Source: Centroscyllium fabricii
Lineage: Eukaryota
Assembly (NCBI GenBank): GCA_051313645.2
Contig: JBNRSN020000010.1
Coordinates: 10,044,001 to 10,108,000, forward strand
Direction: 5' to 3'
Length of the DNA stretch: 64,000 bases
Made by a program: the position numbers and the translations under genes. Below, piece by piece: positions 1 through 64,000 of this stretch. The notes below the pieces were generated by a model. It had not been told where the DNA came from. It worked only from the letters and a program-made list of their open reading frames with translations, and searched no databases. The stretch's first letter is position 1. Each line of letters begins with the position of its first letter.

Positions 1-635
1 CGCCCCCTGGGTGGAGAGGAGCCTGGTAATAAATCAATAGCACAATCGTATGGGCGATGTGGAGGTAGCGAAGTGGCTCTAGCCTTACTAAATACCTCCC
101 TGAAATCATGATACTCGGTAGGAACCGCAGAGAGATCAGAACTGGGAAGAGGTGTGACCGACTGACGGCCTCCAGTGGCTTGTTTTAAGCAGACTTGGTG
201 ACAGGAATGACTCCAACCCAAAATGGCTCCCGTGTTCCAGTCAATGTGGGGATTGTGACGACGAAGCCACGCGTGTCCCAGAATAAGAGGAAGCTGAGGC
301 GAATCCAGGATATGGAACCGAATGCTTTCATGATGATTCCCTGAAAACAATAAGTGAATGGGCGACGTCTGATGAGTCACTGTTCCCAGAAGGTGGCCAT
401 CAAGAGCGTTGGCAGCAACAGGTTGCGGCAGTGGACACCGGTCGATCCCCAACTGTGTAACCAGCTCCTTATCAATGATATTAACATCTGCCCCCGAGTC
501 GATAAATATGGCAAACTTCCGAGATCCTGACGGCAGAAGAAGTCGAGCCTGGCACAAAGGCCGTGAATTAGAAGAGAGTCTAATCGGAGTTCGGCTCACC
601 AGTACGACTCCCTCTACTGGTGAGTCTGGTCTTTT
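1..635 (-). CDS. pol: Gypsy (Sushi/Tf1-like) pol 5' part: aspartic protease and start of RT, in the -1 frame relative to gag; runs off the window edge
   Basis: Manual minus-strand translation is open: KRPDSPVEGVVLVS...FAIFIDSGADVNIID...LPLILGHAWLRRHNPHIDW...LPPHRPYDCAIDLLPG (protease DSG motif, ILGxxWL motif, pre-RT motif). It has no ATG of its own, so it is absent from the ORF track. Confidence 0.9.
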
Positions 636-1577
636 ACCGGGCATCCTATGACAAAATGGCCGGCCTGACCACAGTATAGGCATAAACCCCTCCTGCGGCG
701 CCGACTGTGCTCTAATGGCGAAATGCCTGTGCGGCCTAACTGCATGGGTTCGGGAATCCCTGACGTGGCCGAATCTCTGGGTGCCACGAATCTCTCCTGA
801 ACCCATTTACCAGGATGATGACCCGTCTCTCCCAATCCTCTCTCACGCTGTCGTGCCTGGATCCTTAGATCAATCCTAGTAACCAGACTGATGATCTCAT
901 CCAAAGTAGAAGGGAGATTATGTGATACTAATTCATCCTTGACGTATCCCGCCAATCCATGCAGGAAAACCTCACATTTGGCAGCCATGTTCCAATTGCT
1001 CCGACGAGCCTTGATCCGAAAATCAATGGCATAGTCCACCACCGTCTGATTTCCCTGGTTCATACTCATAAGGCCCTCAGCCGTCTCCACCTCAAAGGCT
1101 ACCCTGCCAAAAACTCTTCTCAACTCCTCAGAAAAGGTTCTGAAAGAACTGCATGCCGGAGTATCTCTCTCCCACTCGGCAGTACCCCAGAGTCTAGCTC
1201 TCCCCGAGAGATGGTTGATCATAAATGCTACTCTTGCCTTCTCGCTGGCAAAGGTGCGCGGTTGTAGGGAAAACAAAATAGAACAGTTCGTAATGAAGGG
1301 GTCGCACTGTTCTGGTTCACCAAGCTCTGGTACCGAGCTCTGGTACTCCAACCCGGGGCTCGGGTGTGAAGCTCTGAAGTAGAGGCAGGAAAACTGATTC
1401 AGCTGTTGAAACAGGTTCCGGTGTGGAAGAAGTCCCTGCTGGGTTTGCTACAGCGAACGCCCTCATGTCAGAGGTTAGCCGTTCTATTTTAGAGAACAAA
1501 TCCCCAAAAGCCTGACCCTGAAGTGTCAGGACCTCCTCCATGCGCGCCAGACATCCCGGTGTGTCTGCTGGGTTCAT
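614..1577 (-). pseudogene. gag: Gypsy (Sushi-like) gag, split by one frameshift near 1320-1346
   Basis: ORF 614-1351 has retrotransposon capsid motifs (ARVAFMINHLSGRARLW, QGNQTVVDYAIDF), EPMQLG and a CCHC knuckle (CLYCGQAGHFVIGC). The N-terminus (MNPADT..., ATG at 1577) lies in ORF 1317-1619. Confidence 0.9.
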
Positions 1578-1594
1578 GATTGGTCGGAGTGTTC

Positions 1595-2145
1595 TGTAAT
1601 GGTTCGGTTTCGAACCCAATAGCAGAACACCGGAGACAGTCTATAGTAAATGGGTGCTTTAATCCTAATTATAACAATAGTGCATATAAAGATATCAAAA
1701 CACATAGAGTATAATCCACAATGCACAATAAAGCAACAGTAGTCCAAAATACCGATAGCCGGTAAGCCAGAGTTCAAATGTCCAAACCCCAATCCTTGGT
1801 GGTTGAAAAAGCAAGGCCCAAAAGTCTGGTGCTGCAGTACTTCCAATAATCACAGTTCAGGAAAGGACACTCCTTGATCGGTGTACCAGGTAATCTCACA
1901 CGGCAGGAACCAGGAATCCAAAACGATTGGAAACGAATACAAATATAACTCCAGAAATAACAGGTAACAGGAAATAACAGAACTCTTAAACCAGCAGCAT
2001 AGAAATAACACTCCGACAAAGTCCTAGGGCTAACAGGTGGCTTATATCTAGAATTTAGACCAATCAGATGTGTTACATTACAATAGGTGATGATCCAATA
2101 ATGAACTGCAGCCTAGACATTTAAAGTGACAGTCCACCCATGACA
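1595..2145 (-). mobile_element. 5' LTR (551 bp) of the Gypsy element
   Basis: Minus strand begins TGTCA (2145) and ends TTACA (1595), directly before the PBS region and gag ATG. TATAA lies at 2046-2042. Sequence beyond 2145 aligns with the paralogous block near 52450. Confidence 0.85.
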
Positions 2146-2199
2146 CACATTGACTCCGCTCTCCATAGAGAACGATTTTCTCTTTTTTAGTAATATTCA

Positions 2200-2780
2200 G
2201 CTAACTTTGCCGTAAATATTATCTGAGGCAAAACATTCCATGGTCTATCAAACCTGTGCATAAAGACATTTCTGATAACCTCAACGTTAATTCCCTTTGT
2301 GACCATTTTAAGCGATCGTCCTTTATTGCTAGAACACTTACCACATGGAATAATCGCTCCATCTTTACTCTGAGGAGACTGTTGACAATTTTTAGCACCT
2401 CTAATAAATATCCTCTTAGCTTTCGCTGCGCCAGTGTAGGTAGTCCCAATATCTTGACCCTCATCATCAGTACAGTTCTGATACATGGCACCATCCAGGT
2501 GTATCTGCACTGCACGTTCACCTTAGATTTAATTGTCTTCCCTCAATGAGGGATTGAAGCTGTTCCATTTGTTCTAAATGTGGACTTAACAGCATCGTGT
2601 ACAGACTCGTCATCACTTGTTTTTTTCATGTGGTCAATTACCCCGTCTATAATACAGTAATTCAAGTTGATTTGCTCGTGAACGTTCTAGGAATTGGTGA
2701 TTTGGATGCCTATCGATCGCTATTTATCCACACACATCAGCTCCTTCCCATTGAGATTCTGCTACCATTCCTGGGCGTTT
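2200..2780 (-). mobile_element. Ancient CR1-type LINE ORF2 3' remnant
   Basis: LGLPTLAQRKLRGYLLEVLKIV resembles the CR1 C-terminal motif LGLFSLERRRLRGDLIEVYKI, followed by WNVLP. A paralogous copy lies at about 52500-53080. Confidence 0.65.
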
Positions 2781-3754
2781 CTAGCACAATCAGCCGAGAT
2801 CACAGATGAACAATTTGTAGCTGATTCAAAGTTGCTGCCATTTTTCTATTATTATTTGGAACAATGTGTAATAGCATAATAAAATGATAATTAGAAAATA
2901 ATATTTCTGACAGTCTGCAAGTGTTCAGCCAAACGCAGAACACAGGATATTATTTATTATTTATCTACATTAATGGCACTGTTATCAACAGATCACTTCC
3001 AACAACTGTAATAATTAATCAATTTATAAAAAATCATTGATTTTGCTATCTTTTACAATTTTGGGGGAGAATGATTGCGACACAATATCAGTAACATTAC
3101 TTATGATATTTTTATTGACAGCGCAAAACACGAGCCGTATCCATCGTTGTGCTGATCTGATTGAGAGACACCAGTCAACGCACAATCGAGATGTTAAGTC
3201 AGTATCTTGGACTAAAGAATGGAAAATTCACATCGATCAGCCACGTTTCGACTCATTTCTGCATTCGATATCTGATGCCCACTCCATTCGTCAATGAGGA
3301 ATGGTGCCGATAGAGAGACACACACCTGCAATTTTCACATCAACCTTCTAGGAAATTACCAATATCGGTGATCGCCTGACTTTTGATTGTTTCTGCACCG
3401 AATTAAATTTTATTGATAATTTTAAAGTGGTGTGCCCGATCCCTGTACCTGCAGTGTAAGGTCGATTCCTCTTTTGCCTAAATGTCCACTGCTGAAACTC
3501 ATCATTGTTATCATTGACCGTTGAACTTGAAAAGTTCCAAATTTGCAGCAGTAGGAAATGTTTACGAAACGAAAGAAGCTTGGAACATTATACATTGGAT
3601 TGACCAAACGCACGCTGCAAAATTGATAAAATGTTCTCACGAGTTCTCTCCCATTTTTAACATTACCAGAAAAAATGACGTTCAACGGTGAAAAATGAGT
3701 TCAAAAGAACATTTAGTTACGAGGAAGATTTATTTTGATTGATTACTTTAATCC

Positions 3755-4659
3755 TCATTTTCTACATAATCCTAGAATTAATGTCCAGGGTAATTTCACC
3801 AACTTCTTCAGCTCTTCTCTGAATTTTTTCTGCGTGGCGACATAAATACAAGGGTTTTGAAAGCAGCTCAAAAACTTCAACATTGTTCCAGTTTCAGTGG
3901 CGATATATCCAGGGTGTGTGCGGTCACCTCGGTAAGAAGCGATGTTTGTCATTCTGGTAGTTACAAAACTCACGGCAGTTGTCAGCCACAACAATATAAA
4001 ACAGCCCGATATAGCGAAGAGTAATATGATGGATTTCCGTCGGTTGTCCAACTCTGGATCGTTGTGATTTTCACTCCTCTGAACACGGAGACCCCTACGG
4101 GCTCTGCTGGCCACTAAAATACGTCTGATTGTCAAATAATTAAACAAGGAAATTAACATAAAAGGAAGCCAAACGCCCCAGGCGCTGTGAAACCAAATGA
4201 AGGCTACACCTGCAATAGAGGAAACAAAAGCCACACTGTTCCGGCAGCCCCACTGCACCTTGTTAATTATTTGCTGTGGTTCAAATGCATACAAAATGGG
4301 GATATTTTTTGAAAAGTTTAGGACCGAAATAGCTGTTAAAACCGCGACCGCAGTCCTCTCCGTGCAATATTTTGCTTTAAATTTCTGGCAGCAAATAACA
4401 ACACATCGGTCAAATGTGAAGCAGACGGTGAACCAAACAGAGAGATCGAGGTTGACAGCAGTCATATATAGAATGAACGTACACACGGGGGTGTGGTACA
4501 GGAGTGAAAGTGGAAAGCGATAATTGAAAATATGATACACTATTACATTAATGATCAAGACAAGTAGATCTGCCGTTGCCATGGCAACCATGTAGACAGA
4601 GATACACCTGGTAAGTCCGCAGCTTCCTCGGAAGATAATCACCATTGTCACCAAGTTCG
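3755..4659 (-). CDS. GPR139/GPR142-like class A GPCR, copy 1, exon 2
   Basis: 7TM hallmarks: MATADLL (TM2), FTFDRC (DRY-like), NPCIY (NPxxY), FREEL helix 8. The acceptor tctctctttcttacAG ends at 4660. With exon 1 the CDS is 975 nt (324 aa plus stop). Confidence 0.92.
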
Positions 4660-5044
4660 CTGTAAGAAAGAGAGAGCAGAGAAATCATGTTCCAGAGTCT
4701 GATCAAATCGATATGGAGAAAGCTGTTGATAGCGATTTACTCCAGTCAGCTAGATTATCAACACAGAGCAGTGTAACAACAGGATTCGTTTTGGAGCCCT
4801 TTCCGGGGAAACCCACCCGCATATTTTAATGAGTTGCTGCAGTGCTCACTCTGCACGAGCTGACAAGAGGATGGGAAACCCTCTAGAAAATATTGTGTTG
4901 GTGCTTCAAAGAAAGCTGTAATTTCACTAAGGTTATGGAATTAAGCACACTCACGGTTCAGGATGTTGTTCTCATCACTACCTTATGTTTAATGCAGCCA
5001 TCTCGAGAACTCCGATAAAAATGAAATAGGTTAGCATCACTCAC

Positions 5045-5114
5045 CGGGGACACCAACGGCCGCTAGAATCGGGTAGTAAATATCTTTGATCAGCAGAGAA
5101 TTTGGTCGCTCCAT
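5045..5114 (-). CDS. GPCR copy 1, exon 1 (MERPNSLLIKDIYYPILAAVGVP)
   Basis: ATG at 5114, 70 nt long, phase-1 donor G|GTGAGT at 5044. Joins exon 2 in frame to give the TM1 motif GVPANL. Confidence 0.88.
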
Positions 5115-5189
5115 TTTCTGTGAGAATGGATGAATTCTGTCAGAGCAAAAGAGCTCTGACTGGCGTACGGCTGAGGCAATGGGAGGGAA

Positions 5190-5312
5190 CCTATATTTAT
5201 CCACAAGTCAATGCTCCACCGAATCAATCAGGTTAAGTCATAATTTGCATTAGTTACAGTCATTAAACAAATAGGCTAACGTAATTTGGTTTATCTGACA
5301 CGTCAGATTAAG
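5190..5312 (-). promoter_or_regulatory. Conserved proximal promoter of GPCR copy 1
   Basis: TATA-like ATAAATATAG (~5191-5200), octamer ATTTGCAT (~5243), forkhead-like TAAACAAA (~5264) and CRE-like CACGTCA (~5299). Strongly conserved with 58227-58352. Confidence 0.55.
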
Positions 5313-5539
5313 AGAAATATGTGAATTTTTTGTTGGATAGTATTGCAAAATACAGAATTAATATATTGTTTACGAGTAGTAAGTGCAATCAGGCAGTACT
5401 AGTGATGCCCCTAATCCCCAACACCAGCTGAAGGCAGCAACACAGGCAACGATTGTGATGACCCTGCCCTTGATTCACTCCGATAGCAAAACCTCCCACA
5501 GAACAGACGGCAAAATATATCCTGCAATAATGGCGATGA

Positions 5540-8500
5540 TCCCAGTCTGGCAGCAGTACAGGTGACAGTGCTGCTACCGAATTAGTGGTGCCCAACATAT
5601 AGATTAGAGGGAGCCCCCCCTCCATATAATAATGGCAAAATACACTTATGCTAGATGTGACCGTGCACCTCAGGTACTCGTACAATGCCTACACTGGAGT
5701 TGAACGTGCTGCTTTAGTAATAATGGTAGCACTACATGAACACTACTATCGAAGGTGCTCCTCTGCTATAGGTGGAAGCACCGTCATACACGAGATCTGC
5801 GTGAGCTCGTCCTGCACATTAGTACCTCTACATTTACAATGGATGTGACGGTCCCTCTCCTGCGCCAGTGCTATGACTACACTGACATTCATGTGACAGT
5901 ACCCTTCCGTTCCCGGTGCTAACCGTACACTGGCATTATATATGACCGTGCCCCTCCTATTTTAGTGCTACATTGACACTAGATGTCACCGTGTCCCTCC
6001 TGTCCCAGTGTTCACCCTACGCTGACAAAATATGTGACCATTTTCCTATTTTCTGTGTGCTATCCGTACACTGACACAAGACGTGACCATGCTCATCCTG
6101 TTCCAGTGTTAATCCTTCACTAATAGAAGTTGTGAACGGGTCTCTGCTGTCCCAGTGATACAACGAAACTGACAAGATATGTGACCGTGTCACACCTGTT
6201 CCAGTTTAACCACTGCAATTACACCAGCTGTGACCGTGTAACTCCTGTAGCAGTGCTGCCATACCGCTACACTTACAGTAGATGTGACAGTGCTTCTGCT
6301 GCCCTAGTGTTAAAACTACACTTATAAAAGATGTGACATTGTCCCTCCTGTCCAAGGGCTACACCTACAATGACAAAAGATGTTACTGTGTCTGACATGT
6401 GCCAATTTTACCTCAACTAATGCAATAGATTTGACTGTGCCTCTTTTGTGCCAGTGTTAACCCTACACTGTCACTAGATTTGACCGTGCCATTCCTGTCC
6501 CAGTTTCACCCATACACTCATACTAGATTTTCCGTGCCACTCCTGTCCCATTGTTACCAGTACACTGCCATTTTGATATGACCTTGCCCCGCCTGTCCCT
6601 ATGCTGCACATGCACTTAAACTTGATATGTGTTTTCCCCACATTTCCCAGTGTAACTCCTACACACACAATAGATGAGACATGTGCCCCCGCTGACCCCG
6701 TGTTACCGCTAAAGCTACACGAGGTTTGCCTGTGTCCCACCGGTCCAAGTGCTAGAACGACGCATACACTGCATGTGACCATTCAACTCCCATTTACTGC
6801 TACCCATACACAGACACGAGACATAACAAGCCCCTCCTATTCCACCGTTACCCCTACACGTACACTAGATGTGTGCTTGCCCCTACTGTCCCACTGCTAA
6901 CGCTAAATTTAAATTAGAGGACAGCGTGCCTCGCCTGTCCAATTATATACCCTACACTTACACTAGATTTGATAGTGCGTCTCCCTTCCCATGCTTTCCC
7001 TGCACTGTATCTAGGTGTGACGGTGACCCTCCTGTCCCAGTGCTACCCCTATACTTAGACTAGGTATATCAGTTCTCCTCCTGCCCCAGGTTTACCCATA
7101 CGCTTTCACAAGATGGGTGCGTTTCCATCCTCTCTCAGTGCAACACCTGCACTTACACTAGATGTGATCGTGCTCCTGCTCTCCTAGTGTTACCGCTACA
7201 CTGATACAAGATGTGACCGTGCACCTCATGTCCCAGTGCTACCCCAGCATTTAAGCTAGTTGTGAACGAGGCCCTCCAGACCCATTGCTATCCATACAAT
7301 GACACGACATGTGAGCATATCCCTGCTGTCCTAATGTCACACCTACACTTACACAATATATGACCGTGCCCCTCCTGTCTCAGTGCTACACGTACACTCT
7401 CATGGGATGCGAACGTTTCCCTCCTGTACCAGCACTAAAACTACACTGACACTAGCTGTCAATGTGCTTATCCTATCCGAGTGCTAACCTTAAATTTACA
7501 CTAGATGTACCCGAGGACCTCCAGTCCCATTGCTACCACTACACTGCCACGAAATCTGAGAGTGCCCCTGCTGTCCATGTGCTACCCCTACGATTAAACT
7601 AATTGCGACTATGCCCCTCCTGTCCCAGTGAGATGGCTACGCTGACATTAGATGTGGCCGTGCGCTTTCTTTCTGAGTGTTACACCTACCCTGATCTAGA
7701 TGTGAATGTATCCCTCCTGTCGCAGTGTCACCCCTACAATTACACTAGATGTGACTGTGGCCCTCGAGTCCCTCTGTGACCACAGCAGTGACAAAGGGTT
7801 TCAAGATGCCCCCCTGTCCCAGTGCTTAAACTGCACTGACACAGGATGTGACGGTGTTCCGACTGTCCCAGTGCTATCGCTACACTGACAGTAGATATTG
7901 CCGTGTCTTTCATGTACTAATTTTACCACTTTTATTACACTAGATGTGACGGTGTCCTTCCTGTACCAGTTCTAACCGTACATTTACACTAGATGTGACA
8001 CTACCATTTCATTACTAGTAACCTTGCCCCTCCTGCCCCAGTGTTACACCTACACTGGCATTAGATTAGACCGTGCCCTTACTTTTTCAGTGATACTACT
8101 ATATGCACACATTACATGAACGTGTCCATTCATTCCCAGTGCTAACCCCGCACTGAAACTAGATGTGAACGTGTTCTCCTATCCCCGTACTAAAATAATA
8201 TTTACATTGATGTGACCGAGGCCCTCGAGTCTAAGATGTACACCTACAAACCGTGTATCAGTGTCATTCTTACATTTATACTAGATGCGATCGAGCCCCT
8301 CCAGTCTCAGTGATACCAGTTCACTGCCATTGGATGTGACTGTGTCCCTCCTATTCCATTGCTACAACTTTATTTGCACTAGATGTGACCGAGAGCCTCC
8401 TGTCGCATTGTTACCACTTTATTTGCAATATTTTCGACCGAGACCCTCCTGTCCCAGTTTAAATACTGCACTGACACTAGATGTGATAATACCGCTCCTG

Positions 8501-10537
8501 TCCCTATACTACCCCTACACTTACAATAGATGTGAACAGACACTACCTCCCACAATGATACGCTACACAGACTATAGATGTGAGTATGCCCCTCCTGTCC
8601 GAATGCTGCACATGCATTTACACTGAATGTGACCGAGAGAAAATTTGACAGTGCCCCCCAGTTGCTGTATTACATCTGCACTTAAAAATGATGTGACAAT
8701 CCCCCTCCAGTCCCAGTGTTCCCCCTGCACCGAGTTAGATGTGACCGTCTCCCTCCTGTCCCACTTTTACACCTACATTTGCACTAGATGCAACCGAGGC
8801 CCTCCAGTGCCAGTGCTACACCTACACTGAAACTCTATGTGACAATGACCCTACTGTCACAGTGTTAAAACTACACTGACACAAGATGTGACCTTGCTTC
8901 TCCTGGCCCAGTGCTACCCCTATTCTGAGAATAGAAGCTATCCTGTCACGCATGTCCACGTTTTAACACTACTAGTGCATTAGATGTGACTGTGCCCCTC
9001 CTGACGCAACGTTAACACTGATAATAGGTTTGACTTTGCCTCTACTTATCCATAGTACACCTATAATAAAAGTAGATTTGAACGTAACCCACCTTTCAAA
9101 GAGCTACACCAAAACTTACACGAAACATAAGCATGCCCCTCCTGTCCCTTTGCTACACATAAACGTACACTTGATTGCACCTTTCACCTAATTTCCCAGT
9201 GTTACACCGACAATCACACTGGATGTGAACTATGCCCTCCTGTCGCTGTGCTGAAGCTACACCTACGCTGAATGTTACAGTGTCCCATATGTCCCTGTAT
9301 TGAAGCTACACTTACAGTAGATGAGACGGTGCCACACCTGCCCAAGTGCTACCCCTACACCTACACTAGATGTGTCCATGCAACGCATGTTCAGTGCTAC
9401 CCATAGACAGACACTAAATATGACAAAGCCCCTCCTGTCCCAGTGTTAATGTTTCAATTACTGTAGATGTGGCTGTGCCTCACTTGTCGAAGTGTAAATC
9501 CTACCGTCACACCAGATGTGAGGGTGCCCATCCCGTCCCTGTGCTATCGCTACGCTGAATCTGCATGTGACATTACCCCTCCTGTCCCAGTGCTACCCTA
9601 ACCATACACCAGATATGGCAGGTCTCCTGCTATCCCAGTGCTACTACTATGCTTACACTGTGAACGTACCCTCATGTCCAGGTTTTCCCCCTACTCGGAA
9701 ACAAGAGGAGTCTGAACCTATCGTGCCGCAGTGTTACACATGCACTGATACTAGATCTGACTGTACCCTTTCTGTGGAAGTGCTACACCCACATTTACAT
9801 TAGACTTGACCTTCCCCTCCTCTCCCAGCATTAACCCAAAAATGATACAAGATGTGAATGAGCCACGCCTGCCCCAGTGCTACACCTTCACTTAAACCGG
9901 ATGTGAATTAAGCCTTCCAGTCCCAGGGCGACCAATATACTGTCAGGATATGTGGCAGTGCCACTCCTATCCCAGCATTACCCCGAAACATACACTAGAT
10001 GTTGCCGTGACCCTCCTGTCTCAGTGCTTCATCTACATGTACACTAGATCTGACCGAGCTGCTCCTGGCCCCGTGCGACACTTACACTAATAATAGATGT
10101 GACAGTGTCCCTCCTGTGGCAGTGCTGCACATATAATTGCACTGCATGTGACCGAACCACACCTTTCCCTGTGCTATCCCTAAATTTACACTAGGTGTGA
10201 CAGTGCACCTCCCTCTGCTACCCCTACATTTACACTAGATTTGACTGTGCCCTTCCTGTCCGTGTATTATCCGTGCAATGTCGCATGAGGTGAACATGCC
10301 CCTCCTGCCCCAGTGTTTCGTCTACACTGAAACTAGTTGTAACCGTGTCTCTCCTGTCCCATATGGGAACACTACACTGACGATAGATTTGACCATTCCC
10401 ATCCTGGCCCAGTGCTACCCTTTCGCCCATACTAGATGTGACTGTGCCACTCGTGTCCCATTGCTATCCCTACACTTACACTAGATTTGACTGTGCCACA
10501 ACTGTCCCAGTGCTATTGCTACACCGACACAAGATGT
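5540..10537 (+). repeat. 49-bp diverged tandem satellite, array 1 segment a
   Basis: Consensus approximately CTACACTGACACTAGATGTGACCGTGCCCCTCCTGTCCCAGTGCTACCC. Monomers are most decayed at 5540-5830. Confidence 0.92.
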
Positions 10538-12304
10538 CTGCCAAACAAAATCAGACACTGAAGATAGAGGAACACTTTCACAACACTCGGACCCACGACG
10601 TATGTGGCAAGGCATACAGTCCATCATGGACTACAAGTGCAGAAACACCAGCCCCCCGACTTGCGATGCCTCCCTAATGGAGGACTCAACAACTTCTATG
10701 CTCGCTTCGACAGGGACAACAGGGAGCAAGCCACCAAAGTCCTGCAATCCCCGGAAGACCAGACATTAACACTGTCCTGCTCCGTTAGAGGTGCTCTACG
10801 TAGAGTAAACGCATGGAAGGCTGCAGGTCCTGATGGCATCCCCGGCCGGGCACACAAAGAATGTGCCGAACAACTGCCTGAAGTCTTCACTGACATCTTC
10901 AACCTGTCACTGGCGAAGGCAGCTGCCCCTACCTGCTTGAAGACCGCCACCATCATCCCTGTGCCCAAGAAAACGGCCGTGACGTGCCTGAACACCTACC
11001 GCCCTGTCGCACTTACACCCATTATCATGAAGTGTTTCGAGCGGCTGGTGCTTTCCCACATCAAAGTCAGCATCCCCACCACCCTGGACCAATACCAGTT
11101 TGCCTACCATGGGAATAGATCTACAGAAGATGCTATCACTACGGCTCTTCACTCTGCACTAAACCACCTGGATAGCAAAGATACGTATGTCAGAATGTTG
11201 TTTATTGACTACAGCTCAGCATTCAACACCATCGTCCCCAGCAAATTGTCTAACAAACTCCTCACCCTCGGCCTGAACACCTCCCTCTGCATCTGAACGC
11301 TGGACTTCCTAACCAACAGACCACAGTCTGTGAAGTTAGTCAAACTCACCTGCCCCCCTTACCCTGAACACGGGGGCCCCACAAGGTTGTGTGCTGAGCC
11401 CCCTCCTCTACTCCCTCTTCACTCACGACTGTGCGGCTGTCCATGGCGCCAACACGATCATCAATTTTGCGGATGACACCACGGTGGTTGGCCAGATCAC
11501 CAACAACGACGAGTCAGCCTACAGGGATGAGATCCAGCGCCTTGTGGGTTGGTGTGCCGACAACAACCTGGCACTGAACACCAAGAAAACTAAGGAGATC
11601 ATAGTGGACTTCTGGAGGACTGGAAGCAGAAGACACATCCTCTACTTCATCCAAGGGGCTGAGGTGGAAAGGGAGTCCAGCTTCATGTTCCTCGGGGTCC
11701 ACATCTCGGTAGATCTCTCCTGGTCACTAAACACCTCCTCTCTGGTTACGAAGGCCCAACAGCGCCTGTACTTCCTAAAGAAGCTGAAGAAAGCCAGGCT
11801 GTCATCCGGCATCCTCTCCTACTTCTACCGCTGCACAATAGAAAGCATACTGACAAGCTGCATCACTGTCTGGTATGGAAATTGCTCTATCTCGGACCGG
11901 AAAAACATGCAGCGAATAGTGAAAACTGCCCAACGAATCACCGGTACACAGCTACCGTCAATGGAAAGCATCTACCTCAAACGCTGCTTACGGAGGTCTC
12001 TGAACATTAGTAAAGACCACACACACACCAGCCACAGTCTGTTCGCCCCCCTGCCCTCCGGGAGCCGCTACAGAGCAATTCGAACCTGCACGACTAGATT
12101 TAAGAACAGCTTCTTCCCCAGGGCTTTCAGCCTCCTGAACTCTAAAAATAAACTCCGGCACCTGCACGCCTGATAATGTACTTTACTGTATGCAATTTGC
12201 ATGTAATTTATTTGGATTACTCTCGGTAGTGTCGAGTCTTCTCCTCGTTGTATTGTACTAGTACTCTGCAATGACAATAAAACTTGAATTGAATTGAATT
12301 GAAT
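10538..12304 (+). mobile_element. Rex1/Babar non-LTR retrotransposon, 5'-truncated and disrupted
   Basis: RT motifs [55 protein letters not shown] and FADD. Ends with AATAAA and a (TTGAA)n tail at about 12283-12304. Confidence 0.93.
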
Positions 12305-14456
12305 CATGCCCCTCCTGCGCAGTGCTTCCGCTACACTGACCCTAGACGCGACCATGCCCCTCCTCTCCCAGAGGAACCCCTACACTGACATGAGATTTGA
12401 CATTGCCCATCTGTCCCAGGGATTCCCCTACACAAACATTCTATCTAACCGTTTCCCTACTGTCCCAGTGCTACCCTTAAGCTTTCACTAGATGTGACCA
12501 TCTGCCTCCACTCAGAGACGAACCACTACACTGAAGCGATAATTGGCATTGCCCATCTTGTCCCATGGCTTCCCCTACACATACATTAGGTCTGCCCGTG
12601 TTCCTACTGTCCCAGTGCTACCCTTAAACTTACACTAGATGTGACAGTGTCCAGCCTCTCCCAGTGGAACCCCTACAATGACATCAGATTTGACATTGCC
12701 TATCCTCCCCAGAGCTTCCACTGCACATGCAGTTGATCTACGCATGTCGCTACTGTCCCAGTGCTACACTTAAACTTAGACTAGATGTGACCAAGCCGCA
12801 CCTGTCGCAGTGCTAACCATACACAGACAGGAAATGTGTCCATGCCACACCTGAACCAGTGTCACCACTACAGTTGCAGTAGATGTTACTGTGCCACACC
12901 TGTTCCAGCGTTACCCCTCCACTGACACTCGATATGTCCATGTAACTCCTGTTGGATTGTTACTCCTACACTTACAGTAGATATGACTGTGCCTCACCTT
13001 TCCCAGTATTTCCGCTACTATTAAACTAGATATGAGCTCCTCCTCCAGTCCCAGTACTACCCATAAACATAGAGTAGATGCAACCGTGCCCTCCTGCTTT
13101 ACTGTCAGTCCTCCGCTTACACTGGATGTGACCATACCCAAGCTATCCCTGTGCCACACCTACACGTACACTATATGTGAACTTGCAATTCATGTTTAGT
13201 GCTACATATACACAGTCAAGAAATATGACAGTGCCATTCCTGTTCCAGTGTTACCCTAACACCTACATTAACTGATTGAGACCCTCCATTTCACTTCCTA
13301 CCCTTACACTGACACGATATATGAACATGCCCCGCCAATCCCAATGATAACCCTATATTTACGCTAGATTAAACTTAGACTAGATGTGACCAAGCCGCAC
13401 CTGTCGCAGTGCTACCCATACACAGACAGGAAATGTGTCCATGCCACACCTGAACCAGTGTCACCACTACAATTGCAGTAGATGTTGCTGTGCCACACCT
13501 GTCCCAGCGTTACCCCTCCACTGACACTCGATATGACCATGTATCTCCTGTTAGATTGTTACTCCTACACTTAAAGTAGATATAACTGTGCCTCCCCTTT
13601 CCCAGTATTTCTGCTACTCTTAAACTAGATATGAGCTCCTCCTCCTCTCCCAGTACTACCCATACACATAGAGTAGATGGAACCGTGCCCTCCTGCATTA
13701 CTGTCAGTCCTCCGCTTACACTGGATGTGACCATACTCCAGCTCATCCTGTGCCACACCTACACGTACACTATATGTGAACATGCAATTCATGTTTAGTG
13801 CTACCTATACACAGTCAAGAAATATGACAGTGCCATTCCTGTTCCAGTGTTACCCTTACACCTACATTAACTGATTGAGACCCTCCATTTCAACTCATAC
13901 CCTTACACTGACACGATATATGAACATGCCCCTCCAATTCCAATGATAACCCTATATTTACGCTAGATGTGGCGGAGGCCCTCAAAGCCCACTGGTACCC
14001 TTACGATGATACTGGATGTTTCCGTGCCCCTCCGGTCACAGTGTTGCACCTACTTTGACACTAGATTTGCACGTGCCCCTCCAATCGCTGTGCAACCCCT
14101 ATATTTACACATAAATGTGACCGAGGCCCTACTTTCCCAGTGATACCCTTACACTGACACGAGATTTGACCGTACACCGCCTCTTCCATTGTTACCACAA
14201 CACTGACACTCGATATAACCATAACTGTCCTGTCCCAGTGCTTCACACCACCACTCCTGTGCTACTGAAACCGTGTATTTACACTAGATGTGACAGAGGC
14301 ACTCCCATCCCAGCGCTGCACATGCAATGAACAAATATGCTAGTGCCCCTTCTGTGCCTGTGTTACGCCTACAATTAAACTAGATGTGACTGTGCTCTCT
14401 CCTGTCCCAGTGTTAGCCTTACATTTGCATTGATGTCACTGACGCCCTCCAGTCCC
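12305..14456 (+). repeat. 49-bp satellite segment b, containing a 599-bp tandem duplication (12770-13368 and 13369-13967)
   Basis: TTAAACTTAGACTAGATGTGACCAAGCCGC occurs at 12770 and 13369. Paired ORFs at 12911 and 13510 have the same offset. Confidence 0.9.
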
Positions 14457-17400
14457 AAAAGCCGAGAGCAGCGAGGCCCGAGGCCAGACCGGAGGCGGAA
14501 CTTGGGAGCAGTGAGGAGTGGCTTTTAAAGCTGAGAGCAGCGAGGCCCGAGACCAGACGGGAGGTGGTCCTTGGGAGCAGCGAAGAGCGGCTTTAATAGC
14601 CGATAGCAGCGAGGCGTACACATTCAGCTCCCATTCAGCTGCGGATGGGCAGGTAAGAAAGAATCCAATGGTGACGTAACCAGAAAGGAGGAAGTGATCG
14701 GCTAGTGAGTTTTTTTCTTGTTTTTCTCTCTAAATTCTTCTTTGTGGTTTCTAAAGATTAAGATTACTTAGGCAGTTTAACTAAAGTGGAAATGTTGAAT
14801 ATTTGTGATTCTGTTGGTTTAAGAAGGGTAAAACAACAGTAGGAGTTAATTCGCACAGCAGGCAGTGAAAACCAGTTCTGTACCAAGTCAGCAGGGGTGA
14901 CTCATTTCCTGTGCTGTTGGTAAACTGGTGTAATCAGAGGGATTTATTGATCTAATTTACTTCCAATTACATAAAGGGGAAACTGGAATCTGTTGGAAAA
15001 AAAGGGCCGTTTAATATTTCACTAACTGTAAAATAACTTGGTGGGAGTGATTTGATTGAGTTAAATACAAGTAACTAAAGGAGAGTCATGGCGTATCTGG
15101 CTTGCGCCGTAGTATGCTCCTCCGGCGCGATCTGGGAGATCAGGGGCGCTTCCTGTGTCCCTGGCGACCAAGTGTGCAGGATGTGTGTCCAGCTGCAGCT
15201 TCCGATAAACCTCATTCTGGAGCTGGAGCTGCGATTGGACGCACACGTGAGCATTTGTGATGTCGAGCAGAATGTGAATAGCACGTATAGTATGTTCATC
15301 ACACCACAGGCAAACGATGCACAGGCGGAACGGAAATGTGTGACCATCAGGCAGAGTAATAACCACAGGCAGGAAGAGCAGAGGTCACCTGTGGCCATCA
15401 GGAACTAAGACATATACACCACATTGAGTACTGTTGGGGGATATGACATTCGAGGGGAAGGCACCAGCCAGGGTCATGGCACCATGTCTGGCTCTGCTAC
15501 ACAGAAGGGCGGGAAGAAGAGTGGCAGAGCTAAAGTGATAGGGGACTCAATTGTAAAGGGAATAGATAGGAGTTTCTGTGGCTGCAACCTAGACTCCAGG
15601 ATCGTATGATTCCTCCCTGGTGCAAGGGTCAATGATGACTCGCAACGACTGCAGAACATTCTGGAGGGGTAGGGTGAACAGCCAGTCGTCCTGGTGCATG
15701 CACGTGCCTACGATATAGGTAAGAATCGGAAAGAGGTACTACATGCTGAATTTAGGAAGCTAGGAGCTATGTTAAAATGTAGGACCTCAAAGGTAGTAAT
15801 CTCTGGCTTGCTGCCAGTGCCACGTGCTAATCATACTAGAGTCAGCAGCATAGCTAGATTAAACACGTGGCTTTAGCAGTGGTGCAAGAGGGATGGATTC
15901 AAATTCCTGAGGCATTGGAACCAGTACTGGGGGAAGTGGGACCTGTACAAAATGTTTGATCTGCACATAGGCAACACTGGGCCCGATTTCCTGGGGGTAA
16001 CCATTGCTAACGCAGTTCGGGAGGGTTTAAATTAATATGGCAGGGGGATGGGAACCTAGGCAGTGAAACAGAGGGAAGTATTATTCAGACTGAAACAAAT
16101 GGTAGATGGAAGGGAAGCAATAGTGGAAGGCCAAGTAAACAAGTTCAAGAAACACACAGGGCCACACTGAAGCATAAATCTAAAAGTACAATGGGTGCTA
16201 AAAAAAACAAGCCTGAAGTCTCTGTGTCTTAATGCAAGGTGTATCCGTAATAAGGTGGATAAATTAACTGTGCAAATAGATGTTAACTGATATGATGTGA
16301 TTGGGATTACAGAGACTCCAGTAGCTCCAGAATGATCAGGGCTGGGAATTGAACATCCAGCGATATTCAACAGTCAGGAAAGATAGAAAAAAAGGAAAAG
16401 GGGCTGGGGTAGAATTGCTGATTAAAAGCGTGATTAATGCAATAGCTAGGAAGGACATTAGCTTGGAGGAAGGGGAATCCACATGGGTGGAGCTGCAGAA
16501 CACCAAAGGACAGAAAACGTTAGTGGGAGTTGTGCACAGACGTCTGAACAGTAGTAGGGAGGTGGGGGGTATGTTACAAGAAATAAGGGTCGCATGCAAT
16601 AATGGCACAGCAGTTACCATGGCTAATGTTAATATGCATATAGATTGGGTAACTCAAACTGGAAGCAATATGGTAGAGGAGAATTTCCTGGAGTGCCTAA
16701 GGAATGGTTTCCAAGACCAATATGTTCAGGAACCAACTAAAGGGGAGGCCATTCTGGACTGGGTGTTCTGTAATGAGGGAGGACTAATTAGCAAACTTCT
16801 GGTGAAGGCCCTTTGAGGAAGAGCGAGCTTAATATGGTGGAGTTCTACATTACGATGGAGAAGGAAAGAGTTAATTCAGAGACCATTGTCCAACACTTAA
16901 ATAAAGGCAAATTTGAAGGCATGAGACGTGAATTAACTAGATTAGATTGGCAAACAATATTTAACGGGTTATCAGTGGATAGGCAATGGCAGACATTTAG
17001 AGATCTCATGGATAAACTGCAACAATTGTACTTCAATATCTGGCGTAAAAATAAATAAAGGGAAGTTGTCTCAAACATGGCTATCAAGGCAAATCAGGGA
17101 TAATATTAAAGCCAAGGAACTGGCATACAAATTGGCCAGAGGTAGCCACAAACCCGTGGACTGGGAGAAATGTAATACTCAGCAGTGGAGGACGAAGGGT
17201 TTGTTTAAGGCTGGGAAAATAGAATATGAAATAAAGCGTGCAGAGAACATTAGAACTGACTGCAAAAGCTTCTATAGGTATGTAAAGAGAAAGTGGCTCG
17301 TAAAAAACAAACGTAGGTACCGTACAGTCAGAATCGTGGTAAGACATAATGGGGAAAAATAAATGGCAGAACAATTAAACAAGTACGTTGGCTCGGTATT

Positions 17401-18345
17401 TACTAATGAGGACAAAAACAATCTTCTGGACATAAAAGAGGTCATAGGGCCTGGCAAACATAGGAGCTCAGGTAATTCATTATTCGGCGGGAAAATGTGC
17501 TGGGGAAATTAATCGGACAGAAGGCTAATAAATCACTAAGGCCTGATGGTCTGCCTCCCAGAGCACTTAAAGAGGTGGCCTTGGAAATAGTGGATGCATT
17601 GACGATCATTTCCGACCATTACATACACTCTGGATCCGTTCCGATGGAGTGGAGGGTGGCTAATTTAACACCACGTTTGAAAAAGGTGGGAGGGAGAAAA
17701 CATGGATTTACAGCCTGACATTGGTAGTTGGCAAAATGATGGAATCAATTATTAAGGATATCATAGCAGACCATTTGGAAAGTGGTGACATGATATGTCC
17801 AAGTCTGCATAGATTTGTGAAAAGGAAATCATGCCCAACAAATCTTCTGGAAATTTTTGAGCATGATTACAGTAGAAAATTTCAAGGGAGAACCAGTGGA
17901 CTTGGTGTACTGGGACTTTCCGAAGGCTTTCGACAAGGTCCCACACAAGAGATTGGTGTGCAAATTTAAAGCACATGGGATTGGAGGTAATTCGTTCACG
18001 TGGATTGACAACTGGTTCGCACACAGGAAACAAAGAGTAGGAGTAAATGGACAGTTTTCAGAATGGCAGGCAGTGACCAGCGAGGTACTGCAGGGTTCGG
18101 TGCTGGTGCCCCAGCTGTTTAAATTATATATGAATGATTTGGACGACGGGATTAAATGTTGTATCTCCAAATTTGCGGATGACACTAAATTGGGTGGCAG
18201 TGTGAGCTGCGAGGAGGATGCTAAGTGGCTACAGAATGAGTTGGACACGATAGGTGAATGGGCAATTATATGGCAGATGAAGTACAATGTGGATACATGT
18301 GAGTTTATCCACTTTGGTGGTAAAAATGCAAAGACAGAGAATTAT
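14457..18345 (+). mobile_element. CR1-clade LINE with 5'UTR, ORF1 (Zn-finger/leucine zipper plus SGNH esterase) and ORF2 (APE plus RT); decayed and cut by the duplication junction
   Basis: ORF1 from 15088 (CSSGAIWE...CRMC...LELELRLD; VIGDSIVKG; VVISGLLPVP). APE motif PTKGEAILDWV. RT motifs DFPKAFDKVPH, QGSVL and KFADD. Many stops and frameshifts. Confidence 0.92.
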
Positions 18346-21300
18346 ATGACCGTGCCCCTCCTGTCTCAGTGCTACACGTACACTCTCATGGGATGCGAAC
18401 GTTTCCCTCCTGTACCAGCACTAAAACTACACTGACACTAGCTGTCAATGTGCTTCTCCTATCCGAGTGCTACCCTTAAATTTACACTAGATGTACCCGA
18501 GGATCTCCAGTCCCATTGCTACCCCTACACTGCCACGAAATCTGAGAGTGCCCCTGCTGTCCATGTGCTACCCCTACGATTAAACTAATTGCGACTATGC
18601 CCCTCCTGTCCCAGTGAGATGGCTACGCTGACATTAGATATGGCCGTGCGCTTTCTTTCTGAGTGTTACACCTACCCTGATCTAGATGTGAATGTATCCC
18701 TCCTGTCGCAGTGTCACCCCTACAATTACACTAGATGTGACTGTGGCCCTCGAGTCCCTCTGTGACCACAGCAGTGACAAAGGGTTTCAAGATGCCCCCC
18801 TGTCCCAGTGCTTAAACTGCACTGACACAGGATGTGACGGTGTTCCGACTGTCCCAGTGCTATCCCTACACTGACAGTAGATATTGCCGTGTCTTTCATG
18901 TACTAATTTTACCACTTTTATTACACTAGATGTGACGGTGTCCTTCCTGTACCAGTTCTAACCGTACACTTACATTATATGTGACACTACCATTTCATTA
19001 CTAGTAACCTTGCCCCTCCTGCCCCAGTGTTACACCTACACTGGCATTAGATTAGACCGTGCCCTTACTTTTTCAGTGATACTACTATATGCACACATTA
19101 CATGAACGTGTCCATTCATTCCCAGTGCTAACCCCGCACTGAAACTAGATGTGAACGTGTTCTCCTATCCCCGTGCTAAAATAATATTTACATTGATGTG
19201 ACCGAGGCCCTCGAGTCTAAGATGTACACCTACAAACCGTTTATCAGTGTCATTCTTACATTTATAATAGATGTGATCGAGCCCCTCCAGTCTCAGTGAT
19301 ACCAGTACACTGCCATTGGATGTGACTGTGTCCCTCCTATTCCATTGCTACAACTTTATTTGCACTAGATGTGACCGAGAGCCTCCTGTCGCATTGTTAC
19401 CACTTTATTTGCACTATTTTCGACCGAGACCCTCCTGTCCCAGTTTAAATACTGCACTGACACTAGATGTGATAATACCGCTCCTGTCCCTATACTACCC
19501 CTACACTTACAATAGATGTGAACAGACACTACCTCCCACAATGATACGCTACACAGACTATAGATGTGAGTATGCCCCTCCTGTCCGAATGCTGCACATG
19601 CATTTACACTGAATGTGACCGAGAGAATATTTGACAGTGCCCCCCAGTTGCTGTATTACATCTGCACTTAAAAATGATGTGACAATCCCCCTCCAGCCCC
19701 AGTGTTCCCCCTGCACCGAGTTAGATGTGACCGTCTCCCTCCTGTCCCACTTTTACACCTACATTTGCACTAGATGCAACCGAGGCCCTGCAGTGCCAGT
19801 GTTACACCTACACTGAAACTCTATGTGACAATGACCCTTCTGTCACAGTGTTAAAACTACACTGACACAAGATGTGACCTTGCTTCTCCTGGCCCAGTGC
19901 TACCCCTATTCTGAGAATAGAAGCTATCCTGTCATGCATGTCCACGTTTTAACACTACTAGTGCATTAGATGTGACTGTGCCCCTCCTGACGCAACGTTA
20001 ACACTGATAATAGGTTTGATTTTTGCCTCTACTTATCCATAGTACACCTATAATAAAAGTAGATTTGAACGTAACCCACCTTTCAAAGAGCTACACCAAA
20101 ACTTACACGAAACATAAGCATGCCCCTCCTGTCCCTTTGCTACACATAAACGTACACTTGATTGCACCTTTCACCTAATTTCCCAGTGTTACACCGACAA
20201 TCACACTAGATGTGAACTATGCCCTCCTGTCGCTGTGCTGAAGCTACACCTACGCTGAATGTTACAGTGTCCCACATGTCCCTGTATTGAAGCTACCCTT
20301 ACAGTAGATGAGACGGTGCCACACCTGCCCAAGTGCTACCCCTACACCTACACTAGATGTGTCCATGCAACGCATGTTCAGTGCTACCCATAGACAGACA
20401 CTAAATATGACAATGCCCCTCCTGTCCCAGTGTTAGTGTTTCAATTACTGTAGATATGGCTGTGCCTCACTTGTCGAAGTGTAAATCCTACCATCACACC
20501 AGATGTGAGGGTGCCCATCCCGTCCCTGTGCTATCGCTACGCTGAATCTGCATGTGACGTTACCCCTCCTGTCCCAGTGCTACCCTAACCGTACACCAGA
20601 TATGGCAGGTCTCCTGCTATCCCAGTGCTACTACGATGCTTACACTGTGAACGTACCCTCATGTCCAGGTTTTCCCCCTACTCGGAAACAAGAGGAGTCT
20701 GAACCTATCCTGCCGCAGTGTTACACATGCACTGATACTAGATCTGACTGTACCCTTTCTGTGGAAGTGCTACACCCACATTTACATTAGATTTGACCTT
20801 CCCCTCCTCTCCCAGCATTAACCCAAAAATGATACAAGATGTGAATGAGCCACGCCTGCCCCAGTGCTACACCTTCATTTAAACCGGATGTGAATTAAGC
20901 CTTCCAGTCCCAGGGCGACCAATATACTGTCAGGATATGTGGCAGTGCCACTCCTATCCCAGCATTACCCCGAAACATACACTAGATGTTGCCGTGACCC
21001 TCCTGTCTCAGTGCTTCATCTACATGTACACTAGATCTGACCGAGCTGCTCCTGGCCCCGTGCGGCACCTACACTAATAATAGATGTGACAGTGTCCCTC
21101 CTGTGGCAGTGCTGCACATATAATTGCACTGCATGTGACCGAGCCACACCTTTCCCTGTGCTATCCCTAAATTTACACTAGGTGTGACAGTGCACCTCCC
21201 TCTGCTACCCCTACATTTACACTAGATTTGACTGTGCCCTTCCTGTCCGTGTATTATCCGTGCCATGTCGCATGAGGTGAACATGCCCCTCCTGCCCCAG

Positions 21301-21524
21301 TGTTTCGCCTACACTGAAACTAGTTGTAACCGTGTCTCTCCTGTCCCATATGGGAACACTACACTGACGATAGATTTGACCATTCCCATCCTGGCCCAGT
21401 GCTACCCCTTCGCCCATACTAGATGTGACTGTGCCACTCGTGTCCCATTGCTATCCCTACACTTAAACTAGATTTGACTGTGCCACAACTGTCCCAGTGC
21501 TATTGCTACACCGACACAAGTTGT
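18346..21524 (+). repeat. 49-bp satellite (duplicate of 7360-10537)
   Basis: Same sequence at an offset of about 10986. Confidence 0.92.
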
Positions 21525-23285
21525 CTGCCAAACAAAATCAGACACTGAAGATAGAGGAACACTTTCACAACAACTCGGACCCTCGACGTATGTGGCAAGG
21601 CATACAGTCCATCATGGACTACAAGTACAGAAACACCAGCCCCCCGACTTGCGATGCCTCCCTACTGGAGGACTCAACAACTTCTATGCTCGCTTCGACA
21701 GGGACAACAGGGAGCAAGCCACCAAAGTCCTGCAATCCCCGGAAGACCAGACATTAACACTGTCCTGCTCCGTTAGAGGTGCTCTACGTAGAGTAAACGC
21801 ATGGAAGGCTGCGGGTCCTGATGGCATCCCCGGCCGGGCACACAAAGAATGTGCCGAACAACTGCCTGAAGTCTTCACTGACATCTTCAACCTGTCACTG
21901 GCGAAGGCAGCTGCCCCTACTTGCTTGAAGACCGCCACCATCATCCCTGTGCCCAAGAAAACGGCCGTGACGTGCCTGAACACCTACCGCCCTGTCGCAC
22001 TTACACCCATTATCATGAAATGTTTCGAGCGGCTGGTGCTTTCCCACATCAAAGTCAGCATCCCCACCGCCCTGGACCAATACCAGTTTGCCTACCATGG
22101 GAATAGATCTACAGAAGATGCTATCACTACGGCTCTTCACTCTGCACTAAACCACCTGGATAGCAAAGTATGTCAGAATGTTGTTTATTGACTACAGCTC
22201 AGCATTCAACACCATCGTCCCCAGCAAATTGTCTAACAAACTCCTCACCCTCGGCCTGAACACCTCCCTCTGCATCTGAACGCTGGACTTCCTAACCAAC
22301 AGACCACAGTCTGTGAAGTTAGGCAAACTCACCTGCCCCCTTACCCTGAACACGGGGGCCCCACAAGGTTGTGTGCTGAGCCCCCTCCTCTACTCCCTCT
22401 TCACTCACGACTGTGCGGCTGTCCATGGCTCCAACACGATCATCAAGTTTGCGGATGACACCACAGTGGTTGGCCAGATCACCAACAACGACGAGTCAGC
22501 CTACAGGGATGAGATCCAGCGCCTTGTGGGTTGGTGTGCCGACAACAACCTGGCACTGAACACCAAGAAAACTAAGGAGATCATAGTGGACTTCTGGAGG
22601 ACTGGAAGCAGAAGACACACCCCCTACTTCATCCAAGGGGCTGAGGTGGAAAGGGAGTCCAGCTTCATGTTCCTCGGGGTCCACATCTCGGTAGATCTCT
22701 CCTGGTCACTAAACACCTCCTCTCTGGTTACGAAGGCCCAACAGTGCCTGTACTTCCTAAAGAAGCTGAAGAAAGCCAGGCTGTCATCCGGCATCCTCTC
22801 CTACTTCTACCGCTGCACAATAGAAAGCATACTGACAAGCTGCATCACTGTCTGGTATGGAAATTGCACTATCTCGGACCGGAAAAACATGCAGCGGGTA
22901 GTGAAAACTGCCCAAAGAATCACCGGTACACAGCTACCGTCAATGGAAAGCATCTACCTCAAACGCTGCTTACGGAGGTCTCTGAACATTAGTAAAGACC
23001 CCACACACACCAGCCACAGTCTGTTCGCCCCCTGCCCTCCGGGAGCCGCTACAGAGCAATTCGCACCCGCACGACTAGATTTAAGAACAGCTTCTTCCCC
23101 AGGGCTTTCAGCCTCCTGAACTCTAAAAATAAACTCCGGCACCTGCACGCCTGATAATGTACTTTACTGTATGCAATTTGCATGTAATTTATTTGGATTA
23201 CTCTCGGGAGTGTCGAGTCTTCGCCTCGTTGTATTGTACTAGTACTCTGCAATGACAATAAAACTTGAATTGAATTGAATTGAAT
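21525..23285 (+). mobile_element. Rex1/Babar copy 2 (product of the tandem duplication)
   Basis: Same 5' truncation point, insertion site and TTGAA tail as 10538-12304. Confidence 0.93.
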
Positions 23286-25437
23286 CATGCCCCTCCTGCG
23301 CAGTGCTTCCCCTACACTGACCCTAGACGCGACCATGCACCTCCTCTCCCAGAGGAACCCCTACACTGACATGAGATTTGACATTGCCCATCCTGTCCCA
23401 GGGATTCCCCTACACAAACATTCTATCTAACCGTTTCCCTACTGTCCCAGTGCTACCCTTAAGCTTTCACTAGATGTGACCATCTGCCTCCTCTCAGAGA
23501 CGAACCCCTACACTGAAGCGATAATTGGCATTGCCCATCTTGTCACATGGCTTCCCCTACACATACATTAGGTCTGCCCGTGTTCCTACTGTCCCAGTGC
23601 TACCCTTAAACTTACACTAGATGTGACAGTGTCCAGCCTCTCCCAGTGGAACCCCTACAATGACATCAGATTTGACATTGCCTATCCTCCCCAGAGCTTC
23701 CACTGCACATGCAGTTGATCTACGCATGTCGCTACTGTCCCAGTGCTACACTTAAACTTAGACTAGATGTGACCAAGCCGCACCTGTCGCAGTGCTACCC
23801 ATACACAGACAGGAAATGTGTCCATGCCACACCTGAACCAGTGTCACCACTACAGTTGCAGTAGATGTTACTGTGCCACACCTGTTCCAGCGTTACCCCT
23901 CCACTGACACTCGATATGTCCATGTAACTCCTGTTGGATTGTTACTCCTACACTTACAGTAGATATGACTGTGCCTCACCTTTCCCAGTATTTCCGCTAC
24001 TATTAAACTAGATATGAGCTCCTCCTCCAGTCCCAGTACTACCCATAAACATAGAGTAGATGCAACCGTGCCCTCCTGCTTTACTGTCAGTCCTCCGCTT
24101 ACACTGGATGTGACCATACCCAAGCTATCCCTGTGCCACACCTACACGTACACTATGTGTGAACTTGCAATTCATGTTTAGTGCTACCTATACACAGTCA
24201 AGAAATATGACAGTGCCATTCCTGTTCCAGTGTTACCCTAACACCTACATTAACTGATTGAGACCCTCCATTTCACCTCCTACCCTTACACTGACACGAT
24301 ATATGAACATGCCCCGCCAATCCCAATGATAACCCTATATTTACGCTAGATTAAACTTAGACTAGATGTGACCAAGCCGCACCTGTCGCAGTGCTACCCA
24401 TACACAGACAGGAAATGTGTCCATGCCACACCTGAACCAGTGTCACCACTACAATTGCAGTAGATGTTACTGTGCCACACCTGTCCCAGCGTTACCCCTC
24501 CACTGACACTCGATATGACCATGTATCTCCTGTTAGATTGTTACTCCTACACTTAAAGTAGATATAACTGTGCCTCCCCTTTCCCAGTATTTCTGCTACT
24601 CTTAAACTAGATATGAGCTCCTCCTCCTCTCCCAGTACTACCCATACACATAGAGTAGATGGAACCGTGCCCTCCTGCATTACTGTCAGTCCTCCGCTTA
24701 CACTGGATGTGACCATACTCCAGCTCATCCTGTGCCACACCTACACGTACACTATATGTGAACATGCAATTCATGTTTAGTGCTACCTATACACAGTCAA
24801 AAAATATGACAGTGCCATTCCTTTTCCAGTGTTACCCTTACACCTACATTAACTGATTGAGACCCTCCATTTCAACTCATACCCTTACACTGACACGATA
24901 TATGAACATGCCCCTCCAATCCCAATGATAACCCTATATGTACGCTAGATGTGGCGGAGGCCCTCAAAGCCCACTGGTACCCTTACGATGATACTGGATG
25001 TTTCCGTGCCCCTCCGGTCACAGTGTTGCACCTACTTTGACACTAGATTTGCACGTGCCCCTCCAATCGCTGTGCAACCCCTATATTTACACTAAATGTG
25101 ACCAAGGCCCTACTTTCCCAGTGATACCCTTACACTGACACGAGATTTGACCGTACACCGCCTCTTCCATTGTTACCACAACACTGACACTCGATATAAC
25201 CATAACTGTCCTGTCCCAGTGCTTCACACCACCACTACTGTGCTACTGCAACCGTGTATTTACACTAGATGTGACAGAGGCACTCCCATCCCAGCGCTGC
25301 ACATGCAATGAACAAATATGCTAGTGCCCCTTCTGTGCCTGTGTTATGCCTACAATTAAACTAGATGTGACTGTGCTCTCTCCTGTCCCAGTGTTAGCCC
25401 TACATTTGCATTGATGTCACTGACGCCCTCCAGTCCC
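23286..25437 (+). repeat. 49-bp satellite (duplicate of segment b, including the 599-bp doublet at 23752 and 24351)
   Basis: Same sequence at an offset of about 10981. Confidence 0.9.
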
Positions 25438-28400
25438 AAAAGCCGAGAGCAGCGAGGCCCGAGGCCAGACCGGAGGCGGAACTTGGGAGCAGTGAGGAGT
25501 GGCTTTTAAAGCTGAGAGCAGCGAGGCCCGAGACCAGACGGGAGGTGGTCCTTGGGAGCAGCGAAGAGCGGCTTTAATAGCCGATAGCAGCGAGGCGTAC
25601 ACATTCAGCTCCCATTCAGCTGCGGGTGGGCAGGTAAGAAAGAATCCAATGGTGACGTAACCAGAAAGGAGGAAGTGATCGGCTAGTGAGTTTTTTTCTT
25701 GTTTTTCTCTCTAAATTCTTCTTTGTGGTTTCTAAAGATTAAGATTACTTAGGCAGATTAAGTAAAGTGGAAATGTTGAATATTTGTGATTCTGTTGGTT
25801 TAAGAAGGGTAAAACAACAGTAGGAGTTAATTCGCACAGCAGGCAGTGAAAACCAGTTCTGTACCAAGTCAGCAGGGGTGACTCATTTCCTGTGCTGTTG
25901 GTAAACTGGTGTAATCAGAGGGATTTATTGATCTAATTTACATCCAATTACATAAAGGGGAAACTGGAATCTGTTGGAAAAAAAGGGCCGTTTAATATTT
26001 CACTAACTGTAAAATAACTTGGTGGGAGTGATTTGATTGAGATAAATACAAGTAACTAAAGGAGAGTCATGGTGTATCAGGCTTGTGCCGTAGTATGCTC
26101 CTCCGGCGCGATCTGGGAGATCAGGGGCGCTTCCTGTGTCCCTGGCGACCAAGTGTGCAGGATGTGTGTCCAGCTGCAGCTTCCGATAAACCTCATTCTG
26201 GAGCTGGAGCTGCGATTGGATGCACACGTGAGCATTTGTGATGTCGAGCAGAATGTGAATAGCACGTATAGTATGTTCGTCACACCACAGGCAAACGATG
26301 CACAGGCGGAACGGAAATGTGTGACCATCAGGCAGAGTAATAACCACAGGCAGGAAGAGCAGAGGTCACCTGTGGCCATCAGGAACTCAGACATATACAC
26401 CACTTTGAGTACTGTTGGGGGATATGACATTCGAGGGGAAGGCACCAGCCAGGGTCATGGCACCATGTCTGGCTCTGCTACACAGAAGGGCGGGAAAAAG
26501 AGTGGCAGAGCTAAAGTGATAGGGGACTCAATTGTAAAGGGAATAGATAGGAGTTTCTGTGGCTGCAACCTAGACTCCAGGATCGTATGATTCCTCCCTG
26601 GTGCAAGGGTCAATGATGACTCGCAACGACTTCAGAACATTCTGGAGGGGTAGGGTGAACAGCCAGTCGTCCTGGTGCATGCACGTGCCTACGATATAGG
26701 TAAGAATCGGAAAGAGGTACTACATGCTGAATTTAGGAAGCTAGGAGCTATGTTAAAATGTAGGACCTCAAAGGTAGTAATCTCTGGCTTGCTGCCAGTG
26801 CCACGTGCTAATCATACTAGAGTCAGCAGCATAGCTAGATTAAACACGTGGCTTTAGCAGTGGTGCAAGAGGGATGGATTCAAATTCCTGAGGCATTGGA
26901 ACCAGTTCTGGGGGAAGTGGGACCTGTACAAAATGTTTGATCTGCACATAGGCAACACTGGGCCCGATTTCCTGGGGGTAACCATTGCTAATGCAGTTCG
27001 GGAGGTTTTAAACTAATATGGCAGGGGGATGGGAACCTAGGCAGTGAAACAGAGGGAAGTATTATTCAGACTGAAACAAATGGTAGAAGGAAGGGAAGCA
27101 ATAGTGGAAGGCCAAGTAAACAAGTTCAAGAAACACACAGGGCCACACTGAAGCATAAATCTAAAAGTACAATTGGTGCTAAAAAAAAAACAAGCCTGAA
27201 GTCTCTGTGTCTTAATGCAAGGTGTATCCGTAATAAGGTGGATAAATTAACTGTGCAAATAGATGTTAACGGATATGATGTGATTGGGATTACAGAGACT
27301 CCAGTAGCTCCAGAATGATCAGGGCTGGGAATTGAACATCCAGGGATATTCAAAAGTCAGGAAAGATAGAAAAAAAGGAAAAGGGGCTGGGGTAGAATTG
27401 CTGATTAAAAGGGTGATTAATGCAATAGCTAGGAAGGACATTAGCTTGGAGGAAGGGGAATCCACATGGGTGGAGCTGCAGAACACCAAAGGACAGAAAA
27501 CGTTAGTGGGAGTTGTGCACAGACGTCTGAACAGTAGTAGGGAGGTGGGGGGTATGTTACAAGAAATAAGGGTCGCATGCAATAATGGCACAGCAGTTAC
27601 CATGGCTAATGTTAATATGCATATAGATTGGGTAACTCAAACTGGAAGCAATATGGTAGAGGAGAATTTCCTGGAGTGCCTAAGGAATGGTTTCCAAGAC
27701 CAATATGTTCAGGAACCAACTAAAGGGGAGGCCATTCTGGACTGGGTGTTCTGTAATGAGGGAGGACTAATTAGCAAACTTCTGGTGAAGGCCCTTTGAG
27801 GAAGAGCGAGCTTAATATGGTGGAGTTCTACATTACGATGGAGAAGGAAAGAGTTAATTCAGAGACCATTGTCCAACACTTAAATAAAGGCAAATTTGAA
27901 GGCATGAGACGTGAATTAACTAGATTAGATTGGCAAACAATATTTAACGGGTTATCAGTGGATAGGCAATGGCAGACATTTAGAGATCTCATGGATAAAC
28001 TGCAACAATTGTACTTCAATATCTGGCGTAAAAATAAATAAAGGGAAGTTGTCTCAAACATGGCTATCAAGGCAAATCAGGGATAATATTAAAGCCAAGG
28101 AACTGGCATACAAATTGGCCAGAGGTAGCAACAAACCCGTGGACTGGGAGAAATGTAATACTCAGCAGTGGAGGACGAAGGGTTTGTTTAAGGCTGGGAA
28201 AATAAAATATGAAATAAAGCGTGCAGAGAACATTAGAACTGACTGCAAAAGCTTCTATAGGTATGTAAAGAGAAAGTGGCTCGTAAAAAACAAACGTAGG
28301 TACCGTGCAGTCAGAATCGTGGTAAGACATAATGGGGAAAAATAAATGGCAGAACAATTAAACAAGTACGTTGGCTCGGTATTTACTAATGAGGACAAAT

Positions 28401-29834
28401 ACAATCTTCTGGACATAAAAGAGGTCATAGGGCCTGGCAAACATAGAAGCTCAGGTAATTCATTATTCGGCGGGAAAATGTGCTGGGGAAATTAATCGGA
28501 CAGAAGGCTAATAAATCACGAAGGCCTGATGGTCTGCCTCCCAGAGCACTTAAAGAGGTGGCATTGGAAATAGTGGATGCATTGACGATCATTTCCGACC
28601 ATTACATACACTCTGGATCCGTTCCGATGGAGTGGAGTGTGGCTAATTTAACACCACGTTTGAAAAAGGTGGGAGGGAGAAAACATGGATTTACAGCCTG
28701 ACATTGGTAGTTGGCAAAATGTTGGAATCAATTATTAAGGATATCATAGCAGACCATTTGGAAAGTGGTGACATGATATGTCCAAGTCTGCATAGATTTG
28801 TGAAAAGGAAATCATGCCCAACAAATCTTCTGGAAATTTTTGAGCATGATTACAATAGAAAATTTCAAGGGAGAACCAGTGGACTTGGTGTACTGGGACT
28901 TTCCAAAGGCTTTCGCCAAGGTCCCACACAAGAGATTGGTGTGCAAATTTAAAGCACATGGGATTGGAGGTAATTCGTTCACGTGGATTGACAACTGGTT
29001 CGCACACAGGAAACAAAGAGTAGGAGTAAATGGACAGTTTTCAGAATGGCAGGCAGTGACCAGCGAGGTACTGCAGGGTTCGGTGCTGGTGCCCCAGCTG
29101 TTTAAATTATATATGAATGATTTGGACGACGGGATTAAATGTTGTATCTCCAAATTTGCGGATGACACTAAATTGGGTGGCAGTGTGAGCTGCGAGGAGG
29201 ATGCTAAGTGGCTACAGAATGAGTTGGACAGGATAGGTGAATGGGCAATTATATGGCAGATGAAGTACAATGTGGATACATGTGAGTTTATCCACTTTGG
29301 TGGTAAAAATGCAAAGACAGAGAATTATCTGAATGGTGAAAGATTAGGGAAAGGGGAGGTGCAAGGAGACCTGGGCGTCATGGTACATCAGTCACTGAAG
29401 TTGGAAATTCAGGTACAGAAGGCAGTTAAGAAAGCAAATGGCATGTTTGCCTTCATAGCGAGGGGATTTGATTACAGGAGTAGGGAAGGGTTGCTCCAGT
29501 TGTACAGGGCCTTGGTTAGGCCACACTTGGAGTATCGTATGAAGTTTCTGTCTCCTAACTTCAGGAAGGACATTCTTGCTATTGAGGAACTGCAGCAAAG
29601 TTTTTCTAGATTGATTCCCAGGATGGCCGGACTGACATATCAAGAAAGATTGGATCAACTGAACGTGTACTCTCTGTAGTTCCGAAGAATGTGGGGGATC
29701 TCATATAAACGTTTAAAAAACTGACGGGTTAGACAGGTAAGATGCAGGCAGAATGTACTAATTGTTGGGGAAGTCCAGAACCAGGTGGCACAGTCTAAAG
29801 ATAAGGGGTAGGCAATTTAGGACCTAGATGAGGA
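25438..29834 (+). mobile_element. CR1 LINE copy 2, near full length
   Basis: As copy 1, but continues through the RT C-terminus (DLGVMVH, LYRALVRPHLEY, YQERL) until interrupted by a SINE. Confidence 0.92.
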
Positions 29835-30227
29835 GGGCGGCACGGTGGCACAGTGGTTAGCATTGTTGCCGCACAGCACTGGAGACCCGGGTTCAAATCC
29901 AGCCTCGGGTACTATCTGTGTGGAGTTTGCACATTCTCCCTGTGTCTGCGTGGTATTACTCCAGGTGCTCCGGTTTCATCCCACAGTCCAAAGATGTGCG
30001 GGTTAGGTTGATTGGCCATGATAAATTGACCCTTAGTGTTAGGGGGATTGAATATGTGGGGTTACGGGGATAGGGTGCGATAGGTGTTGATGCAGGCTCG
30101 ATAGGGATCGAGGGATATGGGGAGAGGGTAGGGGCGGGATACTGGGTTTGGATGATCAGCCATGATCTCATTGAATGGCGGAGCAGGCTCGAAGGGACGA
30201 ATGGCCTTCTCCTGCTCCTAGTTTCTA
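29835..30227 (+). mobile_element. tRNA-derived V-SINE (HE1-like) with a CR1-derived 3' tail
   Basis: A box TGGCACAGTGG, B box GGTTCAAATCC, V-domain-like TGTGTGGAGTTTGCACATTCTCCC...CTCCGGTTTC...TGATTGGCC, and tail GATCAGCCATGATC...GAATGGCC. Confidence 0.85.
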
Positions 30228-30799
30228 ACCTTCTTCACCCAGATAAATCCCCAGGGCCTGATGGTCTGCATCCCAGAGTACATAAAGAGGTGACCTTGGA
30301 AATAGTGGTTGCATTAACGATCATTTTCGAACATCCCATACACTATGGATCAGTTCCGATGGACTGGAGGGTGGCTAATGTAACCCCACTTTTTTCAAAA
30401 GTTGGGAGGGAGAAAACATGGAATTACAGACCCGTCAGCCTGACATCGGCAGCTGGCAAAATGATGGAATCAATTATTAAGGATGTCATACCAGACCATT
30501 TGGAAAGTGGTGACATGATAGTTACAAATGTGCATGGATTTGCGAAAAGGAAATCATGCCCCACAAATCTTCTGGAACTTTTTGAGCATATTTCCAGTTG
30601 AATAGTTCAAGGGAGAACCAGTGGATGTGGTGGATGTGGTGTATCTGGACTTTCAGAAGGCTTTCGCCAAGGTCCCACACAAGAGATTGGTGTGAAAGGT
30701 TAAAGCACATGAGATTGGAGGTAATGTTTTGACGTGGATTGAGAACTGGTTGGCACACAGGAAACAAAGAGTAGGAGTAAATGGGCAGTTTTCAGAATT
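30228..30799 (+). mobile_element. Additional CR1 RT fragment
   Basis: DKSPGPDGLHPRV...DWRVANVTPLF...NYRPVSLTS...HGF; a diverged repeat of the region at 28510-29050. Confidence 0.85.
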
Positions 30800-33700
30800 G
30801 TCACAGTGCTATCCCTACACTGACAAAGGATGATAACGTGTCTCACAGTCCCAGTTTTACACCTACTATTACACTTGATTTGACTTTGCCATTGCTATCC
30901 AATTGTTAACCCGACACTGACACTAGATGTGACCTTGCTCTCCTGTCCCTGTGCTACACCTACACGGAAACAAGTTGTGAAAGTACCCGAACTTTCCCAG
31001 CGCTACCCTTGGATTTACACTAGATAAAACGATGCCTCTCCTGTCCGTGTGCTACACATACACTTACACTTGATGTGAGCTTGCCGCTCATTTCCCAGTT
31101 TTACCCCAAAACTCAAACTAGTTGTGACCTGTACCCCTAATTTCCAGTGTTAAAGCTACACTAACAATAGATGAGACTGTACAATTGCTACTCTTAAACA
31201 CTTACACTAGATATAACCATGCAAGTCCCGTTTAGTGCTACCCATATGCAGACACGAAATATGACAGTGCCCCTCCTGCCCCAGTGTTATACCTACACTT
31301 ACAGTAGATGAGGCCGTGCCTCGCCTGTCCCACTGTGTACAGTACAGTTGCAATTGACGTGCTGGTGCCCCTCCCGTCCCTGTGCTGTTGGTACACATAA
31401 TCTAGATGTGACGGTAACCCTCCTGTCCCAGTGCTACCCTTACATGTACACGTGATATGACCGTTTTCGCCTGTCCCAGTGGCACTCCTACCCTTGCACT
31501 AGATGTGAGCGTACCTTTCCTGCGCGAGTTTCCCCTACACTGAAACAAGATTAGACCGTACCACTCCTGCCCCAGTGTTACCCATGCAGCAATACTAGAT
31601 CTGACTGTAAACTTCCTGTCCAAATTCTAACCCGTCATTTACATTAGATGTCACCGTGTTTCTACTGTCCTTTTATTACCCATCCTGTGCCAGTGATAAC
31701 CCAACATTTACACTAGATGTCAGCGAGGCCCTCCAGTGCCAAGGCCCTCTTGTCCCAGCGTTATCCCATAACTTACACTAGATGTTACCGTGCCCCACCT
31801 GTCCCAGCACTACACCTGCCTTTACATTTGATGTGACCGAGTGCCCCCTCTCCCAGTGCGACATCCACACTGATACTAGATTTGACCCTGCCCCCCTGTC
31901 GCAGTGCTGCCCCTACAAACATACTACATGTGAATGTGCCACTCCTGTCCATGTGCTACCCCTTACACTGAGACTAGAATTGACAGTGCACCAGCTGTCC
32001 CCGTAATATATCGACATTTACACTCGATGTGATTTTACCCATCCTGTCCATGTGTTACCCTACAATCACACAAGATGTGACCGTGCCCCCCTCTCCCAGC
32101 ATGTCCCCTAGACTGACACAAGATGTGAATGAGCCCTTAATGCCCCAGAGCTAGCCAAACATTTACAGCAGATGTGAACGAGGTCTTCCAGTTCCAGGGC
32201 TATCGAGACACATTCACAACATGTGACATTGCCCCTCCTGTCCCAACGTTCCCCTAAACTTACACTAGATGTTACCATGCCCTCCCTTTCCAGTGCTACG
32301 CCTAAATTTACACTTGATTTGACCGATGCCCTCCTCTCCCAGTGCGACAACTACACTGCTACTAGTTTTGACCATATCCCTCCAATCGAAGTGCTGCCCG
32401 TACAATTACCCTACATTTGAACGTGCCACTCCTGTCCCTGTGCTACCGCTACATGTACACTCTATGTGACGGTGCACCTACTCTCCCCATGATACATCTA
32501 CATTTACGCTAGATGTGATGGTACGCATCCTGTGCATGTGTTATCCCTACAATGTCACAAGATGTGACCATGCCCGTCCTGCCCCAGTGTTTCCCCTGCA
32601 CTGACACGAGATGTAACTGTGCCCCTCCTGTCCCAGTGGGTTACCTACACTGACATGAGATGTGACCGTGCCCATCCTATCTCTGTGCTGCCAGTAAATT
32701 CGCAAAAGATATGACTGTGCCCCTCCTGTCCCAGTGTTTCCCCTCACTTGCATTATATTTAACAGTGTCCCTCCTGTCCCTGTGCTGCCTTAATACTTGC
32801 TTTAGTTGTGACCATATCGCTCCTGTCGAAGTGCACAGACAACAAATGTGATGCTGCCCCTCCTGTACAGGTATGTATTAACGCTACATTTTCACTAGAT
32901 GTCACCGTACCAAGTTTGTCCCAGTGTTACGAATCCACTGACAATAGATATGACCGTTCTCCACCTGTCGCATTGTTAGTCCTACACTTACACGAGATGC
33001 AACTCTGCCTCTCCTTACCCAGTGTTACTTCCGCTATTAAACTAGAAATGAGCGGGCTTCCCGTGTCCCAGTACTATGCCGAAATTTAGACTAGATGTGA
33101 ACGAGGCCCGCCTGTTCCGACGCAGCCAATACACTGAAACGTAATGTGACAGTGCACCTCTTTTCTCTGTGTTACCCCTACATTTACACTAGATCTTTCC
33201 TTATCTCTCCTGTCCGTTTTACCCCTACTATTACTCCAGATGTGACTGTGCCCCGCCTGTCCCAGGGTTACCCATACACTGTCACGTGTTGTGATATTGA
33301 CCCTCCTGCTCTAGCTACCCCTACACTGAAACTAGATGAGATGGTACCTCTCCTTGTCCAGCGCTTGCCCTATAATGATACTAAATGTGTCCACGCCACT
33401 CCTGTCCCATTGTTACTCTTATTATTACAATAGATGTGACTGCGCCCCTGCTGCCCCAGTGTTACCCATGCACTCTCAGTAGATGTGATATTGACCCTCC
33501 TGTCCCAGCTTCCCCTGCACTGAAACTAGATGTGATGGTACCTCTCCTGTGCCAGCACTTCCCCATAATTGATACAAAATCTGCCCCTACCCCTCCCGTC
33601 CCAGTGCTACGCATACCCATACACTATATATGTCAGTGCCCTCCGGCCTCTCTGTTGTCCTATACTTTAACATATGTACCCCTCCTGTCCCAGTGTTCCC

Positions 33701-34880
33701 TCTACACTGACACTACAATTTGACAGTGCCCGCACTGTCCCTGTGTTACACCTACATTTGCACTAGAAGTGATCAAGGCCCTCAAATCCCAGCGCTGCCA
33801 TACACTGAAACGAAATATGACAGAGCCCCACCTGTCCCTGTGTTACCCCTAAAATGACACTGTTTGTGACCGTGTCACTCCTATCCCACTTTTATCCCTA
33901 CTATTACACTAGATGTGACCTTGCCCCTCCTGTCCAAGTGCTATCCCTAAACTGCAACTAGGTGTGAAGCTACCACTACTGTACCAGCGCTTCCCCTTAC
34001 CTTAAACTAGATTTGTCCGTGACCCCCCTGTCCCAATGCTTCCTCAACACTAACACTAAATTTCACCTTATGCCTCCTGTCCCAGCTTTACACAGACACT
34101 GCCATGAAATGTGACAGTAGCACTCCTGTCCGAGGGTTACCTCGAAACTGACACTAGATGAGACACACATTTCCCACTTTTACCCCTACACTTACACAAT
34201 ATTTGACCGTACCCCACCTGTAAAAGTGTTACCTTTGCACTTACACAAAATGTGACCTAGCCCCTCCTGTCACAGTGTTACCACTCGCACCAGTGTTAAC
34301 GCTACACTTACATTAGATATGGCCATGCCTCTCATGTCCCAGTAATGCTAATACGCTTACATTGTATGTGACCATAACACTCAAGTCCCAGTGATACTGC
34401 TACACTACCACTAGAGGTGAGAGTGCGCCAACATTCCCAGTTTTCCCTCGACTCTGAATCTAGATGGGACGTTTCCCTCCTGATACAGCGTTCACCGTAC
34501 ACTGACATTGGATTTGCCCATGCCCCTACTTTACCAGTGCTTCTCCTAAACTGTCACTATATGTGATCGTGCCCCTACTGTCCCAGTGCTACCCCTAAAC
34601 TTACATTAGCTCTGACCGTGCCCCCTGCCGTAGTGTTACCACTACATTTACGTTACATGGAAGCATACCCTCAAGTCCCAGTGTTTATTCTAGAATGACA
34701 CTAAATGTGACCGTGCCCCTCCTGTTCCAGATTTAACAATCCACTGACACTAGATGTGACCGTGCCCTTCTTGTCCCAGTGATATCCCTACAATGACACT
34801 AGATGTGAGATTTCCCCTCCTGTCCCAGTGTTACCCCATAACTAACACTATATGTGAATGTGCCCCTCCTGTCCCATTGT
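30800..34880 (+). repeat. 49-bp satellite, distal segment of array 1
   Basis: The period is directly visible: TAGATGTGA-like motifs at 34751, 34800 and 34849. Confidence 0.92.
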
Positions 34881-35099
34881 GTCTGTGTTCCATTGCTGAC
34901 TGACATCACATGAGCTTCACCAGCACTCTGAGGTTGCGCCTTGCTCTGTGGGCTTTGTGGAATAATAAAGGTGTGAAGCACCTGATTAACCCCTCCAATC
35001 TCCTCCACGGGCGATAAGAGCCAATGTTTAAGTCGGATGTGATAATTAACACCAGGTGCTAAACATTCCACATGGCTGATAATCGCGCCTCAAATCTTC

Positions 35100-35200
35100 T
35101 TGTATTCTCTGGCAGTCCCTCGCAACTGAAGATGCCATGCTTCCACATTAAAAATGAGTTTGCACCTGACTGATGTGTCCAATGTCGGACCTGCTGTCTC
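35100..35200 (-). mobile_element. RTE-type LINE 3' end fragment
   Basis: Minus strand RDSRSDIGHISQVQTH resembles the RTE C-terminal motif CxSRIGLxSHxRTH, followed by a 3'UTR-like GAGGGACTGCC. Confidence 0.5.
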
Positions 35201-36149
35201 TATTCCTTTTAATTATACTTTGTAAATTGGTCCTAAAGATACAGTAACTGACCTGATTAGTGCTTGTGACGAATGGAGTTTTAATTACTGGCACTAATAC
35301 TGGTAAATGTCGAATCGTTTATTATCCAAGATCTCACATGTGGATTCTTACGCATTCACAATCTAGTACAGTCAGGAAATTGCAGATAAAATAATTAATT
35401 TGTAGCGTTCTGTCGTCGATGTTTGTGTCCTTGTTGCTACTGACAAATGAGAAGAATATATTTGAAAGCTTGGCTACTAACCGAAATGTCAGGACCATGC
35501 AGGTGGAGACCAAATCAAACACCTCCACACCCAGATAGCCAGAAACGTCAGAAATTGGCCAATATCAGTGCATCAACTTGCGATGTCACTGTGTTAACAG
35601 AAGTGAGGGGCTGCACGGAAGCAACCAGCAAGTGATTTGCATGATGCAGATGCCTGAAGAACGGCTCCATGACATGACCAATCAAGCTAACATCACGAGG
35701 ACATGAATTTGTAAATTTGGCTCTAGATAATGATAATTTATTTTAAATAATTTGACACAGCTTTTCCGATAGCAGGCCTCTGGCGGGCGGAGGACTTTTA
35801 TCTGGAAATATCTGCGCCCTTAACCGAGTGCTTCCGCTCCTGGGCCTAACCAAACTCTAAGTGCGCAGGGCCCATGTATCCCAGGGTGCATGCAGTTCGC
35901 TGCGTCCCTGGGACCACGTGGATACGGCGATGCAATCACAGAAGCGAATCTCCCTTCATACATTTGACAGATAGACCTGTCAAATACACGAATGGAGCTC
36001 AACGAAAAATGCGAGTGAAAGTTTAAATATTTTTCTAAATTACATTTTTTAAATAACTTTAAATCTCAACAAAGTATAAAAAAATGTTTTTTGAAAAAAT
36101 ATTTAATGATTTTTATGGGGCTAAAAATAAACTTACCTGTTTCGACAAA

Positions 36150-36240
36150 GTGTTCCGAAACGAAACGTTGACTCTATTTCTCTCTTCCGGATCTTGTCTG
36201 GCCTGCTGATTTTTTCCAGAATTTTCGGTTGTTCTTTCTA
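36150..36240 (+). mobile_element. Penelope pLTR fragment
   Basis: GAAACGTTGACTCT...CTGGCCTGCTGA...CCAG, similar to 57660-57735. Confidence 0.55.
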
Positions 36241-37329
36241 TTTAATAAATTATTTTGAAATGATAAGTCAGTGAAAACATTTATTTTTAGTTTTTTGTTC
36301 TTATCCTTATGAAAGTTGACCTTACGTTTGCTTTTACCATGTTTAAGAATTGCAAGGGCAACCTGCGGCGGAGGGTCTCCTAAAAGCCGAACTATCCACC
36401 CCCAGAGGCCCTTCTCCAGTGCAGCTGGGGGATAATTTAATAGCATTCTTCAGAGTGGGAATATCGGTTTTCAGGGCATGCCTGGATGAAACCAGCATTG
36501 CCGCTGTCCCTGCAGATGGGTTCACAACACGTACCCACCCACAGGTTCGGATAATCTGGACAAATAGGTGGAGATCTGTGATATAGAATAGGTCGAGAAA
36601 AAGATATGATGCTGATGTGATGTACTTTGTTGATGGCCCTGTGTAATATAATCGCAGAGAGGGGCATTGTAAGGAACGGATTAATCAGATTCTCCTGAAG
36701 TCTGCTAATGTTATATTGCATTGGTTTCGCTTTATAATTTAGCAATGTTAACCTTCAACCTTTGACCAGTTAAGCAGGAAATCACAAGATTTTTTAAAGT
36801 ACCGCTGAGAACATTAATCATTTGATAACTTGTGGCAAGTTTATGTACTGCGAGGAAATATCTGGACATATATTTTCATTTTTAATTGACATCAATGATA
36901 CTGAAATAAAGCATGACTTTTCACGAAAGGTTGCACTTGGTATAACTGCAATTATATGGATCAAGAGCGAAACTATTGATCAGATAATGAACTAAGGTTA
37001 TAATATGCTTTAGCCCAACAGAAAAAAACAGCTTATTCAGTAAAGAAAACTTGTTATTGATAAAGCCTAAGTAAATTGTTTGAATTTCCCCATAGATCCC
37101 AGGCTATGCATATCCGGTTGGCAGGCTGATTCTGGTGAAGTGATTGTGAATTGCGTGTGGTATTTTTTTAATAGGGATAATCATATTAAACTGATTTCAG
37201 ATACAAACAGCATTTGAGCCAGGAGTATGGCACATGTTATAATTCTCTTATCAGCGATGTATCTGCATCCATCGACAATCACGAGATGGCCATGAGTAAT
37301 AAACCACATCATCTAATGTCAACATAGAA

Positions 37330-37830
37330 AACAGAAATCACTGGCATAAACCAGTTAGCCATTACATAACTGTGTCAAATTAAGTCCCGTATTGCTGTGA
37401 TTCCACACGCCTTGTTCCTAATTAAGTAATTTTGTGTTACCTTGAGATTTTCCATCACTAATTAAACAGTTACTGTGTTTCCAGGACATTCCATGCCGAC
37501 TATTTATTATGAAGCAGGAACCGTGTTCCCCTGTCACCAACTTATATTGACATATTTACTAAGCTTCATGGGCCACTAAACCTGTACTCCCAGTTCCCCC
37601 TGTTCCCGATATCTAATTAAGTAATTCATCTACTCACAAATCTCGCTATTTCTAAATAAATGGTTACTGGTTTCTACTAACGTAACATGTATTCTATTTT
37701 TAAAAAACTGTTACTGTGTTCCCCTAAATGTCCCAATCGTCTATTTGTAATGAAACAGTTGATGTATTCCTCTGAATTCAACAGAATTGATTTGTAATTA
37801 AACAGCTACTGTATTACCGTCAATTCCCCG
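37330..37830 (+). repeat. Highly decayed AT-rich tandem repeat
   Basis: AATTAAACAGTTACTGTGTTCC-like motif recurs at about 37460, 37510, 37700, 37750 and 37796. Confidence 0.45.
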
Positions 37831-37949
37831 ATGTTCTCCCTTTCCCCTTGTGTCATTAGTGATCTTATGCTGTTCAAGTGATACTCACGACACTATTACC
37901 CCTGAATCCCATAAAATGACTGACTACTCAACCTCATGTTCCTAGACCT

Positions 37950-38924
37950 CATGCTTGCTGAAACAACGAACGGTTATCTCTGCTTTGGCACTGTTCATCT
38001 CCGTTTAATATCTGCCGTCCATACGCACCTCCTAAAACATGAAGCTTGCCACTTCTAACTTTGCAAACTATCAACCCATCTCCAACCTCCTACTCCCCTC
38101 CAAAAGCCTTCAATGTACTGTTGGCTCACAAATCCGTGATCATCTTACCAAAACTCCATCTTTTAATCTCTCCGATCCGTTTTCTGCATTTTAATTCGCA
38201 CTAAAACGATCTTTAGCAAAGTCACAAACGACATCATTTGTGAATGTGCTCCTGGTAAAATATCCTGTCTCATTCTTCCTGTCTATGATAAGGTTGACCT
38301 CACCATGGTCCCAAAGTCTCTCCTCCATTTCCTGTTTTCACCTGGTTCCACATTTACCTATGCAGTCAATACTAGAGAATAGCCTGCATTGCATTTAGTT
38401 ATGCGCTCTTGTACAGTTACCTCTGATGATCCCCAAAGTTTATACTCTTTCATCCTCCGATTCGTCATCTACATGTTGCCTCTTGTGACCTGATACCGGA
38501 ACAAAACGTCACATTCCACATGCTGCCGATATGCACTCGTACCCTACACTGTCTCTGTGTTGTCAACCACTTGTCTGACCTGCAGTCGTGGGTGAGCCTT
38601 CAACATAATGTTATGCAGACTGAATCAATTGTCGTTTTTCCCAGCAACACATTCAATTTAGCTCCATAGATAATGTCTCATGCTGAAGCAGCGGGATCCG
38701 AATCTTGTCCCCCCAGCTCAGCTGCTGACCCCATATATACACAACTTCAATGAGTGTAAAATCTGCCAGCTCCACCCCTTCGGCTGACAGAACGTTCCAT
38801 GATTTTCCACCTCCAGAGTTGCCTATCCAATACCATTCTGCCCAGTAACACATCTCCCTCCCTCTGTAAATTTAAGCTTACACAAAACTCAGCTGCCCAT
38901 AAACTAACACGCGCCATGTCCAAT
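37950..38924 (+). mobile_element. Ancient L2 LINE RT remnant, continuing at about 43089-43530 after nested insertions
   Basis: ANYQPISNL...KVTNDII matches L2 NYRPISNL...KVTNDIL. QNSAA-like sequence precedes the LTR insertion, and a 3' tail-like sequence lies at about 43480-43525. Confidence 0.7.
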
Positions 38925-41900
38925 TGTAACGGTTGGGTGTATTCAGAATGAAGGCGGGGCCCAAATGCAGAGACACTGAAACGTTTATAAAACTAAACAA
39001 CTTTATTCCTAAAACCCCTTATAATACCCTAAACATAACAATATATATATAACACATATTCAACACAAGTCTTATAAACAGACCGGCACAAACTTCCAAA
39101 CAGCGAGCAATGAATAGAGTGGTGCTACGCAATCCATGCGCGCCATTCTCCCCAAGAATACCAGTCCTGGCATAACTGTCCACCCTACAGAGAACCGAGC
39201 AAGTCCTCCTAAGCGAGCATGACATCTCATTCCACCCCTCTGCATAGAGGATGTGGGAACAGCTATGCTTCCAGATGACCAATGTCCAAACCAGGGTTCG
39301 GGTGATGAAATGAATGTCCATGTAGTGGAAATGGGTCCGACCTACTTCTTCTGCACTGACACAGAGACTTAACCCCATGGCAAACAGGCAGTAGCGCACC
39401 AGATCCACCGGCAGGGGGACTCCCTTACCAAACAGATGAATGTCCATGTCTGAGTTTCCAATAGCAGGGAGCACTGTCAAGGCGGAGGGAAATGCGTTCC
39501 ACCTCAATGCCCCTGTTGGGTAACCCAGCCTGAGCACCAGAAATAGCAAAGAACAAGTACCAGCTGAGTCCATCGATCTGCAACTTCCTTGTCCCTGACG
39601 GCGACTCAGCACAGCAGAAAACCACCTCCTTCCAGTGGCCTGAAGAATGAACAATGGATAGCAGTCCAGTCCCATGACGCATTACTCTGCAATGATCCAG
39701 CCTCTGACCTCAGCCAACCTCCTGATTATATGCTAACCCCAGTAAGTACCCTATTGGGTGATAGCCAATAATCCTGAGGGGCGTGAGACCAGAGCACAAC
39801 TTCCACACACATAGATAATTGAACAGTTAATCACATAACTAGGGACCTATTCCTTGAAACAGCTGTGGAAGCACAGCAAAAACCGCTTCCAATATTTAAA
39901 GGAACAGGCCCCCTGTGACAGGACCCCCCCTTAAGGGCCGACAGTGACGGCCCAAATACCCAATAAGCCAAAATAGGGTGGGCGGAGGGTACAAGGAGGA
40001 GACAACAGTCTACAAAAATTTTTTTTACATAGTGCTTAAAACGCCACAGTGTCTGCTGGGCCCCATTTGGCTGGATCATTCTGTAACGGTTGGGTGTATT
40101 CGGAATGAAGGCGGGGCCCAAATGCAGAGACACTGAAACGTTTATAAAACTAAACAACTTTATTCCTAAAACCCCTTATAATACCCTAAACATAACAATA
40201 TATATATAACACATATTCAACACAAGTCTTATAAACAGACCGGCACAAACTTCCAAACAGCGAGCAATGAATAGAGGGGTGCTACGCAATCCAGGCGCGC
40301 CATTCTCCCCAAGAATACCAGTCCTGGCATAACTGTCCACCCTACAGAGAACCGAGCAAGTCCTCCTAAGCGAGCATGACATCTCATTCCACCCCTCTGC
40401 ATAGAGGATGTGGGAACAGCTATGCTTCCAGATGACCAATGTCCAAACCAGGGTTCGGGTGATGAAATGAATGTCCATGTAGTGGAAATGGGTCCGACCT
40501 ACTTCTTCTGCTCTGACACAGAGACTTAACCCCATGGCAAACAGGCAGTAGCGCACCAGATCCACCGGCAGGGGGACTCCCTTACCAAACAGATGAATGT
40601 CCATGTCTGAGTTTCCAATAGCAGGGAGCACTGTCAAGGCGGAGGGAAATGCGTTCCACCCCAATGCCCCTGTTGGGTAACCCAGCCTGAGCACCAGAAA
40701 TAGCAAAGAACAAGTACCAGCTGAGTCCATCGATCTGCAACTTCCTTGTCCCTGACGGCGACTCAGCACAGCAGAAAACCACCTCCTTCCAGTGGCCTGA
40801 AGAATGAACAATGGATAGCAGTCCAGTCCCATGACGCATTACTCTGCAATGATCCAGCCTCTGACCTCAGCCAACCTCCTGATTATATGCTAACCCCAGT
40901 AAGTACCCTATTGGGTGATAGCCAATAATCCTGAGGGGCGTGAGACCAGAGCACAACTTCCACACACATAGATAATTGAACAGTTAATCACATAACTAGG
41001 GACCTATTCCTTGAAACAGCTGTGGAAGCACAGCAAAAACCGCCTCCAATATTTAAAGGAACAGGCCCCCTGTGACAGGACCCCCCCTTAAGGGCCGACA
41101 GTGACGGCCCAAATACCCAATAAGCCAAAATAGGGTGGGCGGAGGGTACAAGGAGGAGACAACAGTCTACAAAAATTTTTTTTACATAGTGCTTAAAACG
41201 CCACAGTGTCTGCTGGGCCCCATTTGGCTGGATCATTCTGTAACGGTTGGGTGTATTCGGAATGGAGGCGGGGCCCAAATGCAGAGACACTGAAACGTTT
41301 ATAAAACTAAACAACTTTATTCCTAAAACCCCTTATAATACCCTAAACATAACAATATATATATAACACATATTCAACACAAGTCTTATAAACAGACCGG
41401 CACAAACTTCCAAACAGCGAGCAATGAATAGAGGGGTGCTACGCAATCCAGGCGCGCCATTCTCCCCAAGAATACCAGTCCTGGCATAACTGTCCACCCT
41501 ACAGAGAACCGAGCTGGTCCTCCTAAGCGAGCATGACATCTCATTCCACCCCTCTGCATAGAGGATGAGGGAACAGCTATGCTTCCAGATGACCAATGTC
41601 CAAACCAGGGTTCGGGTGATGAAATGAATGTCCATGTAGTGGAAATGGGTCCGACCTACTTCTTCTGCTCTGACACAGAGACTTAACCCCATGGCAAACA
41701 GGCAGTAGCGCACCAGATCCACCGGCAGGGGGACTCCCTTACCAAACAGATGAATGTCCATGTCTGAGTTTCCAATAGCAGGGAGCACTGTCAAGGCGGA
41801 GGGAAATGCGTTCCACCCCAATGCCCCTGTTGGGTAACCCAGCCTGAGCACCAGAAATAGCAAAGAACAAGTACCAGCTGAGTCCATCGATCTGCAACTT

Positions 41901-42234
41901 CCTTGTCCCTGACGGCGACTCAGCACAGCAGAAAACCACCTCCTTCCAGTGGCCTGAAGAATGAACAATGGATAGCAGTCCAGTCCCATGACGCATTACT
42001 CTGCAATGATCCAGCCTCTGACCTCAGCCAACCTCCTGATTATATGCTAACCCCAGTAAGTACCCTATTGGGTGATAGCCAATAATCCTGAGGGGCGTGA
42101 GACCAGAGCACAACTTCCACACACATAGATAATTGAACAGTTAATCACATAACTAGGGACCTATTCCTTGAAACAGCTGTGGAAGCACAGCAAAAACCGC
42201 TTCCAATATTTAAAGGAACAGGCCCCCTGTGACA
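38925..42234 (-). mobile_element. Non-autonomous tandem LTR retroelement: three 996-bp LTRs (38925-39920, 40082-41077, 41239-42234) and two 161-bp internal regions
   Basis: TGTAAC...GTGACA termini. 5-bp TSD CCAAT at 38920-38924 and 42235-42239. On the minus strand each internal region starts with PBS-position GAATGATCCAGCC and ends with PPT AAGGGGGGGTCC. Period 1157 bp. Confidence 0.92.
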
Positions 42235-42248
42235 CCAATGGACACATC

Positions 42249-43088
42249 GGACCCTGTTTTCCTGTGCTCCAGAGGAGCTGCACCCCCACGAAGGGGGGTC
42301 AGAAATGCCTCCTGGGGGTGCAGCACGGGGGATGCCCACGAACGGCAATTTCCTGTGCTGATGGGCAAGGTGCTTCAGCTCCCAACGCAGGAAGAACTTG
42401 CACTGACAATTTCCTGTCAGAACGGGTGATTTTTGGAGAGTGAGTCCGTGTGCAACTGGCTCACAAGCTGCCCACAAAAATCGAGGTGTAAGAGGGAGAA
42501 GATTTAGTTTTTGAAGCAGGTAAGTTCATTTTTTAACTTTAATTTAAATTTTTTACAGTTTTGGGGAGTAGTGTGGCCAGATCGGTAGCGTACAATTTTT
42601 AAGCTAAAGTTTTTTTTAAATTTTAACAAATCCGATTTTAAGTTAATTTACATGTTTCAAATCGCTCATTTTTAAAGTTAAATTTCTGAAATTTTTAACT
42701 CTCTAGCTAATTTAAAAAAATTAAAAAATCTAAGAGGAAAAAATGGTTGACGTACCTTCTGTTTCTTCCTCTGAGAAGCTGCTGTGCCCCCGCGCTGCTC
42801 CCCGCGAGTCTGTTGTGCAGCACCGCACTTCCCTGCTCTCACTAAGGTCCGACTCGGGATCTGGTCATTTAAATTAGGGATCTGGGGGGCGTTTCTTATT
42901 TAAATTTGGGATCTGTGGGGGCATGGCTGGTCACGCACCAACAATAGCCAGACCCCTACGCAGCACTCGAAGACATTTTTTTTTACAGGAAATTGTCGTT
43001 CTGTTTTCTGAAAAAAGTTGGTGCGTGCAATTAGGCATCCCCAGGGTCCTAGCGCACGCACTAACCGGCACACAGGAAAACAGGGCCC
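42249..43088. mobile_element. MITE family B (Harbinger-like)
   Basis: TIRs GGACCCTGTTTTCCTGTG / CACAGGAAAACAGGGCCC with an AT-rich centre. Internal similarity to 51411-52269. Confidence 0.75.
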
Positions 43089-44879
43089 ATTCACAATTTT
43101 CCGGGTCAAATACTAGGCTGTTGCTACAGCAACGTTTCCATTTAGAAACATACAGCCACGTCTTCAAATCGCGCCATTGCATCACCACCCCAAGCTCTGT
43201 AACATTATCCAAATTAACAGTCCTATGAACTTTGACCATTGCTCAAACTCCGGACAATTATGCAGTAATCAATGTCTTCTCAACCCCTATTGGCGGCTGT
43301 CCCTTCAGCTGCATAGGCCCAAAAATCTGGAAGTCCCTGCCTTCTCCTTTCTACCTATGTCACTTTCTTCAAAAAGCTCCTTAAAACAGAAGTATTTGTG
43401 CAAACCTTTCGTCATCTTTCCTGTTGTCTCCTTCTTTGGCTCGATATCCTGTTTCGTCTGAATATGCTAATGTTTTGGAGCGTTTTGCTAAGTTAGATGC
43501 ATTATATAATGAACGAGATTGATGCTGTAATGAGCACTCCATCTTTGGCAGTCCCGTTTTCCACATATAGCTACATGCCACATGTATAAATAACAGTGGG
43601 ATTGGACTGCAGCGATCAATCTGTTGTAATGATCAGTCCATCCTGGTCAGTTCCGAATTATCTAGGTGGATCGGTAAATTTACAATGATCAATGTGTATG
43701 GGATCCACTGAATCCATTAATTGATCTGCATTGCTGATCATGACAGTAACTGGTTCAGCGCAGGAAAGGAATCAAATCAATAAACACAGCGCATTTACCT
43801 GTATAGAGCAGAAGGGCAGACAATCTCATAGCTCAGTGACTATTCTAAACTAATGGATCCTCACTGCTTCCAACAGAGTTCACAATGTCGGGCCTGAAAA
43901 AATATGTGCTGTAGAGAAGACGGAATATAGCAGCAACAAAGGTGGTGGTGATAATGATAAAAGCAAGAGGGACAGATGTGATGCCACATTTAATAACACA
44001 CAGCGTAGATTACCAAACTTGCTGTTAGATAATACATTCCTGGTTGACCAACAGGACAAGGATAGCCGTGACCATTAACTGGCATTTGACAGGAAGTATC
44101 CAGATGCAGAGAACAATCCACCGTTTTTATGAGGCCAGTTGCAGAGCGTGGTTTTATGGTAATTAGCCGACTGTTCCATATAATAAAGCTCATGTGCTTT
44201 TCCGGCCAGGTGGAAAGAATGAGGTGACACTGAAACCCGCCTGGTGGTAAGAAAACTAAGAGGCCCCGTGATGTTGGTCAATCACATGTAGTGATCCAGC
44301 ATGCCTAATTGAATCACTAGTATTATGTCATTGGAAATTGATCCAGAAATCACAGCGCTGAGCTTCATAACGTCTCCTGCAGTCCACATAATAAAATGAG
44401 ATGGGAATTGAGCAGGCCGCCATTGGGCTGAGAGGATGTGGTGAACAGACAAAATAAAATCTGTCAACTACCAATCTAATAATATATAGTTGTGTAGAAG
44501 CGGACATCAGATGGCCGTGCCAGCCTGTGTCAAGTACAGTGAACCACCGGCGCGGAAAGACTCCATGGGCTGTTGAGCTGGCATAGTGCTGCGGAGCAAA
44601 GTATCGCCTGAGCAGTGGGGAGAAAGGAAAATGAATGGAGGGAACGTTGGGCCAGAGTTTTTCCTCCACGGCGAATCGTCCTCGCCCTATTTAATTGCTT
44701 CTACACATTCCGAGTTCTTGACCCGACAGCGACAGTTAGACATTAATAAAAAGCAGTAACAAAGTAGATACACTATTTCATCAGAGGATAAGGAAGGAAA
44801 ATTGGCAGAAACAAAATGATAAATAATGTTAAGCAAACCACCGTAAGAAATGGCTCCAGGAAAAAAAGTTCGAGCAAAA

Positions 44880-46380
44880 TCCTGGTTTAGGACTGAAGTG
44901 GAAAGATTCTGTCTAATTCTACTCTGTTATAATGAAACAAAATTTCAAATACATATTAACCAACTGAATGTCAGGTCTATGTTGCAAACTGTCTTCATAG
45001 ACAATATCAAAAGAAATCCTGAAGGATAACGAAATGGAAGTACAATGCAAGCTGGAGTCGTACACTTGTCGTTGGAGACTCAGCTTGGAGTATTACACAG
45101 GAAATGGAAGCGATCGAATTACTGACGATGGGAAGTCAGAAGGTGTCACCTACATTTTACATGTTGCTTGGCAACGCATCAGGGATTATATTTGCGAAAA
45201 GTGACATTCGATACAAGGAAAAAACGAGTTACTTCAGAGAAGGAGGAAGCCACAGCGGGTAAATGAAGGAAGCAACTAAGTGCCTGGTTGAGCATTAACA
45301 ACAACACGCATGCCGGATTTAATGTACACTGTGTAAAGCTTCAAGAAGTTTCAACAACGTTTTCTTGACTCGTATGAATAACTCATCTCCATGGAATGTA
45401 CATCTGCCGATTGGACTTTCTAAGGACATTGTTGTTTCCCTAATTGCATGACTATGCAGGAATCATCCTTTTAAATTGTGTACAATTTAAAGTGAGACAA
45501 ACATCCTCCTCGGATGACTTCAAATGAATTTTCATGTTGAACATGATTGTAAATCTCGTGAACATAATTGCTGTTATAACCTCGTGAGGATCATAAACCA
45601 AACTCTTTCGTGATATTATTACCTCATTATTTGGTAACATTTTGGGTGTGAGGGAATAATCCAAAATTTCAGAAATATCCACCATTATATGAAAAGAATA
45701 CTGATAGTATTATAACAGAATACAATGTGCATAAGATCCAAAGCTTCGGAGACACAGGCTGCAAACAGTATACAGGCTCCTGAGATAAAGATCATTTGAT
45801 AGCAAATTTGTAAACAAGCTTTCAAATAGGAATTAGGTTAGTATACTAAAACAATGAAAGATTGAAGCAAACCATTTTTGCTTACGGAAGGTCTACGGTT
45901 TGCAACCAACACAATGAAAATATCCAATTTAAAGTTTTAAGAACGAACAAGTAAAACAGCTACAAAAAATATAAAGATGCATGTACCTTTGAAAAAATGT
46001 TATCAAGTAAAAGAAGCAGCTGCTGGTCAAAACGTTTGTATGTTAATATTGGAAGACAGGAAACACCTCTAAATATGCAAATAATTGAAATAGCTAGAAA
46101 TGCATGAACCACTCTGACAAAAGTGTCTTTAATTTACAGACATAGTATATATGATACTAAGAAGAACACATTGAAGATATAATTTCAGTAGAGACAAAAC
46201 GCACATACCTGATGTTTATAATAAATTTCGAGCAGCATGGAATCACAATGACTGCTAAAAAGCAATAAAGCCAATATTAAGAATTGAATGAAGAATCATC
46301 TGAAAGAATGGCATCAAACAGAAACCATTGCAGTCTTTGTTTAGCTGATCATTTTTGGAACTCCTGAAAGAAGATAAATA
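44880..46380 (+). pseudogene. env: Decayed foamy-virus-like env (leader peptide/SU)
   Basis: Colinear remnants CCKLSS, SWSRTLVVGDSAWSITQ, HQGLYL and SFKKFQQRFL..PW resemble my recollection of prototype foamy Env (CCATSS, QWNKDIQVLGPVIDWNVTQ, PQGVYY, CYQEFANCYL..PW). Many stops. Confidence 0.5.
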
Positions 46381-46396
46381 ATTATGCAAGTAATAC

Positions 46397-46621
46397 TGTA
46401 ACCCCTTCACGGTTCTTTAGATATATGTGAGATGCGTTCTCTGTTATATGCAGTATTCTATAGTCCAGTAAGGGGGTCCCTACTACAATGGCTTAATTCT
46501 GGTTATCTTACTTTATAGTTTTAACATCAAACAGTATAAGATTGCAGTAGAATGAACTAAATTAGACCATGGTGTATATTGAAATGGATGTATACATAAT
46601 AAACATACATTCCCAATTACA
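46397..46621 (+). mobile_element. Possible short LTR
   Basis: TGTAA...TTACA termini, TATAAG and AATAAA inside, followed directly by TGG (PBS-like). No partner LTR or TSD found. Confidence 0.4.
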
Positions 46622-47009
46622 TGGATTCAAGCGAGAATCTGTCCCTTCGTCCAAATTTGAGTGCACTCTAGTATTTGTTCAATTAACACCACCTGTGGAA
46701 GTCCCCTTTCATTGGCACGCTTACGTTGGAGCTCATGGTATGTATAATGTCTGCATGACTTAAGGCTCCGAACCACTTCGTTAAATTCTCTTCACGATCA
46801 CTGGATCCCACTTTGAGTTCTGGATGCAGAGCACACAGCAGCAGCTGGAGTTGGTGACACACTCACTATATCTCTGCCGCTTTTCCAAGTAGATCCCCAT
46901 CAGTACCAGGAAAGCAGCTCTCCACATACCTCTGCCTTGCAGGTCTGGGATGAGACGACGATCCCAAGGTACTGGTGACTTGCAGCCTGCCTGTTCACGA
47001 TGTGGAAGC

Positions 47010-47850
47010 ATTTCATGCATATCCATCTCATACATCAGATAATATGGAGCATCTTAAGGGACACCCACTGATGCTGAATTGGGCACATTATTGAGAGATA
47101 CCTGTACTTCCGGAATACTGACGATCCACTTATCTCCCTTATTCTCAACATTTTGACCAATAACTTTATTATTTCCCGATATCTTACATTCCACCATCCC
47201 CGCCGATTGGGCAGGATGTGGCGTGTTGTGATCTTACCCAATCCCCTTTTGCGTACAATAGACTTTGTAGACCTTAGAGACAAAGGCTCCGCCTTAATCG
47301 GAGTGTAACACCTTGGGTGCACCAGCTACAGTAACATTATCTGAAATGGACCTGGCGAGTATATTTTCCAAACAGTCTTTGGGGAAAAGCCATAGAAGGA
47401 ATTATATCCATCCAGGCAAACCAAAACATGCCTCTATCCAAATAATGGGGAAAGTGGTCAATAAAGTCAATGAAAAGTTTTCCCATTTGCTCATCAGCTT
47501 TCAAAGGAGCTAATAATGGTGGCTTAATTTAATGTTGACTTACTGTATGAATAATATGGCTCAACATTTGCCACCTATGTTTTACAGGCTTTAAGTGTGC
47601 CTGGCCACCAATACAACCGGGTCAATTTGCAGAATGTTATTCTGGCACTAGAAGATGATTGTGTTATGTGCATGTGAACTTCTTTACAAGCTGTGTTCCT
47701 TTCTGGCTCGGGGTATTAAAGGTTGTTTTGTGCAACTTAACTAGTACAATACCAGTCGTAGTTTCTGAGTATAATACCGTGGTGGACATTTTGGTCGATT
47801 CTCTGTTATTGGATCTAATAGCTGAATCAGTTGCTCATCCTTTGATGCTA
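47010..47850 (-). pseudogene. pol: Decayed foamy-virus-like integrase
   Basis: TFCKLTRLYWWPG; PPLLAPLKADEQMGKLFIDFIDHFP; HVLVCLDGY; GAPKVLHSD*GGAFVSK; HNTPHPAQSAGMVECKI; KWIVSIPEVQVSLNN; PYYLMY. These retroviral DDE motifs are colinear with foamy IN. Confidence 0.8.
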
Positions 47851-47879
47851 TCTCTCCGTAAAGGACTTGGACGACAGAA

Positions 47880-48780
47880 TGGGTTACCGTCCTCCAGATA
47901 TTACTTTCAATAATTTGAACTAGAAAGACACCTTCTGATATTATGAGGACCCGGAATAATCCCCCAGAATTCCGCAACTCCTTACAAGATTGTGTACAGC
48001 ATTTGCGTTCGCTAATTTATAAATCATTACTTTATTTGACGATTCCAAATATATGTAGCTTGACATTAGTGCCGTCATTCAGCTATCATCTGTTGAACCA
48101 GTCGCAAAATTACCAATTAAAAGTACAGATAGCTTTCTTTACTTATTTCTCAGAGATGCTGATTATCAATTCTTAAATGTTTACATCTCTACAGTTCTCA
48201 GATTTCCTTATTTTCAAATCTTTACTTCGTTACATTTCATATTTCTTACTTCTTTCTAAATCCAGTATATCCAGCAAAATCAATTCTAAATTACAGACAC
48301 TTTCAACAGAGTGGTTCATGTAGTTCCAGATATTTCAATTGGTTGCATATAATCGTTTTCCCTATAATCGAATTTTAACAGAAATGCTATTGAATCAATA
48401 TGTGTTTCTTTTACCTGATATCATTATTTTAAAGGCAATTGTCCCTTTTAATATTTCTGTTTCTGTTTTACAGTTTTATTTCTTAACACTTTAAATTGGG
48501 CATTTTCTTTGTGTAGCTTCCAAATTGCATATCTTTCGGAAGCACCAATGATTTGCTTCAAACTTTCATTGTTCTAGTATATTTAACTAATTCTTATTTG
48601 AATTCTTGTTTGCATATTTGTTATCAACTGATTTTTATCTCATGAGCCTGTATTACTTTTGCAGCCAGTGTCTTCGAGGCATTAGAATTTTTAACCCTGA
48701 ATATGCTGTATTATTAATATCATTGTTATTTTATATTATGGTGTATTTGTCTGAAACATGGCTTATTCCATCACAATTTC
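47880..48780 (-). pseudogene. env: Second decayed foamy-like env fragment (SU/TM), inverted relative to the first
   Basis: 48285-48778 is a roughly 70-75% identical reverse complement of 45647-46140. IISEGVFLVQ resembles foamy TM SVMEGMFAVQ. Confidence 0.5.
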
Positions 48781-49113
48781 TCGTCTCTCACATTTTTGAA
48801 AAAAGCCACAGGTTATTCATTAAGAACCATATCCATGTATTATCTTCCACAGACATGGTCCTTTTATATTCCATAATAGAACCAGCACTTACTTTAGTTA
48901 GCTTCTTGCTCATAATGTATTCATAAACATCTTTGGTTTTTTTCTTGCTTTTACCTGATAATATTTTATCATGCTCTCTGTTTCCTTCCTGATTTACTTT
49001 TTAATTTCCAGCAATTTCTGGAATCTGAGATGTCTGCGTAATTGACCCCTTGGTATCTTCATATGCTTATTTTTTTTTCTTTTTCATACCATGTATGCCC
49101 CTTGACATATAGA

Positions 49114-49768
49114 GGGCTCGAGATTTGATACAGCTTGTCAGAGCTCTTTGCGAGCGTCTTGTGCAAATGAACGGCGTAATTAGTTTGAAACCTCCCACGA
49201 GATCATTATATCGGCTTGGAGCCAATCATTGGAAGCAATCCCCCATTCAAAACTTGCACGGAGAAATCTGTGTAACTTATGAAAAGAGAGATTTACAAAA
49301 CACATCTAAAAACAAAAATAAAATTTAAAAAAACCGCATTTTTTACGGTACTCCAACAAATATAAATTACCTATTTTAAAGAAAAAAGAAAAAAATCGAT
49401 TGTTATTTTAACTCGTTAACTGGCCTAAAAGAATGCTGAGCTCTCATTAAAGTTTACTAAAATTATAAACCTGAAAGAACAACACCTAATATCAATAAAA
49501 TAAAGATTTACCTGCTAAAAATGGGTGCTTACGACTGGTATTTTCAAGCGTAGACTCTTCAATACTTACTACGCTGAAAATCTTTAAAAACACGGAAAGT
49601 CACTGCGCACCTCCTGATGTGCAGGCTCGTGCTATAATCAACGCAGCAGCTCAATCCGCCCCCCCCCCCTTTGGAAATGCATGGGCAGCTGCAAACGGCT
49701 GCTTCATGCTACTTGGAGCGCTTGCACCCGAGCTCCAAATCATAAATAGCGAACGGAAATATAGGCCC
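49114..49768. mobile_element. MITE family A, older copy
   Basis: Imperfect TIRs GGGCTCGAGATTT / AAATATAGGCCC. Internal block GAAGCAAT..TTCAAAACTT..GAGAAATCTGTG is shared with 53263-54022. Confidence 0.7.
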
Positions 49769-49774
49769 ATTTAA

Positions 49775-51195
49775 TCATCTTCGCATTTTTACACCAAAGT
49801 GGATAACCTCGCATTTTTGCACGTTATATTGCATCGGCCATGCTTTTACCCAACGAACCAACCTCTCCGAATCATACTGGAGTTACTCGGCATTCTCCTC
49901 ACAGCACACCTGCCCACCCAGCTTTGTGTAGTCTGCAAACTAGGAGACATTACATCTAGTTCCCTCGTCCAGATAATTAATAATTATTGGGAATAGCTGG
50001 GGTTCAAGATTCGATCCCTGCTACTCTGAAAAAGAGGCGTTTCTTCCAACTCATTGCTTTCTATCTGCCAATCAGTTATCTATCATTGCTCTCAATCCCA
50101 TGTGCTTTAATTTTACATGCTAATCTGTTATGCGGGACCTGATCAAAATTATTTTGAAAGTCCATATATACAATTGACATTGGTTCTCCCTAATCTATTT
50201 TACAAATTACATCCTCAAAAAAATTCAATTGAAAAGTCAAGCACGATTTAACTTTGGTAAATTTATGTTGACATGGTCAAATCCGTTTACTATTTCCCAA
50301 GTCCTCTGCTATTACACCTTTTATACTGGACACTAGCATTTTCCACACTACCGATGTCAGGATTACCAGTCTGTAATTCCCCATTTTCGTTCTTCCATAT
50401 TTTTCGGATAGTGGGGTATATTAGCAAAACTCCAATCCATGGGTACTTTTCCGGAATCTATCGAATTTTGGAAAATGACGAGCAATGCATCCAATGTCTA
50501 GGGCCACTTCCTTAAGTGCTCTGGGATGTAGATAATTAGGCACTGGTTATTTATTGCTCTTCAACCCCGTCAATTTCTTTAAGACCATTTCCCTGCAAAT
50601 ACAGATTTCTATCAGTTCCTCCCTTTCATTAGACCCCATTGTCCTCGACATCTCCGGGAGATTGTCTGTGTTCTTCTTTGTGAAGACAGAAACAAACTAT
50701 ATATTTATTTGGTCTATATTTATTTGTTACCCATTATGAATTGCCCTGATTCTGACTGCAGGGGACTTCAAGGGACCTACGCTGGACTTACCAAACTTTT
50801 TCTCTTCACATATCTATAAATGCTTTTAAAGTCGTTTTTTTATGTTTCCTGCAAGCTACCATTCATACTCTATTTAATCTCTCTTATGTAATCCCTTTCT
50901 TCTCCTTTGCTGAATAATAAACTGTTCCCATTCCTCACGTTTAGTGCTTTTCCTGGTCAATTTATTTGACCGCTTCTTGGATTTAAGATGTCGCTAATAC
51001 ACCTTGTTTGATATGGTTTAGTCACTTTTTTCCATTTATTTTTATGCCAAACTGGGATGAACAAATTATTTAGTTCATCCATGTGATCTTTGAATGTTCG
51101 CCATTAACTTTCCATCGTCAACATTTTGAGTGACATTGATAAATCAACCGTACCCGACTCGCGCCTCATACCATCTCAGTTTCCTTTTTTAAATT
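49775..51195 (-). mobile_element. Decayed CR1 ORF2 fragment
   Basis: Reverse-complement similarity to the CR1 RT at 16900-18320 (NYRLVILTSVVWK, FADY, IHFG). Confidence 0.75.
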
Positions 51196-51410
51196 CAGAA
51201 ACAGGAATGACCAGTACGGATTTTAATGAAGCATTGGACCAGGTTCCAAATCGACAAACGGTAAGAAATTATGGGATATGTGGTAGATCTGACACTGTAT
51301 AGCGAGCTAATTACAAAATGAAAGCTGTTGAACGACGATTGGGATAGCTTAAACGGAATGGGTGAGTTTGTACATCTGGGATACTTCCTTGGTGTCAGTT
51401 TATTTATAAT

Positions 51411-52269
51411 GGGCCAGAAATTTGGGTGCCTCGCACCAGTTGCACCTGCTGGGAGGGGGGCAAATATGCCCCGTGCAATTATCGCACGGGGCATGCCCAT
51501 GGATCGGAACTTTCCGATGCTGAAGGAGAAGAGGCCTCAGCATGGAACGCACAAAATAATTGCACACAAAAATCCCGATGTTTTTTGGTGTGATTCTGTG
51601 CTTTCATCTGTGGGCAAATGGGCTTGGAGCTGCACGGGAAATAAGGCGTCCTAACCTGTGCTAGGTGAGAGCAGTGCGTTCCTAAACAAGGTAATTGACA
51701 TTTTTACCTTTAATTTTAAGTTTTATAAATGTTTTAGAGTAATGTGGCCAGATCGCTCTCATTATATTCGGCTGTTAAAGTTTTTTTTTTTATTTAAAAA
51801 ATCCGAATTTCAATTGTTATTCCAATTCCAAATCGCTTATTTTTAAATTTAAAGTTCTGAGATTTTAAACTATTTCATTAACTTTAAAAAACTAAGAAAA
51901 AAATCGCTTAGACTTACCTCCATTTGAAAAGCTGCTCTGGCCACGGTTGCTCACTACCGAGTCTGTGGGTGCAGCAGTGGCCGTGGCCCTAATAACGGCC
52001 TCATGTCCCTGCTCTCTAAGAAGTCCGACTGTGAAGCAGGGGGCCTTTTTTTTTAATTAGGGAGCTGTGGGCGGGGCATCACTGCTACGCACGCACGACG
52101 GCAGCGTATATACAGCGCTCCTTGCGTGGTTGGACTGCCACGCAGCCCAGGAACGGTGCGGAGCCAACAGGACGTTCTGGCCGTATAAAATGTGCGATTC
52201 TGGTGCGGTGTTAAAGGTGCCCGCATGGTCCTTGCACCCGCAAAACCGGCAGCCTGGAATTTCTGGCCC
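51411..52269. mobile_element. MITE family B
   Basis: TIRs GGGCCAGAAATT / AATTTCTGGCCC with a 3-bp TSD AAT. Confidence 0.85.
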
Positions 52270-53262
52270 AATATTTTGTTTAATAGAAGCTAAATAGTGC
52301 TAAGTAAATCATAGATACAAAATGAATGAACATCATGCCAGCACATGACAACATTATAAAACCGTAGAAATATACTCTGAGGGAGTATGTAATTTGACCC
52401 ATTCTATTGGTACTGGGCTTTTTGAGACAGCAATCAAAAACTATCCGCACTGCCCTGCTCTCTCCACAGAAAATGATTTTCTCTTTTTAGATATATTCAT
52501 CAAACTTTGCCTTAAGTATTATCTGAGGCTTCGCATCCCATGGTCCAGTAAACATTTGCATAAAGCGATTTCTGATAACCTATTTGCTCATTCCCTTTGT
52601 GACAATCTTAAGGCGATTGTCCTTTATTGCTGTCTCACTTACTAGGTGGAGTCATCTCTCCCTCTTCACTCTGACGAAACGGTTGAAATTTCTTAGCACC
52701 TCTAATAAATATCCACTTTGCGTTCGCTGCTCCAGTGTAAATAGTCCCAAGATCTTGACCATCATCATAAGTATAGCTTTGATGAATGGCATCATCCTGG
52801 TGTATCTACACGGTGCGCTCTCAGTGGATTTATTTGTCTTTACACAATGAGGGACATAAGCTGTACCTGTTGTTCTAAAGGTGGCCGTACCAGAATTGCG
52901 TAAATATTCATCACCACTTCTTAAATCTTTTGATCAATTGCCCTGTCTATAACACAGTAATTCTGGTTAATTTGCTCGTGAACTTTCTAGCAATTGTGTA
53001 TGTGGATGCCTATCGCTCGCACTTCAACCACATACCCAGCTCTTTCCCATTGAGGCTCTGCTCCCATTCCTTGGCGTTTCTCGGACAATCAGACAAGATC
53101 ACAGTTGAACAATTTGTAACTGATTCACAGTTGCTGGTATTTTTCAATTATTATTTGGAACAATGTGTAACAGCAAAATAAATCGAAAATTACCAAAGAT
53201 TATTTCTGACAGTCTGCAAGTGTTCAGCCAAGCACATATTACTCGATATTATTATTTATAAT

Positions 53263-54022
53263 GGCCCAGAAATTGCAGTGGAGCCTTCGTGCGGGTGCAG
53301 TACCTGCTTAACACACTTGAATTGCCCATATTCAATTTGCTTTTTGCACTCAGAAATTGCAGTTAGCTCAGATTATCAGAGCTCCATGCGAGTTTCATGG
53401 GCATCTGAAGGGCGTAATTAGTACTAGATGGCTTTTGAGACCACCTGATTGGCAGGGGGCAAATCAGTGGAAGCAATTCTCCGTTCAAAACTTCCACAGA
53501 GAAATCTGTGCGAGTTTTGAAAGGAGAGATTCCCAAAAGACTTCTAAACACAAAAATAAAATTTTACAAACACCACATTTTTAAAACATTACCCCAACTA
53601 AAACAATTAACTTATTTTAAAGAAAAAATAAAAAAATGCAGAAAGATTTTCAACTTCCAACAGGTCTAAAAAAGTACTTACCTGTCTTCAAATTTATCAA
53701 CAATTAGTAACCTGAAAAAACAAAAATTAAAATCTATAAAATACATACTTACCAGATAAAAACGGGTGCCTACGAGTCATATTTTCCAGCGTTGAATTTT
53801 CTGCTCTTGGTCAGTAGAGAAACTTAAAAAAAATATTGGAAAGACTGGATGCTCCCGTAGATCGCTGCTTCCGGCACTGGACCTCGCAGGAAGCAGCGAC
53901 CCCCCGCTGGCCGGCACAGGAAAACACAAAGCTGCGCTACCGGCTGCTTCCTGCGGGGTTAAGCTCTGGTGCGCTCGCACCAGAGATTAAACCCGATATG
54001 CGCAGACTGCAATTTCTGGGCC
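53263..54022. mobile_element. MITE family A
   Basis: Perfect 17-bp TIR GGCCCAGAAATTGCAGT, TSD AAT, and an empty site in the paralog near 2960. Confidence 0.9.
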
Positions 54023-54495
54023 AATGGATCTTATTTTATGCCACTGTTTGTAACAGATCACATGTAACAAATGTAATAATTTAAAACAATTCACTAAATT
54101 TACTATATTTTACACATTTGTTTATGAGAATAATTGCGACATAATATCAATACTCATGATACTGTTATCGACAGCACAAAACAGGAGCAGACTCCATCTT
54201 TGTGCTGATTTAGAGGCACCCGTCAGCACACAATCGAGATTTTAAGTCAGTATCTGCGACACAAGAGTTGAAAGGTCACATCGAGGAGCCGAGTTTCGAC
54301 TCATTTCCCATTCGAAAACTGATGACGTGACAAGAGCCCGCTTTATTTGTCAATGAGGAATAGTGCCGATAGAGAGACCTACGCCTGCAATATTGACTCA
54401 AAACTTCCAGGAAATTACCAATATTGGTTATCGCAAGCCCTTGATAGCATCGGCACCAAATTAAACTTTATTAATGATTTTAAAGCGGTGTGCCT

Positions 54496-55251
54496 GGCCC
54501 AGAAATTGCAGTCAACGCATATCGGGTTTAAACGAGCACACCAGAGCGCAAAGCAGAAAGAAGCAGCCGGAGAACACGCTTTGGGTTTTCCTGTGCCGCC
54601 CAGCGGTGGGGTCGCTGCTTCCTTCGAGGTCCAGCGCAGGACGCAGCAAACTACGGGATGACACAGTCTTTCTGATATTTTTCTTACGTTTTTCTACGGA
54701 CCAAGTGCAGAAAATTCAACGCTGGAAAGTAGGAGTCGTAAACACCCGTTTTTATCTGGCAAGTGTGTATTTTATTGATTTTAATTGTTGTTTTTTCAGG
54801 TTTATAATTGTTGATAACTTTAAAGACAGGTATGTATTTTTTTAGACCTGTTGGAAGTAGAGCGATTTTTTTGCAAATTTTTATTTTTTCTTTAAAATAG
54901 GTTGTTTGTGTTATTTGGGGTAATGATTAAAAAATGTGGTGTTTGAAATTTATTATTTTTGTGTTTAGATGTCTTTTGGGAATCTCTCTTTTCAAAACTC
55001 GAACAGATATCTCACTGTGGAAGTTTTGAACAGAGAATTGCTTCCACTGATTGGCTCCCTGACCATCACGTGGTCTCAAAAGCCACCTCGCACTAATTAC
55101 GCCCTTCAGATGCCCATGAAACTCGCATGGAGCTCTGACAGGCTGGGCTAACGGGAATTTCTCAGTGCAAAAAAGCATAACTGAGGATGGGCAAATTAAA
55201 GTGCGTTAAGCAGCTGCACCAGCACGAAGGATCCACGGTAATTTTTGGGCC
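54496..55251. mobile_element. MITE family A, inverted relative to 53263-54022
   Basis: TIRs GGCCCAGAAATTGC / GGTAATTTTTGGGCC. The body is a diverged reverse complement of the neighbouring copy. Confidence 0.88.
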
Positions 55252-55654
55252 ATTGACTCCAAACTTCCAGGAAATTACCAATATCGGTGATCGCAAGACC
55301 TTTGATAGTTTTGGCACCAAATTAAACTGTATTAATGGTTTTAAAGTGGTGCGCCCGATCCCTGTATCCTCTTTTGCCCTCGTGTCCACTGCTGAAGCTC
55401 AACATTGTTATCATTGACACCTGAACTTAAGATGAGCTAAATTTGCAGCAATAGTAAATGTTTACTCAATAACAGAGGCATGACAAATTATACATTGGCG
55501 ACACCAAACGCACGCTGCAAAATGGATAAAATGTTTACGCCAGTTCTCTCCCATTTGTCACATTATCAGAAATAAGGACGTTCAACGGTGAAAAATGAGT
55601 TGTAACTGAGATTTCGTTGCGAGTAAGCTTTAGTTTGATTGATTCCTTTCATCG

Positions 55655-56559
55655 TTATTTTCTACCTAATCCAATAACTAATGTCCAGGGGTATTTCACC
55701 ACCTTCTTTAGCTCTTCTCTGAATTTCTTCTGGGTGGCGACATAAATACAAGGGTTTTGAAAGCAGCTCAAAAATTTCAACATTGTTCCAGTTTCAGTGG
55801 CGATATATCCAGGGTGTGTGCGGTCACCTCGATAATAAGTGGTGTTTGTCATTCTGGTAGTTACAAAACTCACGGCAGTTGTCAGCCACATCAATATAAA
55901 ACAGCACGATATAGTGAAGAGCAAAATGATGGATTTTCTTCTGTTCTCCATCTCTGGATCGCTGTCATTTTGTCTCTTCTGACCCCGGAGTCCCCTGCGA
56001 GCTCTGCTGGCCACTAAAATATATCTGATTGTCAAGTAATTTAACAAGGCAATTAAAATAAATGGAAGCCAAACACCCCAGGCGCTGTGAAACCAAATGT
56101 AGGCTGCACCTGGAGGAGAGGAAACAAAAGCCACACTGTTCCGGCAGCCCCACTCTACCTTGTTAATTATTTGCTGTGGTTCATATGCAAACAAAATGGG
56201 GATGGCTCTAAAAAAGATTAGGACCGTGAACGCTGTTAAAACGGCGGCCGCAGTTCTCTCGGTGCAATATTTTGTTTTAAACTTCTGGCAGCAGATAACA
56301 ACACATCGGTCAAATGTAAAGTTAACGGTGAACCAAACAGACAAGTCGAGGTTGACAGCAGTTATATATAGAATGAACTTACACACGGGCGTATGGTACA
56401 TGAATGAAAGTGGAAAGCGATAATTGAAAATATGATACACAATTACATTGATGACCAAGACAAGTAGATCTGCTATTGCCATAGCCACCATGTAGACAGT
56501 GATGCACTTGGAAAGTCCGCAGTTTCCTCGGAAGAGAATCAGCATTGTCACCAAGTTCG
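55655..56559 (-). CDS. GPR139/GPR142-like class A GPCR, copy 2, exon 2
   Basis: Same 905-nt exon and acceptor as copy 1, with ADLL, FDRC and NPCIY motifs; intact ORF. Confidence 0.92.
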
Positions 56560-56672
56560 CTGTAAGAAAGAGAGAGATAATGTTCCAGCGTCTGATGAAA
56601 TAGATCTGGACATTGCTTTTGATGGCATGTTACTCCAGTCCGATGGATTAGCAACAGCGATCTGTGTGAGAA

Positions 56673-57774
56673 AACGAATAACAACAGAATACGCTAGGAA
56701 CTCAGAAGGCCAGGCGTAATCGCTTAAGAGAGGAACAGAGTTTACCTTTCAGGTCGATGACATTTCTTCAAAACTGGAGAAGCCAGGTGTGGGGATAGAT
56801 GTTAAAGCTTGTGGGGGTCATGGTAAGGGGGAGGGTGGCTGAAAGAATAAAGGAAATTTCAGCGACAGGCTGGAAAGTGGGGAAGGTCAGAAATATTCGG
56901 AGAAATTGAAGAAACACAGGTAGGCTCTGAATTGGGGGTGAACAGATTTAGCAGAGTAAAGACAAAAAAGCAATAATGAGAAAAGCCCAGACGAATGCGT
57001 GGATTGAAAACAATTGTGAATCTCTATATATGTAAGAACGTGTGGTCCGGTCCGTATTTACGATCTAAAACTGTTGAACTCTATGTATTCGCTGCTCAAG
57101 ATGTGGGCTCCTCTACTTCGGGGAGACCAAACGCAGATTGGCTGACCGCTTTGAGGAACACCTACGTTCAGTACGAAAGGGGGAATCCGCGGCCACTGTG
57201 GTCTGTCCCTTTAGTTCTCCAATCCCACTCGGACCTCTCTGTCAGTGGCCTGGTACGTAGTTCCACGGAGGCACAGCGTAAATTCGATGTACAGCACCTC
57301 ATCTTTCGCTTTGGCACTCTACAGCCCTCTGGATTAAACATAGAGTGCAACAATTGTAGATCACAATCTCGGACCCTGGCACACTTTTTTACATATACAT
57401 ATTGTCTCTATTTTGAATCCACAATTTCGTCTGGGCTTTTTTCTTGTTTCCTTTTTTTTTACTCTGATAAAGCCGTTCACACCTATTCAGAGCCATCCTG
57501 TGTTCCTTCAATTTCTCCGAATATCTCTTAACTTCCCCGCTTTCCAGCCTGTCTGCTGATCTCTCCTTTCGTCTTTCAGCGTACTTTCTCCAGCCACCAC
57601 AAGCTTAAAAGTTTATTTCCAATCCTGGCTTCTCCACTTATGAAGAAATGTCATCGACTGAAACGTCAACTCTACGCCTCTATCCAGCAATGCTGCCTGG
57701 CCTGCTGAGTTTCTCCAGCGGTTTCTGTAGTTATTTCATATTTCCAGCATTCGCATTATTTTGCGATCGTATTA
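56673..57774 (+). mobile_element. Penelope-like element (GIY-YIG remnant with inverted pLTR) in the intron of GPCR copy 2
   Basis: CSRCGLLYFGETKRRLADRFEEHLRSV...HLIFRFGTLQPSGLNIE. 56673-57085 is an inverted copy of the 3' end. TSD GTGTGAGAA at 56664-56672 and 57775-57783. Absent from the copy 1 intron. Confidence 0.85.
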
Positions 57775-58081
57775 GTGTGAGAACAGGATTACTTTTGGAG
57801 CCATTACCTGTGAACCTCACGCTGACATTTTAGTGCTGCAGCGCTCACCCTGCACGAGTCGAGAAGCCGAATCGGAATTCATCCAAAAGCGTCGTGTTGG
57901 AGCTTCGATAAACACTGTAACAGCAATCAGCTTAATGCTATAACACGGTTGACGATTAGTTTCTCGTCACTACCGTCTGTTTAATGCTGCCAACTCTAGA
58001 ACTCCTTACATTAACATACAAGATGTATGTACATGGATACAGATGACACTGATTAACAACAAAACGTTTAACTTCACTCAC

Positions 58082-58151
58082 CGGGGACACCGACGGCCGC
58101 GATAGTCGGGTAGTAAATCTCTTTGATCAGCAGAATCGTTGGTCGCCCCAT
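58082..58151 (-). CDS. GPCR copy 2, exon 1 (MGRPTILLIKEIYYPTIAAVGVP)
   Basis: ATG at 58151, 70 nt long, donor G|GTGAGT; in frame with exon 2. Confidence 0.88.
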
Positions 58152-58226
58152 TTTCGGTGAGAAGGAATGAATTCTGTCGAAGCAAGAGGACTCTGATTGC
58201 GCACGGCTGAGGCAATAGGAGGGTGC

Positions 58227-58352
58227 CTATATTTATCCACACCTCAATCCTCCAGCGAGTAAATCAGGTTAAATCATAATTAGCATTATTTACAGTCATT
58301 AAACAAATAGGCTCAGGTAAATTGGTTGTTTTATCTGTCACGTCAGATTAAG
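58227..58352 (-). promoter_or_regulatory. Conserved proximal promoter of GPCR copy 2
   Basis: Same TATA-like site, octamer variant (ATTAGCAT), TAAACAAA and CACGTCA motifs as copy 1. Confidence 0.55.
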
Positions 58353-59846
58353 AGAATTAGATGAAATTGCTGTTGCATAGTTTCAGAAATTGCAGAATTA
58401 AATTGTTGTTTACGGGAATAAAGTTCAATCTGCCAGTACAAGTGATGATAATAATCCAACAGATCTAGTGAAGCCAACACCACAGAGAATGTTTGTCATG
58501 ACCCTGATTTCGATTCACTGCTAGTGCTTCAACTTCGAAGGAACAGGCGCTAAAACTTATTCTGCAATATGGGAGATGAACCCAGTCTGGCAGCAGTAGA
58601 GGTGACAGTGCTCCTCCCGCACTACTGGTACCCTACATTTAGATTAGAGTGAAATTTCCCCTCCTATAATACTGACGCCATACACTTATTATAGATGTGC
58701 CCGTGCTCCACAGGTACTGGTACCATGCCTACATTGGAGCTGAACGTATTGCTCTAGTAGTAGTGGCAGCAATAAAAGAAAACGACTATCGAATGTGCTC
58801 CTCCATTACAAGTGGGAAACCCATCATACACTGGATGTGCGTGAGCTCGTGTGTACACTGGCACCTCTACATTTAGACAAGATGTGAGCATTCCCCTCCT
58901 GCCACAATGCTAACCCTACACTGACATTGATGAGACCGTGCTTTTCCTGTCCCAGCGCTAACGGTATACTGGCACTGGATGTGAACGTGCCCCTCCTGTC
59001 GCAGTGCTACGTTGACAGGCCATGTCACAGTGCCTCTCCTGTCCCAGAGTTACATCTACATTGACAATAAATGTGAAAGTACCGCTCCTTTTCCAGTGTT
59101 ACACCTACACTGACACAGGATGTGATCATTCCGCTCTATTCCCTGTGCTAGCACTACACAAACACTATATGTGAAAATGCCCATCCAGTCCCAGAATTAC
59201 CCCTACAATGACACAAGGTGTGACCGTGTCCTTCCTGTCCCTGTGCTAGCGCTAAACTGACACTGAATGATACCGTGTCCCACCTATCCCAGATATAGCA
59301 TTACTATTTCACTAGATTTGAGCGTGTTTCGCAGTGTTTCCCTACACCTACCCTTACAATAGATGTGACCCTGCCCTTCCTGTCCAAGTGCTTACCCTAC
59401 ACGTATAATAGCTGTGAACGAGGCACTCCAGTACCAATGTTGCCCTTTCACTGACGCCAGATGTGACCTTTTCACTCCTGTCCCAGTGTTAGCTCTGCAG
59501 TGACACTGGATCTGACCGTGCCCCTTCTATCCGCGTGATACCCCTATATTTACAGTAAATGTGACCAAGGCTGGCCAGTCACCGTGTTAACCCTAAACTT
59601 GCACTTGATGTGAATTTGGCCCTCCTGTCTCAGTGCTACTACTACTCTGACAGTAGATTAGACAGTACCCATCCTATCACAGTGTTACCACGAAAATTAC
59701 AATAGATGCGACCGAGCCCCTTATGTCCCAGAGCTAACCCTACACAGACACGAGATGCGATTGTTCCCCTCCAGTCCCAGTGCTATCCATACACTGACAG
59801 GAAATTTGACATTACCCCTTCTATCCCTGTGTTACACCTACACTTA

Positions 59847-61757
59847 TGGTTCTGTTATCTATTGATTGGATGTGGACGTCGCTGGCTGGCTAGGGCTGCA
59901 TTTAGTCCCCTTCACTAATTGCCCTTGAGAAGAAGGTGGTCAGCTACCTTTTTGAACCGCTGCAGGGCATATGGTGTAGGTACGCCCACAATGTTGTTTG
60001 GCAGGGAGTTCCAGGATTTTGTCCAGCGACAGTGAATTAGCGGCGGTACAGGTCCAAGTCAGAATGGTGTGCGGCTTGGAGGTGAACTTCTATGTGGTGC
60101 TGTTCAAATGCGTCTGCTGCCCTTGACATTCTAAGTGGCAGAGGTCGCGGGATTGGAAGCTGCTTCTGAAGGAGCTTTGGTGATTTGCTGCATTGCATCT
60201 TGTAGATGCTACACACTGCAGCCACAGTGCGCCAGTGGTGGAGGGAGTGAATGTTGAAGGTGTTGGATGGCGTGCTAATCAATCGGCCTGATTTATCCTG
60301 AATGGTGTCGAGCTTCTTGAGTGTTTTTGGAGCTGCACTCATCCAGGCAGGTGGAGAGTATTCCATCACATTCCTGACTTATGCCTTGTAGATGGTGGTA
60401 AGAAATTTGTGGAGTCAGGAGGTTGGACATTTGCCGCACATTTTCCAGCCTCTGGCCTGCTCTTGTAGCCACATTATTTATATGGCTGGTCCAGTTCAGT
60501 TTCCGCTAAATGGTAACCCGCAGGATGTTGATAGTGGGCGATTCAGTGATGAAAATGCCATTGAATGTCAAGGGGAGACGGTTAGAGTGTCGCTTGTTGG
60601 AGATGGTCATTGCCTGGCACTTGTGTGGTGCAGATGTTACTTGCCAATTGTCAGCCTAAATCTGAATGTTGTCCAGCTCTCACTGCATATGGACACGGAC
60701 TGCGTCAGTATCTGAAGAGTCAGGAATGGTGCTGAACAGTGTGCAATCATCAGCGAACATCCCCACTACTGACCATATGAAGGAGGGAATCTCATTGATG
60801 AAACAGTTGAAGATGGTTGGGCCTAGTACACTGCCCTGAGGAACTCCTGCAGTGATGTCCTGTGGTTGAGGTGAATGACCTCCAACAGCCACAGACTCCC
60901 TTTGTGCTAGGTACGTTTCCAACCAATGGATAGTTTTCCCCTTGATTCACATTGACTTTAGCTTTGCCAGGGCTCCTTGATGCTACTCTCGATCAAATGC
61001 TGTCTTGACATCAAGTAATGTCACACTCATTTCACCTCTTAAGTTTAGCTCTTTTGTCCATGTTTGGACCAAGGCTGTAATGAGGTCAGGAGCTGAGTGG
61101 CCCTGTCGGAACCCAAACTGGGCGTCAGTTAGCAGGTTATTGCTGACTAATTGCCGCTTGATAGCACTGTTGACGCCAACTTCCATCTGTTTGCCGATGA
61201 TTGGGCGTAGACTGATGGGACAGTAATTGTCTGTGTCGGATTTCTCCTGCTTTTTGTAGACAGAATATATTTGGGCAATATTCCACATTACTAGGTAGAT
61301 GCCAGTGTTGTAGCTGTACTGGAACATATTGTCTAAGGGCGTTGCTAGGTTTGGAGCACATGTCTTCACTACTGTTGCCGGAATGTCGTCAGGGCCCATT
61401 GCCTTTCGAGTATCCAGCGTCTTCAGCCGTTTCTTGATATCACGTGGAGTGAATTAAATGGGCTTAAGACTGGCATCTGTGATGCTGGCGACCTCAGGAT
61501 GAGGCCGAAATGGAGCATCCACTCGTCATATCTTTCTGAAGATAGTTGCTAATGCTTCAGCCTTGTCTTTTGAACTCACGTTCTGGGCTCCACCATGATT
61601 GAGGATGGGTATGTTTTTGGAGCCTCCTCCTCCTGTGAGCTGTATAATTGTCCAACACCACTCACGACCGGATGTGTCAGGACTGCAGAGCTTTGATTTG
61701 ATCCGATGGTTGTGAAACCGTTTAGCTCTGTCTATCGCATGTTGCATCTGTTGTTTA
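59847..61757 (-). mobile_element. 5'-truncated LINE (CR1-group, a different family from 14457), decayed RT
   Basis: MGPDDIP...NYCPISL...QFGFRQGHSA...LDVKTAFDR; AGVPQGSVLGPTIF; MFADD; MEYSPPAW. Confidence 0.88.
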
Positions 61758-62552
61758 AATGAGATTTGACCTTGCCCTCCTGTCCAAGTATTACTCCTAC
61801 ACTGAACTAGATGTGAACCTCTCCCTCCTGTCCTAGTGTTACCACGACATTTTCACTGGATATGACGATTACCCTCCTGCCCCAGTGTTAACACAACACT
61901 AACATAAGATATGACCGTGTTCCTTCTGCTGCAGTAATACCTCGACAAAGACAATAGATGTTCCCTTGTCTCACATGTCCAAAGTGAACACCTAATATTA
62001 CACTAGATGTGACATTGCCACTCCTGTCCCAGTGCTGTCCCTAAACTTAAACCAGATGTGAAGGTGCCCCACCTGTCCCATTGCTACCTCCACACTTGCA
62101 CTAGATTTGGCAGTGCCCCTCCTGTCCTATTGTTACCCCTACACATTCAATGGATGAGACCTTGCCCCGACTGCCCCTGTGCTACACATACACTTAAACA
62201 TGATGTGAACTTGTTCCTCAGTTTCCAGTGTTACCACGACACTCACAGTAGATATGACCTGTGCCCTTCCTATCCCAGTGTTACCGCTAAACGTACACTA
62301 GCTGTAACCATGCCCCACCTGACCCAGTGCTACCACTACCCGTACAGTAGCTGTGAAAATGCAACTCCTGTTTAGTGCTGCCCAAACACAGACACGAAAT
62401 ATGACAGTGCTCACTTTTTACACTGTTAACCTACAATTTCACTTGCAGTAACCGAGCCCATCATGTCCCAGTGTTAGTCCTACACCGACACTAGATATGC
62501 CCTTGCACCTCCTGTCACAGTGTTAAAGCTACACTTACATTAAATGAGACCA

Positions 62553-62990
62553 TAATAACAACAGAAAACGATGGAGAAACTCATCAGCCCAGGCAGCATC
62601 GGTGGCGAGAGAAACAGAGTTGACGTTTCAGGTCGATGTCATTTCTTCAAAACTGGAGAAGATAGGGGGGGCGATTGATTTTAAGTTTGTGGAGGCTGGG
62701 GAAAGGGGGCGGGGGCTGTAAGAACAAAGGAATGACAAGCGACAGGATGGACGGCGGGTCAAGTTAAGTTCAATGTCTCCGAAGATGGCTCTGAGTCGGT
62801 GTGAACAGCTTTGGCAGAGTAAAGAAAAAAAAGGAAATAGTTAAAAGCCCACACGAAAGTGCTGATTGAAGGAGAGTAGATAGTTTTGTAAATCATTGTG
62901 TATGGGGCCGAGGTTACGATCTAAAATTGCTGAATTCTATGTTTATTCCAGAGGGCTGTAGAGTGCCTAAGCAAAATATAAGGTGTGTTT
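62553..62990 (-). mobile_element. Penelope 3'/pLTR fragment within the satellite
   Basis: Similar to 56673-57085. Minus strand encodes HLIFCLGTLQPSGINIEF. Confidence 0.8.
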
Positions 62991-64000
62991 CCTCCAGTCC
63001 CAATGCTACCGCTAAGCTTACACTAGATCGGACCGTTGCCCTCCTGTCCCAGTGTTACCCCTATGCTTACACTACAGGTGTCCGCGCACCTCTTGTCCCA
63101 TGAGGAGCCAAACACGGACAGTAGATCTGACCGTTTCATTCCTGTCCAAGTGCTACCCACAAATGTACATTAGCTGTGATTGAGACGTTCCAGCCCATTG
63201 TTCCCCCTACATTGACATTCGATGTCACCGTGCCCCTCCTCTCCCAGTGCCACAACAACCTTTACACGAGATGTGAACGAGGCCCTCCAGTCGCAGTGCT
63301 ACCCATACACGGTCACCATATGTGAGAGTGCCCCTCGTGTCCCAGTATTACCCCTACCATTCTATTATATGCTACCGTGCTCCTCCTATCTCATTGTTAA
63401 CCCTACATTTACACAAAATGTGACAGAGGCCCTCCAGTCTCAGTGTTACAACTGCTCGTACAAAGGATTGGACCGTGTCCCACCTGCCCAGTGCTACAAC
63501 TACACTGACACTAGTTGTGATCTTCCCCCTCCTATCCCTATGCCACAAGTATATTTACACTAGATGTAACCGAGGCCCTCCAGTCCCATTGCTACACGTA
63601 CACTGATACGGAATGTGACAGTGCCCCTCCTTTCCCAGTGTAAACCTTACAATAACACTTATTGTGACCCTGCCCCTCCTGTCTTAGTGTGATCCCTGGA
63701 CTGACATCACATGTGACTCTCCCATTTCTGTATCATTGTTACCCCTACAATGAACTAGGAGTGACTGTGTCCCGCCTGTCGCAGTGTACTCCTACAATTA
63801 AACTAGATGTGGCCGTGCACCTCCTGTCGCAGTGCTGCCCTAACCCTACACATACATTAGATGTGACCGTGCGAAACCTGACCCAGTGCTACCGGTACAC
63901 GAACAATAGATGTGATCGATGCACTCTGGTCCCAGTGATAACCTTTCGCTGACGCAGGACTTGCCATGTCACTCCTGTCCCAGTGTTATGCCTATACTGA

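Follow-up and report, generated by a model that had tools for sequence, protein, structure and literature searches.

A decayed foamy-like integrase between likely LTRs of a dead provirus in a shark

Results and Discussion

Does a broken reading on the minus strand of a Centroscyllium fabricii contig preserve part of a foamy-like retrovirus and, if so, what are the sequences that flank it? The question is raised by one locus in a stretch of 64,000 nucleotides (the window), which an initial annotation had described as a very old, rearranged fossil with a foamy-like integrase and envelope-like remnants on both sides. Our analysis, which is built on sequence comparison, indicates that the locus probably holds a foamy-like integrase lying between the likely LTRs of one dead foamy-like shark provirus.

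A broken integrase on the minus strand

The foamy-like integrase (47016..47893, minus strand) comprises a putative N-terminal extension, a zinc-binding part and a catalytic core. All eight of the annotated motif stretches that were checked were found in place on the minus strand, split among three frames: EQLIQLL (47836-47816), KCPPRYY (47791-47771), LYWWP (47616-47602), KLFIDFI (47480-47460), VLVCLDG (47427-47407), PKVLHSD (47317-47297), TPHPAQSAGMVE (47224-47189) and KWIVSIPEVQVSLNN (47131-47087). The catalytic D-D-E is intact (D 47468, D 47299, E 47191), the reading is broken by eight stops and six frameshifts, and three of the four HHCC residues of the zinc-binding part are unmatched. Frameshift-aware alignment to a foamy integrase profile gave 139.6 bits, shuffled sequences (n=12) reaching a mean of 21 and a maximum of 35, and a wider foamy profile gave 172 bits across minus 47893-46934, so that the frameshifted integrase first noted from its motifs is confirmed. 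The stop count (6-8) is consistent with 0.14-0.3 changes per site and inconsistent with 0.03.

In foamy integrases an N-terminal extension domain precedes the zinc finger. The segment annotated as resembling this extension is in the correct place and outscores 300/300 and 497/500 shuffles, yet at least 8 of 1420 other window tiles score higher; the resemblance therefore stands in position and against shuffles but is weak when taken alone.

Flanking repeats as a likely pair of LTRs

A likely 5' LTR (47895..48775, minus strand) has a firm 5' end at 48775 and a loosely placed 3' end that meets pol at ~47850-47895. It begins TGTGATGGAAT, which matches the simian foamy LTR start (L003-L005) in 10 of 11 letters, a level reached by only 2 of 127,978 window positions, and it carries AATAAA at 48036. 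At 48775, 27 contigs of run X1 and 24 of run X2 diverge into unrelated DNA (median 255 letters, agreement 0.37). The likely 3' LTR (45647..46394, plus strand), which lies within the inverted block described below and is truncated at ~46394, begins TGTGAGGGAAT, with a 9/11 match to the foamy LTR start. GGG directly precedes it, the remainder of the purine tract having decayed, and a GGG/TGT junction at the 3' LTR edge was present in 6/6 foamy genomes compared. A second 10/11 match to the LTR start, at 60370, was otherwise unlike both LTR copies and was discarded.

The 3' LTR aligns with 48775-48287 at 75.4% identity over 495 columns, the first base being common to both, and the likeness continues weakly to 46394/48062, where 9/200 shuffles score as high. 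Upstream of the shared start no likeness was seen between the flank copies. About 24% of the sites differ, which gives a distance of 0.285; the changes (transitions/transversions 42/73) are like those of five further pairs of old repeats in the window, whose distances are 0.14-0.32, a likeness that, with the stop count, speaks for neutral decay, and mismatches between the flank copies are unbiased by codon position (e.g. 18/18/11 and 11/12/14). The two flanking repeats are thus likely the LTR pair of one dead foamy-like provirus. Furthermore, the LTR/integrase element is one member of a multicopy family that is inserted at other sites as well, and the family of its LTRs is both abundant and diverse. 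Neither a primer binding site (tRNA-Lys or tRNA-Asn) between 48775 and 47830, a part that appears deleted, nor a target-site duplication at the locus was seen, and for this reason the common origin of both LTRs in one integration is unproven.

A likely inversion, displaced C-terminus and nested element

A block of about 2.3 kb (44689..47015), with a short near-repeat at both ends, appears to be inverted. Opposite-strand contig joints 44688-47006, 44688-47016 and 44690-47015 are present in both X1 and X2, and the window's own arrangement across 44688 is found in record 1 of X1 and record 7 of X2. From these joints, whose directions are not given in the joint data, we infer the two ends of one inversion that split the integrase. 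The segment 44690..45029 (plus strand), whose edge the opposite-strand joints connect to the integrase (44688/44690 to 47015/47016), is likely the C-terminal end of the same integrase, moved to the opposite strand by this event. It scores 28.3 bits with a foamy integrase C-terminal profile, above 500/500 shuffles, yet is exceeded by at least 8 of 686 window tiles, and it gave no match in the PDB or in Pfam, including the SH3-type integrase C-terminal domain PF18103. The LTR distance and the inversion joints bear out the description of the locus as a very old and rearranged fossil.

Inside the 3' LTR there likely sits a second LTR element of far greater abundance (46397..47006, plus strand), consisting of a likely 5' LTR from 46397 to ~46711, a primer-site-like motif and a leader. 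It shows a TG start, TATAA at 46535, AATAAA at 46598, and CA followed by TGGC at 46713, and no likeness to the distal 5' LTR was found (192/200 shuffles score as high). Summed contig depth, which is not a copy number, was 39,000-118,000 over the nested element, 400-2,000 over the integrase and 12-40 over unique flank. A search with the tRNA-His primer motif matched one 62-kb contig.

Host neighbourhood, duplication and age

The neighbouring GPCRs appear closest, by best match, to those of squalomorph sharks. All 120 matches listed for one neighbouring GPCR were elasmobranch, with sawshark and sevengill shark giving the top identities (73-76%), which agrees with the cartilaginous-fish setting supposed in the initial annotation; exact look-up found none of six neighbouring GPCRs. 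The window carries 11-kb and 1.2-kb tandem duplications, and the stretch 48570-49130 (LTR plus flank) is spanned by one contig each in X1 and X2, with 69 differences. The resulting paralogue distance of 0.137 is a divergence floor independent of the LTR pair. Additionally, two pieces in runs X5 and X6 (organism B, a small share) match this copy at 99% identity; their source is either the same species under another label or one very closely related, and so they place no constraint on deep age.

It is unlikely that the LTRs on the two sides of this same foamy-like integrase have separate sources, two insertions or two subfamilies that recombination or deletion brought together in the duplicating region, in which case the LTR distance would overstate the age of the locus. 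Such a junction would fit the diverse and abundant LTR family, the tandem duplications, the missing target-site duplication, the loss of the 3' end to the nested element and a 5' LTR that abuts pol with no primer site. However, the integrase stop count matches the decay depth of the LTR pair, and the paralogue of LTR and flank had already diverged to the pair-independent floor, both of which argue for a single provirus.

The LTR distance of 0.285 translates into 65-285 Myr, depending on the rate. A rate of 2.2e-10 (PMC4422223) gives 520-775 Myr and was rejected because this predates jawed vertebrates. With a single integration and shark drift at ~0.5e-9 per site per year, the provirus would have integrated ~230-340 million years ago, a date that we offer as tentative and rather doubtful.

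Affinity of the integrase

The single-frame integrase core (47380-46991, stops read as X) found prototype foamy virus integrase as its best match in the PDB (E=5e-13), HIV integrase being the next kind (7e-5). A search of 1.84 billion representative proteins returned P0002, a foamy-like Gag-Pol, at the top and feline foamy Pol as 7th of 97. When full-length sequences were scored in a frameshift-aware manner, 12 foamy or foamy-like rows (103-140) took ranks 1-12 of 186 and the other 174 rows scored at most 90, the rival rows having been gathered by likeness to the window integrase or P0002; gammaretroviruses scored at most 65 and deltaretroviruses at most 49, and the integrase groups with neither. 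Viral contigs searched with the window integrase and metagenome contigs searched with P0002 gave no match, and a word-indexed protein search with the window integrase gave 0/25 candidates.

A 28-row tree joined the window integrase to eight foamy rows with support 98/95, as did, for foamy integrases generally, a quickly built 57-row tree (SH-aLRT 92) and a tree with frames picked by a Gypsy profile (87/92), these trees being without labelled teleost or chimaera FLERV, lokiretrovirus, epsilonretrovirus, CGIN1 or Ginger integrases. AU tests rejected a placement with gammaretroviruses (p=0.0075) and one with the Gypsy-like P0046 group (p=0.033). Judged by these comparisons, the decayed gene encoded a retroviral integrase whose nearest counterparts are those of foamy viruses; the foamy-like assignment of the initial annotation was sustained by the best matches, the ranking and the 28-row tree, the integrase not falling with Gypsy in the main trees, and was weaker in the control trees.

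A Gypsy-like LTR retrotransposon, or another non-foamy retroelement whose decayed integrase is pulled towards foamy by long branches, is a very improbable source of the locus. The branch of the window integrase is indeed long, a core-only tree placed it with the Gypsy-like P0046/P0080/P0094 (70/63), grouping with the main Gypsy set was not rejected (AU test, p=0.062), the majority of the 97 matches resemble Gypsy-type integrases, and env was not demonstrated. A broad Gypsy-like profile also scored 165 bits on the integrase stretch versus 167 bits for the foamy profile, but its alignment begins at 47712 and so misses the N-terminal extension. Moreover, foamy sequences held the first 12 ranks even though the rivals had been collected by likeness to the window integrase or P0002, the two longer read-throughs both join foamy, and the LTR opens in foamy fashion, as does the GGG that precedes it.

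Search for env and other genes

Env gave no match in Pfam (six frames and short pieces), in the PDB (left flank, plus frames) or, in either large flank, with an HMM of six mammalian foamy Envs and frameshift-aware alignment. No convincing Env match was obtained, and a first impression of fusion-peptide-like text in the flanks was dropped. A 617-bp remnant (45030..45646, plus strand), without a Pfam match, occupies the position expected for env or accessory genes and ends with GGG at the 3' LTR; since only these 617 bases separate pol from the 3' LTR, there is no room for a whole foamy env. The stretch 45024-45320 scores 26.0 bits with a mammalian foamy Env SU profile, and 2/100 shuffles score as high. 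No profile match to gag, protease, RT or RNase H was found in the locus, the missing RT weighing against the foamy-like reading because published foamy-like ERVs are defined by that enzyme, and two sub-threshold Rfam matches in 43000-51000 were considered chance. The initial reading of the locus as a mosaic, an integrase with decayed envelope genes on both sides, is largely refuted and extremely improbable because, although the Env profiles are mammalian only and may not reach the possibly more divergent Envs of fish foamy-like viruses, and although the 26-bit match would suit an SU remnant, neither large flank gives an Env match or shows codon bias, the right flank begins exactly at the element end and the foamy LTR motif opens both flanks, which behave as an LTR pair. 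Against the refutation test set in the initial annotation the outcome is divided: the integrase does not fall with Gypsy in the main trees, yet no Env profile match comes from the flanks.

Proposed history and significance

The integrase with its breaks, the paired repeats, the end of the element at 48775 and the joints between opposite strands were observed; from them we infer a history in which a foamy-like virus would have integrated in the germ line in the manner usual for D-D-E integrases, leaving identical LTRs, and deletion would then have removed the primer site, gag, protease, RT, RNase H and most of env. The 3' LTR would next have received the second LTR element, the region of the tandemly duplicating GPCR cluster may have been copied together with the flank, and the 2.3-kb block would have inverted in the present copy, splitting the integrase, with neutral drift throughout. 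The provirus likely does nothing today.

Shark foamy-like members are described in PMC5512871 as few, fragmentary and mostly RT-only; according to the same report, retroviruses are dated to the Palaeozoic mainly through the co-divergence of foamy-like lineages with their hosts, and the oldest direct estimates for retroviral insertions stood at ~100 Myr in 2017. Foamy-like ERVs are already known in chimaera and catshark, and the present locus would add a shark member of that kind. A deeply decayed foamy-like family in sharks that has LTRs and numerous insertion sites supplies what the known shark members lack, insertions datable directly by orthology across sharks. If the date of ~230-340 million years is true, this insertion would be among the oldest directly dated for retroviruses, and orthologues would be expected in squalomorph sharks or in sharks as a whole; with a chimaeric LTR pair or a mammal-like rate, it would be another old ERV among equally decayed repeats. 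In addition, the window integrase could test the separate acquisition of integrases in fish and tetrapod foamy viruses discussed in PMC7947760: under the same rather doubtful reading of an insertion ~230-340 million years old, the tetrapod/coelacanth type of foamy integrase would be present in cartilaginous fishes, against the view of this type as an independent replacement in the tetrapod/coelacanth lineage.

Comparison with known systems

The CmiERV lineages I-III, described as snakehead- and epsilon-like with LTR distances of 0.024-0.033 (PMC4422223), resemble the window locus in being LTR-dated ERVs of cartilaginous fish; they are not foamy, and their LTR distances are about one tenth of the 0.285 found here. 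CmiFLERV of Callorhinchus milii, placed by RT and Pol and described with no recognisable env (PMC5512871), is like the shark locus in consisting of foamy-like pol fragments in a cartilaginous fish. Its available description reports no LTR pair or date, whereas at the shark locus RT is missing, the LTR pair is kept and the host is an elasmobranch, differences that set the two apart by description only.

ERV-Spuma.0-Sca of the small-spotted catshark, reported to group with FLERVs of ray-finned fish (PMC10699275), is likewise a multicopy foamy-clade shark ERV family with LTRs, with no Gag or Env domain detected according to its description. The oldest date given for its LTRs, at 0.5e-9 per site per year, is ~36 Myr (PMC10699275), compared with ~285 Myr for the window locus at an equal rate, a contrast drawn from descriptions, so that the families may be identical.

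Lastly, tetrapod and coelacanth foamy integrases have been termed 'group II' and a separate fish integrase 'group III' (PMC7947760). Compared with feline and simian foamy Pol, Pelodytes ibericus P0062, P0002 and P0114, the window integrase reaches 34-36% identity at best and branches outside these foamy integrases (95/82), placement inside P0002 not being rejected (p=0.14). It has in common with them the domain order, the motifs and the D-D-E spacing, and the start of the window LTR is like that of the foamy viruses in the tetrapod/coelacanth integrase group.

Integrase and its affinity

The initial annotation described a frameshifted, minus-strand integrase with foamy-type motifs, and all eight motif stretches that were checked by six-frame translation and motif look-up were recovered, in three frames of that strand at 47836-47087. 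In the PDB, a single-frame query of the integrase core (47380-46991, stops as X) found 121 sequences with an E cutoff of 10; the best eight were foamy virus integrases (5e-13 to 2e-11), followed by HIV integrases from 7e-5. On the long integrase frames Pfam gave weak matches only (rve, 0.047; Integrase_H2C2, 0.006). Using a frameshift-aware aligner written for this analysis, with shuffles as control, a foamy integrase profile scored 139.6 bits versus a mean of 21 and a maximum of 35 in 12 shuffles, and a profile of ten foamy or foamy-like sequences reached 172 bits over minus-strand positions 47893-46934. This last alignment contains six frameshifts and eight stops, some of them path-dependent; all three catalytic residues are kept and one zinc ligand of four is matched.

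Among 1.84 billion protein representatives, 97 passed the threshold of E 0.001. The top match, P0002, is a Gag-Pol of 1687 residues that also carries a second RNase H and an SH3_11 domain; feline foamy virus Pol (P0008) and a protein of the frog Pelodytes that shares these integrase domains (P0062) were among the others. Six foamy genomes drawn from viral contigs served as reference; judging by likeness, we take L001, at 98% to P0008, to be feline and the other five, L002-L006, to be simian. In one-by-one scoring of 186 proteins, which excluded the query and 14 near-copies of P0008, the 11 that we labelled foamy scored 104-140, P0062 scored 103 and the top score of the remaining 174 was 90. 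A further 21 ORFs, from contigs found via a tRNA-Pro primer motif, were sorted into types by judging length and reverse transcriptase (RT) motif; the highest score was 65 for the gamma-types and 49 for the delta-types.

The trees sampled foamy, gamma and Gypsy-like rows, with no teleost, chimaera, loki, epsilon or Ginger sequences knowingly included. With 57 rows and a quick mixture model, the window integrase branched as sister of the foamy rows as a whole (SH-aLRT 92); in a 28-row subset that we chose without the longest Gypsy branches (LG+G4) it grouped with foamy at 98/95, and it still did so when frames were picked by the Gypsy profile (87/92). AU tests gave p=0.0075 for placing it with gamma, 0.033 with a Gypsy-like trio (P0046, P0080 and P0094) and 0.14 inside P0002. 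An integrase from a Gypsy-like or another non-foamy retroelement would agree with the 121-codon core alone, which joins this trio (70/63), with the AU test for the main Gypsy set (p=0.062), and with a Gypsy profile of 37 sequences scoring 165 bits versus 167 for the foamy profile, which counts against the foamy reading. We consider such an origin very improbable: the foamy type initially proposed is favoured by PDB ranks, scores and longer-frame trees, and disfavoured by the core-only tree and the main Gypsy test.

Flanking sequences

Env-like remnants had also been proposed on either side of the integrase. Searches with Pfam, the PDB, and HMM and frameshift-aware profiles of six mammalian foamy Envs found no Env signal in the flanks (45647-46394, plus; 48775-47895, minus). 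They share 490 bases, 75.4% identical in opposite orientation (45647-46136 vs 48775-48287), with mismatches spread evenly over codon positions; the likeness continues weakly to 46394/48062 and is absent upstream of the shared start (score 69 vs shuffle mean 74). Both copies open at the same base, TGTG, and their starts agree with the foamy LTR of L003-L005 at 10 (right) and 9 (left) of 11 positions; of 127,978 positions in the window, 2 reach 10/11 and 29 reach at least 9/11. GGG directly precedes the left flank, as in all six foamy genomes. Furthermore, 27 and 24 contigs of organism A depart at 48775 into mutually disagreeing sequences, the pattern given by many insertion sites of one element. 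The lack of Env signal, the even mismatches, the foamy-type start, the GGG and the divergent run-offs lead us to read the flanks as a likely LTR pair, and the env mosaic is not supported.

Rearrangement and gene content

LTRs of one element are expected as direct repeats; the flank LTRs are inverted relative to each other. Contigs from X1 and X2, two sequencing runs of organism A, join 44688-44690 to 47006 and 47015-47016 on opposite strands, and the window's own arrangement is also present in other contigs. One site with two partner points is the pattern that an inversion leaves through its two ends, and these joints, whose direction is absent from the table, may be the ends of a single one. 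Such an inversion would put the end of the integrase on the plus strand from 44690, where a foamy integrase C-terminus profile scored 28.3 bits, above all 500 shuffles but below at least 8 of the 686 tiles taken elsewhere; Pfam and PDB gave no match to this predicted C-terminus. From the predicted end to the 3' LTR there are 617 bases, too few for a full Env of about 985 residues as in the reference foamy genomes; an Env profile in this gap reached 26 bits, equalled by 2 of 100 shuffles in one of several tests.

From 46397, summed contig depth (not a copy number) is about a hundredfold that over the integrase, and a TG start, TATAA, AATAAA and CA followed by TGGC are present. The depth rise and LTR-type signals suggest that 46397-47006 (plus) belongs to a second and very abundant LTR element, of which it would hold an LTR, a leader and a motif resembling a primer site, and which is likely nested in the foamy-like 3' LTR.

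The inverted LTRs, opposite-strand joints and integrase stops and frameshifts bear out the earlier description of a rearranged fossil. Judged from sequence, the locus is probably a dead foamy-like provirus that has lost internal parts and been inverted in part. It behaves as a foamy-like ERV does and is likely to be one, a class defined by RT; profile and frameshift-aware searches of the locus found no RT, gag, protease or RNase H.

Age

Of 485 sites compared between the two LTRs, 115 differ (distance 0.285 +/- 0.028; 0.347 with the weaker distal part added), and a paralogue covering LTR and flank lies at 0.137. With 6-8 stops in its 277 codons, the integrase agrees with 0.14-0.3 changes per site and not with 0.03. 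With T = d/2u (methods and caveats as in PMC8922424), the pair would be 65 Myr old with the mammalian rate that PMC4422223 quotes, 142 Myr with 1e-9 and 285 Myr with 0.5e-9, which PMC10699275 assumes for catshark; the rate of 2.2e-10 that PMC4422223 itself assumes gives an impossible 648 Myr, older than jawed vertebrates, and was rejected. At the first three of these rates, the duplication by itself puts the minimum age at 31-137 Myr. Distances of 0.14-0.32 separate the members of five other repeat pairs in the window, so decay of this depth is not rare here. An unusually old, datable insertion seems unlikely to us.

Neighbouring sequences

Two intact single-exon ORFs for GPR139-like GPCRs lie on the minus strand (3758-4645 and 55658-56545) and are 83% identical in protein. 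All 120 matches listed for the one ORF searched come from sharks and rays, with top identities among them of 73-76% (Pristiophorus and Heptranchias), which makes a squalomorph shark the likely host; the family is much expanded in sharks (421 matches at E 1e-60 or better). An 11-kb tandem duplication (7357-29332, 98.8%) and about three repeats of a 1157-bp unit (38925-42234, 99%) reflect either duplication in recent times or redundancy in the assembly. A 49-bp minisatellite forms long decayed arrays (5800-35000 and 58800-64000), interleaved with ORFs judged by eye as LINE-like reverse transcriptases, and gag-like and protease-like ORFs at 3-1447 appear by eye to belong to a Gypsy element.

Relation to known foamy-like elements

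Other foamy-like sequences emerged from the searches. P0002 comes from an intact foamy-like element on a 10,956-base Logan contig, which encodes Gag and Pol in a single ORF, whereas the six mammalian foamy genomes carry them in separate frames; P0114, a foamy Pol of 1156 residues, comes from a Logan contig of 10,295 bases, and P0062, whose annotation in Pelodytes ibericus is that of an uncharacterised protein, is a foamy-like RNase H-integrase. Our literature search, whose cover lay outside subscription papers and repeat libraries, found no squalomorph foamy-like ERV, and the accessible part of bioRxiv 2020.12.18.423569 does not mention shark. Supplements of PMC10699275 and PMC7947760 may bear on an earlier record of the same family or integrase type; related literature includes PMC6001957, PMC10587355 and bioRxiv 2021.11.23.469661. 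Foamy integrases fall into two groups, tetrapod/coelacanth and fish (PMC7947760). In the accessible text of PMC5512871, Callorhinchus milii has foamy-like pol fragments with no other gene detected, and in that of PMC10699275, which screened 12 chondrichthyan genomes, Scyliorhinus canicula has a multicopy ERV-Spuma with no Gag or Env domain. Foamy-like ERVs are thus an already known kind in cartilaginous fishes, of which this locus is probably a further member.
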